Positions 1 through 64,000 of a DNA stretch of 64,000 bases are shown here, piece after piece. This DNA is from a virus, in the IMG/VR virus record IMGVR_UViG_3300042695_002264, positions 32,001-96,000 of that record; one strand, written 5' to 3'. The notes beneath the pieces were generated by a model that was given only the letters and a program-made list of their open reading frames with translations, had not been told where the DNA came from and made no database searches. Made by a program: the position numbers and the translations under genes. How positions within the stretch are numbered: the stretch's first letter is position 1; the number at the start of each line of letters is the position of its first letter.

Positions 1-322
1 GCTTTAGCTTTGCCAAGATTTGGTCCATTACCTTATCGTAAGGACTTTCTGGTTTTGTTAGTTTATTGTAACAATCACGAATAGTTTTAAGTGGGATATT
101 GAATCCAGACCAATCAGCGCCATAACTAAAGCCCCAATCGTTCTGTTCGTGATACCACTTCATGTAGTTCCAAATTGAAAAGTTTTTGCCACGAAATTTT
201 TGGCTTGGACTCTCATAATATTCTTGCGCTCGGCAGAAAAGCATGGCACGATCATACTTATCTTTGACGATAACCGCAAAGATATTAGGAAGAACTTCTT
301 TAATTTTATAGTTAATTTTCAT
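1..322 (-). CDS. hypothetical phage protein, truncated by window edge
   Basis: Manual translation from ATG at 322: MKINYKIKEVLPNIFAVIVKDKYDRAMLFCRAQEYYESP..., open to position 1. Confidence 0.7.
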   Translation of the reverse strand, partial: MKINYKIKEVLPNIFAVIVKDKYDRAMLFCRAQEYYESPSQKFRGKNFSIWNYMKWYHEQNDWGFSYGADWSGFNIPLKTIRDCYNKLTKPESPYDKVMDQILAKLK

Positions 323-689
323 TGATATTTCCAACTACCTCAATACTTTCTTCCATTATTTTATCAAGTATTTGGTGACCATCTTTACCAAAGTAGAACC
401 CAGCAAGACGCTCATCGTAATAAACTTCACAATTTTTATATTCGATTATGTCCCTATCACTAAGATCTACAGTATAATCACAAGAAAAATTAATAAGGTC
501 GCCTTCGTAAACCTCTACGCCATTCTTGTCAATGAGTCCTGTGAATTGTTGAGGAACGAGAGTATCATAATCACTTCCATCAAAAAGCTCATCTACAAGA
601 CCATCATAGCGATAATCATGAACAAAAGCTTTTCCAGCAGGACACCAGAAACGAAATTTAATCGTTCTCTTTTTCATTCTCTTTTTCAT
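312..689 (-). CDS. YopX family protein
   Basis: IKFRFW...QQFTGLIDKNGVEVYEGDLI...EVVGNINEN signature; start trimmed to MKKR. Confidence 0.85.
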   Translation of the reverse strand: MKKRMKKRTIKFRFWCPAGKAFVHDYRYDGLVDELFDGSDYDTLVPQQFTGLIDKNGVEVYEGDLINFSCDYTVDLSDRDIIEYKNCEVYYDERLAGFYFGKDGHQILDKIMEESIEVVGNINEN

Positions 690-987
690 TCTCTTTATAT
701 CCAGCACCACAAATTTGTCCAGCAGAAATAGTTCCACCGTACTTTTCCATAATTTGGCGCATTTCATTTTGAATATCGAACATACACCAATTTTCAGTTA
801 GGGTCAGGTCATATTCATATTTTGCCCATCCATCATCAAGAGTCATCTTGAAAACATGTGGCTCGCCAGATTTCAAATGCTTTTCTTTTTCAAATTCTTT
901 CATAACGTAATCGCTTATTTCTTTTTTTCTTTTACGTAATTCTTTTATTTCCTCTTCGGTTAAATCGTATGGTAATTTTTTACTCAT
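658..987 (-). CDS. hypothetical protein
   Basis: ORF tiles with neighbours. Confidence 0.65.
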   Translation of the reverse strand: MSKKLPYDLTEEEIKELRKRKKEISDYVMKEFEKEKHLKSGEPHVFKMTLDDGWAKYEYDLTLTENWCMFDIQNEMRQIMEKYGGTISAGQICGAGYKENEKENEKEND

Positions 988-1261
988 TATGATACCACCA
1001 AGAGCGAACTTCTGATTTTACAAAATCATTGTACTCAAGGCCAGCTTCAGCCAAAAATTCGTCAAATGAAATGGTATTATCGTCGCAATTAAAGATATAG
1101 TCAAGTAACCAATCTGCACCAGCCTCATCAAGACGAAGGTCTTTTACAAGCTTATTAAATTTATTATCAACAATATTATTAATCTCACGGATAAACTCGC
1201 GCTCCTTGTAAATAACATCTTCGGGATGGCGACCATCTTTGGTATAATGACTTTTGTTCAT
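980..1261 (-). CDS. hypothetical acidic protein
   Basis: ORF tiles with neighbours. Confidence 0.65.
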   Translation of the reverse strand: MNKSHYTKDGRHPEDVIYKEREFIREINNIVDNKFNKLVKDLRLDEAGADWLLDYIFNCDDNTISFDEFLAEAGLEYNDFVKSEVRSWWYHNE

Positions 1262-1281
1262 GTAGGAATATTAATAGGTTT

Positions 1282-1683
1282 TTATTTATCTGTCAAGCCC
1301 ATTTCAAATTCATTTTGCTTGTTGAGACAGGAAACTAAGTATTCTGCATTTTCAAAAGTATTTCCAATGACTTCCATCTCTCCAAGCTTATCAAAGACAG
1401 TATGAAACCAAATAAATTTTAGCGTTGAAATATTCTCAAGTTTCCATAACATATAGCTACCATAACGAAAACGAACAAGATAATTTTCCCCATTATAATG
1501 GAGAATATCTCCAACATAAACGTCTTTTAAATTTTTATCAGTTACGCCAGTATGCTCTTGCGGGGCCGTAGCATTGATTCCTTTAAGCGGATACCCCTCA
1601 TACATATCCCATGTATAAAGCGTTTTATCGTCACGATTAAAAGCACGAAAACGAATTAAATATCTTGTTTTATTCTGTTGCAT
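1282..1683 (-). CDS. YopX family protein
   Basis: IRFRAF...QEHTGVTDKNLKDVYVGDIL...EVIGNTFEN. Confidence 0.85.
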   Translation of the reverse strand: MQQNKTRYLIRFRAFNRDDKTLYTWDMYEGYPLKGINATAPQEHTGVTDKNLKDVYVGDILHYNGENYLVRFRYGSYMLWKLENISTLKFIWFHTVFDKLGEMEVIGNTFENAEYLVSCLNKQNEFEMGLTDK

Positions 1684-1931
1684 TACTGCCTACCAGTTGA
1701 GGAAAAAAGAATTCCAAAAAGCATATACAGAAAAGCAGCATCAATCCAACCAATTTGTGGAAGTCCAAAAATTTGCGGAATGACAGCATTCCATAGCATA
1801 AAAACTGGAACAGCAACGATAAACGAAAAAATAATAATGATTGATACGCTAGTCAAAAAAGCCAGTGCCATTTGTTTTATATACTCAAGCATATGTCTCC
1901 TCTCCGCTAAAATAGTCTCTGGCCGCTTCAA
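1683..1931 (-). CDS. small membrane protein
   Basis: Two hydrophobic segments, LWNAVIPQIFGLPQIGW motif. Confidence 0.65.
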   Translation of the reverse strand: MKRPETILAERRHMLEYIKQMALAFLTSVSIIIIFSFIVAVPVFMLWNAVIPQIFGLPQIGWIDAAFLYMLFGILFSSTGRQ

Positions 1932-2103
1932 GATAGCCTTCGCTGTCTAGGTATTGGCGCAGGGCTTGGAAATCATCGCCACTGAGCGCCCCTTTAACTC
2001 TGACTTCGATATCGTAACCATCGCTACCAACAGGACGAATACCCACATCAAAATGGCGACCTTTGAAAGTTAGTTTAGTATAGTATGTATTATTTTTTTT
2101 CAT
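1885..2103 (-). CDS. hypothetical protein
   Basis: ORF tiling. Confidence 0.6.
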   Translation of the reverse strand: MKKNNTYYTKLTFKGRHFDVGIRPVGSDGYDIEVRVKGALSGDDFQALRQYLDSEGYLEAARDYFSGEETYA

Positions 2104-2104
2104 T

Positions 2105-2359
2105 TTAAATCCATTTATTCAGTCCAATAATTGTGCTGTGCAACCAATCGTTGCAAACTTTTTGAGCTTCTTTTAGGCTTGTCAAGTATGTTCCGTATGG
2201 AAGGATTGGTTGGTCGTCTCCAGTTCCATAATAAATGAATGCTTGGTATTTCGCTTTATCTACTTCTTCAATAGAAAACTGCCAACCAACCGATTTTATT
2301 TCGGCCATCCAAAAAGCAAAATCATCGTATTTTTTCTTTTTCCAAGTTAGTTTTTTCAT
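2105..2359 (-). CDS. hypothetical protein
   Basis: ORF tiling, 4-nt overlap with upstream gene. Confidence 0.65.
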   Translation of the reverse strand: MKKLTWKKKKYDDFAFWMAEIKSVGWQFSIEEVDKAKYQAFIYYGTGDDQPILPYGTYLTSLKEAQKVCNDWLHSTIIGLNKWI

Positions 2360-2700
2360 AGTTGGTCGCTATAATGTCTGGCATTGAATCCACCAGTTTT
2401 TCTATATTCCTCATCTTCCTCTCCAATTTCAAACCAGTAATCGCAAAATTTATGAGCAGAATTAGAATATTCTTCCAATTCGGCTTCACTACCTAATACC
2501 GACAATGCTTCAATAGTTTCATCAGAGAGCCCATCAATATCATCAAGATCGAAAACTTTAATGTAGTTGAGAAAATCTTCTTCCGAGTTTCCTTCATATG
2601 GATAATTTTCGTGATTTCGAAAATCTTCTGGATCAAGATGTGTAACTGGACCAGCTAGGTAAGCTGTATATTTTTCACAACGTCTGACTTGGTATTTCAT
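2356..2700 (-). CDS. hypothetical acidic protein
   Basis: Start trimmed to MKYQVRR because the longer ORF overlaps tRNA-Leu. Confidence 0.7.
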   Translation of the reverse strand: MKYQVRRCEKYTAYLAGPVTHLDPEDFRNHENYPYEGNSEEDFLNYIKVFDLDDIDGLSDETIEALSVLGSEAELEEYSNSAHKFCDYWFEIGEEDEEYRKTGGFNARHYSDQL

Positions 2701-2716
2701 ATAAATGTTTTTAAAT

Positions 2717-2802
2717 TGGTAGCGAAGGTGGGACTCGAACCCACACGGTCTTTCGACCAACGGATTTTAAGTCCGTTGTGGCTGCCATTACACCACTTCG
2801 CC
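2717..2802 (-). tRNA. tRNA-Leu(TAA)
   Basis: GGCGAAG acceptor, ACGGA-CTTAAAA-TCCGT anticodon arm, long variable arm, TTCGAGT T-loop, encoded CCA. Confidence 0.95.
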
Positions 2803-2816
2803 ATATTGGGAAAGAG

Positions 2817-2843
2817 AAAAAATAGGGGGTCTTACGACCCCCA
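2817..2843 (-). terminator. rho-independent terminator
   Basis: GGGGGTC-GTAA-GACCCCC hairpin followed by T tract, just after the 2851..3336 stop. Confidence 0.8.
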
Positions 2844-2850
2844 TTGTGAA

Positions 2851-3336
2851 TTAGGAAATACGGTAAACCTTGCTAGGCTTGCCTTTTCCAAGACCCTTGC
2901 GGGTTCCAACCTCACGAATACGCGAGTTGATATACTTCTTGATGTAGTTAGTCACATCATACTTCTCACAACCATTGAGCGTAGCGACATCAGTAACAGT
3001 CCACTCGCCTTCAGGCAGTTTGAGATCTAGGGACTTCTTAGGGCGCCCCCTTTGCCCTTTTACCTTTACGGTTTCTTCTTGTGTGTTCATAATTTCTACC
3101 ATTTGACCATCTTGGATTTTAAAATTGCTACGACCAGTATAAACTACATTTGTAGTTGGCGCAAGAGAATAGCGGAAAGGTGACCACGAATCATTAGGTG
3201 TTTCACGCTTTTCGCCACGAACAAGCACCGAGCATTGACTATTACGAAGAACAACGAGATTCTTCATAGTATCTTTGATTGATGGGATCTCAAAACGATC
3301 TCCCTCGTTTAGGTTTTGCAGTTGTACTGTTTTCAT
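2851..3336 (-). CDS. putative DNA-binding protein (AT-hook-like motif plus C-terminal winged HTH)
   Basis: GQRGRPKK; WTVTDVATLNG helix pattern; GKGKPSKVY wing. Confidence 0.55.
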   Translation of the reverse strand: MKTVQLQNLNEGDRFEIPSIKDTMKNLVVLRNSQCSVLVRGEKRETPNDSWSPFRYSLAPTTNVVYTGRSNFKIQDGQMVEIMNTQEETVKVKGQRGRPKKSLDLKLPEGEWTVTDVATLNGCEKYDVTNYIKKYINSRIREVGTRKGLGKGKPSKVYRIS

Positions 3337-3377
3337 TATGTTTATATATTAAAGACTTTTTTCACTAAATGCAAGCA

Positions 3378-4346
3378 TTATTTTTCTAAATCTTGCATTT
3401 TCTTCAAGTATTCATTACCTTTTGTAGTAAGGCGACGACCCTTGGCCGCAATCTCGATAAGTCCAAGTCTCAAAAGGTATGTTTCATACTCATTCTGAAT
3501 GGCAGACTTTTCAAGACCAGTAGCGGCTGAGAGTGCGGTCAGTGAGCGACCCTCGTAACCATCAAGCGCCCTCATGATTTGGAGTTCACCCTCTCCAACG
3601 CCGAGCGGGTTGATGCCAAGCAATTCACTCATCTTGCCCCAAGCATCCATATCAAAATCGCTGATTTTAGCGGCAGCACAATACTGCATGATATTTTCTT
3701 GAGCCATGCGAACACTGGCGCGAGGATTACCACGACAAGTTTTAGCAGCTTCGCTGAGAGCTTCGTCTTGAATATCAATATCACTAAGATTAATCTTAAT
3801 AATATCTGCAAGATCATCTTGACTATAAGGCTCAAGCTGAATTGAGCGCAAACGATCTTTTAGCGGATTATTCATCGCTTGAGGATCGGTAGTTGCAAAG
3901 ATAAAAGAAATCTTCTTGAAAGGAAATTCCAGAACGTAATCTTTATAATTGATATAGCCAATCATGTTCTTGTCAGGATTCAATGCGGTAAGCAAGGCTT
4001 CCTGAGCAATGGGATCGAGAGCGTGAGCCTCATCAAAGAAAAGGGTGCAATGGTCCTGCACATAAGGAATAAAAACATTTTCAATGAGATTATCCAGCTT
4101 GCGAACAGTGGCGCAGTTGACCTTGATCATGGGCTTGATTTTTCCACCAAGCTCTTTGACGCGCAAGTTTTTGGCAACCAGAGTTGCAAGCGCAGTTTTG
4201 CCAGAACCCTTACCGCCAATCACAAGCATATGGGGCAGGATTTGAGTTGATTGAAACGAGTTGATGTAAAAAGCCAACTGGCGCTTCACTTTATTCTGTC
4301 CCACGATGTCGGGGAAGAAACTATCTACGTATTCTTGGTTGATCAT
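3378..4346 (-). CDS. ruvB: RuvB-like Holliday junction branch-migration ATPase
   Basis: Walker A GGKGSGKT, Walker B FFDEAH, FATT, PLKDR, GNPR sensor II, C-terminal YETYLLRLGLI...KGRRLT. Confidence 0.85.
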   Translation of the reverse strand: MINQEYVDSFFPDIVGQNKVKRQLAFYINSFQSTQILPHMLVIGGKGSGKTALATLVAKNLRVKELGGKIKPMIKVNCATVRKLDNLIENVFIPYVQDHCTLFFDEAHALDPIAQEALLTALNPDKNMIGYINYKDYVLEFPFKKISFIFATTDPQAMNNPLKDRLRSIQLEPYSQDDLADIIKINLSDIDIQDEALSEAAKTCRGNPRASVRMAQENIMQYCAAAKISDFDMDAWGKMSELLGINPLGVGEGELQIMRALDGYEGRSLTALSAATGLEKSAIQNEYETYLLRLGLIEIAAKGRRLTTKGNEYLKKMQDLEK

Positions 4347-4352
4347 GTCCCT

Positions 4353-4381
4353 AGTATGGGATTTTTTTTGCTAAATGTCAA
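4353..4381 (-). promoter_or_regulatory. sigma70-like promoter of ruvB
   Basis: TTGACA-17-CATACT, 6 nt before ATG. Confidence 0.75.
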
Positions 4382-4389
4382 AGCAAATT

Positions 4390-4683
4390 TTAGAATTTCT
4401 CAATCTCTATAATTGGCTTGAGGCCAGAATCTTCTGAAGAATCTTTCTTCTTTTGGACATATTTTTCGTCAAAACTTTCGACTTTGACATCAGCGGTTAC
4501 ATGATTGGCAACAGCTTTGATCGTTGCGGTATCAGCTGAAATTTTTGATCCATCTAGACCGATCATTTCTGCATATCGCAGGGAAACAACCACATTCGCA
4601 GAAGGTTTCAAGATCCTGTTTAGCTCGGCAAGAGATACCTTACAGAAACTAACAGCGCCAACTTTTCTACCACGTTTTTTCAT
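4390..4683 (-). CDS. hypothetical protein
   Basis: ORF, basic N-terminus. Confidence 0.65.
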   Translation of the reverse strand: MKKRGRKVGAVSFCKVSLAELNRILKPSANVVVSLRYAEMIGLDGSKISADTATIKAVANHVTADVKVESFDEKYVQKKKDSSEDSGLKPIIEIEKF

Positions 4684-4692
4684 ATATTTTTA

Positions 4693-4854
4693 TTAGATTA
4701 AAATTTCAAGGAAGCTTTTTCCCGTTTCTTCGTCATTATTGATACCAGCCCCAAATGGAAACATAGTGTCTTCATCTACGTTAATACGAACTTGGGCATC
4801 ATCGGGAAGCAAGTCGATGATATTTTTGATTTCTTTGATTGTCAGTACTTTCAT
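4693..4854 (-). CDS. small hypothetical protein (53 aa)
   Basis: Manual translation MKVLTIKEIKNIIDLLPDDAQVRI...; TTGACA-17-CAGAAT promoter at 4862..4890. Confidence 0.6.
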   Translation of the reverse strand: MKVLTIKEIKNIIDLLPDDAQVRINVDEDTMFPFGAGINNDEETGKSFLEILI

Positions 4855-4900
4855 TTTTATTATTCTGCTATATATTTATAAAATTGTCAAGAGGATTTTT

Positions 4901-5173
4901 TTATTGAAAATCAATGCCCATTTCTTGATTGAAGGAAACGATTCCAGAAAGTTCTTTTTTAAAATTTCTGTATACATATTTGGCGCACTCTTGTTCGCTT
5001 TTTCCAAGCCCCTTTTGAAACTGAATTCCGGAAAATATTGCGCCATCAAGTTCATCTATAGATATTGAGCTTGCCCAAATCGCACACCGCTCTAAATCTT
5101 TACTACTTATTTTCACGGTATTATTAATTACACTTTCAGGCATTTTCGTCGTATTCTTCTTCAGAAACTTCAT
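4901..5173 (-). CDS. hypothetical protein
   Basis: ORF. Confidence 0.55.
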   Translation of the reverse strand: MKFLKKNTTKMPESVINNTVKISSKDLERCAIWASSISIDELDGAIFSGIQFQKGLGKSEQECAKYVYRNFKKELSGIVSFNQEMGIDFQ

Positions 5174-5432
5174 CTATTGAGCATTCATCAAATCCATAAG
5201 CATCTATCAAGCCTTCTTCTACAGCCTGCTCGAACACTTCTTCATCGGATAGGTCATTTTTGCTATTAATATAAAATTCTTCTCCGCTTTCCGTAATTAA
5301 TTTATAGTACTTCATTTATTAATTATGTCTTCAATAATTTGGTTTAAATCTCTTTTATCATTCTTTGTTATACAATAAAGTATAAAAATGCTAAAAACTA
5401 TTACACCAACTATCATTAGTAATGAAATAAAT

Positions 5433-5606
5433 TTATTCTAATTCTGAAGCATCTGTTTGGCCATCGCTATAGCCATCCATGTAATCAGCATCTTCTGATT
5501 TTGGATTATAAATATTATTTATACCATGATTATAACCATCATTATAACCATTCTGGTATGTTTTTGTCAATTCTGTTTCAAACATATTTTCGATTGTTGT
5601 GTTCAT
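5433..5606 (-). CDS. small protein with YxxGYxDG repeats
   Basis: YQNGYNDGYNHG...YMDGYSDG; start trimmed to MNTTIEN. Confidence 0.6.
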   Translation of the reverse strand: MNTTIENMFETELTKTYQNGYNDGYNHGINNIYNPKSEDADYMDGYSDGQTDASELE

Positions 5607-5610
5607 AAAT

Positions 5611-5919
5611 TCATTCCCCTTTGTGGATTCTAATATGCCAGTCAATTCCTCCAATTTTATGGAAAAAAGACACTCCGCCAAATTGCTCTGGTATCTTTTC
5701 GTCTTTAAACTTTAATCTAACGTAGGATTTTTCTCCAATTTCGTTTTGGCAAATTTCCTCATATCCCCTTTTCCATACGCTAATTCCGTCAACAAAGTCC
5801 ATTTCGGAAAAGCATTTGTCTTGCTCTATTAATCTATCTAAATTTAACTTCTCTTCGTTAGTCAATGGTAAATCCCCAACTTCACTATTGATCAGATTAA
5901 ATGCGTTTATTGTAGTCAT
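5611..5919 (-). CDS. hypothetical protein
   Basis: ORF with TTGACT-17-TAGAAT promoter at 5928..5956. Confidence 0.65.
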   Translation of the reverse strand: MTTINAFNLINSEVGDLPLTNEEKLNLDRLIEQDKCFSEMDFVDGISVWKRGYEEICQNEIGEKSYVRLKFKDEKIPEQFGGVSFFHKIGGIDWHIRIHKGE

Positions 5920-5962
5920 TTTTATATATTCTAAGTTGAATTGAAAATTTAGTCAATATTTT

Positions 5963-6283
5963 TTAAAAATCTTTAAGGCACTTCTTTACTTCATGCTCTA
6001 TGATTTCACATAACTTTTCTTTTGATGGAATTTCGTTTAAACTATAATGGATCTTTACAGCCTTTAAAAATTCATCAGTTAATTCAATATTGAATTTTAC
6101 AGATCCATCAGATGCAATATATGGATTGCAAAAAATTTTAAAATATTCTGGAAACCTATTCGAATATTTTTCTGGCAAAATCTCTGCAAAATCGCTTTGT
6201 TTATTTTCCGAATTGTTTGGAAAATTTTCTGGATTTTCTCCAATATAAAAATCTTCCATTAAAGGGATATCTTGATGCTTCAT
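5963..6283 (-). CDS. hypothetical protein
   Basis: ORF tiling. Confidence 0.6.
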   Translation of the reverse strand: MKHQDIPLMEDFYIGENPENFPNNSENKQSDFAEILPEKYSNRFPEYFKIFCNPYIASDGSVKFNIELTDEFLKAVKIHYSLNEIPSKEKLCEIIEHEVKKCLKDF

Positions 6284-6912
6284 TTTAATGGTTTTTTTCT
6301 TTTAACAGTATCTTTTTTTAATTTGCGCTTTTTATTTGGTAGAGTTTTTTTAATTTTAAAATCTGGAACCGTATTGTAAATTTCATTTTTATTCATAGCA
6401 ACCATTTTCCAGTATTCTTTTTGTAGAAGATCAAAATTTATAATAGATGCCTGTTTAATATAAAGATCTTGTAGGCTAATAATTGATTTGGCAACAAATT
6501 TTGCAAAATCTTTAAAGTTGTATGTTTTATTATAAAAATTTTCGTTGGAATTTTCTTTTTTGTTTTCTGGGGAAGTTAGCAATCGTTTATGGTCAGACCA
6601 TTCCTCTATAAATTGCATTAGGTCTTCTCTAATGTTATTTTTATTTTTTCTCCATTTCTGGAAAATCTCGCCAGGAACAATTTTAGATCCTTCTACGGTA
6701 TACATTTGATATTGGAATAGGTATCTGTATTTTGGCTCAAAATCTGTAAATTCCTGCGCTGAACACCAATAAAAATATGGGGATATTGATTTTAAAGTAA
6801 CCAAGTCTATATCATCACCTTTCTGTGCTTTGTTAAAAACAATAGTTTCTGGCATAAAAAAGAAAATCATTTTATATTCCACAGACTCAATATCTTCAGG
6901 TATGTCATTCAT
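6280..6912 (-). CDS. hypothetical protein
   Basis: 210-aa ORF tiling. Confidence 0.65.
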   Translation of the reverse strand: MNDIPEDIESVEYKMIFFFMPETIVFNKAQKGDDIDLVTLKSISPYFYWCSAQEFTDFEPKYRYLFQYQMYTVEGSKIVPGEIFQKWRKNKNNIREDLMQFIEEWSDHKRLLTSPENKKENSNENFYNKTYNFKDFAKFVAKSIISLQDLYIKQASIINFDLLQKEYWKMVAMNKNEIYNTVPDFKIKKTLPNKKRKLKKDTVKRKKPLK

Positions 6913-7087
6913 ATTTAATATGGCTTTGATAGCTTCTTCTTTAAAACATTTTCTGCCACATCCATTGCAAGCTCTGCATCTTCCATTAAAATATCATTAA
7001 AATCTTTTTCGGCACACAATAGTTCCCATTCACTTTCAGAGAATTGTTTGGCCCATTTTTTTAAAGACTTCATATCTTTTTTTAGCA

Positions 7088-8314
7088 TTAGATCTTTTTC
7101 TTTTTAGCTCTCTTAGTTGTATTTTGAATTGGGGCAGATGAGTATGCAGATGTATCTGCTACAGAAATTGTATTTAAATTATTAAAAAATCCATTTAGAT
7201 TATTTGTATTTGTGCCCCAGCTAGGATTACTTGTAGTTAAATAATTACCATTATCAATAGTGTTGCCAAAATCATCAAGATTAATGCCGCGCATTTTTTT
7301 AAGTATATGCTGTATTTTTCGCAATAGTGAGTCGTCACATAACTTGTTATGCTCTGCCATTTCAAGCAATGGTTTGTAATGAATCGCATCTCCAAAAACA
7401 ATATCTTGAAACTTTTTATTACCAAAAAATAAAGATAATTGCCTTTCCTCATCAAGAAATGGAACAAAAAAGTTTGACCAATCTTTGTTTTGCACCAGAA
7501 GGTGGGCGCAAGATTGATAATAGTTTTCATTAACTAAAAATTCAAGAGCAGCTTTTTTATCCTTGGCTTTGAATATATCAGTGATAACTTTTTCAATTCC
7601 ACCAAAATTAATAGATGCCAAAAGCTTTGATGGGTTGCTCTCTATTGGTAAGACATCATTGATATCGCCACCAATTTGATAAACTTCTAACGCATAGTCT
7701 ATTCTACGGGGGCTAACTAGCTTTTTAATTTTTTCTGGCAAATTATTCCACCACTCAGTTGCGCCCTCTGCCCACTTTTGGCCAAATTTGTTATTAAAAT
7801 ATTCATTGTCAAGAGCATAAGGAATATTTATCTGAACTTGAAAGCGATCTTTTTGTGCTGGATCAATCGGCTCAACATCATAAATTTCGTTATCTTCGTC
7901 ATCTGGATTGTATGGATTTACTCCACCCCATACAACTTTTAAATTTGGAAATTTTTTACCATTGAGGGATTTAAATTGAATAAGCTCCATGATGGCATTG
8001 CGAACTTTTTTAACGCTACGGTTATATTCATCAATAAAGATAGCCTCAACTTCTTCATTCATATATTCTGGTCTAATAAACTCAAGAGTCGATCCAGTTT
8101 TTGTAACTTTCTCTTTTGGTACTCCAATAAAATCGACAAATGGATCGAGTGTGGAGCCTGAGAAATAAAGCCATTTTGTGGTTTTTCGATTAAAGACCTC
8201 TGTAATGATCGAGGTTTTTCCAACTCCTTTGTGTCCGGAAAGTAAGACATTTTTTCCATGATCAAAATAAAACTCTAATTTTTTAATTAAATCTTGCGAT
8301 TTAAATGCTTTCAT
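7088..8314 (-). CDS. MoxR/AAA_5-like ATPase
   Basis: GHKGVGKT, IFIDEYNR, GGVNP, DPAQKDRF, SPRR. Confidence 0.85.
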   Translation of the reverse strand: MKAFKSQDLIKKLEFYFDHGKNVLLSGHKGVGKTSIITEVFNRKTTKWLYFSGSTLDPFVDFIGVPKEKVTKTGSTLEFIRPEYMNEEVEAIFIDEYNRSVKKVRNAIMELIQFKSLNGKKFPNLKVVWGGVNPYNPDDEDNEIYDVEPIDPAQKDRFQVQINIPYALDNEYFNNKFGQKWAEGATEWWNNLPEKIKKLVSPRRIDYALEVYQIGGDINDVLPIESNPSKLLASINFGGIEKVITDIFKAKDKKAALEFLVNENYYQSCAHLLVQNKDWSNFFVPFLDEERQLSLFFGNKKFQDIVFGDAIHYKPLLEMAEHNKLCDDSLLRKIQHILKKMRGINLDDFGNTIDNGNYLTTSNPSWGTNTNNLNGFFNNLNTISVADTSAYSSAPIQNTTKRAKKKKI

Positions 8315-8321
8315 ATATTTT

Positions 8322-8350
8322 ATTATCTTATTATTTTATATTTTTGTCAA
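8322..8350 (-). promoter_or_regulatory. sigma70-like promoter
   Basis: TTGACA-17-GATAAT, 7 nt before ATG. Confidence 0.75.
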
Positions 8351-8352
8351 AT

Positions 8353-9621
8353 TTATTCAAAGTCTTCAAGCTTAAATATTTTTGACTTGTTTGGTACGCA
8401 CTCTTTATAATCTGTAGTTAAAAGAAAAACCCAGCGATTTGGATGTTGTGGGTAAAAAATACTGGCATAGCCATCAGTAATAACAAATATATTTCTAGGA
8501 TATTGAATGCCTTCTCTTTTTATGATTTCCTGCACTTTGTTTTCAATGCATTTAAATGATGTTCCGCCGCCGCCAATCACCCTGTCACTTTGCTTATCCA
8601 ACTCATAAGCCATATCATCAAAGCTAAAAAGCCTAACCCTAATTGTTTTAGGGATAGATTTAAATGCTTTATAAAAACGCTCTTTGTAGCCCCAGCATGA
8701 TCCACTAACATCAAGAAAGCAAAAAATGCTTTGCTTTTCTTTGTCATTTTTCTGATCATCAATATCAACATCGGCTGGCAACATCAAGGAACTATCAAGA
8801 AGATTATGTCTGCGATTTTTAATAATCCAATGATTGGTTTCAAATTCTTTTTCTACAATTTTTTTTGCATATTTGCGAATAATTGTTTCCCATTTTGGCT
8901 TCTTTTTGACAAGTTTCTTTTCTATCTTGGCAATAATTCCAGCAGTTCCAGTTCCAGCCTGTTGACCTCTTTTTTCTTCTTTCTTATTTGGCTCGCCTTC
9001 GTTCATTTTTTGGCGATCTAGAATATTTTTTAATGACTCCGCCTCATGCTGGTCAAGAGATTCAACAAGGCTATTTATAAATTCATTCTCAGATTTTTTA
9101 TTTGGTAAGCTGCTATGATCATTGCATTTAATAGGCATTTTAACCGTCTTGATTCGCCCTTGCTTATTAAGTAATGAATAATAGTATTCAAATGATCGCC
9201 CATATTCTGCTTCGCCTTTTTTAAACCACTTATCCACCCAACAATAATCATCGTCTGGATCTATTTCTGATCTATTAAAACCGAAATATTTTACAAGACC
9301 CTCGTTGATTGGAATATCCAAGCAAACATTTTTGGCATCATCAAATTCACCATTTGCTCGCGCGCCATGCTGATTGATCAAATGATAGGCTTCGTGCGCG
9401 ATAACAAAACGTTTTTGATTGTCGGAGCATTTATCCCAAAAATCTTTATTTATGCTAAAATTTAAATTATTATTTTTCTTGTCAATACCAACGCAAGCAG
9501 TTGGAACTCTATCAGAAAATTCTGGCCGAACAAGCTCCCAGAATTTATAAAAAACTCCGTGATGAGAAGTTAAAAGATGTGATATTTCTTTTTTTTCTTC
9601 GTATGTTATCGGACGGTTCAC
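8353..9621 (-). CDS. metallopeptidase-like plus VWA domain protein (DUF2201-like)
   Basis: PTACV, HEAYH (HEXXH), MIDAS DVSGS, GGGGTSF, ITDGY. Confidence 0.85.
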   Translation of the reverse strand: MNRPITYEEKKEISHLLTSHHGVFYKFWELVRPEFSDRVPTACVGIDKKNNNLNFSINKDFWDKCSDNQKRFVIAHEAYHLINQHGARANGEFDDAKNVCLDIPINEGLVKYFGFNRSEIDPDDDYCWVDKWFKKGEAEYGRSFEYYYSLLNKQGRIKTVKMPIKCNDHSSLPNKKSENEFINSLVESLDQHEAESLKNILDRQKMNEGEPNKKEEKRGQQAGTGTAGIIAKIEKKLVKKKPKWETIIRKYAKKIVEKEFETNHWIIKNRRHNLLDSSLMLPADVDIDDQKNDKEKQSIFCFLDVSGSCWGYKERFYKAFKSIPKTIRVRLFSFDDMAYELDKQSDRVIGGGGTSFKCIENKVQEIIKREGIQYPRNIFVITDGYASIFYPQHPNRWVFLLTTDYKECVPNKSKIFKLEDFE

Positions 9622-9622
9622 T

Positions 9623-10660
9623 CTATAGATTAAAGTATATTTTGTTAATTAATCCAAGATTTTTATCATATATAGAGGAAATAACCCCTCTAGTATTATT
9701 AACATAGCCTTTACGCTTATGCCATGCATCAGTAGCAGATAAGGATGGAAGTATTTCAACCTTGACACCGCAATATTCACGCAACATTTCTTGATGGAAA
9801 TGTCCTAATTTAATATATCTGCTTGGGCATTCTGACCATTCTTTTGGCATTTCTGCCGCCATAATAAGCGGCAAATCAGAGTTTTTTTCTTGATCACCAT
9901 GTGTATACATGATCAAATTTTTGCCATAAACATAATATTTACGATCTGTTGATCCGTTATCGACATTAACGTGCTTATCATTTTGATATTTTATATGCAA
10001 TAATTCGCCAAGCATAAATTCGCTAACCCTTCCATGGTTGCCAGGAACAACAACAACATCTACTGGAGCAAGCTGTTTTAACTTTTCTATTGTTTCAATT
10101 ACAACTCTTCTTCCCTCTTTAAAAATCTTTTTAAATCTCGAATCAGTATCTTGTTGTGTTCCAGCAGTTGTTGTTCCCTGCTCGTTATCTATTTGGAAAA
10201 AATCCTGCCCAAATGGAAAAACAATTTTTGTAATTGGAAATTTTGAAGCAGTATTTAGCGTAAAATCTATAGACTTTATTAAAGCCTCTTCTGCTAAATC
10301 CATATCATAATTTTGCCCAGATTCTTCATCCCACGCGAGTTTGCCCCAATGAAGATCAAACAAGCCAAACTCCATTAGGAGATTTTCCTCTTTGTGCTTG
10401 TGCTGAACTTTAACTGGACTTTTTGCATATTCAGCGAGTTCTTTTTTAAGCTCTTCAATATTCCATAGTAAGGGCGATTTTCTCTTAAATGTAATTTTAT
10501 AGTTATAGCCCTTTGTATTTTCCTCTACAGCGTAACGCTCTACTTCCCAAGTATCAAGATCAGCTTTGCACCCCCTAAGCGCATCCTCAAGAGATTTAGA
10601 GTTTACTTCTACTTCTTTTTCCATTCTTTCTTCGTTTGCCATAATTATATTTGTCTCCAT
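9623..10660 (-). CDS. calcineurin-like metallophosphoesterase
   Basis: DLHWG, GQD, GNHG, THGD, GHFH. Confidence 0.85.
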   Translation of the reverse strand: METNIIMANEERMEKEVEVNSKSLEDALRGCKADLDTWEVERYAVEENTKGYNYKITFKRKSPLLWNIEELKKELAEYAKSPVKVQHKHKEENLLMEFGLFDLHWGKLAWDEESGQNYDMDLAEEALIKSIDFTLNTASKFPITKIVFPFGQDFFQIDNEQGTTTAGTQQDTDSRFKKIFKEGRRVVIETIEKLKQLAPVDVVVVPGNHGRVSEFMLGELLHIKYQNDKHVNVDNGSTDRKYYVYGKNLIMYTHGDQEKNSDLPLIMAAEMPKEWSECPSRYIKLGHFHQEMLREYCGVKVEILPSLSATDAWHKRKGYVNNTRGVISSIYDKNLGLINKIYFNL

Positions 10661-11643
10661 TCTACATTTTGAAATGCTTGTAGATCACTTCCACCAGCAT
10701 AACTAATTGCTGATGATAGGTCTTGCTGAATTTCTTCAAGTTTTTGTTTGTATGTCATTCCATTCATCGACATCGAAATAGTTTTACCTTCAATATTTTT
10801 TTTGTTCCCATTTAATGAAGACGCCGAGCCAAAATACAATTTTTTAGTTGGGTCCGTTGGATCGACAAGGGCTGGAGAATCAATACATCTGGCGAACATG
10901 CTTCCACACATCACCATATCTGCCCCAGCTACCATAGCCTTTGCTATATCGCCATTAGAGGAAATTCCACCATCACCAATAATCATTGGGGCACGAACTC
11001 CACGTTCATTAATTAAATCAATTTTGGCTTGTTTTACTTCCTGAATACTGGAGAACATTGGGGAAGCAAATCCTGTTTTGTTATAAGTAATGCATGAAGC
11101 GCCACATGCAATACCAACTTTTACCGCATCTACAAGACCAGCCATGCGAATATAAGCGTCAGCAGTAGCAATATTTCCACCAATAATAAACAAATTCGGA
11201 TTATCATTCGTCCTATAAATATTCAAGAAGCGCAACATTTCTAATGCAGCTTCATGATCGCCATGGGCAACATCAACTGTTACATAATCTAATTTAAGAT
11301 TTAATTCTTTAATTTTATGAATAAATTCTATATCACGCTTTTTAATTCCAAGAGAAATTGAGATATATGGAACTGTAGTATATTTGAACTTTGCTGATTC
11401 GCTAATCCAATTTATAATTTCTTCATATTCATAAAAACGATGAAGAATATAAAAGTATTTATTTTGAGCTAGCCATTCAGCCTTCTCAAAAGAAATGCAT
11501 GAGGCCATATTTGCTGGAACTACCGGCAATTCAAATTCGTTATTTGCAACCCTAACTTTCGTATTTGCATCTTTGCGAGAATGAAGCGTTGAATAATTAG
11601 GTACAAGATGGATATCTTTGTAATTTAAACTTTTAATAGGCAT
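10645..11643 (-). CDS. guaC: GMP reductase
   Basis: PVVPANM, DVAHG, KVGIACGASCIT, DGGI..NGDIAKAMVAGADMVM, YFGSAS, SAISYAG; no CBS domain. Confidence 0.9.
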   Translation of the reverse strand: MPIKSLNYKDIHLVPNYSTLHSRKDANTKVRVANNEFELPVVPANMASCISFEKAEWLAQNKYFYILHRFYEYEEIINWISESAKFKYTTVPYISISLGIKKRDIEFIHKIKELNLKLDYVTVDVAHGDHEAALEMLRFLNIYRTNDNPNLFIIGGNIATADAYIRMAGLVDAVKVGIACGASCITYNKTGFASPMFSSIQEVKQAKIDLINERGVRAPMIIGDGGISSNGDIAKAMVAGADMVMCGSMFARCIDSPALVDPTDPTKKLYFGSASSLNGNKKNIEGKTISMSMNGMTYKQKLEEIQQDLSSAISYAGGSDLQAFQNVEWRQI

Positions 11644-11657
11644 AATATGTTATTTTT

Positions 11658-12245
11658 TTAGATATATCTGACAAGTAGCCAATAAACTTTATCAAGAAGT
11701 TTTCTTAGCAATTCAATTGGCTTGATGATAATTTTCCACTTAATGAATCTATAAAATTTAGTATTAAAAAAATATTTATTATACCATAGCTTTGCTTTGC
11801 GAGCAGATTCGGCCATATTCTTTTGTAAGTTATCTAGTCTTTCAGTTGCATCGCTTATTTCGTAAGACAAAATCTCTATATTTTCAAGTTTACCATTAGT
11901 AAATTTGGCCAGATAATCTATTGAGATATCAGTTGCCTTATTACCATCTTTATTGCGAACGGTTTCGTAGCAATAAAAATTCACTACACCATGGTAATTG
12001 TATGGAACAATTTCTTCTTTGACGACTTCCATATACCCCTTCAAGAAGGCACTATCATCATCTTTCCATTCATACTCGCGCTTTCTACAAAGAAGGTCGC
12101 CATTTTCATTAAGAATATAGAGATCTAATACATTGTCAAAATCTTTGGTTTGAAATTCACTATCGCATGCATCTGGCATAATATCAATAACCTCTAATGG
12201 TAGGGGTAATGGATAATCACACCGTATTGAATCGTACATTCCCAT
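11658..12245 (-). CDS. hypothetical phage protein
   Basis: MGMYDSI...FQTKD...AKFTNG pattern; promoter TTGACA-17-TAATAT at 12255..12283. Confidence 0.75.
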   Translation of the reverse strand: MGMYDSIRCDYPLPLPLEVIDIMPDACDSEFQTKDFDNVLDLYILNENGDLLCRKREYEWKDDDSAFLKGYMEVVKEEIVPYNYHGVVNFYCYETVRNKDGNKATDISIDYLAKFTNGKLENIEILSYEISDATERLDNLQKNMAESARKAKLWYNKYFFNTKFYRFIKWKIIIKPIELLRKLLDKVYWLLVRYI

Positions 12246-12279
12246 AATGTTTGTATATTATTGTTTTTGTGCGTAATTG

Positions 12280-12918
12280 TCAATTAATTAATTTAAACGC
12301 TTCAAGAGTATATTTGAATGGATTGCCTTCGATTTTGGACACTTGATTTAACATTTGTTTAGCAATGTTTTTAATTTCAAGCTGCGCATCTGGTTTGTTT
12401 CGCAGATTTAAAAAGTGGGCAAAACTGCGAAAGTTAAACATTACATCGGCAACTATCTGAGTATTGTATGGTCGAAAAAATCGAGCAGATTCTTTTGCCC
12501 TTTTCCTATCAATTCCATACCTTGAAGTTAAACTATCAATGCATTTATGATATAATTCAAGCCCATTCTTTGTATATTTATGAAGCTCATCAACCCACTC
12601 ATATGGCCAATCACTTGGAGTATAATACTCGTCTTCTTTTAATTCTTTATATCGCGCGCTTTCAGCGTTAATTGAAACGCCAATTCGGTGCTTTAATAGG
12701 TGGATATGACTAGCAATATCTGTTTTAACAAGAAAATGAATGGATGATTTTTCAAATGGAGTATGATGCCCATTAGAGGCAAGCATTTCCAATAAGGCTG
12801 GAATTCTTTTCTTTTTATCTTCAGTAATTTCTCTACTTGTAGATGTCCATGCTGAACATGCATGGGTTTCATCTGAGCCATAATAACCAATTAACTCAAC
12901 GGTATTAGTATTTTTCAT
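12280..12918 (-). CDS. thyX: FAD-dependent thymidylate synthase
   Basis: HHTPFE, KHR-x7-SARY, ESAR, NFRS...LR...AQLEI. Confidence 0.92.
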   Translation of the reverse strand: MKNTNTVELIGYYGSDETHACSAWTSTSREITEDKKKRIPALLEMLASNGHHTPFEKSSIHFLVKTDIASHIHLLKHRIGVSINAESARYKELKEDEYYTPSDWPYEWVDELHKYTKNGLELYHKCIDSLTSRYGIDRKRAKESARFFRPYNTQIVADVMFNFRSFAHFLNLRNKPDAQLEIKNIAKQMLNQVSKIEGNPFKYTLEAFKLIN

Positions 12919-12921
12919 ATT

Positions 12922-13575
12922 TTAATCTTTATTTTTTTCAAACTGATAAAAGTAGAATTCATCTTCACCAGCAAACCAGCGGCTTCCAGACTGTTCGCAA
13001 GAAAATTCTTTGTTAAAAACAATCCACTTATCATGACCTTTTAATTCGCTGCCAATCCATGCCCCGCCATCTCGCCAAACAACTCGATTACCAGGCTGCA
13101 AAAAGTATTGACCACCTTCACCAACGATTAGATGTCCTTGCTTATGACCCCCTGGGTTTTCACTTTGACCTGTTTGAAATTCTGGCCCATAAGACCAATC
13201 AATAGTCATTAAATATTTTCCGTTGTGCCATTTTTTATCTTTTAAAAGAATTTTACAAGCACTATTTTTTAAATATTCGTACCTATGAACTGAAAAATAT
13301 GGAGAATAACTATCCCAAAGTTCTAGCCAGTCGAGAGGATAATCGCTTAATCCATTTTCTGGCAGCTTGTCATTCAAATAATGAATTGGAACCCTAGTAT
13401 GAATACTTCCCATTTCAGTCATTACTGAGAATAGGCCACAACGACGATTTAAAGAAGTAAATCCAAAAACCTCTACAGGAATAAATTCTCCAGTTCCTCT
13501 AGCCTCTTTGTTGTAAAGAAAACTAGTATCCAGCCATGAAGTAAAAAGTGGTATATCAGAATTAATATAAGCCAT
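12922..13575 (-). CDS. hypothetical phage protein
   Basis: 217-aa ORF; LELWD, YLMTIDW, HKQGH, QPGNRV. Confidence 0.75.
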   Translation of the reverse strand: MAYINSDIPLFTSWLDTSFLYNKEARGTGEFIPVEVFGFTSLNRRCGLFSVMTEMGSIHTRVPIHYLNDKLPENGLSDYPLDWLELWDSYSPYFSVHRYEYLKNSACKILLKDKKWHNGKYLMTIDWSYGPEFQTGQSENPGGHKQGHLIVGEGGQYFLQPGNRVVWRDGGAWIGSELKGHDKWIVFNKEFSCEQSGSRWFAGEDEFYFYQFEKNKD

Positions 13576-13734
13576 TTCTATAGTGATTAATTATTCCAAT
13601 CTGGAAGTGGCGGCTCTAGATATTCTTTTATAAATTTAATATCTTTTTTAATATGAATTAACCTTACTTCGCTAGAGAGTAAAACAAAAAATATTCCCAA
13701 CAATAATCCTAAAATTGCAAAATCGAAATAGTGC

Positions 13735-13950
13735 CTATTCATTTTCTACAAAGTCAAGATGAGTGTTTTCTGGAAGTGTAAATCCAATAGCTTGCAAAAA
13801 TCTTTCAAAAGCATACAGGTGATCACTCAATCCAGATTGCTGATCAATTTGCATATGAACAGTTGGAAAAACCTGATCTTTAGATGGGCCGAGAGTATCA
13901 ACCACAGTATAAGTATGATTTTCAGCTTGTTTAACTTTTAAATTTGTCAT
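13735..13950 (-). CDS. hypothetical protein
   Basis: ORF, FERFLQAIGF motif. Confidence 0.65.
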   Translation of the reverse strand: MTNLKVKQAENHTYTVVDTLGPSKDQVFPTVHMQIDQQSGLSDHLYAFERFLQAIGFTLPENTHLDFVENE

Positions 13951-14227
13951 AATTTTTAAGAGATTCTTCTAAAAGATTTGAAATTACATCATTTACAGAG
14001 ATGTCTTTTTCGCAAGATTCTTGGATAATAAACAAAAGCAATTCTTGTGGCCAACTATCCATGTCCAACTCCATCTTTACAAATGGTTTAATGGTGATAG
14101 CCCCAGTTTCTTCATCGACTTTCATTGAAAGTTTTTGATTTTTTTCCCAACCAAGTTCCTCCATTTCTTCTTCGGAGAATTGGATAAAAAGATCTTTTTT
14201 TTCTTGGACTTTTTTATGTTTTTCCAT
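13931..14227 (-). CDS. AbrB/SpoVT-like plus ribbon-helix-helix-like DNA-binding protein
   Basis: LFIQFSEEEMEELGW...AITIKP; ISVNDVISNLL; promoter TTGACA-17-GATAAT at 14234..14262. Confidence 0.6.
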   Translation of the reverse strand: MEKHKKVQEKKDLFIQFSEEEMEELGWEKNQKLSMKVDEETGAITIKPFVKMELDMDSWPQELLLFIIQESCEKDISVNDVISNLLEESLKNYDKFKS

Positions 14228-14238
14228 TCGCGTATTAT

Positions 14239-14604
14239 CTAACTATTTTCTTTCCATGTCAATAAATTTTTGTCACTAATTTGTATTTTATAATTTTTAT
14301 AGTAAAAAATTGTTTCTTCTGTTTCAAGTTTGGAGTGTAGGCTCTGCCAAAGTAAGTCAAGTAAAAGCGCAGCAGTATCTTCAAAAAGAAAATAGCCATC
14401 TAGAGATATCAATTGTTTTATCTGATCGTTTTGTTGGACGATATGATTTATATAATCCTCTATATTTTTTCTGGCCGCTTTCCATCTAGGATCCAAAGAT
14501 TCTATTGTGCGCGATTTTAATAATTCATTACGGAAATTATGATCAATCATGTTGGATAAATTACCAACAGTTTGATTATATGTATCTACGATTTCCTTTT
14601 TCAT
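14239..14604 (-). CDS. hypothetical protein
   Basis: ORF, start trimmed to MKKEIVD. Confidence 0.6.
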   Translation of the reverse strand: MKKEIVDTYNQTVGNLSNMIDHNFRNELLKSRTIESLDPRWKAARKNIEDYINHIVQQNDQIKQLISLDGYFLFEDTAALLLDLLWQSLHSKLETEETIFYYKNYKIQISDKNLLTWKENS

Positions 14605-14747
14605 ATCTAAGCCAACCAACTTCAAAAATAAAGTTTCCTAAGTATATGCTGTATTTTCTATAAAACCTAGATCGTATGATAAAAACTTTAAATGAGAAAT
14701 CTTTTTTGCGCCAGATTAGAAAATGATATTTTCCAAAATGAATGTTT

Positions 14748-15026
14748 TTAATATTTTTCGTTGTAGTCATCTGCAAAAATACTTTCTTTGCCATTTTTCA
14801 TTTGATCGAAACGTTCTTGGGAAAGGTTCATTTTAATAAAGTCAAGAATATGACTAGCCTCTTCATCTGTTAAGTGAAATTCTAAATTTTCACCATCAAA
14901 TTTTGACCCGTAATTAAATTCAAAATTAATTACAACATGCGGATCCAAATCCAAAAAAGATTTATCACTAAAATCAGAACGATATTCAACTTCTTCTGGT
15001 TCAAGTGGTTTTATTACTATTTTCAT
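14748..15026 (-). CDS. hypothetical protein
   Basis: ORF tiling. Confidence 0.65.
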   Translation of the reverse strand: MKIVIKPLEPEEVEYRSDFSDKSFLDLDPHVVINFEFNYGSKFDGENLEFHLTDEEASHILDFIKMNLSQERFDQMKNGKESIFADDYNEKY

Positions 15027-15610
15027 TTTACAAAATACTTTAAGTATCTGCTGTTTTTATCAAGATATTGATCAATAGTCAAGAAAATTATGGGCATTTT
15101 TTTCCAGATACGCGGGTTTTCGTATGGTGTTGGATACCATTTTCTATAAATAAGTGCATATAAGTAAGCAAATAGATAAGAATTTGCTTTCTGTATATAT
15201 TCTTCCCTGCAGATATCTAGCTTATATTTTTTAATTTTTGCTATGGTTCTTTTTTCACAATCAAGTTCTAATGCAATTGTATTTTTAAAACCTTTGTCTC
15301 TGCGCTGTTCGCTAATATTCTTTTTATTTATCCAAGCCTCTACAACGCATAGGCTTTCACTGTCTGAAACCCATAGTTTTGATTTTTCTAAAAACTGATC
15401 AAGATGGCAAGATTCATGAACAAGAACATCTAGCCACTCTCTAACGTTGTTTTTATTAGTTGCTACTACTAAATTTTTTTCATCAAAATAGCCACTGCAT
15501 GGAAGGTTTTCTTGATCTACTTTATTAACATAATCTAAATGAAAAAACATTTTATTTTGAATGCATTTAAATGCTACGTCGCCAATAAGCTTTTTAATAT
15601 TTTTATTCAT
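15023..15610 (-). CDS. putative zinc metallopeptidase-fold protein
   Basis: LVHESCHLDQ (HEXXH) plus downstream ELDCE. Confidence 0.6.
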   Translation of the reverse strand: MNKNIKKLIGDVAFKCIQNKMFFHLDYVNKVDQENLPCSGYFDEKNLVVATNKNNVREWLDVLVHESCHLDQFLEKSKLWVSDSESLCVVEAWINKKNISEQRRDKGFKNTIALELDCEKRTIAKIKKYKLDICREEYIQKANSYLFAYLYALIYRKWYPTPYENPRIWKKMPIIFLTIDQYLDKNSRYLKYFVK

Positions 15611-16395
15611 TTAATTTTGTATGTGGAAAATCTGCCATCTCTAATTTTCGCGTAGTCTTTTAGATTAGTGTCCATATTCCAGCTTTCATATTCTGTATTT
15701 ATTGCCGTTGCTGTTGGTTCTGGAACATAGCTGTGTCCAAAAACCTGCCTTCCAATATCTTTGGATGCATGAAATTCATTATGGTAATCAAGCCACAAAA
15801 GACCGCCAGTATTGTCTTGTCCACCACGAGCAATACCAACAGCAGAAATAAGTGAATTTTGACGATAGGTAGTGTTTCTAAAATTGAGCCATACATCTGG
15901 CAATACATCGTCAATAACTTGCTCAACGGTCATTCTGTATGGGATTTGACGATTTATCACCCCAGCATGAGAAAAAATCCAGCCTTGAGAACGATGTGCT
16001 ATTTTGAAATTTTCAATGAACCAATCATCCTTCAAGCCCTTATCATAAAAAACTTGCCTGAAGGTAGCAATTTTGCTTTTTGTAACGCCAGAACACCAAT
16101 ATGTAACGCTTGGCGCAACGCTTGAATAGCCTGTCTTTTTATTATTATAAATATAGGCAAGATCATGGTTTCCAACAAGGAATACCATTTTTTTATGTTT
16201 ATTGTTTTCCCAAACAAGATCCCGAACAAAAAGACAAGTATCTTTGAAGCTTGCTACTTTTGGTGGCTCATGAAAAGAATCAAACCAGTCTCCTAAAAAA
16301 ACTATTTCATCAAATGAATTAATATCTTCAACGGCAAAAATCTTTTTGACCGCATTGATGTCTTGATGAACGTCTGGAATGACAAGCGTGATCAT
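15607..16395 (-). CDS. calcineurin-like metallophosphoesterase
   Basis: PDVH, LGDWFD, GNHD, SHAG, GHS. Confidence 0.88.
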   Translation of the reverse strand: MITLVIPDVHQDINAVKKIFAVEDINSFDEIVFLGDWFDSFHEPPKVASFKDTCLFVRDLVWENNKHKKMVFLVGNHDLAYIYNNKKTGYSSVAPSVTYWCSGVTKSKIATFRQVFYDKGLKDDWFIENFKIAHRSQGWIFSHAGVINRQIPYRMTVEQVIDDVLPDVWLNFRNTTYRQNSLISAVGIARGGQDNTGGLLWLDYHNEFHASKDIGRQVFGHSYVPEPTATAINTEYESWNMDTNLKDYAKIRDGRFSTYKIK

Positions 16396-16541
16396 ATATG
16401 GATTATACGCTTTTTTTGAAGTTTATGTCCAGATTCTTTTCAAGAGACGCTTTTTAAATGGAATCCACCAAAAAATAAATTTCATCTTCCATGTAAATTT
16501 GTAATTTAATGGATCTGCTGGAATTATAATTTTCTTGCGCT

Positions 16542-16697
16542 TTACTTCCAAAGTGCCAAAGAAGACAATTTAGAGTGTAGCCACAATGAAAAGTTTTGCC
16601 ATACGGATTGCTTGGCAGCAACTGGCTTAACAGTCTTTTTTGTGCTATTCTTTTTAGCTACTGTCTTTTTTGGTTTTACTGATGTTTTCTTTTTCAT
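16542..16697 (-). CDS. Lys-rich small protein (51 aa)
   Basis: Manual translation MKKKTSVKPKKTVAKKNSTKKTVKPVAAKQSVWQNFSLWLHSKLSSLALWK; starts 1 nt after upstream stop. Confidence 0.6.
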   Translation of the reverse strand: MKKKTSVKPKKTVAKKNSTKKTVKPVAAKQSVWQNFSLWLHSKLSSLALWK

Positions 16698-16698
16698 A

Positions 16699-17850
16699 TT
16701 AATTAAATCCTATTTTTGGTTTTTCTAAATTTTTAATATTTCCAATTAATTCCTCGTCTGATTTTGCATAAAATATATCTGCAAGAGTCATATTATCTTG
16801 TGCTTCTATATTTAAATCAAGTTTTTTTATTAATCTATCTGCATTTTCTTTATCTAATCCCATAAAAGAGTATTCAGCTTTTAGCCGCCCTTTTCTCAAA
16901 AGCGCTTCGTCAATATCCTGACGATCACAGTTGTAAGTAACAATTACATTTAATTTTAGCACATCACCCAAAATTCCATCAGTCATATTGAGCAGTGTTG
17001 ACACAAGAGATGGCTGATCTGATAGGCTACGTTTAGTAAGTGCTTTTTCAGCATCTTCAAGAATCAAAATACAATCTTGCTTTTTGCGAAGCAAGTTTAA
17101 AATTGCGGGATTGGTAATTTCATCTATGAATGATGTTGGGAAGAAAATAACATCTTTTTTAAGAACAGATGCAAGGTATCTAATATAAGTTGTTTTTCCT
17201 GTTCCTGGCAATCCATGAAACATGTAAAGGCCAGAATGGTTTTCATGCAATGATTTAATGATTTTTTTGTTTATATTGGCGAATTCATCACCATAATTAA
17301 AATCAATATCAAAAGTTTCTGGTAAGTTAATTTCAAATTTAGAAAATGAAAAATTTCCATACTCTTGATTTACCATGAATACTTTCGGCTTATTGTCCAG
17401 TATTAGAAAATCTTCAAATTCTTTGTTTGTACAAGCATGGCTTGATGGGTAATAAAATGCTAATTTGCACTTATCACGTTCGCTTTTTGCATCTCCGATG
17501 GTAACTTGTATAAAATTATCTTTATAAAAATAAAAGCTGCCCTCTTCATAATCTAGGTTTGGAAGTATCATTTCTCCACCAATCATAAAGGGCTCATCTT
17601 CACTTTCATCACGCAAGGCTTTTTCTATTTTAACCTCTTCGCCAGATTGGATTAGTTTTGCTTTATTCTTTTTTAAATAACTTAATACTTTATCAAGATC
17701 AAAAAAATCTCTGTATCTTTTATAACTTGGCGCAGCGCCATCATAAATATGGCAAATAAGCGGCATTGGGTTAAGAAACTCAGAGTGAAAAAGATGATAC
17801 GGATCTAGCGTGGATAGATGCTCTTTTGGGATTTTGTATGTTTTATCCAT
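16699..17850 (-). CDS. AAA+ ATPase
   Basis: GLPGTGKT, ILEDAE, LLNMTDG, IDEALLRKGR. Confidence 0.88.
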   Translation of the reverse strand: MDKTYKIPKEHLSTLDPYHLFHSEFLNPMPLICHIYDGAAPSYKRYRDFFDLDKVLSYLKKNKAKLIQSGEEVKIEKALRDESEDEPFMIGGEMILPNLDYEEGSFYFYKDNFIQVTIGDAKSERDKCKLAFYYPSSHACTNKEFEDFLILDNKPKVFMVNQEYGNFSFSKFEINLPETFDIDFNYGDEFANINKKIIKSLHENHSGLYMFHGLPGTGKTTYIRYLASVLKKDVIFFPTSFIDEITNPAILNLLRKKQDCILILEDAEKALTKRSLSDQPSLVSTLLNMTDGILGDVLKLNVIVTYNCDRQDIDEALLRKGRLKAEYSFMGLDKENADRLIKKLDLNIEAQDNMTLADIFYAKSDEELIGNIKNLEKPKIGFN

Positions 17851-17859
17851 AAATTTAAA

Positions 17860-17932
17860 TGGAGGTGACAGGGCTCGAACCTGCTACCTTGACCTTGCAA
17901 AGGTCCTGCTCTACCAGATGAGCTACACCCCC
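17860..17932 (-). tRNA. tRNA-Ala(TGC)
   Basis: GGGGGTG/CACCTCC acceptor with G3.U70, loop TTTGCAA. Confidence 0.92.
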
Positions 17933-17937
17933 TAAAA

Positions 17938-18012
17938 TGGTGGACAGTGAGGGGATCGAACCCCCGACCAACTCGGTGTAAACGAGCCGCTCTACCGCTG
18001 AGCTAACTGTCC
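17938..18012 (-). tRNA. tRNA-Val(TAC)
   Basis: Cloverleaf, loop TTTACAC, CCA encoded. Confidence 0.95.
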
Positions 18013-18015
18013 ATG

Positions 18016-18099
18016 TGGGAGTGGATGGATTCGAACCAACTAAGCCAAAAGGCGACAGATTTACAGTCTGTTGTAACTCTCCAACTTTACCGCGCTCCC
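18016..18099 (-). tRNA. tRNA-Tyr(GTA)
   Basis: ACAGA-CTGTAAA-TCTGT, long variable arm. Confidence 0.92.
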
Positions 18100-18112
18100 A
18101 ATTCATACTATT

Positions 18113-18141
18113 AGTATACAATTTTTGTATTAAAATGTCAA
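18113..18141 (-). promoter_or_regulatory. sigma70-like promoter of the Tyr-Val-Ala tRNAs
   Basis: TTGACA-17-TATACT. Confidence 0.8.
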
Positions 18142-18147
18142 ATAAAA

Positions 18148-18224
18148 TGGCGTTCCCAGCAGGGATCGAACCTGCAACCTACAGCTTAGAAGGCTGTTGC
18201 TCTCTCCAGTTGAGCTATGGGAAC
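18148..18224 (-). tRNA. tRNA-Arg(TCT)
   Basis: ACAGC-CTTCTAA-GCTGT, CCA encoded. Confidence 0.95.
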
Positions 18225-18231
18225 GTAATTA

Positions 18232-18618
18232 TTAAATTTTAGGCAAAATCAGCACTAGTCCCTCATGAACTTCTCTATGGCAGTTGGCGCACAATAGAAT
18301 ACATGGGGTGTTATTAATTTCATCTTTATATTTTTGCTGATTATTGTCCCTACCTATTCGTGAAAATTCCAGCGTTTTACCTGCGGGATCAACGTGATGC
18401 ACCTCTAGACCGGATAGGCACTTGTTATAGCCACAAATTTGACATTCACCACCCATGTATTCCATTAAAAAATATTTATTGTCTTTTCTTATATCACTTT
18501 TTCGCATATTTTTGCATGGTTTGCATTTGTAATATTTTTTATCACCAACAACTTTATTAAGTTCATGCAATACATCTCCATGTACTTTGCAATTTTTGAT
18601 TATTGATTTAGCATTCAT
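18232..18618 (-). CDS. HNH endonuclease with Cys zinc ligands
   Basis: CKPC, GGECQICGY, HHVDP, LLCANCHREVH; start trimmed to MNAKS. Confidence 0.88.
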   Translation of the reverse strand: MNAKSIIKNCKVHGDVLHELNKVVGDKKYYKCKPCKNMRKSDIRKDNKYFLMEYMGGECQICGYNKCLSGLEVHHVDPAGKTLEFSRIGRDNNQQKYKDEINNTPCILLCANCHREVHEGLVLILPKI

Positions 18619-18623
18619 TAATT

Positions 18624-18698
18624 TGGCTGTCGAGGTAGGATTCGAACCTACAACCAATGAGTTAACAGCTCATCGCTCTACCATTGAGCTACTCGACA
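18624..18698 (-). tRNA. tRNA-Asn(GTT)
   Basis: ATGAG-CTGTTAA-CTCAT, CCA encoded. Confidence 0.95.
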
Positions 18699-18732
18699 TT
18701 ATTACTTATAATACAACTGTATGCGCTCAGGG

Positions 18733-18924
18733 TCAATTTTTTCTTCTTATATAAAGCACAGCTTGCTCTTCATAAAAGCACCTAATAAGCGTTTTATCTC
18801 CCGAATATCCTTTTAAATAGTAATTTCTCCAAATTGGGAATAAGTTGAATCTCCATTGTGGCACATAGTATCTTTGCTCATTCTCAATGATTTTTTTAAC
18901 TCTATAGCTGTATAAAAAATTCAT
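18733..18924 (-). CDS. small hypothetical protein
   Basis: ORF with GTGTAA motif 8 nt upstream. Confidence 0.6.
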   Translation of the reverse strand: MNFLYSYRVKKIIENEQRYYVPQWRFNLFPIWRNYYLKGYSGDKTLIRCFYEEQAVLYIRRKN

Positions 18925-18954
18925 ACATACTATTACACCATAATTTGTAAAATT

Positions 18955-18994
18955 AAAAAAAATAGCAGACTATACTATGATAGCCTGCTATTTT
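18955..18994 (-). terminator. intrinsic terminator (possibly bidirectional)
   Basis: AATAGCAG...CTGCTATT inverted repeat flanked by A and T tracts. Confidence 0.7.
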
Positions 18995-19015
18995 AATACT
19001 TTTAAATACGGGTTT

Positions 19016-19123
19016 TTATTTAACAGCAGCGACTGTAGTTTTGCCGCATGGCTGACAAGGCTTTTTGGAAGCACAGGCTGCCAATGCAACAACTACAACG
19101 ATTGATAGAATAATATTTTTCAT
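19016..19123 (-). CDS. 35-aa lipoprotein
   Basis: Manual translation MKNIILSIVVVVALAA-CASKKPCQPCGKTTVAAVK; lipobox LAAC; own promoter and terminator. Confidence 0.75.
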   Translation of the reverse strand: MKNIILSIVVVVALAACASKKPCQPCGKTTVAAVK

Positions 19124-19424
19124 AAGGCCTTATTATATAATGTTTATTAAATAAGTCAAATATTTTGTTGGTTAAAAATAATAAAATGGTAATGAAGTGT
19201 TTTACTCTAGAAATTGTCACTTCTTCAACGAGTTCTGGCATGGAGCCAGATGCATCGTCATAGCTTGTATTTTAATAATGATACTTTCGTAGCTTCCCAT
19301 GACTTTTTGCTCAGTATCGGACCATTCTTATCAATCACCAACAAGCAACTTCAGTTTGGCTGATCAAGAATATGCGTCATGAACTTGATCGTATAAATTA
19401 TACTACGTTTTTTTAAATGGAAAG

Positions 19425-19610
19425 TCAATCTTTTTTCTTTTTTCTTTCTCTGACCCATTTATTTTTAAATCTCATAGTCCAATCTATCAATGCATAGGCA
19501 AATCCAACATCGCGCCCAGCCTTTTCACTCTCGTACCACTTATGCTTCATTATCTCCTCTTTTTGCGCCAAGAATTCTCGATATAATGATGTTTCTGCGA
19601 TATTCATCAT
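19425..19610 (-). CDS. DUF4032-like small protein
   Basis: LYREFLAQKEEIMKHKWYESEKAGRDVGF...ALIDW. Confidence 0.75.
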   Translation of the reverse strand: MMNIAETSLYREFLAQKEEIMKHKWYESEKAGRDVGFAYALIDWTMRFKNKWVRERKKKKD

Positions 19611-19805
19611 ACTCTATATTACACTAATATAATAGGATCGCAACAATACTTGCAATTATTAGTATTGCTGCAAATGTAAAACAACATAAATCCATAACTT
19701 GTATGAATTTATCTTTAAATGTAGGATCCGCTCTCACTCTATAGTTTAGTACGAACGCAACAATATTTAATTAATTAAATTTCCTCCTTTCTTGTTTTGG
19801 TTAAG

Positions 19806-19876
19806 CTGGCTCGCTACGATTTGAACGTAGAAAAGTTCCTCCAAAGGGAACCGTGATACCGTTTCACCACGAGCCA
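19806..19876 (-). tRNA. tRNA-Gln(TTG)
   Basis: TGGCTCG/CGAGCCA acceptor, GTTCC-CTTTGGA-GGAAC. Confidence 0.92.
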
Positions 19877-19919
19877 ATATTGTTGTAACTATATATTACA
19901 TTAAAATAGCTTAATCTTC

Positions 19920-20228
19920 TTAAAAATCAAAGAATTCTTGCCGCTCTCGATCTTGATGACACATCTCCTCTTTGATCATTTTTTCTAGCTTGTGTTCTAA
20001 AAAATCTAGAGCTTTATCGTATGTCTCGAAATCTTCATCAATTTCGTCTGCTACGTAACCATGATGTTGAACGCAGTATGTTTGATTTTGGCCATAACTC
20101 CAAACTGTATTGATGTAAAAATGGCAATCACGATCTTTATGGTGATCCTTACCAATTAACTTATACCATTCATCTGTTAATTGTGTTATTTTTTTAAGCT
20201 TGTCTTTCATAATTATCCCAAAGTACAA
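19920..20228 (-). CDS. hypothetical phage protein
   Basis: DHHKDRDCHFYI...WSYG...HHGY; true start probably MKDKLKK. Confidence 0.7.
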   Translation of the reverse strand: MYFGIIMKDKLKKITQLTDEWYKLIGKDHHKDRDCHFYINTVWSYGQNQTYCVQHHGYVADEIDEDFETYDKALDFLEHKLEKMIKEEMCHQDRERQEFFDF

Positions 20229-20611
20229 AGATCAAAATCAATCAATACGGGTTTATTTCTAATCTTGCCAACATTATCAGAGAAAAGATCATATGTACTC
20301 CATCCCATTGATGAAACATTTTTTCTTAACGCGGACATTTCTTCATTATTAAGCCCACCCTGCATTGCGTGTTCAGTAACATAATAAAAATAGCGTCCTT
20401 TGGTTCCCATAAATAATGGTTTGGGGCCAAAGCCCATTTTGTGGGCAGCATCTTGTCGAAAAAAGCATCCCTTACATTTTAGTTGACTGGTATAGAATTT
20501 TACACCATATCGCCCACTAATTTGAATGTAGTACCGAACAGTTGCGGAATCTGTTTGTTCATAAAACCGCAAATTGATTTTGTTGATGATTTTTTTAAGT
20601 TTAGCAATCAT
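20213..20611 (-). CDS. minimal protein-kinase-like protein
   Basis: GVKF, YDLFSDNVG (DxxxxN loop), VLIDF. Confidence 0.6.
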   Translation of the reverse strand: MIAKLKKIINKINLRFYEQTDSATVRYYIQISGRYGVKFYTSQLKCKGCFFRQDAAHKMGFGPKPLFMGTKGRYFYYVTEHAMQGGLNNEEMSALRKNVSSMGWSTYDLFSDNVGKIRNKPVLIDFDLCTLG

Positions 20612-20931
20612 GGCTCACAAACAAGAAGTGCAAGACTATTTCCGCTAAAAAACTCTTCTACTGTTTTTTTTGCTGTTTTGAAATCATATTTTCCATCGAC
20701 CCATTTGCAACCACGATCATAAGCAGTGGCTTCTTCAATTGAAGAATACTCCTCATAAACAAAATCTTCGCCACAGCACTTGCAAGTTACATTATCTGGA
20801 TCGCGCTTAAATAGTTCTTTAAAAGTCCTAACGGCTTCTCCAAGCGGCTCATCAATATATATGTGAGCATAAGGCGTCTTCAAATGACCACCACTATGCA
20901 TATCCATGAAACGTGTAACAGTTTTCTTCAT
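20608..20931 (-). CDS. hypothetical protein
   Basis: TRFMDMHSGG, VTCKCCG; promoter TTGACA-17-CATAAT at 20938..20966. Confidence 0.7.
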   Translation of the reverse strand: MKKTVTRFMDMHSGGHLKTPYAHIYIDEPLGEAVRTFKELFKRDPDNVTCKCCGEDFVYEEYSSIEEATAYDRGCKWVDGKYDFKTAKKTVEEFFSGNSLALLVCEP

Positions 20932-20974
20932 ACCACCATTATGGGATTTTTTACAAATTTTGTCAATAGAAAAC

Positions 20975-21288
20975 TTGGTGTTTTTGTCGCACTTTGGACC
21001 AGATCAGAGTTGCGCCCCTGCTGGCATCAGTTAACAATTTTTCTTGATTATAGAGTTAACCTCAGAACACCTAACCATTTATACAAGAGTTTTGGCCCAT
21101 ATAGCCTTGGTTTACCCAGAACCTACGCTCTTTTTTTTAATTACATATGTGCGCGCACACTATGTGATCTTATTTACTGTGAAACCTATATCATAACGAT
21201 TATAGGGGGTAGAGTTGCATACCTTATAAGGCGATCCCATTTTTTGGCTGGTCATCGCCACACCACCATTTGCAAAATTTTAAAGAAC
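20975..21288 (-). ncRNA. candidate structured noncoding RNA of unknown family
   Basis: About 310-nt gap in minus-strand gene tiling, multiple hairpins, TGGTG/CACCA terminal pairing, upstream GTGTAT motif. Confidence 0.5.
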
Positions 21289-21325
21289 TATTAATATTTA
21301 TACACACTCTTTATAAAAAGATCAA

Positions 21326-21550
21326 TTATTTTTTAAAAATTTTTATTTCAAGAATGCGAAATTTTGTTCCCAAACCATGGCTTTTAAAATTTTCTACTTC
21401 TTGCGTTGCTTTTTTAACATTTTTATAATTGATAAAATCGTGCCTAATCCAAGATTTAAACAAGTGGCTCCAGCATTCAATTTGGTAGTATTTATTCATT
21501 TTAAAAAAGTATTTCAAGTCCAGTTTCACCATAGTCAGGCATCCCAACAT
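21326..21550 (-). CDS. hypothetical protein
   Basis: ORF, true start probably MNKYYQ. Confidence 0.5.
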   Translation of the reverse strand: MLGCLTMVKLDLKYFFKMNKYYQIECWSHLFKSWIRHDFINYKNVKKATQEVENFKSHGLGTKFRILEIKIFKK

Positions 21551-21758
21551 CCATAGAGTGATTGCTGATATATGGTTGCGCCATTTTTCCTTTGATATTT
21601 AATCGCTCATTAATCGGATAAATTGCAGTAATAACGTGCTTGCCTTTGGTGAATTGCTGATTGCTATATTTAGTGCCTGTGACTTCACCCTTGACTTGAA
21701 TTTTATCCAGATGTTCGCATGCTGTCAGCAGAAGGCATAGTAGTATTATTGCTTTCAT
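21501..21758 (-). CDS. lipoprotein
   Basis: MKAIILLCLLLTA-C lipobox; beta-rich, ends in Phe. Confidence 0.7.
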   Translation of the reverse strand: MKAIILLCLLLTACEHLDKIQVKGEVTGTKYSNQQFTKGKHVITAIYPINERLNIKGKMAQPYISNHSMDVGMPDYGETGLEILF

Positions 21759-21888
21759 CGTTTTCGTTTTTTTTAGACCAGTCTATCAAATCATAATTAT
21801 CTTTGAATTTTTTGGAAAAGCAATTTCTTGGCTTATCGCCTTTTCCCGCCCCTTTATTTGATGCTTTTTCGCTCATAAATTTGTTAAA

Positions 21889-21960
21889 TAGAGGCAGTAG
21901 GACTTGAACCTACAACCCTCACCTTATCAAAGTGATGCTCTGCCATTGAGCTATGCCTCT
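21889..21960 (-). tRNA. tRNA-Ile(GAT)
   Basis: TCACT-TTGATAA-GGTGA, AGAGGCA/TGCCTCT acceptor. Confidence 0.92.
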
Positions 21961-22011
21961 GCGTATTCATAGTTTAGATTATCTAAATTTTATTTAAATG
22001 TCAAAAAGAAA

Positions 22012-22093
22012 TGGGCATGAAGGGAGTCGAACCCCTACTCCTTACGGAACCAGATCCTAAGTCTGGCGCGGCTGCCAGTTACGCCACATGCCC
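22012..22093 (-). tRNA. tRNA-Leu(TAG)
   Basis: CCAGA-CTTAGGA-TCTGG, long variable arm. Confidence 0.95.
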
Positions 22094-22095
22094 TT

Positions 22096-22362
22096 TTATT
22101 TGTTATACTTACACCAAGCATAGACAAGAATCAAGCACATAATTAAACCTACACAGTAGTTTAAAAACCACCACAGGCCAAATGTGCCCAAAAACATATA
22201 AATCATTCCTGAAATATACCCAACGATTGACATTAAAATTAGCATTAATGAAACATCTTTGGATGAATGATTTTTAAAAATTTTAACTATTTGTGGGATA
22301 TAGCAAAACATAAAAGCAAATGTCATTACTATCCCAGCAATCTCTCGCATTATCTCTTTCAT
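22096..22362 (-). CDS. PQ-loop / SemiSWEET-like transporter
   Basis: 88 aa, 3 TM segments, YIPQIVKI...SSKDVS. Confidence 0.85.
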   Translation of the reverse strand: MKEIMREIAGIVMTFAFMFCYIPQIVKIFKNHSSKDVSLMLILMSIVGYISGMIYMFLGTFGLWWFLNYCVGLIMCLILVYAWCKYNK

Positions 22363-22577
22363 AGTGAATATGCCATTTCGTTATTCCATTCTGCAAACTC
22401 TTCAATTTCGTCGATAAGCTGCTTCTCCATAAATTCAATAAATGCAATATCATTACTCAATTCACGCTTGGCTATCAGCATAGTATCGGACAATTCTTCT
22501 TGTGGAATTGTAAGAAGCCAAAGAATAATTTTACCATATTGATTGACTTTGGTTTCTTTATTCATATTGCCCTCCAA
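22359..22577 (-). CDS. hypothetical protein
   Basis: ORF tiling. Confidence 0.55.
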   Translation of the reverse strand: MEGNMNKETKVNQYGKIILWLLTIPQEELSDTMLIAKRELSNDIAFIEFMEKQLIDEIEEFAEWNNEMAYSL

Positions 22578-22896
22578 ACAATAAATCTATATCTTCATCT
22601 GATGCTTTTAAAATCCATTTGTTCATTTCGGGAATTCTATCTAAGTAGTTTAATATGTCTAGGTTATACTTTTCTGTGAGAAAAGGCAATATTATAAAAT
22701 AAAAGATGGATGGATCTTCGAGGTCGCCGTCACGAAACCAGCTTGGCATATTCCAATCAAATATATATTTTGAGTCATAGCCGTGATCGTCCATGAAGTT
22801 ATGGAACGTATTTACAAGATGATTTTTTGGTAGCTTATTGACAATTTTGCAGAAGCTGCAATTACAATCTTTTGTTTTGTGAGATTTCCCTTTCAT
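22558..22896 (-). CDS. hypothetical protein
   Basis: ORF tiling, N-terminal H...CNCSFC. Confidence 0.6.
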   Translation of the reverse strand: MKGKSHKTKDCNCSFCKIVNKLPKNHLVNTFHNFMDDHGYDSKYIFDWNMPSWFRDGDLEDPSIFYFIILPFLTEKYNLDILNYLDRIPEMNKWILKASDEDIDLLFGGQYE

Positions 22897-23534
22897 TTTA
22901 TTTTATCTAAAAATATTGCCCAATCAGGATTAAGAGCTTTAATAAGTAAATGCGCGGTCATAGGTCTTGGATTTTTTAGTTTGTATTTTGGACTGTACCC
23001 ATGTTTGGACACAAATTCATCAATTGTCATGTCATTTTTTAAACGATTAATTTTTGATGATGTGATGGCAAGATTATCCCAAGAATTTTTGCCGCCTTTT
23101 GATTTTGGATGCAAATGATCAATTGTTGCTTCGTTATAGGTGAGCTTTTCCCCCGTCCAAAAATCAACGCCATCATAACGTTCGTAAAGATTCTTTTTTG
23201 TAGGTCTAAAAGTTTTAATTGGAAGTTTATTATAATTGCTTCCTACAATAGCCACTGTTGGAACGCGAATTTCAAGATTGATTGTGTGGATTGAAAACTC
23301 ATCGTGCTCTCTTGGTGACAATGTGACCCACTCATCCCAGCCAAGTGGGATAATTTCGCTTGGGCTAGCATAATCTGGCTCCCCATTATCATCTTCTAAA
23401 TACTCTATCTTAATGGCTTTTTTGGGGTAATTAGCAGAATTCATATCTTCCAATACTTTCTTAACTGGAAGCGTACAGATGGGCAACCAAGAAGCATTAA
23501 GCATTAAAACTTTATGATTTAGAATATTAATCAT
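22893..23534 (-). CDS. HNH endonuclease (McrA-like, Cys ligands lost)
   Basis: VLMLNASW.PI, TIDHLHPKSKGGKNSWDNLA...NRLK. Confidence 0.88.
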   Translation of the reverse strand: MINILNHKVLMLNASWLPICTLPVKKVLEDMNSANYPKKAIKIEYLEDDNGEPDYASPSEIIPLGWDEWVTLSPREHDEFSIHTINLEIRVPTVAIVGSNYNKLPIKTFRPTKKNLYERYDGVDFWTGEKLTYNEATIDHLHPKSKGGKNSWDNLAITSSKINRLKNDMTIDEFVSKHGYSPKYKLKNPRPMTAHLLIKALNPDWAIFLDKIK

Positions 23535-23600
23535 TTAAAAATAAAGATTAGAATTTTTTGGGTTAAAAGTAAAGATTATTTAATAATAAAAATGTAATGA

Positions 23601-24089
23601 ATGGTGAAGTTTATGGACAAACAAGATTTGCCATTATTGGCGACAACAGAACACAAAGATGATATGGGTCGCCGCTCATATGATGAGAATGGTAATGGTA
23701 ACGGCTGGTCACGATATCAAATAATGGTATTGCAGCAATTAACTGACCACACAAAGCTTCTTCAAGCATTAATGTCAGAAATTAATACAATAAAGCAGCA
23801 AATTGCAATCACGGATATTGTATCAAAAAATTGGAGAGATCAAGCTGATAGGTCAATACAGGAATTAAAAGATGATGTTGAATTTATTCTTGAGGACGAA
23901 GGTGGTATTAACCAAAGATTAAAGAGTATTGAAGATAATACAAAAATAGAAGAAAAGTCAAGCTTAAAAATAAAAGCATTTTGGGGTCTTTTGGGTGGGG
24001 CAGTTGTGGTAATTGTAGATTTGGCAATAAGAGTTGTAAGCTTGATTAGTAGTAAACTGCAAATTATAATGCAAAATCCGCCGCAGTAA
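23601..24089 (+). CDS. coiled-coil protein with C-terminal TM helix
   Basis: NGWSRYQIMVLQQL, heptads, AFWGLLGGAVVVIV. Confidence 0.65.
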   Translation: MVKFMDKQDLPLLATTEHKDDMGRRSYDENGNGNGWSRYQIMVLQQLTDHTKLLQALMSEINTIKQQIAITDIVSKNWRDQADRSIQELKDDVEFILEDEGGINQRLKSIEDNTKIEEKSSLKIKAFWGLLGGAVVVIVDLAIRVVSLISSKLQIIMQNPPQ

Positions 24090-24117
24090 AGTTGCGCTAA
24101 CTAGTGTAACTTTAATT

Positions 24118-24519
24118 ATGGTAGTAAAAACATTTTTTATTTGCCTTAGTGCGGTTTTAGTTCTCGGACTATTGCCTCATTATTCTACAAAGCCGCCAGA
24201 GGAAGATTTTGTACTCAATAATGGCTGTTTAATCTATTCTATTCAATATCAGCACGCACTAAAGGCTAAAAAAATACTTGGCGAATCAGAAGTTTGGGCT
24301 AAAGTTATAATGTACAAAGTATTGGGGGCAAAAGCGGGACATGCTGTTACTCTGTATATTTATAAAAACTCTACATATGTGTATGATCCGGCATTTGCAA
24401 GCTATCAATTGGCGCAATTTCCTGTATACAATCCATACAAGGTTGCAAAAATGATGCATCCAATGAATGATATTGTATGGGCTGAATATGCAGAGAATGT
24501 GATGCTATATAACCCTTAA
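24118..24519 (+). CDS. membrane-anchored papain/transglutaminase-fold protein
   Basis: Signal anchor; NGC...GHAV...VYDP candidate Cys-His-Asp triad. Confidence 0.6.
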   Translation: MVVKTFFICLSAVLVLGLLPHYSTKPPEEDFVLNNGCLIYSIQYQHALKAKKILGESEVWAKVIMYKVLGAKAGHAVTLYIYKNSTYVYDPAFASYQLAQFPVYNPYKVAKMMHPMNDIVWAEYAENVMLYNP

Positions 24520-24523
24520 TTTT

Positions 24524-25852
24524 TTATCTAGTTTCGCGCCACTGAAGACTGGTTAATACATTTGTAGTATTTCCTGGCCCAGTAGCAGCATTTTTTAATA
24601 AAACGGCAAATATATTGCTGTCCGTGCTGTCTATGTTTTGACTAATATAATTTCTTTTAGCGCTAGAAACATTTGCTAAACTTGAAGATACTCCAGCAGT
24701 ATTGCCAACCCCAACTGCGTTTACCGTAATAAATCCAGCATCAAATAAATTTCCGCCATTTAAATTAAATCCAGTCGCTGTAATATTATATTCTACAACA
24801 CTTGAATCGTCTACGCTTTGCCAAGATCCTCCAATTAAAGAAGCACCACTTGGTAGGCGCCAAAATTCATAAGAGCAAAGTTGGTCGGCACTATAAAGTT
24901 GGGAAGATCCCAATCTAACAACACTTCTATTTGGTGCCCCATAATATCCAGTTTTTAATCTTATTGCAATAACTGGCATTGTAGATCCAGCTGTTATATT
25001 TCTATATCCAGTAGTTCTTGCTGCAAAATCTACACCAGCTTCACTATAACCACCTTCGCTCACTACTGTTGCACAAATTTGATCCATAGAAGATATTCCA
25101 GTCGTTCCATTACTATAGTTTCTAATTTCACAACGAATCGGCAAATTAGGATTGCTCCAATATACAGTGTTTTTATTATTACTATTATAAAATTCGTGAG
25201 CAATAATCGTATTGCCATCATGTACAAATCCCGCACGTACGCGACCAACTCCAAGCCATTGATAATCAGCTGTAAATAATTGGGTTTTAGTAATATCTAA
25301 ATTAAAAGCTGATGGGCCAGTTCCATCACAGCGATCTTTATTCCAAGCGGATTGTGGAATTACCGTATTTTGAACACTTCCAGATACGTCACTTCTTAAT
25401 ACGATAGCTAAGCTACCATCGCCGCTATGTTGGAAAAATATCCCATTATAATCATCATACAAGCCAATCCTTTTATTAGTTCCAGATCTGGGAGGGTGAG
25501 AATTAAAGCTTTGTAGTGTTAATTGGCTTTTACCAGCCATATAGTGATGGTACATGCGGCTTTGATGAATTACATAATCATTTGCGCCAGTGCCAACTGT
25601 TAGAATAGCTTTTGCTTGCTTTACATTGAATGCAATATTAGATTGCGTGCCGCTAGTTTTAGTTAAAAGCTCTGTTTCTTCTCCGTAAACATGAGTATAG
25701 TCAGCCAACGTGTATTGCTCTGATACTCTTTGGCGACCAAAAGCATCTATTGTTCCATCTTTGTACAAATTTTGTACATTCAGAACGCCGTCAGTAACTG
25801 AAACTTTTATTGGTGCGTCTTGATATTCTTTTTCTATTCTATAGATGTGCAT
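24524..25852 (-). CDS. putative virion structural protein
   Basis: DAFGRQRVS, YQWLGVGRVR; Gly/Ser/Thr-rich beta protein. Confidence 0.7.
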   Translation of the reverse strand: MHIYRIEKEYQDAPIKVSVTDGVLNVQNLYKDGTIDAFGRQRVSEQYTLADYTHVYGEETELLTKTSGTQSNIAFNVKQAKAILTVGTGANDYVIHQSRMYHHYMAGKSQLTLQSFNSHPPRSGTNKRIGLYDDYNGIFFQHSGDGSLAIVLRSDVSGSVQNTVIPQSAWNKDRCDGTGPSAFNLDITKTQLFTADYQWLGVGRVRAGFVHDGNTIIAHEFYNSNNKNTVYWSNPNLPIRCEIRNYSNGTTGISSMDQICATVVSEGGYSEAGVDFAARTTGYRNITAGSTMPVIAIRLKTGYYGAPNRSVVRLGSSQLYSADQLCSYEFWRLPSGASLIGGSWQSVDDSSVVEYNITATGFNLNGGNLFDAGFITVNAVGVGNTAGVSSSLANVSSAKRNYISQNIDSTDSNIFAVLLKNAATGPGNTTNVLTSLQWRETR

Positions 25853-25892
25853 AATTATATATATTAATTACACACAATAAAATTAAAAAAAA

Positions 25893-25928
25893 TTAAAAAT
25901 ATCCCCCACGCGCGAACGCATGAGGGAT
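25893..25928 (-). terminator. rho-independent terminator
   Basis: ATCCCTCATGCG-TTCG-CGCGTGGGGGAT then ATTTTT. Confidence 0.85.
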
Positions 25929-25950
25929 TATATATTTTATTTATTATTTA

Positions 25951-26109
25951 TTAAAATAAAGCCATTATGGTTTTTTTGGCCCAACGAAATAATCCGAAAA
26001 AAATCTTACCGATTTCCTTCAAATCTTCCCGCTGTATTGTTCCTGCATAGCCAATTGATCCATAAGGACCAAAAATGATCCCTAACTGGTGAGTTTGATA
26101 ACGTTCCAT
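25951..26109 (-). CDS. 52-aa peptide with amphipathic C-terminal helix
   Basis: Manual translation MERYQTHQLGIIFGPYGSIGYAGTIQREDLKEIGKIFFGLFRWAKKTIMALF; SD AAAGGAGGTG 9 nt upstream. Confidence 0.65.
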   Translation of the reverse strand: MERYQTHQLGIIFGPYGSIGYAGTIQREDLKEIGKIFFGLFRWAKKTIMALF

Positions 26110-26178
26110 TAAGATTAGCACCTCCTTTCATATACTGTATATTACAGCAATTTAGGTGCCAATCAAGTTACAATTTTG

Positions 26179-26874
26179 TTATAAATAGGCTGCTTGGAAG
26201 TGCATCCAGTCATAATTACGCCTTCTACCCAAGCTTGTCCAGCCCTCAGCTTCTACAATTTTCCAGAATGGTTCATATTCTTTCTTGCTAAATGTAGCTT
26301 TGGGACTGCTCCATTTTAATTGATTATTGTCGGGATCAAGGTCAATTGCAGCGCCCCAACTGTGTATTGACCAAGCTGATCCGCCGCGCATTTTACGAAC
26401 ATTCAAGCATCCGCCAAACATATTTAATCTTAATTTCTCAATATCTTTTTCGCCATATGTTTTTAATGTATTATCAAAAATAATACCAAGCGATTGTGCA
26501 ACTTTTTGATTGCATGTAATTCTTGATAGTGTGGTTGATGGCGCCCATGCTAGTTTTATTTTATATGGCAACTCTAGCTTGATTTGATTTTCGCCAACCG
26601 AACCATAAAAATCAACCATACTATTGTAGTCTTGTTTTGGCCAGCGTTGTGATAGTGGTGTATTTTTTGAAACGTTTGTTACAAATTTCCAAGTCTTGGG
26701 ACCAACAACACCATCTGCCTTTAATCCGTTTTTAAGCTGAAATTTTAAAGTTTCACGCTCTGTTGCTGGGCCAAAAGCACCATCAACATATGGAATTTTA
26801 TAACCAGTGCTTTGTAGAAACAATTGCCATTGTTTTACTTCTTCTCCAAAACTACCTTTTTTCAAAGCTTCCAT
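26179..26874 (-). CDS. endolysin: peptidoglycan-binding domain plus M15-type peptidase
   Basis: VDGAFGPAT...ADGVVGPKTW; R...SIHSWGAAID...DWMHFQ. Confidence 0.92.
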   Translation of the reverse strand: MEALKKGSFGEEVKQWQLFLQSTGYKIPYVDGAFGPATERETLKFQLKNGLKADGVVGPKTWKFVTNVSKNTPLSQRWPKQDYNSMVDFYGSVGENQIKLELPYKIKLAWAPSTTLSRITCNQKVAQSLGIIFDNTLKTYGEKDIEKLRLNMFGGCLNVRKMRGGSAWSIHSWGAAIDLDPDNNQLKWSSPKATFSKKEYEPFWKIVEAEGWTSLGRRRNYDWMHFQAAYL

Positions 26875-27353
26875 TACTGTTTGCCCTCCTGATCAAATAC
26901 CCATTCTATGGGAGCATAGGATGGATCGTCTTTGTATTTTTCTGCATAAACAATTGTTTGCTCTTCTATAATTTTTTCTTCCCTTTGTTCGGATGTTAAT
27001 AGGGAATCTAAATTAACACTTGATGAGCTGCCATACTTGAGATCAATCGCGGCTTGTACCCCAATGTAAGAAGCTACAATGATTGCTACAATTTCAATGG
27101 TCTTTGTAAAAATAGTAACATAACCAGCAATAAGTTCATTTCTGCTTGGTAATAAAAATAATATACCAACAGATGTCAGATAAAAAAACAATAAACCAAC
27201 AAAAGAAGAAAATGCTAAGAAAAATTTTTTAGACTTGAAGTGATTTTCTTTTCGTAGTGAGCTTTGTAACTCGATTGGGGTTCCTGGCGGAACGCGATTC
27301 GATGTTAAAAAAGAAGCTGCACTGCTTGCGATATTTTTTAAGTTACCCCACAT
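26874..27353 (-). CDS. putative holin (2 TM)
   Basis: SKKFFLA + TM, second TM ending YIGVQAAID; abuts endolysin. Confidence 0.65.
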   Translation of the reverse strand: MWGNLKNIASSAASFLTSNRVPPGTPIELQSSLRKENHFKSKKFFLAFSSFVGLLFFYLTSVGILFLLPSRNELIAGYVTIFTKTIEIVAIIVASYIGVQAAIDLKYGSSSSVNLDSLLTSEQREEKIIEEQTIVYAEKYKDDPSYAPIEWVFDQEGKQ

Positions 27354-27354
27354 A

Positions 27355-27873
27355 TTATAAAAATACCCAAACAAGTGTTGCGAATAATCCAGCACCGCCA
27401 ATTGGAACTAGTAAGCTGTATGGTGGAGGAACAAAGCTCATAATTTGCAAGCCCAAAAGTACGCCGACTGCGCCAGCTATAATTGCAGCAATCCATTTAA
27501 GACGGTGATAGCGCTTGATTGCATTAGTGTATTTTTCAAGCCATTTTTGCGCTTCGGCTTGCTGAACAACGCCCCACTCTTTTAATGCGTCAATATCTTT
27601 TTTAAGTTTATCAATTTGTAAAAAGCTGTCTTTTAAATTACCGTTTGCTTTACTTAAGTTATCTTTAAGTTTTGCATTTTCCGACTTGGCAACTCTTAAT
27701 TCCGATTGCAATTCTTTAACAATTTGTTTTGCATCTTGAACTGGAGTTTTAGACTTTTGCACAACTGCGACTGGTGTTGGCTGTGCTTTTGGCTTTGGCT
27801 TGAACCAATTGAATTGGCTGTAGCCAGTGCTTGTTAGGATTAATAATAAAACTATTGGTACTAATTTTTTCAT
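27355..27873 (-). CDS. secreted coiled-coil protein with C-terminal TM hairpin (spanin-like)
   Basis: Signal peptide, long heptad region, two C-terminal hydrophobic helices; in lysis cassette. Confidence 0.55.
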   Translation of the reverse strand: MKKLVPIVLLLILTSTGYSQFNWFKPKPKAQPTPVAVVQKSKTPVQDAKQIVKELQSELRVAKSENAKLKDNLSKANGNLKDSFLQIDKLKKDIDALKEWGVVQQAEAQKWLEKYTNAIKRYHRLKWIAAIIAGAVGVLLGLQIMSFVPPPYSLLVPIGGAGLFATLVWVFL

Positions 27874-28145
27874 TTGATTGGTTCCTTTACTATTTTGGAG
27901 CTGGACTGTTCCTCGATTTGCTCAAGAAGCTTTTCAAGCCGCTCGGCCAATGTTAGTGCTGTTTCTACCTTGTCGCCAACAATTGTGTTGGATTCTCCAG
28001 CTTTGGCAAGATCTTCTTGTGTTTTTTCCAAGGATTGTATAACTTCGCCTGTATTGGCAATTGGCGGAGCTGCCTTTTTGTGATCTGGATTCAAGCATAC
28101 GCATCCAGTTAAAAATGGAATAATAATTAATAAAAAATACCTCAT
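27870..28145 (-). CDS. coiled-coil lipoprotein (o-spanin-like)
   Basis: Lipobox LTG-C; 4-nt overlap with next gene. Confidence 0.6.
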   Translation of the reverse strand: MRYFLLIIIPFLTGCVCLNPDHKKAAPPIANTGEVIQSLEKTQEDLAKAGESNTIVGDKVETALTLAERLEKLLEQIEEQSSSKIVKEPIK

Positions 28146-28187
28146 ACTATTCTTTACACCAAATATTATTGGGTTAGAATTAAATAA

Positions 28188-28619
28188 TTAATTGGCAGAA
28201 AGTGTTTGCGCTGCTTCTCCGCTAGTTTCAGCATAAGTAAATGGTGCGGATGGAAAGCTACTAGATGATTGTGCAAACATCATAGCCTCTAACCATTGTT
28301 TGGACGCTTCCATTTTTGGACCAAGTGTTTTTCCTTGAGATAGGATAGCCTGTTCAAGGCGCATTAGTGCTATGACTTCGAGATTTGTGAAGTATTTGCC
28401 GACCCACTCCTCTGCCGTGTAGGTTGGAAGGGTTAGGTTTTCAACCAGCCACCCGCCATTGCCCCAAACTAAAAATTGCGTTTCTGGATTATACTCTGGC
28501 TCTGGCGGTGTTAGTTGCCAATTATTGGCTTTTGGATTGCCATTATTAATCCAACCATCCATAGTTTCGTCACTAATGTCGCGCCTTTCAAAGGTTAATG
28601 TGTTGTAATAATTTTTCAT
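28188..28619 (-). CDS. tail-fibre-associated protein
   Basis: PEPEYNPETQ...W...W motif; follows fibre genes. Confidence 0.55.
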   Translation of the reverse strand: MKNYYNTLTFERRDISDETMDGWINNGNPKANNWQLTPPEPEYNPETQFLVWGNGGWLVENLTLPTYTAEEWVGKYFTNLEVIALMRLEQAILSQGKTLGPKMEASKQWLEAMMFAQSSSSFPSAPFTYAETSGEAAQTLSAN

Positions 28620-28623
28620 AATT

Positions 28624-29274
28624 TTATGCGTAAACTCTTGGATGTGCGGTAACTGTTGGACCATTATTCGCTGTGAGGATTAGGCCACCTTTAGTGTCTA
28701 TCAAATCTCTAACTAAAGGCGCATAAAATACTAAATTTTGAGGTCTAATTTTATTACAAGTAACGCCCTTAGCTAATGAGATAATTTCTGACTGGGTAAG
28801 CGCTACGTTCCACGCGCCAACCTCTGCAATAATACCCTCTAACCATCCAGCTGTTGCAGTGTTTGTAAAATTGGCTCCAATATTTATATTAGTAATATTT
28901 AGAGCTCCGGCAACCGTTGTATTCGTTGATGTTGTTGTTCCATTTAAATAAATTGAACGAGAGGATGTGGAATTAAATACAGCTGCTCCATGATAAAAAT
29001 TATTAGCTATTACAGAGCCAGGAGGAGTATCTGCGGTACCGAGCCCAGCAGTGCTGTTATGTAATGCGCGTAAAAAGGTACTGTTAGCTGGCACAACCAT
29101 TCGGTATGAGTTGGAGGTAGAGCCGAAACTAAAGTTATTTAGTTGAACAATTACTTGTAAGGCAGATCTTGGAACTGTTGTTAATCTAAACCAAGCAGCT
29201 AGAGTTAAGGGAAGATTTGTTACTGGAGCAATGGCTGATATGCTTTGAGTAGTTCCGTTAAAATTATAAGCCAT
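28624..29274 (-). CDS. LamG/ConA-like domain protein
   Basis: TLAAWF, FYHGAAVF, SIYLNG, GIIAEVGAWNVALT. Confidence 0.8.
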   Translation of the reverse strand: MAYNFNGTTQSISAIAPVTNLPLTLAAWFRLTTVPRSALQVIVQLNNFSFGSTSNSYRMVVPANSTFLRALHNSTAGLGTADTPPGSVIANNFYHGAAVFNSTSSRSIYLNGTTTSTNTTVAGALNITNINIGANFTNTATAGWLEGIIAEVGAWNVALTQSEIISLAKGVTCNKIRPQNLVFYAPLVRDLIDTKGGLILTANNGPTVTAHPRVYA

Positions 29275-29275
29275 A

Positions 29276-30355
29276 TTATACCGCCCTCACTTCAATAAAA
29301 TTTATCTCAGCATCTCCAAGCATCGTATCATTCACAGTGTCCGCACTATTTCTAAAAACAAGCATTCGGTAAAAACTGCCAGTGGTCAGCCCGTTAATAC
29401 CAGTGCATGTTATTTGGGTTACTGTTGGAACGCCATTTGTGGCATTTGCCACACCGCTACCAAAACCAGCAACGTCAAAACTATCAATGTCTAAATCTGT
29501 ATTTAGATTCATAAATCGTGCGCCCCAAACACAACTTCCGCTAGTTCCTGATACTGCAGACCAATTAATCCTAACATTTAATCCATTTGAAATATTTGCC
29601 GTATCTGGTATTGATCCAACAAAAGTTCCGGACTCTGTGAGCGTATCATCAAAATCTAAAACTAAAATTGAATTGCGCGTATCGAATTGTGCGAAACCTG
29701 TAGATGGCGGTTGATTTTGAGATGGTGTAAATTTATCAATTATTTTTGATATATCTTGTTTGTATGCAACGTTGCCAGTTTGATTAAAAGTTATCTTGCC
29801 ATTGCCAATAGCAGCGCCATTTAAAAACTCTAAAGAGTATACATTTCCAGCATCACCTCTTAAAATAAAAGCTGCGTCATCAAGCTCTGGGGATTCAGAT
29901 GCTTCTTGTGGTGGAATTGCAAACCTAATTTTGTTTATGCCATTATTAATAGTTAAAAATGGATTATCGTACGTGTTGGTCGTGCCAGTATTATAAATAC
30001 TTATATTTCCATTAAGTATTGATAATGGTCCATTATAACTTGGCTGGCCACCACCATACTGAAAACTGCCGTCATTCATTTTTGCTGCTATAACCTCATC
30101 ATTATCAGTAATAAGGCCAAGCTCGCCACTGATACTGTCATCTGATATTGAAACAGTACCGTTAAGACCCATACCAAAATGGGATAATTGGCTATAAAAA
30201 GTTTTAATTCCACTAATTGTTTGATCACCAGTTGTAAAAACAACATTCTCTACAGATCCGCCAGCAGCCTCGCCCTGTAATAGAACGCCAGTACCATTAA
30301 CCGTTGGTCGATTTTGTACTTCTAAATATCCAATCTGTAAACGCTCATTAATCAT
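29276..30355 (-). CDS. tail-fibre-like protein
   Basis: RPTVNGTGVLL and VFTTGDQTISGIKTF repeats shared with paralogues. Confidence 0.7.
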   Translation of the reverse strand: MINERLQIGYLEVQNRPTVNGTGVLLQGEAAGGSVENVVFTTGDQTISGIKTFYSQLSHFGMGLNGTVSISDDSISGELGLITDNDEVIAAKMNDGSFQYGGGQPSYNGPLSILNGNISIYNTGTTNTYDNPFLTINNGINKIRFAIPPQEASESPELDDAAFILRGDAGNVYSLEFLNGAAIGNGKITFNQTGNVAYKQDISKIIDKFTPSQNQPPSTGFAQFDTRNSILVLDFDDTLTESGTFVGSIPDTANISNGLNVRINWSAVSGTSGSCVWGARFMNLNTDLDIDSFDVAGFGSGVANATNGVPTVTQITCTGINGLTTGSFYRMLVFRNSADTVNDTMLGDAEINFIEVRAV

Positions 30356-30470
30356 ATTTTATTATTTAATATACCAACAAGGACTGGCCTTTGTGGCAGT
30401 CCACATGAAATCATTTTTGCATGAAATCACGTAGGCATAGCTATGAACTAGCCCTTGTTGATATACTATT

Positions 30471-32525
30471 TTACCAATGTTTAAATTCTGATCCATTTGG
30501 TCCCTTATCTATTAATATTACACGTTCTTTTTGTACAAAATTATAATTTGCCCCACTTAATGTAAATATTGGAGTATTGTTATTTATATCCAGACCGCTA
30601 ATTACGCATGGGTTGTTATCGGCTTCAAAATCAAAACGTAAATTCATACAAGTTCCTTGGACAAATGGAAAGCTATTTGGCCTACTAAATAATATATATC
30701 TTATTCCTCCGCCATTTGGCACACTAATATCATAAAATGTTTCTAATCTGCGCGTTTTGGGCCTGATAATTGGACAATTTGTTGTATCGTATCCTGCTGA
30801 TAAAACAAATCTTTCATAGCCATTTCCAACTGTAGAATTATAACGTACTTTTCTTATTGCCTTTCCTGAATAATTGCTATCATCTGGAAATTTTATAAGA
30901 TTGCGATTTGATGGACCGCCATTGTAATCAACAATAACCCCAGGGTTTACTTTTAATGTTTTAGAATAGGGGTTAACATTGCCTATTCCTTCTGATAGGG
31001 GTTCTTCAAAATATAAATTAACAAGATCACCATTCTCCATTCCTGATTTATGAATTTGACTTGTTAAAATATTTTCTTGTTGAAGATATTGATCTGTCTT
31101 ATTAGTTTGTATATAATATTTATGCAAACCATTATTTATAATAAACCCGCTAGGGTTATCTTTCGTATAAAAGTTAGAAGTGTTTATTCCTGTTATAAAG
31201 CCGCTTGGATTGTTTCTTGGATATAGATTCGATAAATCAACTCCTGTAATAAATCCGCTAGAATTAATGTTGTTAATTTGTTGTTGTAAATTAGATCCAG
31301 TAGATGCTAGATTTAAAATTGTAGCATATTTATTATTTACAAATCCGCTATAATTTATTATGTCTTGAACGGCGGCAATGTCATTTAATACAGAGAGATC
31401 ATCACTTCTTCTAGCTATGCCAAATTTAAATTTATTACTATGATCAAAGCCAATGATTGGCCCATAATCATTTGCGCCAGTTAAGCCACTTCCAGTAACG
31501 AAGAATATGCCGCCATCTGTAGAGCCGCCTGTTAAATTTAATAAAATATAAGAGCTTTCTATAAAATTATTTTGTACATTGGCAATAAACTCTGTTCCAG
31601 TAACATACAAATCATGAATATAAACACTATTTCTAAATGTTTTTGTTCCATCAATAGTTTGATTGCCATAAACTAGTACAGAAACTCCACTTAAATTATT
31701 AATTTTAGAATCTAAATTTAGCCCAGTTAAGGCAAGATTAGAAATGCTGGCATAGTTACCTGTTAATGTTCCGCTAAGATTATTGATTTGTGCGGTTAGA
31801 GTAGATCCTGTCGCTGCTAGATTAGCGGTTGTGGCATATGAGCTTAAATTAACTCCTGTTATAAATCCACTTGGGTTGCTGCGCGGATATAGATGTGATA
31901 AATCTACGCCTGTAATAAAGCCACTACCATATAAATTATTAATTTGTTGCTGTAGATTAGACCCTGTTTGTGATAACTGAAGATCGCTGGCATAATTTAA
32001 ATCAAGATTGTTTATTTGATTCTGTAAATTTTGCCCAGTACTTTGCAAATTTGCAACTGTTGCGTATGGAGATAAATTTACCCCTGTTATAAATCCACTT
32101 GGATTTGTATTCGGATAAAAATTGGAATTGCTATATCCACTTAAATTATTAATTTGATTCTGTAGATTTAAGCCAGTGGATTGAAGATTGGTAATGGTGG
32201 AAAATGTACTATTGCTATATCCGCTTAAACTATTTATTGCAGAATTTAAATTACTACCAGTTTGCGCCAGTAATCCGCTGAGTATATTTATTTCTGTTTG
32301 AGACGCATATCCAGTACCTAATTGATCTATTTGGTATTGTAAATGACCGCTGGCTCCCAATATGCTTAAATTTTCGACATTAGAAAGGCCAACATCTGAT
32401 TTGTCTAATGTTACAAAGCCTATTCTTCCATTAACGGCCTGAACTGGCGCATAATCTTGCTGCACCTCAATATATACCGCTTCTCCGGTAATGGGCTGAA
32501 CTGTAACTAAAACTTCTTTTGCCAT
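30471..32525 (-). CDS. tail-fibre-like repeat protein
   Basis: VQAVNGRIG...DVGLSNV, multiple NPSGFITGVxLS and TGSNLQxQINN repeats. Confidence 0.75.
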   Translation of the reverse strand: MAKEVLVTVQPITGEAVYIEVQQDYAPVQAVNGRIGFVTLDKSDVGLSNVENLSILGASGHLQYQIDQLGTGYASQTEINILSGLLAQTGSNLNSAINSLSGYSNSTFSTITNLQSTGLNLQNQINNLSGYSNSNFYPNTNPSGFITGVNLSPYATVANLQSTGQNLQNQINNLDLNYASDLQLSQTGSNLQQQINNLYGSGFITGVDLSHLYPRSNPSGFITGVNLSSYATTANLAATGSTLTAQINNLSGTLTGNYASISNLALTGLNLDSKINNLSGVSVLVYGNQTIDGTKTFRNSVYIHDLYVTGTEFIANVQNNFIESSYILLNLTGGSTDGGIFFVTGSGLTGANDYGPIIGFDHSNKFKFGIARRSDDLSVLNDIAAVQDIINYSGFVNNKYATILNLASTGSNLQQQINNINSSGFITGVDLSNLYPRNNPSGFITGINTSNFYTKDNPSGFIINNGLHKYYIQTNKTDQYLQQENILTSQIHKSGMENGDLVNLYFEEPLSEGIGNVNPYSKTLKVNPGVIVDYNGGPSNRNLIKFPDDSNYSGKAIRKVRYNSTVGNGYERFVLSAGYDTTNCPIIRPKTRRLETFYDISVPNGGGIRYILFSRPNSFPFVQGTCMNLRFDFEADNNPCVISGLDINNNTPIFTLSGANYNFVQKERVILIDKGPNGSEFKHW

Positions 32526-32928
32526 GACTTTATTATTACATTACACCTCTAGTGCAATATATTTTTTAATTAATTAATCGATTAAAATAATTAATTAAAT
32601 ATACCATTTTTTCCACTCGCAAAGCAATCTTCTATGGTATCAAGCCCACTGCCCGCGCTATTAAAGCCTGTTATAAAAATAAATATATTATCAATTGGAT
32701 CTGAATTATTAATTTCATTAATTCCAGAAATAAAAATATCTGTGCTATCTGCAAGTATGCACATTTGATTATTCTTGTATTTTTTTTATAATTTCTTCTA
32801 CATCTTCTATTTCTTTGATACAAGATTCATATAATGCTATATCGCCATTTGTAAATGCAGCATTTTTTTTATCATTTAAATTGCGCAATTTATTCTGTAA
32901 AAGGGTTTTTAATTCTTGAATATTCATC

Positions 32929-35397
32929 TTAAGTATAAATTAATGTTCTCATTGATTGACTTGTGCTTGGAAGCATAAAATATAAAAATATCAAATCATC
33001 ACTTATTTTATACATTGGAAATGTCTTTATTCTTGAGAAATTGTTATTGTTTGATGTGTATGGAAAAAACGCGCATGTTTCTACTTTAAAATTATTTAAA
33101 TCTATATAACCACATTGCTGACTGTTTCCTCCATATGTAAAATATAAACGATCTTTAAAATCATATGTTGTTTGTGCTCCCAAAGAAAATGGATTGTTTT
33201 GGCCTTGATTTTCTATATTTGGTAGAAATGCCTCCCACTGTTCTGTAGTTACATTATATCTTAAAAATGTAAATTTAAAAGCAGCCGTACCGACAGCTCC
33301 AGCATTATAATATACGTATTTGCCGCGATTTTGCGTGCTATTTTCTACGCAGTTAAGCATTATATTGCTACCACCCAAGGCTTGACGACTATTGCCAAGA
33401 ATCGCGTAAACGCTAGTAGTATCCAATGAAGTGGTTGTGGCTGCGGTAGTTAATGCTGTAGCAGTGTTAGACGTAATTGTAGTCTCAGTAAAAGAAGAGG
33501 TACCAGCTAAAATTGCTACTCTTTTACCAGCATGAATATTTGTAGTCCAGTTTTTTGTAGAGTCTGTTATAACGCCAGCTGCACTTGAAGCCGTACAAGT
33601 TCCATATCCATCTTTATCTGCTGTTGTGCCATCTGTTACATCCACACCAGCTGGTCTTAAATTAACTATATAGTATCTAGCTCCAGCACTAGGGGCGCTG
33701 GCCATAGCATTGACTGTTAAGCTATTAGATGTGTTTGATGTTATTTTTCTTACAATGCTGGTAGGAGTCGCTGTATTTTGTACAGCAGATTGAACTAGTA
33801 GTAATCCATATCCAGACCATTGATTCGTTGCCCAATTTTTAGAAAGATCAAATACTTGTGTGGCTGAAAATACATTTGATGCAGCTGCGGCTACTGTTCC
33901 AGTAAGCGCGGCAGTTAAAGTAGTTACAGATGCTGCACCAGTAAATGTGAATGATTGATTAAAAGAACTATCCGTGCATCCCGTTATAGCTCCAATATCA
34001 CCAGTTGAAAGCAAATGATCACGAACAGTTGTAAATGTTCCTACGCCACCAGCTCTCGTAATTGTAGAAATTGGTATTGGTTCAAATCCAGAAACATTTG
34101 CTCCTGTTGGAGTTAAAAGAATATTGTTTAAATATCCTTTATCGTACCAGTAATTATTCGGCATCCAAACATCTTCATCTTCATTATAAATGAACCATTT
34201 TTGAGATGTGCTGGTTTGTGTATAAAGTTTTGTATTGTCTTGACCAATATGGTATTGGCTAGAAGAATCTGGCTCGGTATCAAATGGTCTGTGCAGTGTG
34301 ATTTTAGTATCTGTATTTTCAGAAATTACTCTATATTGCCCAGCGCCAACGCCACTAGTAATAGAAAGTAACATATTTCTATAGTCACCAGTAGTCCAAT
34401 TCGCGCCAGTATCATTAATTTCTGTTGTTGTTGCGCTGGTTACAGTCCCACTTGTGAATCCGGACGCCATATTGGAAAAAGAATCAATCGTCAAATCGCT
34501 TGGACTTGATGGCGTCATATTGTTAACTGTTTTATTATACCAAACATTTGAACCTAAATCATATTTTACCAAATTCCATGGCGCATTTTGAACTGATGCA
34601 TAAAAAATACATTCTGTGTCTAAAATTTCAAAAAAAGATGTTTTGTCTGGTACTATATCCCAAGGCGAATCTATAGTAGCTTCAGAATATTGAATTCCTA
34701 TTATTGATTGAGAACCAGCTGTTGTACTTATAGCGACTGGAAGATATTGCCCCCAATCTTGGCGAACACCAACTAAGTTAACTTGGGTCAATGCTATAGC
34801 GCTTGGACCATTTGATAAAATTTTTCTAATACTGTTTGTACCAGCGCCAATTAAGATTTTCATTTCGTATCCCATCCATCTATTTGTAGGCCAAGATTTT
34901 GTAGAATCTGTAATAGATTGTGCTACTGCCCAAGTTGTACCAACAGTTGACGAAGTTGGTACTAATTTTTCTTCTGTAACTGGCGCTGAAATACTAGTTA
35001 TTGTTCTAATTTGATTTTTACCTTTGCCTTTATAAATTCTGATTTTTTTACCAACAAATTCAGGCTTAGAATCAACAAAAGCTGCGCTTACTTTATTTGA
35101 TGAAGCAGTAATTACTTGACCTTTATACCCATCATTTGAATAAACTAAATTTACTGCAGTATTAGTGGTAGTGTAAGGCGGAAGTCCAATTTGTGTAGTC
35201 AAAACAGAATCTGAAATTAAATCATTTCTATATATTCCGTTTCCAGCACCATTGTTATAATAATAATATCTATCTTTTAAATCTTTTCTGAAACAAATAG
35301 ATCCATTAGCAGCATTTGCGCCAATTATATAAGAACTTTTTAAAAATTCATATGTTGGCTGATCTAAAACAGGAACTAATTTATTTTGAATACCCAT
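32929..35397 (-). CDS. large putative virion/tail protein
   Basis: 822 aa, Thr/Ser-rich, repeated TDxTKxWxTNxW...RxIxSNT modules. Confidence 0.7.
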   Translation of the reverse strand: MGIQNKLVPVLDQPTYEFLKSSYIIGANAANGSICFRKDLKDRYYYYNNGAGNGIYRNDLISDSVLTTQIGLPPYTTTNTAVNLVYSNDGYKGQVITASSNKVSAAFVDSKPEFVGKKIRIYKGKGKNQIRTITSISAPVTEEKLVPTSSTVGTTWAVAQSITDSTKSWPTNRWMGYEMKILIGAGTNSIRKILSNGPSAIALTQVNLVGVRQDWGQYLPVAISTTAGSQSIIGIQYSEATIDSPWDIVPDKTSFFEILDTECIFYASVQNAPWNLVKYDLGSNVWYNKTVNNMTPSSPSDLTIDSFSNMASGFTSGTVTSATTTEINDTGANWTTGDYRNMLLSITSGVGAGQYRVISENTDTKITLHRPFDTEPDSSSQYHIGQDNTKLYTQTSTSQKWFIYNEDEDVWMPNNYWYDKGYLNNILLTPTGANVSGFEPIPISTITRAGGVGTFTTVRDHLLSTGDIGAITGCTDSSFNQSFTFTGAASVTTLTAALTGTVAAAASNVFSATQVFDLSKNWATNQWSGYGLLLVQSAVQNTATPTSIVRKITSNTSNSLTVNAMASAPSAGARYYIVNLRPAGVDVTDGTTADKDGYGTCTASSAAGVITDSTKNWTTNIHAGKRVAILAGTSSFTETTITSNTATALTTAATTTSLDTTSVYAILGNSRQALGGSNIMLNCVENSTQNRGKYVYYNAGAVGTAAFKFTFLRYNVTTEQWEAFLPNIENQGQNNPFSLGAQTTYDFKDRLYFTYGGNSQQCGYIDLNNFKVETCAFFPYTSNNNNFSRIKTFPMYKISDDLIFLYFMLPSTSQSMRTLIYT

Positions 35398-35400
35398 ATT

Positions 35401-35922
35401 TTATGTATTTATTATATTTGCACGAGTGCCATTTGCAAATGTTCTTCTTGTTTCGTTTATTAATTGTTCGTTTACTCCAAAAGTACCAATAGTATTAATA
35501 TTCACATTTTGGTTTCCTGGTAAATTTCCAGCAATACTGTCTATAACTACGCGCTGCCTGCTCGCTGTGTCAATTATGCCTAAACTTTGAGACATTAATA
35601 GTAATTTTCTAAGGATAGCCGAATTATCGTTTATAGAATTTAATAAATCTTGAAGGGTTTGGTCTTTTGCAGAAATATACCCATCCTCTATAAAAATTTG
35701 CAAACTATCACTGTTAGACATGCCGCTTGTGTCAAAGCCCAGATTCAATACATTTCCAGATACTGTCCCGCCTCTTGTTGAATCGGCAAAATTATAAATA
35801 ATAATATTATTAGTAACATTTGTTACTAAAAGTATCGATTCAAGATTTACAGAGGCATAGTCTGTAAGAGTAATTTCTCCAGAAGCTGCATTAAATGTAT
35901 AATTTTCTACAAGAATTTTCAT
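35401..35922 (-). CDS. putative tail protein
   Basis: YTFNAAS...LLVTNVTNNIIIYNFAD...DSLQIF. Confidence 0.65.
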   Translation of the reverse strand: MKILVENYTFNAASGEITLTDYASVNLESILLVTNVTNNIIIYNFADSTRGGTVSGNVLNLGFDTSGMSNSDSLQIFIEDGYISAKDQTLQDLLNSINDNSAILRKLLLMSQSLGIIDTASRQRVVIDSIAGNLPGNQNVNINTIGTFGVNEQLINETRRTFANGTRANIINT

Positions 35923-35924
35923 AT

Positions 35925-37829
35925 TTACCCCAAAGCTATTGCAAATGCAATACTATTGTTTACACCTAAATTATTTATCTGGTTTTGTAAATTTACATTT
36001 ACCTGATTTAATTGTCCAGTGGTTGCATAATTAGACAAATCAATTCCAGTAATAAAGCCACTTGGATTATTATTCGTATAAAACGCTCCAGTTTGGTTGG
36101 ATGTAATAAAATTACCAGTTTCAGAAGGGCGTACAACACTGCCCGTAGTATAATTTGATAAATCAACTCCTGTTATAAAACCACTTGGATTATCTTTTGT
36201 ATAATAATTAGATAAATCTATATTAATTCCTGTTAATACAGGGTTTCCGGAAACGGTTAAAAGGTTGTTAACATTAACGGAATTTTGACGAACAACTAAA
36301 TTATCGGCGGCACCAAGAGCACCATTGCCGCTTTTATAAATAATAAATTCTCTAGACTTAATGGGATCTGGATTAATATAAATATTTCCATGAGCAATAA
36401 TTGGTCCGCCTCTGTTATCTGAAGTTCTTGCTCCACCATATAAATTAATGCTGCCAATAGTTTCTGGAAGTGGAGCAAATGTGGGTAAATTTCCACCACT
36501 ACCACCTATTATAGTTATATTACCTGGCGTTACTGGGGGAAATCCACCTGATAGGGCATTGCCGCCTATTAAAGTAATATTTCCGCCATTTGCAAATGAA
36601 AATGCACTTCCATCTCCAACTCCAGATCCGCCGCGTATTATAACTGATTCTCCGAATGCATCTGTAATTCCTACAACATCTTTTCCTGCAAGATTTATAG
36701 TACCACCAGTAATGATTATACCGCTTGAGAAAGTTTTTAGGCCGCCAATAGTTTGATTTCCAGTTGTATTTACATATGTTGTTGGGTCAATAGTTATTCC
36801 GCTAATTTTTAGTGATAGGCCATTTTGTATATTAAGATCAGAATCATTAACGCTAATAACTGGCGTACCAACATCTCCACTTTTATAAAATAGAACGCTT
36901 AAGTCTTTATTTGTGCCGCGATTTATAGAAATGCTGGATTGCAATTGAATATTTCCATTTGCGTTTGCGCCTGTCCCCCCCTGAATAACTACAGGACCAC
37001 CAAATCCACCACCATCTCCTCCAAATAAATTTAATTGGTTACCAAAAAAACCGTCTGGCCTACCTTTTATCTGATTAGCATAAACCGTGCTTAAAAATGT
37101 TTTTATACCACTAACTGCTTGATCACCAATCGTATATACCAAATTTTCAATTCCGGTTATAAAACCAGAGTTATTTAAATTATTGATCTGATTTTGCAAA
37201 TTAGATCCTGTAGATTCTAAGTTTAGAATTGTAGAATATTTATTATCAACGAAACCACTATAATTTGTTACGTCTTGAATAGCAGCAATGTCATTTAGAG
37301 TTGAAAGATCATCACTTCTTCTTGCAATACCAAATTTAAAATTCTTGCTATGGTCAAAACCAATGATTGGCCCATAATCATTGATGCCAGAAAAACCGCT
37401 ACCAGTTACGAAAAATATTCCCCCATCAACCGCACCGCCAGTTAAATTTAAAATTAAGTATGGGCTTTGAACATTAAAATTTGTAGTACTAACTATAGTT
37501 TCTGTTCCTGTAACAAACAAGTTTTTTATATAAATATTATCAACAAAATTTTTAATACCAGAAATCGTTTGATCGCCAGTTGTAAATACAACATTTGTTG
37601 TTGTTATATATCCGCTAGGATTCGACGCCGCGTAAAACGCTCCAGTTTGGCCTGTCGTTATATACGGCGAAAGATCTACGCCTGTAATAAAACCGCTAGG
37701 GTTATCTCTGGTGTAGTAGTTTGAAAGGTCTACGTTTACCGCCTCGCCAGATAATAAAATATTATACTTTCCAAATCGGCTTTGATCTGAAAGTATTTTT
37801 TTATTGAATATATCTACTGATAGTGGCAT
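35925..37829 (-). CDS. tail-fibre-like repeat protein, Gly-rich
   Basis: NPSGFITG repeats, GGNITLIGG repeats, C-terminal IAFAIALG. Confidence 0.75.
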   Translation of the reverse strand: MPLSVDIFNKKILSDQSRFGKYNILLSGEAVNVDLSNYYTRDNPSGFITGVDLSPYITTGQTGAFYAASNPSGYITTTNVVFTTGDQTISGIKNFVDNIYIKNLFVTGTETIVSTTNFNVQSPYLILNLTGGAVDGGIFFVTGSGFSGINDYGPIIGFDHSKNFKFGIARRSDDLSTLNDIAAIQDVTNYSGFVDNKYSTILNLESTGSNLQNQINNLNNSGFITGIENLVYTIGDQAVSGIKTFLSTVYANQIKGRPDGFFGNQLNLFGGDGGGFGGPVVIQGGTGANANGNIQLQSSISINRGTNKDLSVLFYKSGDVGTPVISVNDSDLNIQNGLSLKISGITIDPTTYVNTTGNQTIGGLKTFSSGIIITGGTINLAGKDVVGITDAFGESVIIRGGSGVGDGSAFSFANGGNITLIGGNALSGGFPPVTPGNITIIGGSGGNLPTFAPLPETIGSINLYGGARTSDNRGGPIIAHGNIYINPDPIKSREFIIYKSGNGALGAADNLVVRQNSVNVNNLLTVSGNPVLTGINIDLSNYYTKDNPSGFITGVDLSNYTTGSVVRPSETGNFITSNQTGAFYTNNNPSGFITGIDLSNYATTGQLNQVNVNLQNQINNLGVNNSIAFAIALG

Positions 37830-37835
37830 GTAGTG

Positions 37836-38165
37836 TTAATTATTTGTATTTGTAATTGAATTCGTTACTGGAAAATTGGTTGAAAAATTTGTTGCAACAT
37901 TGGTTGGGAAAACTTGCGGCGGAGCTGGTGTTATCGCTGGAATCGGGGCAACAATTGGGTTTATTGGTTCATCTATTGGCGTGACTATCGGTGGGTTAAT
38001 AACGTCACCACCCACGGCAATATTTGTAAAAATTCTTGTATTAAACGCGTAATTTGGAAAAGTTTTCGGCCCGTAGCTTGCTGGCCAAACTAATATAAAA
38101 CTTAAAAATAGCCCAATTATGGCAAAAATAATGGTGTCTGTGGGTAGTCTGAGAATAGAAATCAT
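37836..38165 (-). CDS. membrane-anchored Pro/Thr-rich protein
   Basis: N-terminal TM, low-complexity tail; GTGTAA 8 nt upstream. Confidence 0.6.
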   Translation of the reverse strand: MISILRLPTDTIIFAIIGLFLSFILVWPASYGPKTFPNYAFNTRIFTNIAVGGDVINPPIVTPIDEPINPIVAPIPAITPAPPQVFPTNVATNFSTNFPVTNSITNTNN

Positions 38166-38219
38166 AGTATGCTTTACACTTATAACTCATTAAACATAGG
38201 CACATCAATCAAAATACTT

Positions 38220-38786
38220 TTATTTTTCTATAAAATCAACCAATTGACCTGAAGAGTTTAGTTGTTTTTTAATTGGCGTGATAAATTCGTTGCATAATTC
38301 TAAATTAAATTTGTTTTTAATTTTATTAACAGTGCCTTCCTGACTTGCCTGTAAATCTTCAAAATTTATCATAATAGATATGTCGGGATTTTGTTCACAA
38401 AAGTCTGTGTAAATTTTTTGCCTTTGGGTATAAAAATCCAAATCATCTTTATAAACTTCTAAGCCCATAGGAGTATTATAAAACCAAATATCTTTATTTG
38501 CTAGCCTTGGTAAAAATTCAAAGGTATTTTGATGCTTTAATTTAACACTCTCTGACCAACAATCATAATTTCGGTTTGTGAAAATAAAATAAGGCTGTTC
38601 ATTTGTGTATTTTTTAATGTATTCTAAAATAATCTCAGACGGAGGAACCCCATGTTTCCATCCAAGATAGTGCGTGTGATGCTCTCCCAAGTCGCAAACA
38701 TATGCTTTAAAATTTATAGTAAGTAGACATTGCAGCAGATTTGTTCCTGTTCGTGGCATGCCGTAAACTTTTAAAATCTCTTTCAT
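38220..38786 (-). CDS. sulfotransferase-fold protein
   Basis: GMPRTGTN (5'-PSB-like), GWKHG, R..D.W..S, INFEDL. Confidence 0.7.
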   Translation of the reverse strand: MKEILKVYGMPRTGTNLLQCLLTINFKAYVCDLGEHHTHYLGWKHGVPPSEIILEYIKKYTNEQPYFIFTNRNYDCWSESVKLKHQNTFEFLPRLANKDIWFYNTPMGLEVYKDDLDFYTQRQKIYTDFCEQNPDISIMINFEDLQASQEGTVNKIKNKFNLELCNEFITPIKKQLNSSGQLVDFIEK

Positions 38787-38795
38787 TGGGCGTTA

Positions 38796-39581
38796 TTAAA
38801 GATTTAATCTTTGAACTAAATTTTCTATTTTTTCCGAAATTCCGTACTGATTTTTTGCACCCATCAAGTGAGTGTATTTTTTAGCCATTGCCTCTTCATT
38901 ACTTGGCCACCCATTTGGAAAAACAAAATCTATTTTTTTATCATAGAACTTCGCTATTGCAGAAAGATAATATTGTTCGGCTATTACGGCTTTTGTCCAT
39001 TGATTATGTTTAAACCCGTGGTAATGAGTCCAAAAATCTTGATTGCTAGGATCTTCTACAAATTGAATTGCTGATTTGCTGTATTTTCTTATAAAATCTG
39101 TATCATGCCCGCCAATAACACCAACATTTACTGCATATTCTGGTTTAGAATTATTAATTATATGCAAATTTGGACAATGTCTTTCTAGTTTTTCAATTTC
39201 ATAAAAATAATTAACAGCATTTTCTGGAGATTGGGCAAAAATTGCAGAGTTTGAAATATTTCCAATTCCCTCATATAGAAAAACATCGTAATCCACATGA
39301 ATAAATGGTTGTTTTTTTTCTGCAATTTGCCCGTAAGCATAGAGCTTACTAATGCTCCAAGTCTGTGAATATTTTGAATCTACCTCGTTAAGCCCTTCTG
39401 AAATAGATGTCCATTTTATGTCTTTAAAAATTTCTGCACCTTTTGTATCAGTAATAAAATGCACCTCGCCAAAATTTTTTAATAAAAAATATGATGATAA
39501 TTTATGTAAATTTATTATAAATGGAGAAGGATTAGCGGCGTAACCATTTGTCCAATATGACATGTATGGTACTAGTTTCAT
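38796..39581 (-). CDS. GT-A glycosyltransferase-like protein
   Basis: ITD, W...KLY, FIHVDYDVFL (DxD), NVGVIG, IAEQ, YTHLMG. Confidence 0.7.
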   Translation of the reverse strand: MKLVPYMSYWTNGYAANPSPFIINLHKLSSYFLLKNFGEVHFITDTKGAEIFKDIKWTSISEGLNEVDSKYSQTWSISKLYAYGQIAEKKQPFIHVDYDVFLYEGIGNISNSAIFAQSPENAVNYFYEIEKLERHCPNLHIINNSKPEYAVNVGVIGGHDTDFIRKYSKSAIQFVEDPSNQDFWTHYHGFKHNQWTKAVIAEQYYLSAIAKFYDKKIDFVFPNGWPSNEEAMAKKYTHLMGAKNQYGISEKIENLVQRLNL

Positions 39582-40123
39582 AAAATTTCGAGAAGTTCGT
39601 CAATTAAATTAATGCCAATACCAACAACACCTTGGTTATTGTAATTATAAAAATAATTTGATGGTGGCGTTACGCTAACAGATGAAAAATTAATTACATT
39701 ATCACCAATATTTTGCAATAAAATTCTTGTAGTATACCCCTCAAATGAATATATGATATTTTCATCGCCGAGTTCTGCAAAAACTGTATTTGATGGAAAG
39801 GTGTGAGCAACGTGCCCTTGATGATCGGCAATTAAATATACATTTATGTTTTTTCCAATTGCAAAATTGGCATAAAAAACTGTTAATGAATCAGCTGCTT
39901 TTATTAAAAATGTATCATAATTTTTAATATCTAAAGTTACATTATTTTGATTTTCTATATATTGTATTGTGCTAATTGTTGGATCTGCCCATGTTCCGTC
40001 GCCGCGTAAAAAGTTTTTATTATCACCAGTAGTGGCTTGTGGAACAAAACCGGGGCGACCAGCATAACTACCAGAAACACCGTCATATGTTTTTGCTACA
40101 TAATATTTATTGAGATCTATCAT
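39578..40123 (-). CDS. tail-fibre-like protein
   Basis: GFVPQA...FLRGDGTWA fibre motif. Confidence 0.65.
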   Translation of the reverse strand: MIDLNKYYVAKTYDGVSGSYAGRPGFVPQATTGDNKNFLRGDGTWADPTISTIQYIENQNNVTLDIKNYDTFLIKAADSLTVFYANFAIGKNINVYLIADHQGHVAHTFPSNTVFAELGDENIIYSFEGYTTRILLQNIGDNVINFSSVSVTPPSNYFYNYNNQGVVGIGINLIDELLEIL

Positions 40124-40132
40124 GATTAAAAA

Positions 40133-43100
40133 TTAAATATTGGCATAGGTTTCGATTTGTGTAATTTCTTCTGAAGATAGCTCCCTGTTATAAATTAGTA
40201 TTTCTACTATTTGACCTGGTAATATTTCATCAGGAGTGCCCCTTCCCCCTATAACGATATTAGTCAACTGTGGCAAGTTATTCATCGTGCCGTATGATAT
40301 ATTATATGATGTTACGCCATTAATGCGAATAAAATTAGAATTGGGTATGCCGTTATGCACAACAGTTTGAACATGATAATTCGCAAGGCTGCTTGAAGAA
40401 GCGGCTGTTGGCCCAGCAATTTGTCTGGCTTCGGTGTAGTAGTAGCCCCTATCTTCGTTAGCGTTTTTAAAGACGTAACACAAATCTCCTGATGTTGAGT
40501 TTAAGTAACCTTTTTGACCTGTGGTAGCAGGGTTATTATATCTACCAATAACTACAAAGGTGCGAGGTGCGCCATTGCTTATAGGGGTAGGAAATGTAAA
40601 CGTAAAATATGTATTAGAGCCATTAAATGAAACAGCTTTGCGGCCATTAAACTCATTTGTTAGCAAGGTCGGATTATTAAATGCGGTGGCTACTACTCCA
40701 TTCTGCTGATCGGTCCAAGAGGTAATGTTGCCACCAGACTCACTAATACCACTATCGGCATTGAATCTAACAAGCAATCCATTTCTAGGAATCTCAGAAA
40801 CAGGATTTGCAAATGGTGCAGTCTGAGGTACAAAGTTTGCAGTATATCGGGCAACACCTTTGGTAATTCTTAGTTCGTCGATGTAGCCGTTAAAAGAACC
40901 ATCCCCACCTCTACCGATATAGATATTTGATGGTAAAGAATGAGATTGTAGAATAGGAATATTTAAATTTGTAAGACCTGAATCTGCTACCCCGTTTACG
41001 TAAACTGTGGTATTTGCACCATTACGTACCCAGGCTATATGTGTCCATTGATTTTGAGGAATAGTTGCATTGCCCACTATTGGGGCACCCCCAAACGGTT
41101 GATACCAAGAGCTAGAACCATTTTGTATTAATAGGCCTATTTTGTTTGAAGAGGTTATTTGCAATTCCCAGGGAGAATATATTCCAGCAAGTCTTGTTGT
41201 AATTAATGCCCCGCCAGATTGAGATGCTGCGCTAAAAACCCACATTTCAACGGTGTAATTAGTATTATAAAAATTAAAAGTACTATTACCCGCAATTTCT
41301 AAATAATCCCCATTACCATCAAAAAGAGCCGCTCCACTTCCAAACTTTTTAATAGCCGTATCTATCTGAGCATTTCCATAAGCTGTCAAAGCGAAATTAT
41401 TCGCAGAAGAGTCGGTAAAAGGTGCAGGATTAAAGTTTAATAATAATGAAACATTATTAAAGTTTGGGTCATCATTGATATTTGATGGTAATTGGGTGGC
41501 AGGAGGAGTAAAGGTTGTTGTATATCTAGCAACTCCCTTGGTTACTCTTAAATCATCGATATAGCCATTAATAGTATACGATCCAATAGTTTCTGTAATC
41601 GTGCTAATTAAAACACCACCTCTTGAAAAATTTACAGAGTTAGTTAAAGATATAACACTGATACCGTTTAAAAATACCTTTAAAGAAGAGCCAGAGCGGG
41701 AAACTGCTATATGGTTCCATGTATTAATTATTGGATGAGATGAGGCATTAGTTGGAGTTCCATTATGGAAAAAATACAGTTGCCCAGATGAATCTACCGC
41801 AATTGCAAATCCATCTGATCTTGTAGAGTTTTGATTTGGCAACGTAGCATCATATAAGCATTGGTTGGTAGACAATGATAGAGGATAATACCACATTTCT
41901 ACAGTAAAATCTCCAGGAAACTGAAATGCTTCATTGAATGAAGAAGCTAGATAATCCCCACTACCATCAAAACTAACAGAACCTCCTCCATACTTGTACG
42001 TAGAAGTACTAATTTTCGTATTTCCATACTTTGTTAGTTTAAAATTATTTTTAGATTTATCCGCATAAGAATCTCCATCCATGTGTAGTAATAAAGAAAC
42101 ATTATCGCCGTGTGGATCTGAAGGATCGGGTAATTGTTGCGCTGGCGGGGTAAAGTTCGAAGTATATCGGGCAATGCCAGATGTAATTCGAAAATCATCT
42201 AAATATCCTTGAAAATAGAAACCGTAATTAGGTGCTCCACCTATTGTAAAAATATTGTTAGTTACTGGGTATGTTTGATTGCCTGACCCAACAGCGGTTC
42301 CATTTATATAAAGAGTATTAACATTATTGTTTCGTACAATAGCAAAATGTACCCACTGGTTAAGCGTAGCGGTGCCGCCTTGAAAATCGGGTGTGAAACC
42401 ATCATTTAAAACAAATGTACCGTCACCATCTATATAAAAATGCACCCCACCTTGACCAGGTTGAATATCTCCAGCTTCAAAAATTGTGCCAAGACTACCG
42501 CTGCCAGTACGATATACCCAACCCTCAATAGTAAAATTGGAACTATAATCAAAAAGTTGATTTCCTCTTATGTAATCTCCATTACCATCAAAATAGGCTG
42601 AGCCTCCTCCGTATTTCGTAATTGAAGTATCTAATTTAGCATTTCCATTTGGTGTTAATTGTAAACTGTTTGTTGATGAATCTTCTAAGAATAATATTCC
42701 TTCTGGCTCTAAGCCGTTTCCGTTATTGTATAATGCTTGAACTTCTTGCAATGTTAAAGGCCTATCCCAAATTCCTACAGCATCAAACATTCCATCTGTA
42801 ACATTGTCGTTGTATGTATAAGCAATTGAGATTTTTCCTGCAGATGTAAATGTGTGTGTATTAGATCCTATTAAAACCCCATTTAAATAAAACGATACAA
42901 CTCCATTGCTGCTAACGCCACATAAATGATACCATGTATTTGTAGTAATACCTCCAGAAGAAGAAGATACAATTGCATTATTACCAGAGTTGTTTCCAAT
43001 ATAAACAGTACCATTGGTTAGTGAACCAAATGTAAACGCATTAACAGTTCCATCTGCACCAAATTTACCACCATTCGTTAAGGTATTTAATTTTAACCAG

Positions 43101-43309
43101 CAAGATACAGAAAAGTTTCCACTAGCATATGGAACAGGTGGGCTAAAAAGGGCTTCAAGACTACGCCCTAATTGAAATACAGCTCCTTGGCCTATTTTTC
43201 CCGATGCAAAAGTAACGCCATTAACGTTTGTTAAAGTGTATCTATTACCTCGACTATCTATTAGATCGTCAAGTTTCCAAAATGCTAGTAAATTTTCTTT
43301 AGGAAACAT
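40133..43309 (-). CDS. multi-LamG/ConA-like domain virion protein (about 5 modules)
   Basis: Repeated FDGxGDY, FTxExW, WxHxA, GYIDxLRxTKGVARY. Confidence 0.88.
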   Translation of the reverse strand: MFPKENLLAFWKLDDLIDSRGNRYTLTNVNGVTFASGKIGQGAVFQLGRSLEALFSPPVPYASGNFSVSCWLKLNTLTNGGKFGADGTVNAFTFGSLTNGTVYIGNNSGNNAIVSSSSGGITTNTWYHLCGVSSNGVVSFYLNGVLIGSNTHTFTSAGKISIAYTYNDNVTDGMFDAVGIWDRPLTLQEVQALYNNGNGLEPEGILFLEDSSTNSLQLTPNGNAKLDTSITKYGGGSAYFDGNGDYIRGNQLFDYSSNFTIEGWVYRTGSGSLGTIFEAGDIQPGQGGVHFYIDGDGTFVLNDGFTPDFQGGTATLNQWVHFAIVRNNNVNTLYINGTAVGSGNQTYPVTNNIFTIGGAPNYGFYFQGYLDDFRITSGIARYTSNFTPPAQQLPDPSDPHGDNVSLLLHMDGDSYADKSKNNFKLTKYGNTKISTSTYKYGGGSVSFDGSGDYLASSFNEAFQFPGDFTVEMWYYPLSLSTNQCLYDATLPNQNSTRSDGFAIAVDSSGQLYFFHNGTPTNASSHPIINTWNHIAVSRSGSSLKVFLNGISVISLTNSVNFSRGGVLISTITETIGSYTINGYIDDLRVTKGVARYTTTFTPPATQLPSNINDDPNFNNVSLLLNFNPAPFTDSSANNFALTAYGNAQIDTAIKKFGSGAALFDGNGDYLEIAGNSTFNFYNTNYTVEMWVFSAASQSGGALITTRLAGIYSPWELQITSSNKIGLLIQNGSSSWYQPFGGAPIVGNATIPQNQWTHIAWVRNGANTTVYVNGVADSGLTNLNIPILQSHSLPSNIYIGRGGDGSFNGYIDELRITKGVARYTANFVPQTAPFANPVSEIPRNGLLVRFNADSGISESGGNITSWTDQQNGVVATAFNNPTLLTNEFNGRKAVSFNGSNTYFTFTFPTPISNGAPRTFVVIGRYNNPATTGQKGYLNSTSGDLCYVFKNANEDRGYYYTEARQIAGPTAASSSSLANYHVQTVVHNGIPNSNFIRINGVTSYNISYGTMNNLPQLTNIVIGGRGTPDEILPGQIVEILIYNRELSSEEITQIETYANI

Positions 43310-43317
43310 ATTATATT

Positions 43318-44982
43318 TTAATTAAAGTGAAGTAGTAAAGTAACATAGTCCGAATATGGATCGGCTCCTGTTGTAATCGGTGGAACTTCAAGAATTGAGA
43401 ATGTTCCACTAGCCAAGCCACTACCGCCACTGTTAACGGCTGTAAGGTAGAATGTATAATTTCCAGTTTCATTGAATGTATAAGTTATTACACTCTGATC
43501 AAACTCTGGGGCGGAATCTCCGCTAACGTTCCAGTACCAGTGATCAACTGGCGAAAATTCAGCTGGAGTTTGTAGATTTATCCCTGTAAATGAGAGAGTC
43601 AATGGGGCAAATCCAGAGATGCTTGAAGTGGAAATTGCTGGTATTGGTGGAAGTGGGTTAAATACATTGATAAATCTATTCTCAACATCAAATCCAGCTG
43701 CGTTCGACCCAGAAAGTGTTACATTATAAATTCCAGTTTGTAAGTATGTATAATTAATAGTTTGACCAGTTACTACATATCCATTTCCAGTGTTTAGATT
43801 CCAGTACCATTCATCAACTGGCGCTTGTGCTGGATCAAGCAAGTTAACCCCCGTGAGAGCGATAGAGAATGGAACGATTCCACTCAATGATGCGCCCGTA
43901 ATGGCAATCGATGGCGGTAAGAATAGTGGTACATTATGTATTGGCATTGGATAAATTCTCCAACCAATATTATTTTGTGTTGTATAAATTAACTTAATTA
44001 GCCCATGACGGACATTGCATTCTAACTTGTCTTTTTTCTGCTCAATATAATTTCCATTATTATCAATAACTAATGGATTAATATGCCAAGTGCCAGCACT
44101 GTCATAAAGCTCAATCTCGTCGCCCTTTTGAGGATTGGCTGGTAAAATTCCAGTTACAAGCCCTGAAAATGTATCAAATGAATAACGATTATTAGAAAGT
44201 AAATTAACAACCCCACTGGCTGGAAAATATCTAAAGTTGGCACTTCCAGCAGCTTCGCCGCTTAGTAGAACGCCAGTTCCATTAACCGTTGGTCTATTAG
44301 TAAAATTTGCAATGCCACTCAATATGGATAATGGTGCAAAGCCAGGTGCTCCGCCACCATATTGAAAACTACCACTAGCCTCACCCCCCATCATTTTTAT
44401 AGCTAGCACTTCCTCTTCGTTTATGAGTAGCCCCAATTCGCCGCCATATAGGTCATCCCCTATTGTTACTATTGAGCCAAAATTGACTCCAAAATTTGTT
44501 GCGGAATTTTTAAATGCTTTTCTACCGCTAATATCTTGATTGCCAGTGGTATAAACTATTGTGCTTGGTAGACTAGCCGCTTCCCCACTTAATAGTACGC
44601 CAGTTCCATTAACGGTTGGGCGATTTAAAAATTGTCCGCTTGTTTTTGTGACATAATTTGATAGATTAACCCCTGTAATATAACCACTAGGATTGTCTCT
44701 GGTATAATAATTAGATAAATCAACTAAAAAATTACCTTCTCCGCTTAATAATACTCCTGTCCCATTAACTGTTGGGCGAGTAATGAAATTTTTTATACCA
44801 AATATATTTTGATCTCCAGTTGTTAAAACAGCATTTTGCGCACTATCAATTACTACGTGCCCAACCTGTCCATTTACAGATAAGACAGATTGACTCCCAA
44901 CAACAATATCAACCGTTATATCTTCACTGTATGGATCTGGCGTTACTACAATAACTTCCTGATCTGAATTTTCTAAAATCAT
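43318..44982 (-). CDS. tail-fibre-like protein with two PKD-like domains
   Basis: RPTVNGTGVLLSGE x3; WYWN...YTY...G.YxxxL repeats. Confidence 0.75.
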   Translation of the reverse strand: MILENSDQEVIVVTPDPYSEDITVDIVVGSQSVLSVNGQVGHVVIDSAQNAVLTTGDQNIFGIKNFITRPTVNGTGVLLSGEGNFLVDLSNYYTRDNPSGYITGVNLSNYVTKTSGQFLNRPTVNGTGVLLSGEAASLPSTIVYTTGNQDISGRKAFKNSATNFGVNFGSIVTIGDDLYGGELGLLINEEEVLAIKMMGGEASGSFQYGGGAPGFAPLSILSGIANFTNRPTVNGTGVLLSGEAAGSANFRYFPASGVVNLLSNNRYSFDTFSGLVTGILPANPQKGDEIELYDSAGTWHINPLVIDNNGNYIEQKKDKLECNVRHGLIKLIYTTQNNIGWRIYPMPIHNVPLFLPPSIAITGASLSGIVPFSIALTGVNLLDPAQAPVDEWYWNLNTGNGYVVTGQTINYTYLQTGIYNVTLSGSNAAGFDVENRFINVFNPLPPIPAISTSSISGFAPLTLSFTGINLQTPAEFSPVDHWYWNVSGDSAPEFDQSVITYTFNETGNYTFYLTAVNSGGSGLASGTFSILEVPPITTGADPYSDYVTLLLHFN

Positions 44983-45335
44983 TATTCTGTAACATCAGTA
45001 ATATCTTGATAAACGGATACGTCTCCGCGAACATATGTTCTTACCACATTGCCAGACATTAATTGCAAATCATAACCATATGTACTTGCATTTATTTCCA
45101 TTTGCTCCCCAGGCTTTGGCAGCATTGTTACTGCGTTGCCAGATATTGACATTGTATTATCAATGGTGTCCCATGCAGCAACAACTTCATTTGTTCTTTT
45201 ATTTCTAAATTGAACTGATGCTCGCACACCACTTAGCGGTATTCCGCTTCCACTAACATCAGTAAATTTAAAAATTATTGGACCGTAACTATCGCCACGA
45301 TATGCGTCTGGTAAATTGTAAATTGCTGGTATCAT
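44982..45335 (-). CDS. baseplate/fibre adaptor-like protein
   Basis: YRGD...YDLQL...TYVRG. Confidence 0.55.
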   Translation of the reverse strand: MIPAIYNLPDAYRGDSYGPIIFKFTDVSGSGIPLSGVRASVQFRNKRTNEVVAAWDTIDNTMSISGNAVTMLPKPGEQMEINASTYGYDLQLMSGNVVRTYVRGDVSVYQDITDVTE

Positions 45336-45423
45336 AAGAGTAAAAATGTATTAAGATATAATTTCTTAATTAATTACACCGTTTTTTACTCTAAATACGC
45401 CACTTAAAATAAATATTTTAATA

Positions 45424-45511
45424 CGGTGAGAGAGAGATTCGAACTCTCGGTAGACTTTTGGCCTACGGGACTTTAGCAAAGTCCTGCCTTAAACCGCTCG
45501 GCCATCTCACC
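45424..45511 (-). tRNA. tRNA-Ser(GCT)
   Basis: GGACT-TTGCTAA-AGTCC, long variable arm. Confidence 0.95.
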
Positions 45512-45537
45512 TAATAGCTAATAGCTAATAGCTAATA
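45511..45537. repeat. 7-bp tandem repeat (CTAATAG) x3.9
   Basis: ctaatag ctaatag ctaatag ctaata between tmRNA and tRNA-Ser. Confidence 0.85.
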
Positions 45538-45552
45538 TTTTTTTATAAAAAA

Positions 45553-45987
45553 TGGTGGAGGTGAGGGGAGTTGAACCCCTGTCCAATTAATTTACATTAA
45601 AAATTCTACATGTTTATGTGTTTTTGGCGTTTGATTGGCTAAAGGCCACCTTGGCAACACAAGCCTAACTTTTAAAGCCTGCCTATGCAGAGAACGTTCT
45701 GCATAACGCCCAACAATTATTTTTACAATTAAGTTGGCTTGGTAAACCTATTGCGTTTCCAATGCTTTTAATAGGATCCAGACATTGGTTCTTAGGCTGC
45801 TAAGAGCATTTCGTCCTCAACGCCAGCGAGAAACTCGTCAGCGTTGTTGAAGATATACTCGGCTTCAGCCAAGATATCAGAAGTATTATCTTCTGCGTTT
45901 AGTTTTTAATCGATTTTTAACGAGGCCGTCGATCAACCTCGACATGCATTTTTAATTTCAACTAGCTGTCGAAACCAATACACCCCC
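45553..45987 (-). ncRNA. ssrA: tmRNA
   Basis: 5' GGGGGTG...TTCGAC, 3' GGTTCAACTCCCCT-CACCTCC-ACCA with G3.U pair; GCATG/CATGT helix; tag ORF 45792..45896 ending LLAA. Confidence 0.95.
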
Positions 45988-45995
45988 CCAAAAAG

Positions 45996-46071
45996 TGGAG
46001 CCTGAGGTCGGACTCGAACCGACGACCACGCGATTACAAATCGAGCGCTCTACCAACTGAGCTACACAGGC
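45996..46071 (-). tRNA. tRNA-Thr(TGT)
   Basis: Loop TTTGTAA, CCA encoded; single mismatches in acceptor and anticodon stems. Confidence 0.9.
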
Positions 46072-46079
46072 ATAAAAAT

Positions 46080-46153
46080 TGGAGCGGAATGAGAGAATCG
46101 AACTCTCGTTACCTGCTTGGAAGGCAGAAGTTTTACCATTAAACTAATCCCGC
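46080..46153 (-). tRNA. tRNA-Gly(TCC)
   Basis: TCTGC-CTTCCAA-GCAGG, CCA encoded. Confidence 0.93.
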
Positions 46154-46157
46154 AAAA

Positions 46158-46230
46158 TCGGGCAGAGAGGACTCGAACCTCCGGTACCCTGCTCCCAAAG
46201 CAGGTGCCATAGCCACTAGGCGACTGCCCG
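46158..46230 (-). tRNA. tRNA-Pro(TGG)
   Basis: CCTGC-TTTGGGA-GCAGG. Confidence 0.93.
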
Positions 46231-46235
46231 TTAAA

Positions 46236-46329
46236 TGGTGGTTGATGTGGGAATCGAACCCACGCTCGGCCCTCATCTAGGGCACACAGTTTATAAAACT
46301 GTCGATGCTTCCAATTACATTAATCAACC
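46236..46329 (-). tRNA. tRNA with TAT anticodon (Ile) and long variable arm
   Basis: GGTTGAT/ATCAACC acceptor, ACAGT-TTTATAA-ACTGT, 22-nt variable arm, CCA. Confidence 0.88.
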
Positions 46330-46336
46330 ATAAAAT

Positions 46337-46423
46337 TGGTAGCGGGGGTGGGATTTGAACCCACGAGGCCAAAGGGCGGTACGTTATGAGCGTACTGAGC
46401 TACCAGACTGCTCGCACCCCGCA
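46337..46423 (-). tRNA. noncanonical tRNA-Met(CAT) with initiator-like body
   Basis: TGCGGGG/CCCCGCT acceptor, GAGC/GCTC D stem, GTACG-CTCATAA-CGTAC, 14-nt variable region, CCA. Confidence 0.85.
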
Positions 46424-46559
46424 ATTAAAAAATATTAGCTATTATACACAGATTGTGTTGCCCATTTAGCTCAGGGTCGTGGCTTGATTGTTTTTAGGCT
46501 CAAGTCTTAGAAGGCCAATGTCTAGTATGTTCTTACAATTATTGTATTAAAAATCTTCT

Positions 46560-46799
46560 CTATTGTCTAATTTCTTGTTTGGTAACAATTCGTACAGTTA
46601 CCATACCATCATCATGATAAGTAATATCACGGTTAATAATTTGCGCTGTGCCTTTGTATTTTTTGGCATCAGCGAATGCAGTATCAAATGCTTTGCCAGT
46701 TCCGTAATGCACTTGATTGATAACAATATTTTTATCATTACCAATGCAATTAAGTGCTGGGATTAGCAGCAAACAGCTTGCAAAAATAAATGCTTTCAT
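46560..46799 (-). CDS. small secreted protein
   Basis: Signal peptide; promoter TTGACT-17-TATCAT at 46809..46837. Confidence 0.65.
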   Translation of the reverse strand: MKAFIFASCLLLIPALNCIGNDKNIVINQVHYGTGKAFDTAFADAKKYKGTAQIINRDITYHDDGMVTVRIVTKQEIRQ

Positions 46800-46845
46800 C
46801 GTTTAAGGATGATAGGCTTTATTTATTTAAAAGTCAAACAGAAAA

Positions 46846-46992
46846 TTAATCTTCTTGATCATCAATGCCGTTTTTGGATGACTGATAGTTATCTACGCCA
46901 TCAAAATCATCTTCATCAGTAGCATAAAGATCAATAGAATTAAATTTGTTTAAATTATCGTCATCTTCATTAAGCCAAGATGGATTTAACAT
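46846..46992 (-). CDS. 48-aa acidic peptide
   Basis: Manual translation MLNPSWLNEDDDNLNKFNSIDLYATDEDDFDGVDNYQSSKNGIDDQED. Confidence 0.5.
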   Translation of the reverse strand: MLNPSWLNEDDDNLNKFNSIDLYATDEDDFDGVDNYQSSKNGIDDQED

Positions 46993-47027
46993 ATTTTATC
47001 TATTAAGATATTGGCAAAATTTAATAA

Positions 47028-47660
47028 TTAACTACCAAATAATTCTTCCTGTGTTGGTAGGTTTTGCCAATTTACAACTTCCTGTTCGCCTTTTTCCTCC
47101 ACAATTTCCTTTGATAACAAACTTGTTACACTGGGTTTAGACCAAAACTTACAACTCCAATAGCGAGCTTTCCATTTAGGACCAGGATTGTCACAGCCAT
47201 GTCTAGCTCTAAAATTGCGCCGTCTTTCTGGATCGTCGCGTTTTATTGACATATTCGGATCACCAAAATTTACTTTGACAATATTTCCCTTGTCATTCTT
47301 TACATAAACAGAAAATTTCTTTGGGCCACCTGGGGTTCTAAATGGCTTATTTAGTTTCTTTTTTGCTTCTTTGGCTTTTACTTCAGAAACTTCTTCTTCT
47401 GATCCGCAATCAAGATCAGCCTCGCATATAGAATAATTAACAACTATTTTTTCTTCTTTGCCTTTTATGCTTTTTTTGATAGAGGTGCGTGATGGTTTTT
47501 TGTCAGTATATGATACTTTTCCACCGCGCCTTTTGTACTCATTTAAAATCCAAAGATTTTTAACATAACTGTTGCCGCTGAATTTTTTGTCAGCAGCTTG
47601 CCTCACTCTCTCATAAAGAGCATTGTCTTTGTATTTTACTGATGCAAGAATGTCATCCAT
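47028..47660 (-). CDS. hypothetical phage protein (DUF6321-like C-terminal domain)
   Basis: LNKPFRTPGGPKKFSVYVK...VNFGDPNM...FRARH.C...ARYWSC. Confidence 0.75.
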   Translation of the reverse strand: MDDILASVKYKDNALYERVRQAADKKFSGNSYVKNLWILNEYKRRGGKVSYTDKKPSRTSIKKSIKGKEEKIVVNYSICEADLDCGSEEEVSEVKAKEAKKKLNKPFRTPGGPKKFSVYVKNDKGNIVKVNFGDPNMSIKRDDPERRRNFRARHGCDNPGPKWKARYWSCKFWSKPSVTSLLSKEIVEEKGEQEVVNWQNLPTQEELFGS

Positions 47661-47662
47661 AC

Positions 47663-48547
47663 TTACATTTTTTTGTTTTTTTCGCCCCCGCAACCAGCGT
47701 CATCAATCTCATTCATTTCGACCTCTTCAGTCTCAGATTTATAATTTGATGAACCGCAATTTGGACACTTTTCAGCTTTTTCGCCTTCGTATCCGCAATC
47801 TTCACATTCATATTCGTCTTCTTCTTCGTCTTCCGAAGATTTAATTTTTTTTGCCAAAACTTCTTTTGCTTCGGCTTTATTTTCTTCAACAAACATGATA
47901 TAATTATGAATAGCCAACATATAATCTTCTGTAATGGCTATTTTGCCTTGTAGCCAAGGCTCTGTTAAATTTTCTTTAACCATTGGGCTGTCAATGGCCG
48001 CAATAATATTTTCTGCATGCTTTTTGATAGAATTTAAAGAGCCTAATGACATATGGAAGAAATCCATCTTGTACTCTTCCAAAGAGTCTTCCGAAGCAGT
48101 CAAGTTATGTTCTTTTTTTGTGCTTTCTGGAATAGCATTTACAAATTCTTGACCTTTACTTTTTGCCTTGCGATAAAGTTTTTTAACAAAAGCATCGTAA
48201 CTCATATTGCCGCCCATTCTGCCAAAATTGCTAATAGCATCACGTACATCTTGAGGGCTTACGATTGGAAAACTGCGTGTTTCTGGAAATAAAAAGTCAC
48301 TATCTTTTAGTTCACTGCGTTTTTTACCACCATAAGTTTTTTGTGCAGCTTCGTTAATGATTAAAATTTCATTTCCTTCTGATCCTAAAACAACATCGGC
48401 GCTAGCTTTAGCTTTTTCCCACAGAGAATAGCATACAGCAGCGCGCTGCTTTTGATTTTCAAAATCTTTGCCCATTGTATTGTCACCCATACATCTGGAT
48501 ACAAAGTCACTTTGCTTTTCTTTTCCTTTTGGGCTTGGTAATGGCAT
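47663..48547 (-). CDS. modular hypothetical phage protein
   Basis: MPLPSP...FVSRCM...QRAAVCY; C-terminal CEDCG...CPNCG zinc ribbon. Confidence 0.75.
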   Translation of the reverse strand: MPLPSPKGKEKQSDFVSRCMGDNTMGKDFENQKQRAAVCYSLWEKAKASADVVLGSEGNEILIINEAAQKTYGGKKRSELKDSDFLFPETRSFPIVSPQDVRDAISNFGRMGGNMSYDAFVKKLYRKAKSKGQEFVNAIPESTKKEHNLTASEDSLEEYKMDFFHMSLGSLNSIKKHAENIIAAIDSPMVKENLTEPWLQGKIAITEDYMLAIHNYIMFVEENKAEAKEVLAKKIKSSEDEEEDEYECEDCGYEGEKAEKCPNCGSSNYKSETEEVEMNEIDDAGCGGEKNKKM

Positions 48548-48569
48548 AATTATTAATATTAATTACACC

Positions 48570-51152
48570 CTAATTTTCCAAAGTTTCCTTTGAATCTTTT
48601 AAATCCTTTAATTTGCAATAAATCTTGTTGGACTGTATGCCTAAATCATTTATATAAATTGCGTCTGGCCCCTTTACGGCTCCAGAAATGACTACGATGT
48701 CGTTCTCTTCTGGAAGCTTGCCACCATTCTTGTCCATCATTTCTTGAATTTTATTGCGGTTACTGTCAAAAACCATAGCTGCGACTTCACTAGTTTCGTC
48801 AGAAATCATAACTTTAACATATTTATTGCCGCGCTGCGATGTTCGTTTGGTAACTTCTTGAACAACGCCAACAACCATTACTTTATCACCCTCTTTTTTG
48901 CTTTTAATATCAATAATAGAATTAAAAGATGGATTCTTTTCTCGATAAATTTTATTTAAAGATTGCGAGTATGGATTTCCAAGAAGAGTATATTCATACC
49001 AAAAATTTGCCAGATCTTCATTTCTACTATTTAATAAATAGATTTTTTTGTAAGGCTCATATTTTTTCTTAATAGTTTCAAACCTAGATGGCTTGATAAT
49101 AAAATCACCATCGGTTGCATCTGAAAGCTTTTTAATATTATCAAGAATATCTGTTTCTCCATTGGCAAACATTTGACGGATCATGTTTTTTTCACGATCT
49201 GTAAGAATATTGTATGTTTGAGCTTCTAATGCTAGTTTAGATCTTGACTTGCCAAAGCCATCAAGCGCACCAGCTTGAATCATTGCCGAAAGAGCGCCAA
49301 TATTAATTTTAGCTTCTTTAGCAGCATCAAAGCATTCAATTTTATTTGTAAAATTAGAACGAAATGCAATAACATTTTTAAGAGTTTTTTCTGAAATACC
49401 CTTAATGGCTGAAAGTCCGTAGCGAATGTTATCACCTTCAATTTTAAAATCAACATCTGATTTAGCCAAATGCGGCGGCAGCAGTTCAATGCCAAAAGCT
49501 TTCATTTCATGACAAATCAATCTTGATTGCTCAAGGAAATCTGATTCGTTAACAGCCATTCGTAGAAGTGCCAAGAAAAATTCTTTGGGATAATTAAACT
49601 TTAAATATGTGGTAATTGCAGAAAGAGATGCGTATGGATAGGCATGCCCTGCACAGAATGAATAGTTCGCGCTGTCTTCGAGAATTTTCCAATAGAAATC
49701 AGCAATCTCTTCGCCAAGTTTTAGTTCTTTTGCTTTGGTATAAATAATCTCTTTCCATTTAGGCATCTCTTCGCGCTTTTTCTTACCAACAATCTTTCTT
49801 AAGGTTTCAGCTTCGCTCAGTGTGAGCCCAAAAACTTTATGCCCAATCGCCATCATTTGCTCTTGGTACAGTGCAGCGCCACCAGTTCTTTTTAATACCT
49901 CATCAACCTTTGGGTGAAATTCTGGAAATTCTCCATAGTTTGCATATCGGGCATATTGCTCTGCGAAAGCTAAAGCCCCTGGTCTTGCAATTGCTACTAC
50001 GGCAGCAAGCTGATCTAGATTTTTTGGCTTTACTTGCTTACAAACATTATAATTTGTAAACGCCTCAATTTGAAAAATTCCATGCGGGTATTTTAAATCT
50101 TGTAAATGTGCATAAACAGTCTCGTAATCTTCAACATCAATATCAAAATAGTTTATGCCCACTTGCGTACAAACATCTTGCACTACAGAAAGGCTTTTTA
50201 GACCCAAGATATCAAGTTTGAGATTTATTTTTCCTGCCCATTCCATGTTGTATGAAGAAACTCTCTCCTTGTCAGATGTCAGCTCCGTTGGGCAAAAATT
50301 ATTAATATTTTCATAAGAAACAAGATTTCCAGAGGCGTGAACGCTTTTGTTCCTCATCAAGTCTTTTAATTGAATAGCTACATCGTAAATATCTTTATTT
50401 TCGTCACACCATTTTTTAAAATCTTCGTTATCTTTATATTCATCGTCAATTTCGTTAATCTTGCCAAACTTTGACTGGATCATAGAAGTAACAGCGTTCA
50501 TCTCATCTTCTGTTTTATCTCCAACTGTCTTTCCGCAATCTTTGATTAAAGCTCTTCCAGATAGGGTGCTTGTATTTAAAATTTTTGCCGTCCTATTGGG
50601 GTAACGCTTTTCTAAGTACTTAATAACTTCTTGGCGACGATAATAGCAAAAATCCATGTCAATATCTGGCAAGAAGCTTCCATCAAAATAAACAATACCA
50701 TCCACAATAGTTTTTTTGGCTCTTGTAGCTGAAATGAATCTTTCAAAATAAAGATCATACTTGATAGGGTCTACCTTTGTAACTCCAATCAGATAAAGTA
50801 TTAGGCTTGATGCTGCAGATCCGCGACCAGGCCCAGTTGGAATGTTTTCTTTTTCGCAAAAGTTGATCACATCCCAAATCATTAAAATATAGTCAACAAA
50901 TCCAAGATCTTGCAGCACTTTGAATTCTTTAACAGTACGCTCTTTGTATAAGTCAATATTTGCCCCATCTTCTTTTAATTTGGGAATAATTTTTTTAAAA
51001 CCAGACTGGCAAAGAGCCTGTAAAAAGTCATCATTTGATGCATCTTTTGATAGCCCAATTTTCTTTTTTTGAGTTGCTGTAAACTCAATAGTGGGACATC
51101 TTACGCCATGCAGAGGCAAGTCTAATTTATCAAAAGATTCTAGAAAGTTCAT
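48570..51152 (-). CDS. dnaE: DNA polymerase III alpha core lacking the PHP domain
   Basis: GPGRGSA, LYFERF, PDIDMD, KLDILGL, GIFQ, YQEQ, IRYGLSAIKG, C-terminal OB fold. Confidence 0.93.
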   Translation of the reverse strand: MNFLESFDKLDLPLHGVRCPTIEFTATQKKKIGLSKDASNDDFLQALCQSGFKKIIPKLKEDGANIDLYKERTVKEFKVLQDLGFVDYILMIWDVINFCEKENIPTGPGRGSAASSLILYLIGVTKVDPIKYDLYFERFISATRAKKTIVDGIVYFDGSFLPDIDMDFCYYRRQEVIKYLEKRYPNRTAKILNTSTLSGRALIKDCGKTVGDKTEDEMNAVTSMIQSKFGKINEIDDEYKDNEDFKKWCDENKDIYDVAIQLKDLMRNKSVHASGNLVSYENINNFCPTELTSDKERVSSYNMEWAGKINLKLDILGLKSLSVVQDVCTQVGINYFDIDVEDYETVYAHLQDLKYPHGIFQIEAFTNYNVCKQVKPKNLDQLAAVVAIARPGALAFAEQYARYANYGEFPEFHPKVDEVLKRTGGAALYQEQMMAIGHKVFGLTLSEAETLRKIVGKKKREEMPKWKEIIYTKAKELKLGEEIADFYWKILEDSANYSFCAGHAYPYASLSAITTYLKFNYPKEFFLALLRMAVNESDFLEQSRLICHEMKAFGIELLPPHLAKSDVDFKIEGDNIRYGLSAIKGISEKTLKNVIAFRSNFTNKIECFDAAKEAKINIGALSAMIQAGALDGFGKSRSKLALEAQTYNILTDREKNMIRQMFANGETDILDNIKKLSDATDGDFIIKPSRFETIKKKYEPYKKIYLLNSRNEDLANFWYEYTLLGNPYSQSLNKIYREKNPSFNSIIDIKSKKEGDKVMVVGVVQEVTKRTSQRGNKYVKVMISDETSEVAAMVFDSNRNKIQEMMDKNGGKLPEENDIVVISGAVKGPDAIYINDLGIQSNKIYCKLKDLKDSKETLEN

Positions 51153-51817
51153 TTCTTTCTTAGCCTATTCTTTTTTGAATAATTTAGCAACATTGTTTGT
51201 TCTGTTTTTTGCATTTCGACTTTTAATCTTGGGACACCAATATGATCAGCAATTCCTAGTTGATATGTCGCTTTTGCATCCAAATAAAGATCAGCGTTAT
51301 TATTTTTAATAAGCATTTTTTCAAAAGTGCCAGATTTCTTTTTGCAATTTTTATCCAGCATTAGAAGTAAATTACTATTTAGTTCAGAACAATGCTCTGC
51401 GCTAACAGCAATATCTGAGAATTTTCCATAATACTCATGAGATACCTGATGGACAAGAACATAGCCATATTTTGAAATAAATCTCATTCCATGATCACCA
51501 GCAGATAACAAAACTGCGCCACAGCTAAACGCTTTTCCATCACAAATTGTAGCAACTTTTTTGGTAGAGCTTTCAATAATAGAAAGCATTGCATGGAGAG
51601 CATAAACATCGCCACCATAAGAATCTACGATTATGGGAATAATTTCTTGATCAGAAGATTCGAGTCTGAAAAAATCTTCCCGAAATTCGTTAACTGCACC
51701 TTCGCAAATTTCATTAACAATAATAAAGTTATTGTTTTTTCTTTTATTTAAACCTTGTAAATCTTGAATATCGATTTCAAACGGCAAATCATCTTGATTA
51801 ATTTTAATTTCTTTCAT
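51149..51817 (-). CDS. clpP: ClpP-like serine protease
   Basis: DSYGGDV, GKAFSCG (Ser), LVHQ (His), DLYLDA...LGIAD (Asp). Confidence 0.88.
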   Translation of the reverse strand: MKEIKINQDDLPFEIDIQDLQGLNKRKNNNFIIVNEICEGAVNEFREDFFRLESSDQEIIPIIVDSYGGDVYALHAMLSIIESSTKKVATICDGKAFSCGAVLLSAGDHGMRFISKYGYVLVHQVSHEYYGKFSDIAVSAEHCSELNSNLLLMLDKNCKKKSGTFEKMLIKNNNADLYLDAKATYQLGIADHIGVPRLKVEMQKTEQTMLLNYSKKNRLRKK

Positions 51818-52482
51818 TGGTTTAATAAGTAAAGTTGTTTTTTTAGAATTTGATATGTTAGTTCAACATCGTACAAGCCATTGTGAGCAAGACTTTTATC
51901 GTATGGGATGCTGTATTTCTTACAAAGGTATTCTACTGAAGTTTTAAGGCCTTTTCTATTAAAAGATTTAAGTTTAAAATTCCAAGCTGCTTGTGATTGG
52001 CCTTCAGGTTTTTGATATCCAATCTCTATAGCTTTTTCAATATTTTGAACATCGTATATTCGTTCAACATACGAGTAATCACTTTTCTTACCTAAAGATC
52101 TTCGAAAAGTGTTATGTATAAAAATATCAAAACCAATCAGGTTAGCTCCAGAGATTAAAATGTCTCTATCGAATAAGTATTTCTCAAAATGTTCGAGAAC
52201 TTCGCTTGGATCTTCGCTTTTTTGCTTGTATTCGCTATGAATAAAGCCAGTTATTCTTGCAGCATCTGTAGACATTTTTAAATCTGGCCAGAATGGAAAG
52301 CGATCATATTCTTCAATTTTTTCATTCCCTTGATAAAGGCAGTAAGAAAGTTGCCAAGGTCTGGATGAAAATAAATTTAAATCCTCAGTTTCAAAATCGA
52401 AAATGAGCCACTTTTTATTATTATCAAATCTTAATAAATTATTAATTTTACGAGCCATGAACTTCACCCTTCCATCGTTCAA
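51814..52482 (-). CDS. DEDDh 3'-5' exonuclease (DnaQ/epsilon-like)
   Basis: DFET, N..GFD, AHNGLYDVELT. Confidence 0.88.
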   Translation of the reverse strand: MNDGRVKFMARKINNLLRFDNNKKWLIFDFETEDLNLFSSRPWQLSYCLYQGNEKIEEYDRFPFWPDLKMSTDAARITGFIHSEYKQKSEDPSEVLEHFEKYLFDRDILISGANLIGFDIFIHNTFRRSLGKKSDYSYVERIYDVQNIEKAIEIGYQKPEGQSQAAWNFKLKSFNRKGLKTSVEYLCKKYSIPYDKSLAHNGLYDVELTYQILKKQLYLLNQ

Positions 52483-53203
52483 AATTAAATGTATCAGAAC
52501 TCATATAGTTTAATTCTGGTTTCGATAATTTAGATTTGTTTAAAATACAGCGAAAAGATTGATATGCTTTGAAATTTTCTGGCTTTTCATAGAAAATTGA
52601 CTGTGCTGGAGTTAAAGTGCAACCATGATCCGCAGAGCAATATAGCTCTAGAGCATCTTTTATAATTCCGTCAAACGGAAGACCATTATCTTCAACAAAG
52701 AAAGTATGCGGCATTCTAGACAGTGATGGTATGATTTCAGAGAATGTCATTGTATTTTTAGCTACAAAAGAATCGTAAAATGGAAATGCTATGGTTAAAT
52801 TCTTAGTGATGAGATCATTAAAGTTTTTCCAATCAATTCTCGGCAAATAATAAAACCCATACTCACTAGCCCAAGCCCAAATCTTGATTAGGTCTTTATA
52901 TCCTTTAGAATTTTTAATGAATAAAATAATTTTAGATTCATTTTTAAGACTTTCTTCTTTTGTTGAAGCATCGTCTGTGATGATCAATTTTAATCCAAAA
53001 CGCAAATTTAAATCAAGATCTTTGCAGTTCGAATATGCCTCAAGAAAACCAGTCATAACGCTTTCAACCAAATAAACATCTTGAATATTGTTATTTTTGC
53101 AAATATCAAGAATGGATTTAGGCCCAATCTCTGGACTTTCTTTATCTAAGGTTAAGATAGATCGCCCAGAATAATGGGATGTCCATAAAGGAACTTTAAG
53201 CAT
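52448..53203 (-). CDS. stand-alone PHP domain of DNA polymerase III alpha
   Basis: VPLWTSHYS...SIL, GFLEAY, LFIKNSKGYKDLIKI, FYYLPRIDW, as in DnaE N-termini. Confidence 0.8.
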   Translation of the reverse strand: MLKVPLWTSHYSGRSILTLDKESPEIGPKSILDICKNNNIQDVYLVESVMTGFLEAYSNCKDLDLNLRFGLKLIITDDASTKEESLKNESKIILFIKNSKGYKDLIKIWAWASEYGFYYLPRIDWKNFNDLITKNLTIAFPFYDSFVAKNTMTFSEIIPSLSRMPHTFFVEDNGLPFDGIIKDALELYCSADHGCTLTPAQSIFYEKPENFKAYQSFRCILNKSKLSKPELNYMSSDTFNFERWKGEVHGS

Positions 53204-53234
53204 TTTTTTATATTAGAGCTTGTTGGGGCAAAAA

Positions 53235-54242
53235 TCAATTAAAATCTGCACTGCCATAATGTGCGGGACAACCAGCGTATTCTAGCTTTTCCCATGACTG
53301 ATTATCGCCTACCTTTTCGTACTGAAATTTTTCTAGATAATCTTTTTCAAGAACTGTTTTAATAATATTTTTATTCTCATCGAATAGTCTGTAGTAAGAA
53401 AATGGATCGCGGAATGAGCATTTCCATCCAGACTTTGCGCCACACTTCCATCTTCTTGAATTATCATATAGAGCATAATCATTTTTTGCGTCTTGTTCGT
53501 CAAAATTAGAAATGATAGTATTCACATAAGATAAATAGTGCCGGAATCCTTCAATTTGCTCTTCAGTAAATTCAAGCTCTTGGAATGGATTTTTGGCAAA
53601 TCGTAAAAAAATAAATCGACCAATTACCTTTTTAAAGTTTGGAATTTTACCAGCCTTCTTTAAGAAATGTGCTGCAAGAGTATACATCATAGCTTGCAAA
53701 TTACTCTCAAGCTCTTCACCTCTAAACTGCTGCTTGCTTGACTTATAATCAGAAATAAAAATTGATTCTGTTTTTTTATTAAAAAGTATTTTATCTATAT
53801 AGCCAACAATTCTAAATTCAAGCTCTTCGTCAATAATATCAAAAGCATATTCCGAATCAAGAATTTCTTCGTGATCTTCTGGAAAAAATCCAGCTTCAAG
53901 ACCTACCTTAATCATTTCATAAATTAAACCTATGTTTGTTTTTTTTGATTTTTTATCCTCTTCAAACATTTCTAGCCCGTACTTATGACACTTGGCTCTT
54001 AAAAATCTTTTTATTAATGGGAACTTTTCAATATCGCAATCTGCTTCGTGCATTTCTTTTGCAAAACGTATCCATTTCGGCTTTGTTAAGAGTTCAAAAA
54101 GGTCATGGCATACTGATCCTCTTAAAGCTCCAGAGTTTGTCGTGTCTGGAAGTTTAAGATGATATTTGCTCCAATATAGCCATGAGCACTCTCCAAGGGT
54201 TTTAACCCTAGAAGCTGAAAGCTTTGTTAGTTCTTTATCCAT
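53235..54242 (-). CDS. PD-(D/E)XK nuclease (AddB/RecB/Cas4-like)
   Basis: LSASR...C, GSVCH, GYIDK, DYKS, QAMMY, C-terminal Cys residues. Confidence 0.85.
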   Translation of the reverse strand: MDKELTKLSASRVKTLGECSWLYWSKYHLKLPDTTNSGALRGSVCHDLFELLTKPKWIRFAKEMHEADCDIEKFPLIKRFLRAKCHKYGLEMFEEDKKSKKTNIGLIYEMIKVGLEAGFFPEDHEEILDSEYAFDIIDEELEFRIVGYIDKILFNKKTESIFISDYKSSKQQFRGEELESNLQAMMYTLAAHFLKKAGKIPNFKKVIGRFIFLRFAKNPFQELEFTEEQIEGFRHYLSYVNTIISNFDEQDAKNDYALYDNSRRWKCGAKSGWKCSFRDPFSYYRLFDENKNIIKTVLEKDYLEKFQYEKVGDNQSWEKLEYAGCPAHYGSADFN

Positions 54243-55116
54243 TTAAAATATTATTTATTTCTTCTTTTGAAGATTCACCCCAATCCTTACATTTAGGAAG
54301 GCGTATTTGAATCTGATCTTTGTTAAAAAATTCAAAAAGAGATTGCTGCATCTTTTCGGCAGCATTGTTTCCAGCAAAATTATTATCTGAATCATTATTT
54401 GTTGATATGATAATTCTATCAGGATCTGCTGCAATTAGCGATTTTAATATTGCCCTACCCAGCTTAAGCCCGAATAAAACTAAAAAGTTTTTGACACCAG
54501 CTTCCCAAAGTGCAAGACCATCGCCAATAGATTCAACAAGGATAATTTCTTTTTTATTTAAAATATCATCTTTATTCAAAAATGCAGGATATACCCAAGA
54601 ATCAACAGATCCGAGATGTTTCCATTTCGGAGTATTTTTAGATATTTTTTTGCCAATCCATCGCCCAGATATGCCGATAAATTCATTACGGTTATTTTTG
54701 ATTGGAAAGACGTAGCGATTATACATTGCGCTTTTGGTTGTTTTTGGTATAACTCCACCAAGAAAGAGTTCTAATGTGGCGTCACTAATACCCCTTTCAT
54801 TCCAATAAGAGTGATTTTTTTGCAAGCTTTCTAATTCACTTTTATCAAAAACTTCACCAGATGAAACTATAGTTTCTTTTTTAACTGGTATTTCTAAATT
54901 ACCATCAAATTTTCCACCACTTATTTCTACAAGCTTTTTAAAATCCCCACCTGTACCCCTTGCAAAATCAATCCATTTGCCAGAATCTTTTAGAATTCTT
55001 AATGAAGAATCGTTATCTGAATCACGATAAATTGGCTTTGTGCGCCACTCCTTCCCGCGATCAAGAAGTGTATATCCCAACCCCTCTAGGACAGTTTTGA
55101 AATCTACACTTGTCAT
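54235..55116 (-). CDS. dnaG: DnaG-like primase (TOPRIM)
   Basis: YWNERGI, RYVFPI, GISGR, PKW, LVESIGD, NND, KDWGE. Confidence 0.85.
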   Translation of the reverse strand: MTSVDFKTVLEGLGYTLLDRGKEWRTKPIYRDSDNDSSLRILKDSGKWIDFARGTGGDFKKLVEISGGKFDGNLEIPVKKETIVSSGEVFDKSELESLQKNHSYWNERGISDATLELFLGGVIPKTTKSAMYNRYVFPIKNNRNEFIGISGRWIGKKISKNTPKWKHLGSVDSWVYPAFLNKDDILNKKEIILVESIGDGLALWEAGVKNFLVLFGLKLGRAILKSLIAADPDRIIISTNNDSDNNFAGNNAAEKMQQSLFEFFNKDQIQIRLPKCKDWGESSKEEINNILNG

Positions 55117-56591
55117 TACAACAATCCATCTTCTTGATTTTCATTTTCAAATACGTTAACATCAACATTTCTTGCGTTAACGACATCTTCAAGCGTTCCA
55201 CATTCGCTAACTTGAAAATTTTCAACCTTATAATTAATAAAGTTAGGTTTGTAAGTGACTCTGCCTCGGTCATCGACAACGCGAACAAGATTTGAGTGAC
55301 CCCTTGCATTTTTACCCTGATAGCGCGTAGCAAGCTCAATATACTTATGAGTGCCAAACTGGACACCATCTTCAGCCTGCTCTTCGATTGTTTTTCTTCT
55401 AAAGATACCAACTTGAGAAGCAAACCACTGTAAACGATCTGACTGTGCAATGGCGCTAGAGTCATCTGTGCCACCCTCTGCCGATCTGTTTAATTGACAT
55501 GCAGTAAGTAGTGGAATGTTTAAGCGCAAATGACATTCTTTTAGCTTATCAACCTTTTCTCCAATAAGCTGATATTCTTGCTTATTTCCATCAGATTCTC
55601 CTGTAAGCTTAATATAGTCATAAACCACAATTGCAGGATTTCCACGACCAACATCACCATAATACCAGCGCTGAATCAAAGAAGTAATTTCTTCTGTCTT
55701 TTTTCTTGCAACTGTCATGTGCTGAACATGGCCAAGAGCTTGTTTTAATTCTTGCTTTTTGGATTCAAATTTTGCATACAACTCTCTATTCTTTTTATAA
55801 TTTCCCGTTTCAAGCCACCACATTGGAACGCCAGTGATTGCACTTGCAATTCTAAATTTCATATCTTTAGTTTGCATTTCGGTATCCAGAATTAAAGCCT
55901 TGCAATTTGGATTAAGCAATGCTGTTTTAAATGCAATATCATTCAAGATTGTGCTTTTGCCGTGCTTTGGTCGAGACACCCAAGCATATACCTCTCCATT
56001 ACGAAGACCGCCGTACATTTCATTAAAATTTTTATATGGAGTAACGAGACCAGTATCGTTGATAGGATTATCTCCTCGCTCCTCAATCATTTCAACAATG
56101 TCATCAAAAAGATCTTCAGGCTTTTCATTAAGATTATATGCTGAGATTTTTTCTCCATACATTTTATCAGCCAATGCAACAATTTCATCAGCTTCCATTT
56201 CCCCAGCAGAAATCATAGACTGGGCCATGCTTGAGGCCATTGTGTGTATGTCACGCCTAATAGAAAGTGTTTTTAATCTACGGCATGCATCTTCCAAAGC
56301 CTTATCGCTAATCTTAATGTATGAAAGGCTCTGTAGATAATTTAAAATATCTAAATTTCCTTTATAGGTAATGCCAAGGCTCTGCAGTCTTTCTGAAACG
56401 AGAACTGGATCGCTTGACTTATTATGCAAAGCGCAGTCTTTTAGTATTGCAAATATAGCACCGTGAGGCTTATGAATAAAGTCTTCTTCAGAAATTAAAT
56501 GAATTAACTCAAGTAGCTTCTTGGGATTCTTTAAGAACCCTGCTATACAGTGTTTTTCAATTGTTTGATTTGCGATCTTGTCTTGATTCAT
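55116..56591 (-). CDS. dnaB: DnaB-like replicative helicase
   Basis: SRPKHGKS, DTEM, VYDYI, CQLNR. Confidence 0.92.
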   Translation of the reverse strand: MNQDKIANQTIEKHCIAGFLKNPKKLLELIHLISEEDFIHKPHGAIFAILKDCALHNKSSDPVLVSERLQSLGITYKGNLDILNYLQSLSYIKISDKALEDACRRLKTLSIRRDIHTMASSMAQSMISAGEMEADEIVALADKMYGEKISAYNLNEKPEDLFDDIVEMIEERGDNPINDTGLVTPYKNFNEMYGGLRNGEVYAWVSRPKHGKSTILNDIAFKTALLNPNCKALILDTEMQTKDMKFRIASAITGVPMWWLETGNYKKNRELYAKFESKKQELKQALGHVQHMTVARKKTEEITSLIQRWYYGDVGRGNPAIVVYDYIKLTGESDGNKQEYQLIGEKVDKLKECHLRLNIPLLTACQLNRSAEGGTDDSSAIAQSDRLQWFASQVGIFRRKTIEEQAEDGVQFGTHKYIELATRYQGKNARGHSNLVRVVDDRGRVTYKPNFINYKVENFQVSECGTLEDVVNARNVDVNVFENENQEDGLL

Positions 56592-57202
56592 TGCGGCTTG
56601 ATTTGGCTATAAATAGGCTTAACAACATTATAGTGATAACTATCAAAATTGTCAATTTCAATATTACTCATTGTGTGCCAAGTTACAGCAAAATCAGCAT
56701 ATTCTTTGATCATCGGCGAATTTGCTTTTTCTTCGAAATTGGCTGGGTCAATCAGTTTGTTGTGTTCAATTCTTTCAAGGTGAATTAATTTTCCACCTTG
56801 AGATTTAATCCAGTTATGTTCGTCTTGTTCGTATTCGGCATATCTAATATCTGGAATAATTGCAATAAATGGTTTATCGCTAGATACAGAATGGGCATCT
56901 GCTACAATTTGTTTTTGCAAGATGCTAGTCCAATATGTTCCATTGGTTCTTATTCTTTGAATTTTTCCATAGCTAACTAATAGTTCACGAAATTTTGATT
57001 TTTCATTCGTGTCTTCTGTCCAAACATTCATTGAGCATTTTTCAGCCAGAAATTGCTGCATATCTTTTTTAAGCTCATTTGCTAATGAGTATTTTTTAGC
57101 AATAAATCCATCGCGTTTAAATAGCTCTATAAGACAATTTGCGAACGTATCCTTGCCGACTCTAGCTGCGGCACCAACTCCAATAAGTTTAATTTTATTC
57201 AT
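56588..57202 (-). CDS. deoxynucleoside monophosphate kinase
   Basis: GAAARVGKDT, SLANELK, IPDIRY..E. Confidence 0.8.
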   Translation of the reverse strand: MNKIKLIGVGAAARVGKDTFANCLIELFKRDGFIAKKYSLANELKKDMQQFLAEKCSMNVWTEDTNEKSKFRELLVSYGKIQRIRTNGTYWTSILQKQIVADAHSVSSDKPFIAIIPDIRYAEYEQDEHNWIKSQGGKLIHLERIEHNKLIDPANFEEKANSPMIKEYADFAVTWHTMSNIEIDNFDSYHYNVVKPIYSQIKPQ

Positions 57203-57731
57203 GTGCTAAAATTTTCCAATACTTGGGGTCTGCATAAATTTCTCCAGAATTAATTTTCATTAAATATTCAACGATTTCACCCCAGGATTCAAATACAAGA
57301 TCCATATTAATAAGCCCAGCCAACCAAAGTGGAAATTTTTTCTTATCATCAGTATAAATAAGAATTGGCTTATTCTGCAAAGACGCAATTACAATCTCGT
57401 GTATTGTTCCGAAAGTCGGGACTTCTGGATCAATTTTTCCAATAATAAAAGTAGAAAGATCAACCATGCGAAGGTCACGGCTAATAACACCTTTCATATA
57501 TTTAGAAATAGATTTCCAATCACCACATTCTCTTTGAGTTTTTAACTTATCTCTATCTTCTTGCGTTTCTGTAAGCTGGTTTGCAAAATGGTCATTATTT
57601 GGATCGAAACATTTTATGCCAATTTGTTTAACCGCTTCTGTTATTGTAATACGCCAATCAAAACAATTATCTGAATATTCAATTGGGCCAACCAAATAGC
57701 AATAAGAATTTTTTAAAAGTTCAAGATTCAT
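57195..57731 (-). CDS. nucleoside 2-deoxyribosyltransferase-fold protein
   Basis: YLVGPI...WR...FDP...DLRMVDLS...GTIHEI...KP. Confidence 0.8.
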   Translation of the reverse strand: MNLELLKNSYCYLVGPIEYSDNCFDWRITITEAVKQIGIKCFDPNNDHFANQLTETQEDRDKLKTQRECGDWKSISKYMKGVISRDLRMVDLSTFIIGKIDPEVPTFGTIHEIVIASLQNKPILIYTDDKKKFPLWLAGLINMDLVFESWGEIVEYLMKINSGEIYADPKYWKILAHE

Positions 57732-58171
57732 GAATCATTATTAAAGCAATATTTGCTCTGTATATCAATATTAAAAGTATTTTGTACCCATTCTAGGCTT
57801 AAATTTTTGATATCATTTTCGTTTATTCTAATGATAAAAAAGCCATTGTTTTGTAGCCACTCATCTTTTTTTTGGTCGCGCTTCAAGCTATTTAAAAAAC
57901 CAATTCTATTTTTGTGATGAAATTTTGAAAATGTATTGTGGAAATTACCATCTGCCTCCACAGCAAACATTTTATCAAAATTAATTAAATCACAATTTAA
58001 TTTTGTTCCTAGTACGGGAAACTCTTCAACGCAATTATCGTACTTCCAGTATTGTTTAAAAAACTGTTTTATATTAAACTGGAATTTACTTTTAGAGCCT
58101 TTATCCCAATTAATCCTGTATTTTTTTAACGATACACTTTTTGCCCTACCAAAAACATCTATAAGCCTCAC
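57728..58171 (-). CDS. DUF559/Vsr-like endonuclease
   Basis: EEFP, CD, AVEADG.FH, RDQKK...G...IRI. Confidence 0.8.
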   Translation of the reverse strand: MRLIDVFGRAKSVSLKKYRINWDKGSKSKFQFNIKQFFKQYWKYDNCVEEFPVLGTKLNCDLINFDKMFAVEADGNFHNTFSKFHHKNRIGFLNSLKRDQKKDEWLQNNGFFIIRINENDIKNLSLEWVQNTFNIDIQSKYCFNNDS

Positions 58172-59298
58172 ATTGTTAGATCTTTGAATCTGTCAAAAAG
58201 ATATTTTTGAATTGGTTCACTATCTTCAATGAATTGACGAAGGCCATTAACTCCCTGAATTTTTTCTGGCACTTCAATATTTAAAGATGCAGCCATTTCA
58301 GTTCTGAAATTTGGTTCTAGTTCAAACCATGCCCCTTTGCCATTTGGTTTGTAGGCAATTTCCCAAAGCTGAAGTAGATCTGCTAGCTCATAGCTTGTCC
58401 AAACGCTTTTGCCGCCTTTTTGGCCATAACGAATTGGGTATTTAACTTCAACCATATTCTTTTCGTTATTGCTCTTTACAATCTTGGCTTTGGCAAAATG
58501 GCCAACTACTTTACTGCCCTTTTCTCCTTCATGGATCAAGTCTCCACCAAATCGTGGAAGAAATTCAATAACAACGTCTGCTTGGTGTTCAAGCGCTCTT
58601 GGACCACTTGCCTTGCCCTGCTTTGGAATTGCAATTTCGTATGGATTAATTTTAATCTGATCACGAATTTGTGAAATATAAATATCTACGTGACCACGCT
58701 TTGCCATTGCCAAGCCAACCTTTTTAAGAAAGACAGATGTAATCAAGCTTCCGCCGCCAACAGTAATAGATTCATCTTCAGCTTTTTTAGCATCATCTCT
58801 TTTGATCAGAGAATCAACCGAGTCAGTAATAAAAAAGTATTCTGTGTTTGTTGGATTATTTGTAATAAGGTCTCGTTTTAATTTAAAAACAGCCTCGTAA
58901 ATATTACTTTCAAATACGAAACATGAGCCGTCTATCCACTCTGCTGTATTATAAACAAATTTAATACCTGATCTATCTCTTATTTCTTCAGAAAGGCGCC
59001 CCTCACTTTTGATAAAGATTCCTCTGCGTTTTCTTGAACGGTCATTCAAGAAATGGTGCATAAAATCAAGGGATGCGCTGGTTTTGCCACCAGAAGCAAG
59101 ACCAACGAACCTGTGAGCGCCAGGCCCTAGGCCGCCACTCAGCATAGAGGTAAGAAGAAGGCTGGAGCATCCAACTTTGTAGTCGTGTGCCTCTTCATAG
59201 TTATAGTGATCTTCTTTTGTTGATTTTAAGATAGATTCCAGCTGATCTTCTGGAGCCATTACTTTTTCTGTTTCTGTTGAAATTTTACCTTTAGCCAT
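58168..59298 (-). CDS. recA: RecA/UvsX-like recombinase
   Basis: GLASGGKTS, SEG, ITDSV, ISQIR, ASGPRALEH. Confidence 0.88.
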   Translation of the reverse strand: MAKGKISTETEKVMAPEDQLESILKSTKEDHYNYEEAHDYKVGCSSLLLTSMLSGGLGPGAHRFVGLASGGKTSASLDFMHHFLNDRSRKRRGIFIKSEGRLSEEIRDRSGIKFVYNTAEWIDGSCFVFESNIYEAVFKLKRDLITNNPTNTEYFFITDSVDSLIKRDDAKKAEDESITVGGGSLITSVFLKKVGLAMAKRGHVDIYISQIRDQIKINPYEIAIPKQGKASGPRALEHQADVVIEFLPRFGGDLIHEGEKGSKVVGHFAKAKIVKSNNEKNMVEVKYPIRYGQKGGKSVWTSYELADLLQLWEIAYKPNGKGAWFELEPNFRTEMAASLNIEVPEKIQGVNGLRQFIEDSEPIQKYLFDRFKDLTM

Positions 59299-59300
59299 AG

Positions 59301-59663
59301 TTATTTTTTCCAAATTTTTAAGAAATCATTAAGTGATTTTAACTTTTCTTTTTTTGGTTCTTCAGTTAGTATAGCAGGTTTTATTTCTTTTTCAATATCT
59401 TCTTCTATTTCAAAATGCTTTATTTTTTCTGGATTGAATTTGTATTTAGCCCACTCCTCTTTAAGGAATTTATCACCATTTGGAGTAATAAACCAAGCAA
59501 GGCTGGGAATTTTAAACTTTAATTCAAGGCCCATCCAGAAAGCTTCATCCTCATGTTTAGAGGAAAGCTGATTCATTATTTTCATTTCTCTTGGCCAATT
59601 GGTATGTTTGCCAAGATGTTTGGATATAAATGATTTTTTAAATGAACTGCTATTTTTTTGCAC
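59301..59663 (-). CDS. hypothetical protein
   Basis: ORF heading the replication operon. Confidence 0.65.
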   Translation of the reverse strand: MQKNSSSFKKSFISKHLGKHTNWPREMKIMNQLSSKHEDEAFWMGLELKFKIPSLAWFITPNGDKFLKEEWAKYKFNPEKIKHFEIEEDIEKEIKPAILTEEPKKEKLKSLNDFLKIWKK

Positions 59664-59714
59664 TTATCATTTTTACAATAAGTTTTAAAATAAGTCAATT
59701 AATTTTAAATTTGA

Positions 59715-60290
59715 TTAAAGCACACAATCTTTCGTAGTCTCGTGTATAAAATCCCATTTTTTAGTATAAGTTTTGCCAGGCACACTTATAGATTGGGTAA
59801 TGGTATCGATACCAAAACTTCCGCCGCAAGCGCCTCCACCGGAGGCTCCGCCACCAGCGGTTTGGGTGAAATAGGAGTTTTTAAATGTCACATTAAATGT
59901 TTTTGACTCATCAGTTCCAGAATCCCACTGTGGCTGAGCTGGCTCAATTCGACTATCATAATTTGTTCTTTCGTTTCCACATACACATGGTGGAAGTGGC
60001 CCATCCGGAGAACATGTTTCTGTGCCACCAACAGGATCTTCAACCGTTTCTCCAATTTCGGGATCAAATTCAATATCAAAAGGCTCATCCGTGTATCTTT
60101 TAAAGCAGCCAGACGAGTCAGGTTGGCCATCTGCTGGTCTCGACACGCTTGGCGTCCCATTTGGGACCCATTTCTTTTGAATGTATGGTGTTGTGCATAT
60201 TTTTGCTCCACCGCCGCCACCGCCAGAACATGGGCAGGCGGATAAAAATTTTGAAACACCAAATTTTTTATCGTTTAATAATAAATTCAT
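59715..60290 (-). CDS. Cys/Gly-rich hypothetical protein
   Basis: ORF tiling, CPCSGGGGGG. Confidence 0.65.
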   Translation of the reverse strand: MNLLLNDKKFGVSKFLSACPCSGGGGGGAKICTTPYIQKKWVPNGTPSVSRPADGQPDSSGCFKRYTDEPFDIEFDPEIGETVEDPVGGTETCSPDGPLPPCVCGNERTNYDSRIEPAQPQWDSGTDESKTFNVTFKNSYFTQTAGGGASGGGACGGSFGIDTITQSISVPGKTYTKKWDFIHETTKDCVL

Positions 60291-60294
60291 AATT

Positions 60295-60837
60295 TTATTG
60301 CACGTTAAGCCTTAAAAGGCAATATCCATTAGCCGTATTTTCGCTAACTTGGCTCAAAAATGTGCCTATGCGATTTACACCATTGGTGGCAACCCTGCCG
60401 TTTGTTCCAGCATATGCAGCTGCGCCAATCGTTGGGTATCCACCAATGCTTGCATCAATATCATTAATAAGAACAATCCCCTTTGTCAAAATTGGAACTG
60501 CTTGCTGTGGTAGAACAGCATCTCTTTCAGCAAGAAGCTGTGGTTCCCAGATTAATGGCGTTCCGTTTTCATCAGTTTCAATAACATTTTTCAAAAGAAC
60601 ACCAATGGCTAAATCAGTAGCCGATGTTGTTTTTGTTACTTTGCCAACTGGTACAAATGATGATGACATTGTGTTTCCAATGCTGGAAAGGTTTGAAAGA
60701 GAAAGACCCTCACCATACGCATCTTTCCAATTTGTATCGATTTTTACCAATGTTCCGGCTGTTGCTGTACCATCATAAGCAAAAAGATTGATAACATCGT
60801 GTTGGCTGAAATCTCTAAATGGTTTTAAGTTTGGCAT
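60295..60837 (-). CDS. putative capsid decoration/head-fibre-like protein
   Basis: LKPFRD...HDVINLFA, ETDENG, AVPILTKG; small beta-rich protein. Confidence 0.55.
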   Translation of the reverse strand: MPNLKPFRDFSQHDVINLFAYDGTATAGTLVKIDTNWKDAYGEGLSLSNLSSIGNTMSSSFVPVGKVTKTTSATDLAIGVLLKNVIETDENGTPLIWEPQLLAERDAVLPQQAVPILTKGIVLINDIDASIGGYPTIGAAAYAGTNGRVATNGVNRIGTFLSQVSENTANGYCLLRLNVQ

Positions 60838-60868
60838 ATTTTTATTATTTAATAGTTATAGTTTAATT

Positions 60869-63235
60869 TTATGCTTGTCCGGTCGCATATGGGCGCAATC
60901 TTTTTCTGATTTGTTGACCGGGCTCGGCACTTTCTGGAATATTCACATAAGAAAATTCACCAGACTTTAGCCAAGTAAGTTTTTGCTTGAATTTTTGCAA
61001 ACGTCTCCATTTTTTATTTTTATATGTAAGTCCGCCAGAGGCCGCATCATTGTTGTAATTATATTCACTTGGAAATATTTTATTTACAAGCTGTAATATT
61101 TTTGAATTAATTTGCTTAATTGCTGCTGTTTTGGCAATATTTCTTGCATCATTCTCGGTTGGGCCTGACTTATAGGCTGTATAAACTAGATTGTTATAAT
61201 CATCAATTGCATGGCGATAAGGATTTCTTTTTTGATGCCATGGTACCTCTCCGGAGACGATATATTGTGCTGATGGATTTGGAAATATTGTGTGTGCTCC
61301 AGCTGGGCTAATTCCTGTTTGTAGAACTTTATCAATACTGTCTAGGGTTCCATAGCCAGAATAAATAACTGAAATATTTCTATCATTTACAATTCCAATT
61401 TCAGTGTCAAGCGTGCAAGAAACCAACTCTACGGAAAATCTAACTCCTGAGGGGATTATTCCATTCCATGTTCCTGTAGCGATAACTTTATTATTATTTT
61501 TATATAATTGATTGTAAAATTTATAAAAATATGTATCTTTTAATGGATCTGCTTGTTTGAAGTGTCCATTAGGATTTATTGCATATTTTGTTCCAGTTGC
61601 TGTTCTGGTTGGGATTTGTATTCCAGAATTCAGTATTGTTTGGTAAGTTATTGATCTGCCACTGATAATGTATCCGCTCCATGCATTGCCTGTTGGCGCT
61701 GGGAGTTGTGTTTCTGGAGACATTCCTGTTGTTGCTGCTCTCCAAGCGCTATAAATAGGAACTTGATATGTATAATTTGTTTTGTATATGCCTTCTGGTA
61801 GCACCCTGCCGTCATCAATATACCGTGAATCAGGAATTAATGATGGCATTTGGAGCAGCTTTGAAAGCATTTTTCTTTCTTTTCTGCAGGTTTTAAAAGC
61901 GGATACTACCGGAGATTTAACTGATGCGCGATTCAGGTTAATTCCTGATGCTGCTCTTGGGTGACCGCTAGCAGGTATCCAAACCCCATCAAGCTTTCTT
62001 GGATCTGTTTTTTTCCAATCAGTTAGACTGTTTGGTTGATATATATATACAACGCCTCTTTGCCCCGTGTTTGTTGAGAGATTTACGTTTCCGCTTAGGC
62101 AAATAGCCCATGCGCCACTACCATATGGTGTAGATATTGTACTATCAAAATATACTTGCCTTGCTGGTTTTTCAATGTTATAAAATCTTAACCTGCTAGT
62201 ATCCTCTGATGGAATTGGTGACTCTTTATAATTTCCATTTAGCGTATCAAGATATCCATATTTTCCGCAACCAATAAATCCTGTTGTTCCAGAACCATAC
62301 CATGAAGACTGATCGATGGTGGCCAATGAGTCTGCACCAGGAACAACAGTTTTAGTTAGTAACTGTGTTTCTGTGTATAGATCTTCAATAGTGTTTAAAA
62401 AACCAGTTTCTATAGTGTGAGGGCTCACATAGCAAATTGTTTTTTGTTCAGCATCACCAGTTGATATTAGTAATAGCCCGTTTATTGATTGTTCCGTTGG
62501 CGATTGGCCATTGTCTTGGTTAAATTTAGGAGCCAATTTGACTGGTACATTAAAAACTGGACTATCATAAACAGATACTGCGTTTGGATATGGGATATTG
62601 AACCCACTAAGATTCATATTATCATATGGTGATTGTTGCTGTCCAGATTGAAATTGAGTGGATTGCTTATGCCAGCGATAGTATGCCTTTCTTGATTCCT
62701 CTTTTGATAATTTTCCTACAAATTTTGGGGAAAGTTCTTGTTTGCCAGAGCGTGTTTGGATTTCAATATCTAATGTGTTTGATGCTTTTTCTGGAAAGCG
62801 AAATCTTGCATATGAGAATGAATTTTTATTAAATACGCGTTTTACAACTTTTTCTTCTGACCATGGCTTGAAAAAATTATTGTCTTTATAGCTATAATAT
62901 TCTGAAGGAAAATGTATTTCCGATAATTGTCCTACTAGTGGGGTGTTAATGCGATATCTTACAAGAAAGTGCTCTGAAGCAATGGTCTGCCTCCATGTTT
63001 TTAAAACTTTTACTTGTGCGCTATTTCCAAGCGTGCCTTCTACTGGTTTTCTAATTACTAGATATGGATTGGTCTTTCTTAATGGGCCAACATTTTCTAA
63101 ATCCAAGAAAGCAGATTTTAGATTAAAAACTGCTGTTTTTTGCTGGTCTGTGAAGCCAATGTCTTCACCAGCCTTTGTATAGGCGCCAAAGCCTAGCTTT
63201 TGCAGGTCTTCTTTGGAAATAGAAAAATTATCCAT
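60869..63235 (-). CDS. large hypothetical, probably virion-associated protein
   Basis: 788-aa ORF with no recognised motif. Confidence 0.7.
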   Translation of the reverse strand: MDNFSISKEDLQKLGFGAYTKAGEDIGFTDQQKTAVFNLKSAFLDLENVGPLRKTNPYLVIRKPVEGTLGNSAQVKVLKTWRQTIASEHFLVRYRINTPLVGQLSEIHFPSEYYSYKDNNFFKPWSEEKVVKRVFNKNSFSYARFRFPEKASNTLDIEIQTRSGKQELSPKFVGKLSKEESRKAYYRWHKQSTQFQSGQQQSPYDNMNLSGFNIPYPNAVSVYDSPVFNVPVKLAPKFNQDNGQSPTEQSINGLLLISTGDAEQKTICYVSPHTIETGFLNTIEDLYTETQLLTKTVVPGADSLATIDQSSWYGSGTTGFIGCGKYGYLDTLNGNYKESPIPSEDTSRLRFYNIEKPARQVYFDSTISTPYGSGAWAICLSGNVNLSTNTGQRGVVYIYQPNSLTDWKKTDPRKLDGVWIPASGHPRAASGINLNRASVKSPVVSAFKTCRKERKMLSKLLQMPSLIPDSRYIDDGRVLPEGIYKTNYTYQVPIYSAWRAATTGMSPETQLPAPTGNAWSGYIISGRSITYQTILNSGIQIPTRTATGTKYAINPNGHFKQADPLKDTYFYKFYNQLYKNNNKVIATGTWNGIIPSGVRFSVELVSCTLDTEIGIVNDRNISVIYSGYGTLDSIDKVLQTGISPAGAHTIFPNPSAQYIVSGEVPWHQKRNPYRHAIDDYNNLVYTAYKSGPTENDARNIAKTAAIKQINSKILQLVNKIFPSEYNYNNDAASGGLTYKNKKWRRLQKFKQKLTWLKSGEFSYVNIPESAEPGQQIRKRLRPYATGQA

Positions 63236-63262
63236 AAATTTTTAAAATTTTTTTTGATCTTT

Positions 63263-63649
63263 TAACGTCCGTTCTTAAACACTCCTATCTAGTCAAGTCA
63301 TTTTATCCGTCCTGGCTTCTCAATCTGTTACCCTGGGGACAAGGCTGAGTTTACTTCTAGACGAATCCTCTCGGTGGACCTAACATTCTCAGAATGTGAT
63401 CGATCAATTTGTTATCGTACAGTTGTTTATACCATACATCTATATATTTCTATATAGTTCAGACTATATCTTGGTACCAAAAGTTAATTTGGCACACAGG
63501 GCGCTCTTGGGCAGTTTTATTGTTGGGACTCAACCGCCTAGTCGTTACACCTTCTGTCCTATCTTTCCCAGACAGCTTGGCTCGGTATTGTCTTTTTGGC
63601 AAGTTATTCACCAACGAAGATATCCACCGAATTCACCCCGTAAACGCTA
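63263..63649 (-). ncRNA. group I intron ribozyme (IA-like core), intergenic, apparently circularly permuted
   Basis: P GAATTCGGTG, Q AATACCGAGCC, R GTAACGACTA (63539..63548), S AAGATATAGTC (63462..63472), P3 ACGGGGTG/CGCCCTGT, P8, P9 GAAA hairpin, terminal G at 63405. Confidence 0.85.
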
Positions 63650-63698
63650 TTTAAATTTTTTAAAGAACTTGAGTAGATTTTACTACTAGCAAATACAA

Positions 63699-63704
63699 TT
63701 ACAC
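63699..63704 (-). promoter_or_regulatory. GTGTAA putative phage late-promoter motif upstream of the ribozyme
   Basis: Same hexamer precedes at least nine other transcription units. Confidence 0.6.
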
Positions 63705-63719
63705 TAAAAAATGTAGCTT

Positions 63720-63932
63720 TTACCTTTTGTTATCATTTTTTTCAAAATCCCAGCAGTAATGACAAATTTCTGGAGTTACTTTAAATATATCCCTTTTTAA
63801 ACATTTATAGCCAGAGTCTGTATAATCTCCGCCTTGACAGCTGCATCTACGGACAGTAACAGTTTCTTCTTTTTCAGATTTGTGCTTGCAGTTTTCGAAT
63901 TTATATTCGCCCGTCATATTTTCTTCGCTCAT
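63720..63932 (-). CDS. small Cys-rich protein
   Basis: CKH...CSC...C...CHYC. Confidence 0.65.
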   Translation of the reverse strand: MSEENMTGEYKFENCKHKSEKEETVTVRRCSCQGGDYTDSGYKCLKRDIFKVTPEICHYCWDFEKNDNKR

Positions 63933-64000
63933 AGGTTTTCAATTATTGAATAATTTGCGTCTTGAAATCCACCATTTAAAAATAGTTTAGATGTATCTGA

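Follow-up and report, generated by a model that had tools for sequence, protein, structure and literature searches.

A Probable Natural Group I Ribozyme Permuted in Loop L1, Encoded Directly 5′ of a Phage Gene Family

The window, a 64,000-nt stretch of virus record IMGVR_UViG_3300042695_002264 (positions 32,001 to 96,000), belongs to a 170.5-kb record that also encodes 15 tRNAs and a tmRNA. Close to the end of the window, on the minus strand (the strand of every feature described below), a 70-aa Cys-rich ORF is followed by a 788-aa ORF (60869..63235), and a group I ribozyme lies between them. Rfam cmscan of the window matched RF00028 at 63722–63440 over the whole length of the model (71.6 bits, gathering score 50; E 3e-16). 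The preliminary description of this DNA had called a full-length group I core on the minus strand and proposed a scan with group I models, and the match confirms the call. The ribozyme interrupts no gene, as that description had also stated: the TAA stop of the upstream ORF (63722–63720) lies ahead of the core, an in-frame TAA (63244–63242) precedes the AUG with which the 788-aa ORF starts at 63235, and the joined 5′ and 3′ exons of a canonical intron are missing. The element carries no homing endonuclease gene. It is present as a single copy in its own genome; an RF00028 search of the virus record itself came back empty despite the clear match in the window, and no copy of the ribozyme was found in GTDB genomes. 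The 788-aa protein gave no lead in Pfam, PHROG, PDB-sequence or Atlas searches; its AlphaFold2 model was poor (mean pLDDT 49) and retrieved nothing significant with Foldseek.

The catalytic core (63417..63641) runs P3-P4-P5-P6-P7-P7.1-P3′-P8-P7′-P9-P9.1 in the Rfam alignment and pair counts, and is IA-like in subgroup (P7.1). The P3/P7 pseudoknot, the G-binding P7 and J8/7 of group I cores are all present. We counted pairs for a hand-drawn structure on 14 window-type sequences (alignment A3). Core helices were 82–100% paired, with compensatory changes in P3, P5a, P6a, P7.1, P8, P9 and P9.1. Across the whole structure, 96.5% of alignment cells were paired, compared with 88% in column shuffles and 37–42% with slid partners, and 38 pairs had changed on both sides. 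The core is 72% identical over 186 nt to the intron of phage phiCP13O and shares 34-nt identical stretches with introns of Staphylococcus and Lactococcus phages. Its 3′ terminal segment, GAUAACAAAUUG (63405..63416), is conserved in the family and homologous to the end of the phiCP13O intron. Indeed, BLAST homology to the tape-measure introns of Clostridium phages ends precisely at G63405, the terminal G of the preliminary description; this residue is conserved and is the homologue of ωG of the in-frame phiCP13O intron. We predict a 3′ splice site between 63405 and 63404.

About 30 relatives were gathered from metagenomic phage contigs, giving 29 unique elements with a ribozyme. The anchor GGGUGAAUUCGG had 31 matches in total, two of them not scorable, and divergent members (about 20) were added by pattern scans on conserved stretches of the core and leader. 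Each relative lies directly 5′ of a gene, mostly a homologue of the 788-aa protein (21 homologues, 45–89% identity) and in a few cases another gene. In 15 of 15 fetched loci the ribozyme was found directly 5′ of the 788-aa homologue, whatever the upstream neighbour, and the proteins downstream of L069 and of both L071 copies are distant homologues of the same protein. More distant phages that encode the upstream Cys-rich ORF and lack the 788-aa gene have no ribozyme. Three copies occur on one phage contig and two on another, with guides that differ between the copies. Nucleotide identity of the core is 77–94% between phages whose flanking proteins are 44–89% identical, and reaches about 97% in a comparison of phages whose 788-aa proteins share only 44% identity. 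The core is thus far better kept than the protein and is bound to the start of a gene; this argues for strong selection and is unlike the behaviour of a mobile intron. We conclude that the element is a member of a previously unrecognised, gene-linked family. The same data bear on the idea that it is the decaying, now inactive relic of a mobile intron. Such an origin would agree with the uninterrupted genes and the lack of a homing endonuclease gene, but in a relic one would expect neither a core better conserved than the neighbouring protein, nor compensatory changes that maintain every helix, nor a linkage to one gene family that persists across deep divergence; we consider this explanation extremely improbable.

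The strand that leads into P3, UAGCGUUU (63642..63649), can pair with GGACGUUA (63263..63270; GGACGU↓UA, where the arrow marks a splice site or junction), which lies downstream of ωG. This complementarity had been noticed before, and the pairing now proves to covary across relatives. A long-range helix of this kind was found in 26 of the 29 unique elements, in 13 sequence types. They include the guide/site combinations AGCGUUU/GGACGU, AGUCC/GGAU (L002 and L064), GGUCC/GGACU, GGUCA/UGGCU, GGCC/GGCU, GGGC/GCCU, GCCAUU/GAUGGU, GACC/GGUU, GUCCGU/GCGGAU and GGCCUU/GAGGCU; further variants are a C-G for a U-A pair in L059 and a U·G for an A-U pair in L061. With sites chosen by eye under positional constraints, guides and their own sites formed 56 contiguous pairs, compared with 14.3 ± 6.2 when partners were permuted, and none of 100,000 permutations reached 56. 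Acceptable sites were present in 24 of 29 segments downstream of the ribozyme but in only 9 of 29 upstream segments of equal size. Searching for duplex partners of the guide without constraints did not discriminate, because short G·U-rich helices are common. The window contains a second, equally good match to the guide at +22, which is not conserved.

A wobble pair, G63647·U63265, is present in all 14 window-type sequences. In 13 of 13 sequence types the G lies in the strand entering P3 and the U lies downstream, with one or two further pairs following in 12 of the 13. The wobble G is found 8 nt before GGGUGAAUUCGG (position −9) in 27 of 29 elements, and one nucleotide further (−10) in the L073/L083 subfamily. 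In L085 the wobble is a G-C pair, and L077 and L081 fit poorly. A U·G pair with this polarity is what the P1 helix of a group I intron has at the 5′ splice site. The tape-measure intron of phiCP13O provides a direct comparison, with in-frame exons at GGGGCU↓AAACUUUU-GGUC...GAUAACAAAAUG↓GAAGG (3′ end AAAAUG↓GAAGG). Its in-frame junction identifies GGUC as the guide and GGCU↓ as the 5′ splice site. In L075/L086 and in L074 the guide likewise contains GGUC, and the corresponding sites are UGGCU↓AAAC and GGACU↓AAAC; the context GGCU↓AAAC is that of phiCP13O. The invariant G·U pair, its fixed distance to P3 and a guide and cleavage context like those of canonical relatives together identify the long-range helix as P1, and not as the P2 proposed in the preliminary description. 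On this reading of the pairing pattern, the ribozyme is permuted in loop L1, not opened in P2, with UAGCGUUU as internal guide sequence (the 3′ strand of P1) and GGACGUUA as the substrate, or 5′, strand. We predict a 5′ splice site between 63265 and 63264. The domain order is therefore not the usual P1-(P2)-P3...P9, since the P1 substrate strand lies 140 nt past ωG. P2 is absent, as the guide abuts P3 directly; the joining of P1 to P3 by 0–2 nt without P2 is unusual.

Two conserved motifs precede the guide. The first, GUGUAAU (63698..63704), corresponds to the GTGTAA that had been noted ahead of P3 and aligns as RGUGUAAW across all family members; it has no conserved pairing partner among the relatives and does not recur in the window. 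The second, the pyrimidine-rich block GUUCUUUAAAAA (63657..63668), is invariant across the family. Its UUCUUU resembles the pyrimidine-rich L1/P10 guide of canonical introns, as in U↓AAACUUUU-GGUC of phiCP13O and U↓AACUUUUUUCUGCU-GUGUCUC of Staphylococcus phage 812, and GUUCUUUAAAAA is probably the counterpart of their P10 guide, the 3′ half of loop L1. Between the two motifs stands an optional insertion, the hairpin AGUAG-UAAAAU-CUACU (63672..63687), in which 83% of cells are paired and two pairs show compensatory change; it is missing in L059, L063, L066 and most divergent members. The permuted model does not account for the conserved leader RGUGUAAW-N8-GUUCUUUAAAA. Upstream genes vary among the relatives, and the sequence 5′ of GUGUAAU is A-rich and unconserved. 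Two other roles for leader sequences were considered and rejected. GUGUAAU or TTTAAA as promoter boxes would not tolerate the hairpin insertion, which breaks the spacing; a consensus scan gave no promoter and the motif is not recurrent. Pairing of the leader GUUCUU with AAGAAC beside the substrate strand is lost in L002, L064, L061 and divergent members.

The leader also carries the case for reading the locus as an intergenic or 5′-UTR group I intron of the ordinary, non-permuted kind. GUGUAAU would then be the guide, the P1 that Rfam draws upstream would be real, and the 5′ splice site would follow U63711; the intron would be spliced from a polycistronic transcript, and intron–exon pairing would mask the downstream message until splicing. 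Rfam indeed aligns a 9-bp P1 with a U·G pair in the window, the same hairpin can be drawn in L053, and L059, L075, L084 and L086 have an upstream strand complementary to GUGUAAU, a motif conserved in all members. A group I ribozyme under c-di-GMP control is known from a 5′ UTR of Clostridioides difficile and offers a precedent. But only 46% of cells are paired in this upstream P1, and 2 of 14 relatives keep its U·G, so that the absence of a convincing upstream P1, remarked on in the preliminary description, stands. Duplex energies between GUGUAAU and upstream sequence are no better than those of shuffles in most sequences and lineages, and the position of the wobble differs between the window and L059, while the pairings of L075, L084 and L086 are entirely Watson–Crick. 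The unconserved A-rich flank and the differing upstream genes also speak against this model. We rejected the upstream P1 with GUGUAAU as internal guide sequence as not conserved, and regard an ordinary intron at this locus as highly improbable.

The sequence enclosed by the two predicted splice sites (63265..63404) is a 140-nt "exon" and the circular product that we predict. Covariation and the minimum free energy (MFE) fold give it the shape of a rod of nested helices, of which E, D and A are 96–99% paired in the 14 sequences. Helix E pairs 63397–91 with 63285–79 (6 of 7 pairs compensatory), helix D pairs 63384–77 with 63299–92 (8 of 8), and helix A pairs 63366–59 with 63312–05 (changes on both sides in 5 of 8 pairs). 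A CC-GNRA-GG hairpin with GAGA, GAAA or GUAA loops occupies 63374–67 in the alignment, and helix B, drawn on the same alignment, pairs 63349–46 with 63322–19 and is followed by a variable tip, C. The MFE fold of 63404–63265 recovers these helices; its stability is not higher than that of shuffles (z = −0.49). An alternative local hairpin, H1 (63396–63382), covaries too and competes with helix E, whose top U·G is kept in 12 of 14 sequences. The kept U·G and the competing, covarying hairpin hint at a conformational switch. Helix E was also considered as P1, which would give a 14-nt circle, and was rejected: other subfamilies lack an equivalent, and the long-range helix is a far better match to P1. 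P10 is weak, with at most 2–3 bp involving the exon start, and in L071a and L071b pairing within the exon begins as early as +1 to +4, which makes a second step sterically awkward.

These helices also settle where the earlier account of a downstream P1 fails. It had placed a P1-like hairpin, ACUU↓...GAGU, in this region, with splicing after 63295, but only 64% of its cells are paired, and 8 of 14 sequences cannot form the two pairs in its middle. Its strands belong elsewhere, ACUU to helix D and GAGU to helix E. Of the covariation sought in homologues, that of the long-range helix was thus found and that of the downstream hairpin was not. The permuted topology itself survives, with the substrate strand and the predicted 5′ splice site downstream of the 3′ splice site in some 30 relatives, although with other helices and another splice site than first proposed.

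The exon domain is unrelated between subfamilies, and the enclosed RNA measures 64–184 nt. This lack of conservation makes a function of the circle itself doubtful. No known RNA family was found in the exon; an Rfam E-value scan of 63225–63420 returned a chance lncRNA match (E = 2.7) and no known adjacent aptamer such as a riboswitch-controlled group I ribozyme would have. Scanning with 15-mers of the exon block yielded chance matches only, and no ORF crosses the circle junction, since both AUGs in the 140 nt meet stops within 3–10 codons. The exon also bears on the idea of a stand-alone RNA acting in trans, either as a two-piece ribozyme whose free guide cuts or joins other RNAs or as the source of a circle that is the functional product. 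In L085 and L077 the element is immediately followed by a terminator-like hairpin, which gives it the look of a separate transcription unit; some phage genomes contain two or three copies with different guides; and a helix connects the 5′ part of the element with its 3′ part, a trait shared with many stable RNAs. However, the guide matches a site in cis, next to the start codon, and the exon domains of the subfamilies are unrelated. An RNA of this kind is, in our judgement, very unlikely.

From the anatomy, covariation and homology described above we infer two reaction steps and a biological role. The RNA would consist of the conserved leader, the guide UA-G-CGUUU (63649–63642) abutting P3, the core, ωG 63405 and the 140-nt exon, whose last six bases, GGACGU, would make up P1 together with the guide, including the G63647·U63265 wobble. 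In the first step, guanosine or GTP would attack after U63265, and the added G would become the new 5′ end of the mRNA. The released message would be G-UAAAAGAUC...AUG, starting G-UAAAAGAUCAAAAAAAAUUUUAAAAAUUUAUG, with the 29-nt A/U-rich leader (63236..63264) as its putative 5′ end. In the second step, the 3′-OH of U63265 would attack after ωG 63405, closing a 140-nt circle and freeing the leader and core. The predicted circle junction is GGACGU↓AUCGAUC (...AAGAACGGACGU-AUCGAUCACAUUC...), which joins 63265 to 63404 and replaces the earlier prediction of a junction between 63295 and 63404 in a circle of about 110 nt. Helix E would keep the exon ends close, with linkers of 7 nt to ωG and 8 nt to P1. 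In such an L1-opened layout, the 3′ half of L1 and the guide would lead, and the substrate strand together with the 5′ splice site and the initial "intron" bases (AAAC...) would follow the exon.

In most relatives and subfamilies the predicted 5′ splice site is found 2–12 nt before the AUG, for example UGGCU↓AAACAUAUG, GGACU↓AAACAUUAUAUG, GAUGGU↓AAACUAUG and GAGGCU↓GAAUG. This proximity suggests guanosine-dependent release of the mRNA, which would gain a fresh (p)ppG 5′ end and an unmasked translation start. Given the coupling to the start codon and an enclosed domain that is not conserved between subfamilies, selection may act on freeing or unmasking an mRNA with a short leader, and the circle may be a by-product or second product. 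We consider it probable, judging from sequence comparison, that the element is a functional, natural group I ribozyme permuted in L1, with P1 as described and without P2, in the 5′ UTR of a phage gene. More tentatively, we propose as a distinct possibility that it represents a family in large aquatic phages in which cellular GTP would free the mRNA 2–30 nt before the AUG and a circle of 64–184 nt would be closed.

The same conserved parts might instead belong to a self-cleaving or structural 5′-UTR ribozyme without back-splicing, in which the long-range helix does no more than clamp the structure shut in the manner of P2 or P10. The core would then hydrolyse the RNA after ωG 63405, or merely fold over the translation start, and the mRNA would begin with a structured 140-nt domain; no circle would be made. 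Hydrolysis at the 3′ splice site is a familiar side reaction of group I introns and requires no P1. Both ωG and the core are invariant, the hairpin rod after ωG is stable and could shield a new 5′ end, and the weak P10 and the sterically hard second step of L071a/b also count in its favour. GIR1 also has a helix that closes 5′ and 3′ parts beside the core. But a clamp leaves out the invariant G·U, the polarity of P1 and its fixed distance from P3, the identity of guide and cleavage context with a canonical internal guide sequence and 5′ splice site, and the location of the downstream strand 2–12 nt before the AUG in most subfamilies. We regard this alternative as unlikely, though it keeps some weight.

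For forty years, work on group I introns has treated them as gene-interrupting elements, and to our knowledge the permuted intron–exon (PIE) group I layout has been viewed as a device invented in the laboratory to produce circular RNA. In full-text literature of incomplete coverage we found many engineered group I PIE systems and natural circularly permuted group II ribozymes, but neither a natural permuted group I intron nor a group I ribozyme in phage 5′ UTRs. With the canonical phage introns (phiCP13O/phiCP34O, Staphylococcus Kayvirus/Twort-like and Lactococcus) the element shares its core, the GAUAAC..G 3′ end, the guide GGUC, the cleavage context GGCU↓AAAC and an L1 rich in pyrimidines. 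Those introns sit within genes, in frame, have P1 upstream and a P2 hairpin, and often contain a homing endonuclease ORF, whereas here the substrate strand comes after ωG, P2 is absent and no gene is interrupted.

The order of ωG 63405, 140 nt and U63265, with P1 formed across the core, is that of engineered PIE group I constructs (Puttaraju and Been 1992; Ford and Ares 1994; described in PMC13580324). As in those constructs, the enclosed sequence has a 3′ intron part and the 3′ splice site before it and the 5′ splice site and a 5′ intron part behind it. Circularisation is predicted to proceed through the same pair of transesterifications, and helix E would take the role of spacers or homology arms. 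Unlike them, the element is natural, lacks P2 and is linked to the start of a protein-coding gene. Engineered constructs are opened in peripheral loops, for example P6; the break here is in L1, so that the "5′ intron half" is a few bases plus the downstream mRNA. Natural circularly permuted ribozymes are known for group II, where they are active in vitro (Roth et al. 2021; PMC8637638). They resemble the present family in being natural, in having reversed splice sites, in the small size of the predicted circle (15–86 nt, compared with the 64–184 nt predicted here) and in the poor conservation of its sequence. They differ in using a branching adenosine, where an exogenous guanosine would act here, and in being located on bacterial chromosomes and plasmids with no tie to a start codon; their activity has been demonstrated in vitro, whereas that of the group I element is predicted.

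GIR1, the lariat-capping ribozyme of the twin-ribozyme introns of Didymium and Naegleria, does not splice; it has lost P1, has a P15 pseudoknot in place of part of P3/P7, and through branching forms a lariat of 3 nt, with a lariat fold directly after ωG. Like GIR1, the phage element is group I-derived, lies just 5′ of an ORF, has a helix between the sequence before the core and that after the site, which GIR1 requires, and is predicted to make an mRNA 5′ end. Unlike GIR1, it retains a canonical core, a G-binding P7, ωG and a P1 with G·U; consistently, its P3/P7 core scores as ordinary group I, and the whole-window Rfam scan gave no separate GIR1 match. In 2010, Lee and colleagues reportedly described a 5′ UTR of Clostridioides difficile that combines a c-di-GMP-II riboswitch with a group I ribozyme. 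That ribozyme too is a group I element in a bacterial-type 5′ UTR whose reaction sets a usable translation start, as predicted here, but it has the normal domain order, splices linearly and is under aptamer control, whereas the present element is permuted and no known aptamer was found.

If the permuted ribozyme is natural, conserved and gene-linked, evolution would have reached the design of RNA cyclases by itself, as it did with group II introns. A phage ribozyme would, if the proposal is true, make an mRNA 5′ end, for which the only comparable case is the eukaryotic GIR1, and the family would offer compact, P2-less, L1-opened scaffolds with natural "homology-arm" helices for circular-RNA engineering. 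Covariance models built in canonical order misplace P1 in permuted elements, as the Rfam model did in the window.

The local hairpin H1 (ACAUUC/GAAUGU; window 63382-63396, minus strand) competes with the 63279-63285 strand of helix E, and cannot form together with helices E and D, both of which belong to the enclosed domain, the predicted exon of the permuted ribozyme. H1 nonetheless shows compensatory changes among relatives. At loci L055, L056 and L058, H1 is weak and helix E is perfect.

We found two alternative partners for the guide, the strand before P3, at L069/L070, L073/L083 and L077. The first lies within the enclosed domain and lacks a proper G.U wobble; the second, with a G.U, adjoins the start codon. 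The paired alternatives at these loci may constitute a regulatory switch. At L077, the AUG itself is overlapped by the best guide match. L077 and L085 each carry a strong terminator-like hairpin and a U-run directly downstream of the ribozyme, and at L085 the AGUGUAAU-N8-GUU motif recurs once after the hairpin, ahead of the next gene, this time with no ribozyme.

Some phage genomes hold several permuted ribozymes: three copies were present on contig IMGVR_UViG_3300042507_006854 (two at L071, plus L083) and two on IMGVR_UViG_3300022752_000025 (L078 and L082). Every copy in such genomes brings a guide of its own together with a site that matches it, and the genes that follow the copies are paralogous or different.

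Canonical relatives of the ribozyme core were found in Lactococcus phage WRP3 (L087, 75470-76703) and Staphylococcus phage 812 (L088, 58593-59826). In WRP3, a related 3' intron part has an HTH homing-endonuclease gene on one side and an nrdG-like gene on the other; in phage 812, a single gene holds a tandem pair of group I introns, which score 92 and 78 bits.

Upstream of the ribozyme in the window is a Cys-rich ORF (63720-63932, minus strand) that is conserved among related phages (counterparts at L002, 2287-2484, and L047-L050), encodes 62-70 aa with the pattern ..CSCQGGDY..GY.C.KR.IF.V....C..C.., and gave no match to Pfam or PHROG. It is usually preceded by a GDP-mannose dehydratase-like gene, and is followed by the ribozyme in some phages and not in others. 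The 788-aa gene downstream heads a replication/recombination module (53235-59313, minus strand) encoding a RecA-like protein, nucleoside deoxyribosyltransferase, dNMP kinase, DnaB helicase, primase and PD-(D/E)XK nuclease.

The phage also carries a tmRNA gene (45553-45987, minus strand; Rfam, 152.7 bits), whose tag-reading-frame region holds a long insertion. tRNA clusters lie on both of its flanks, and tRNA matches in the window number 15.
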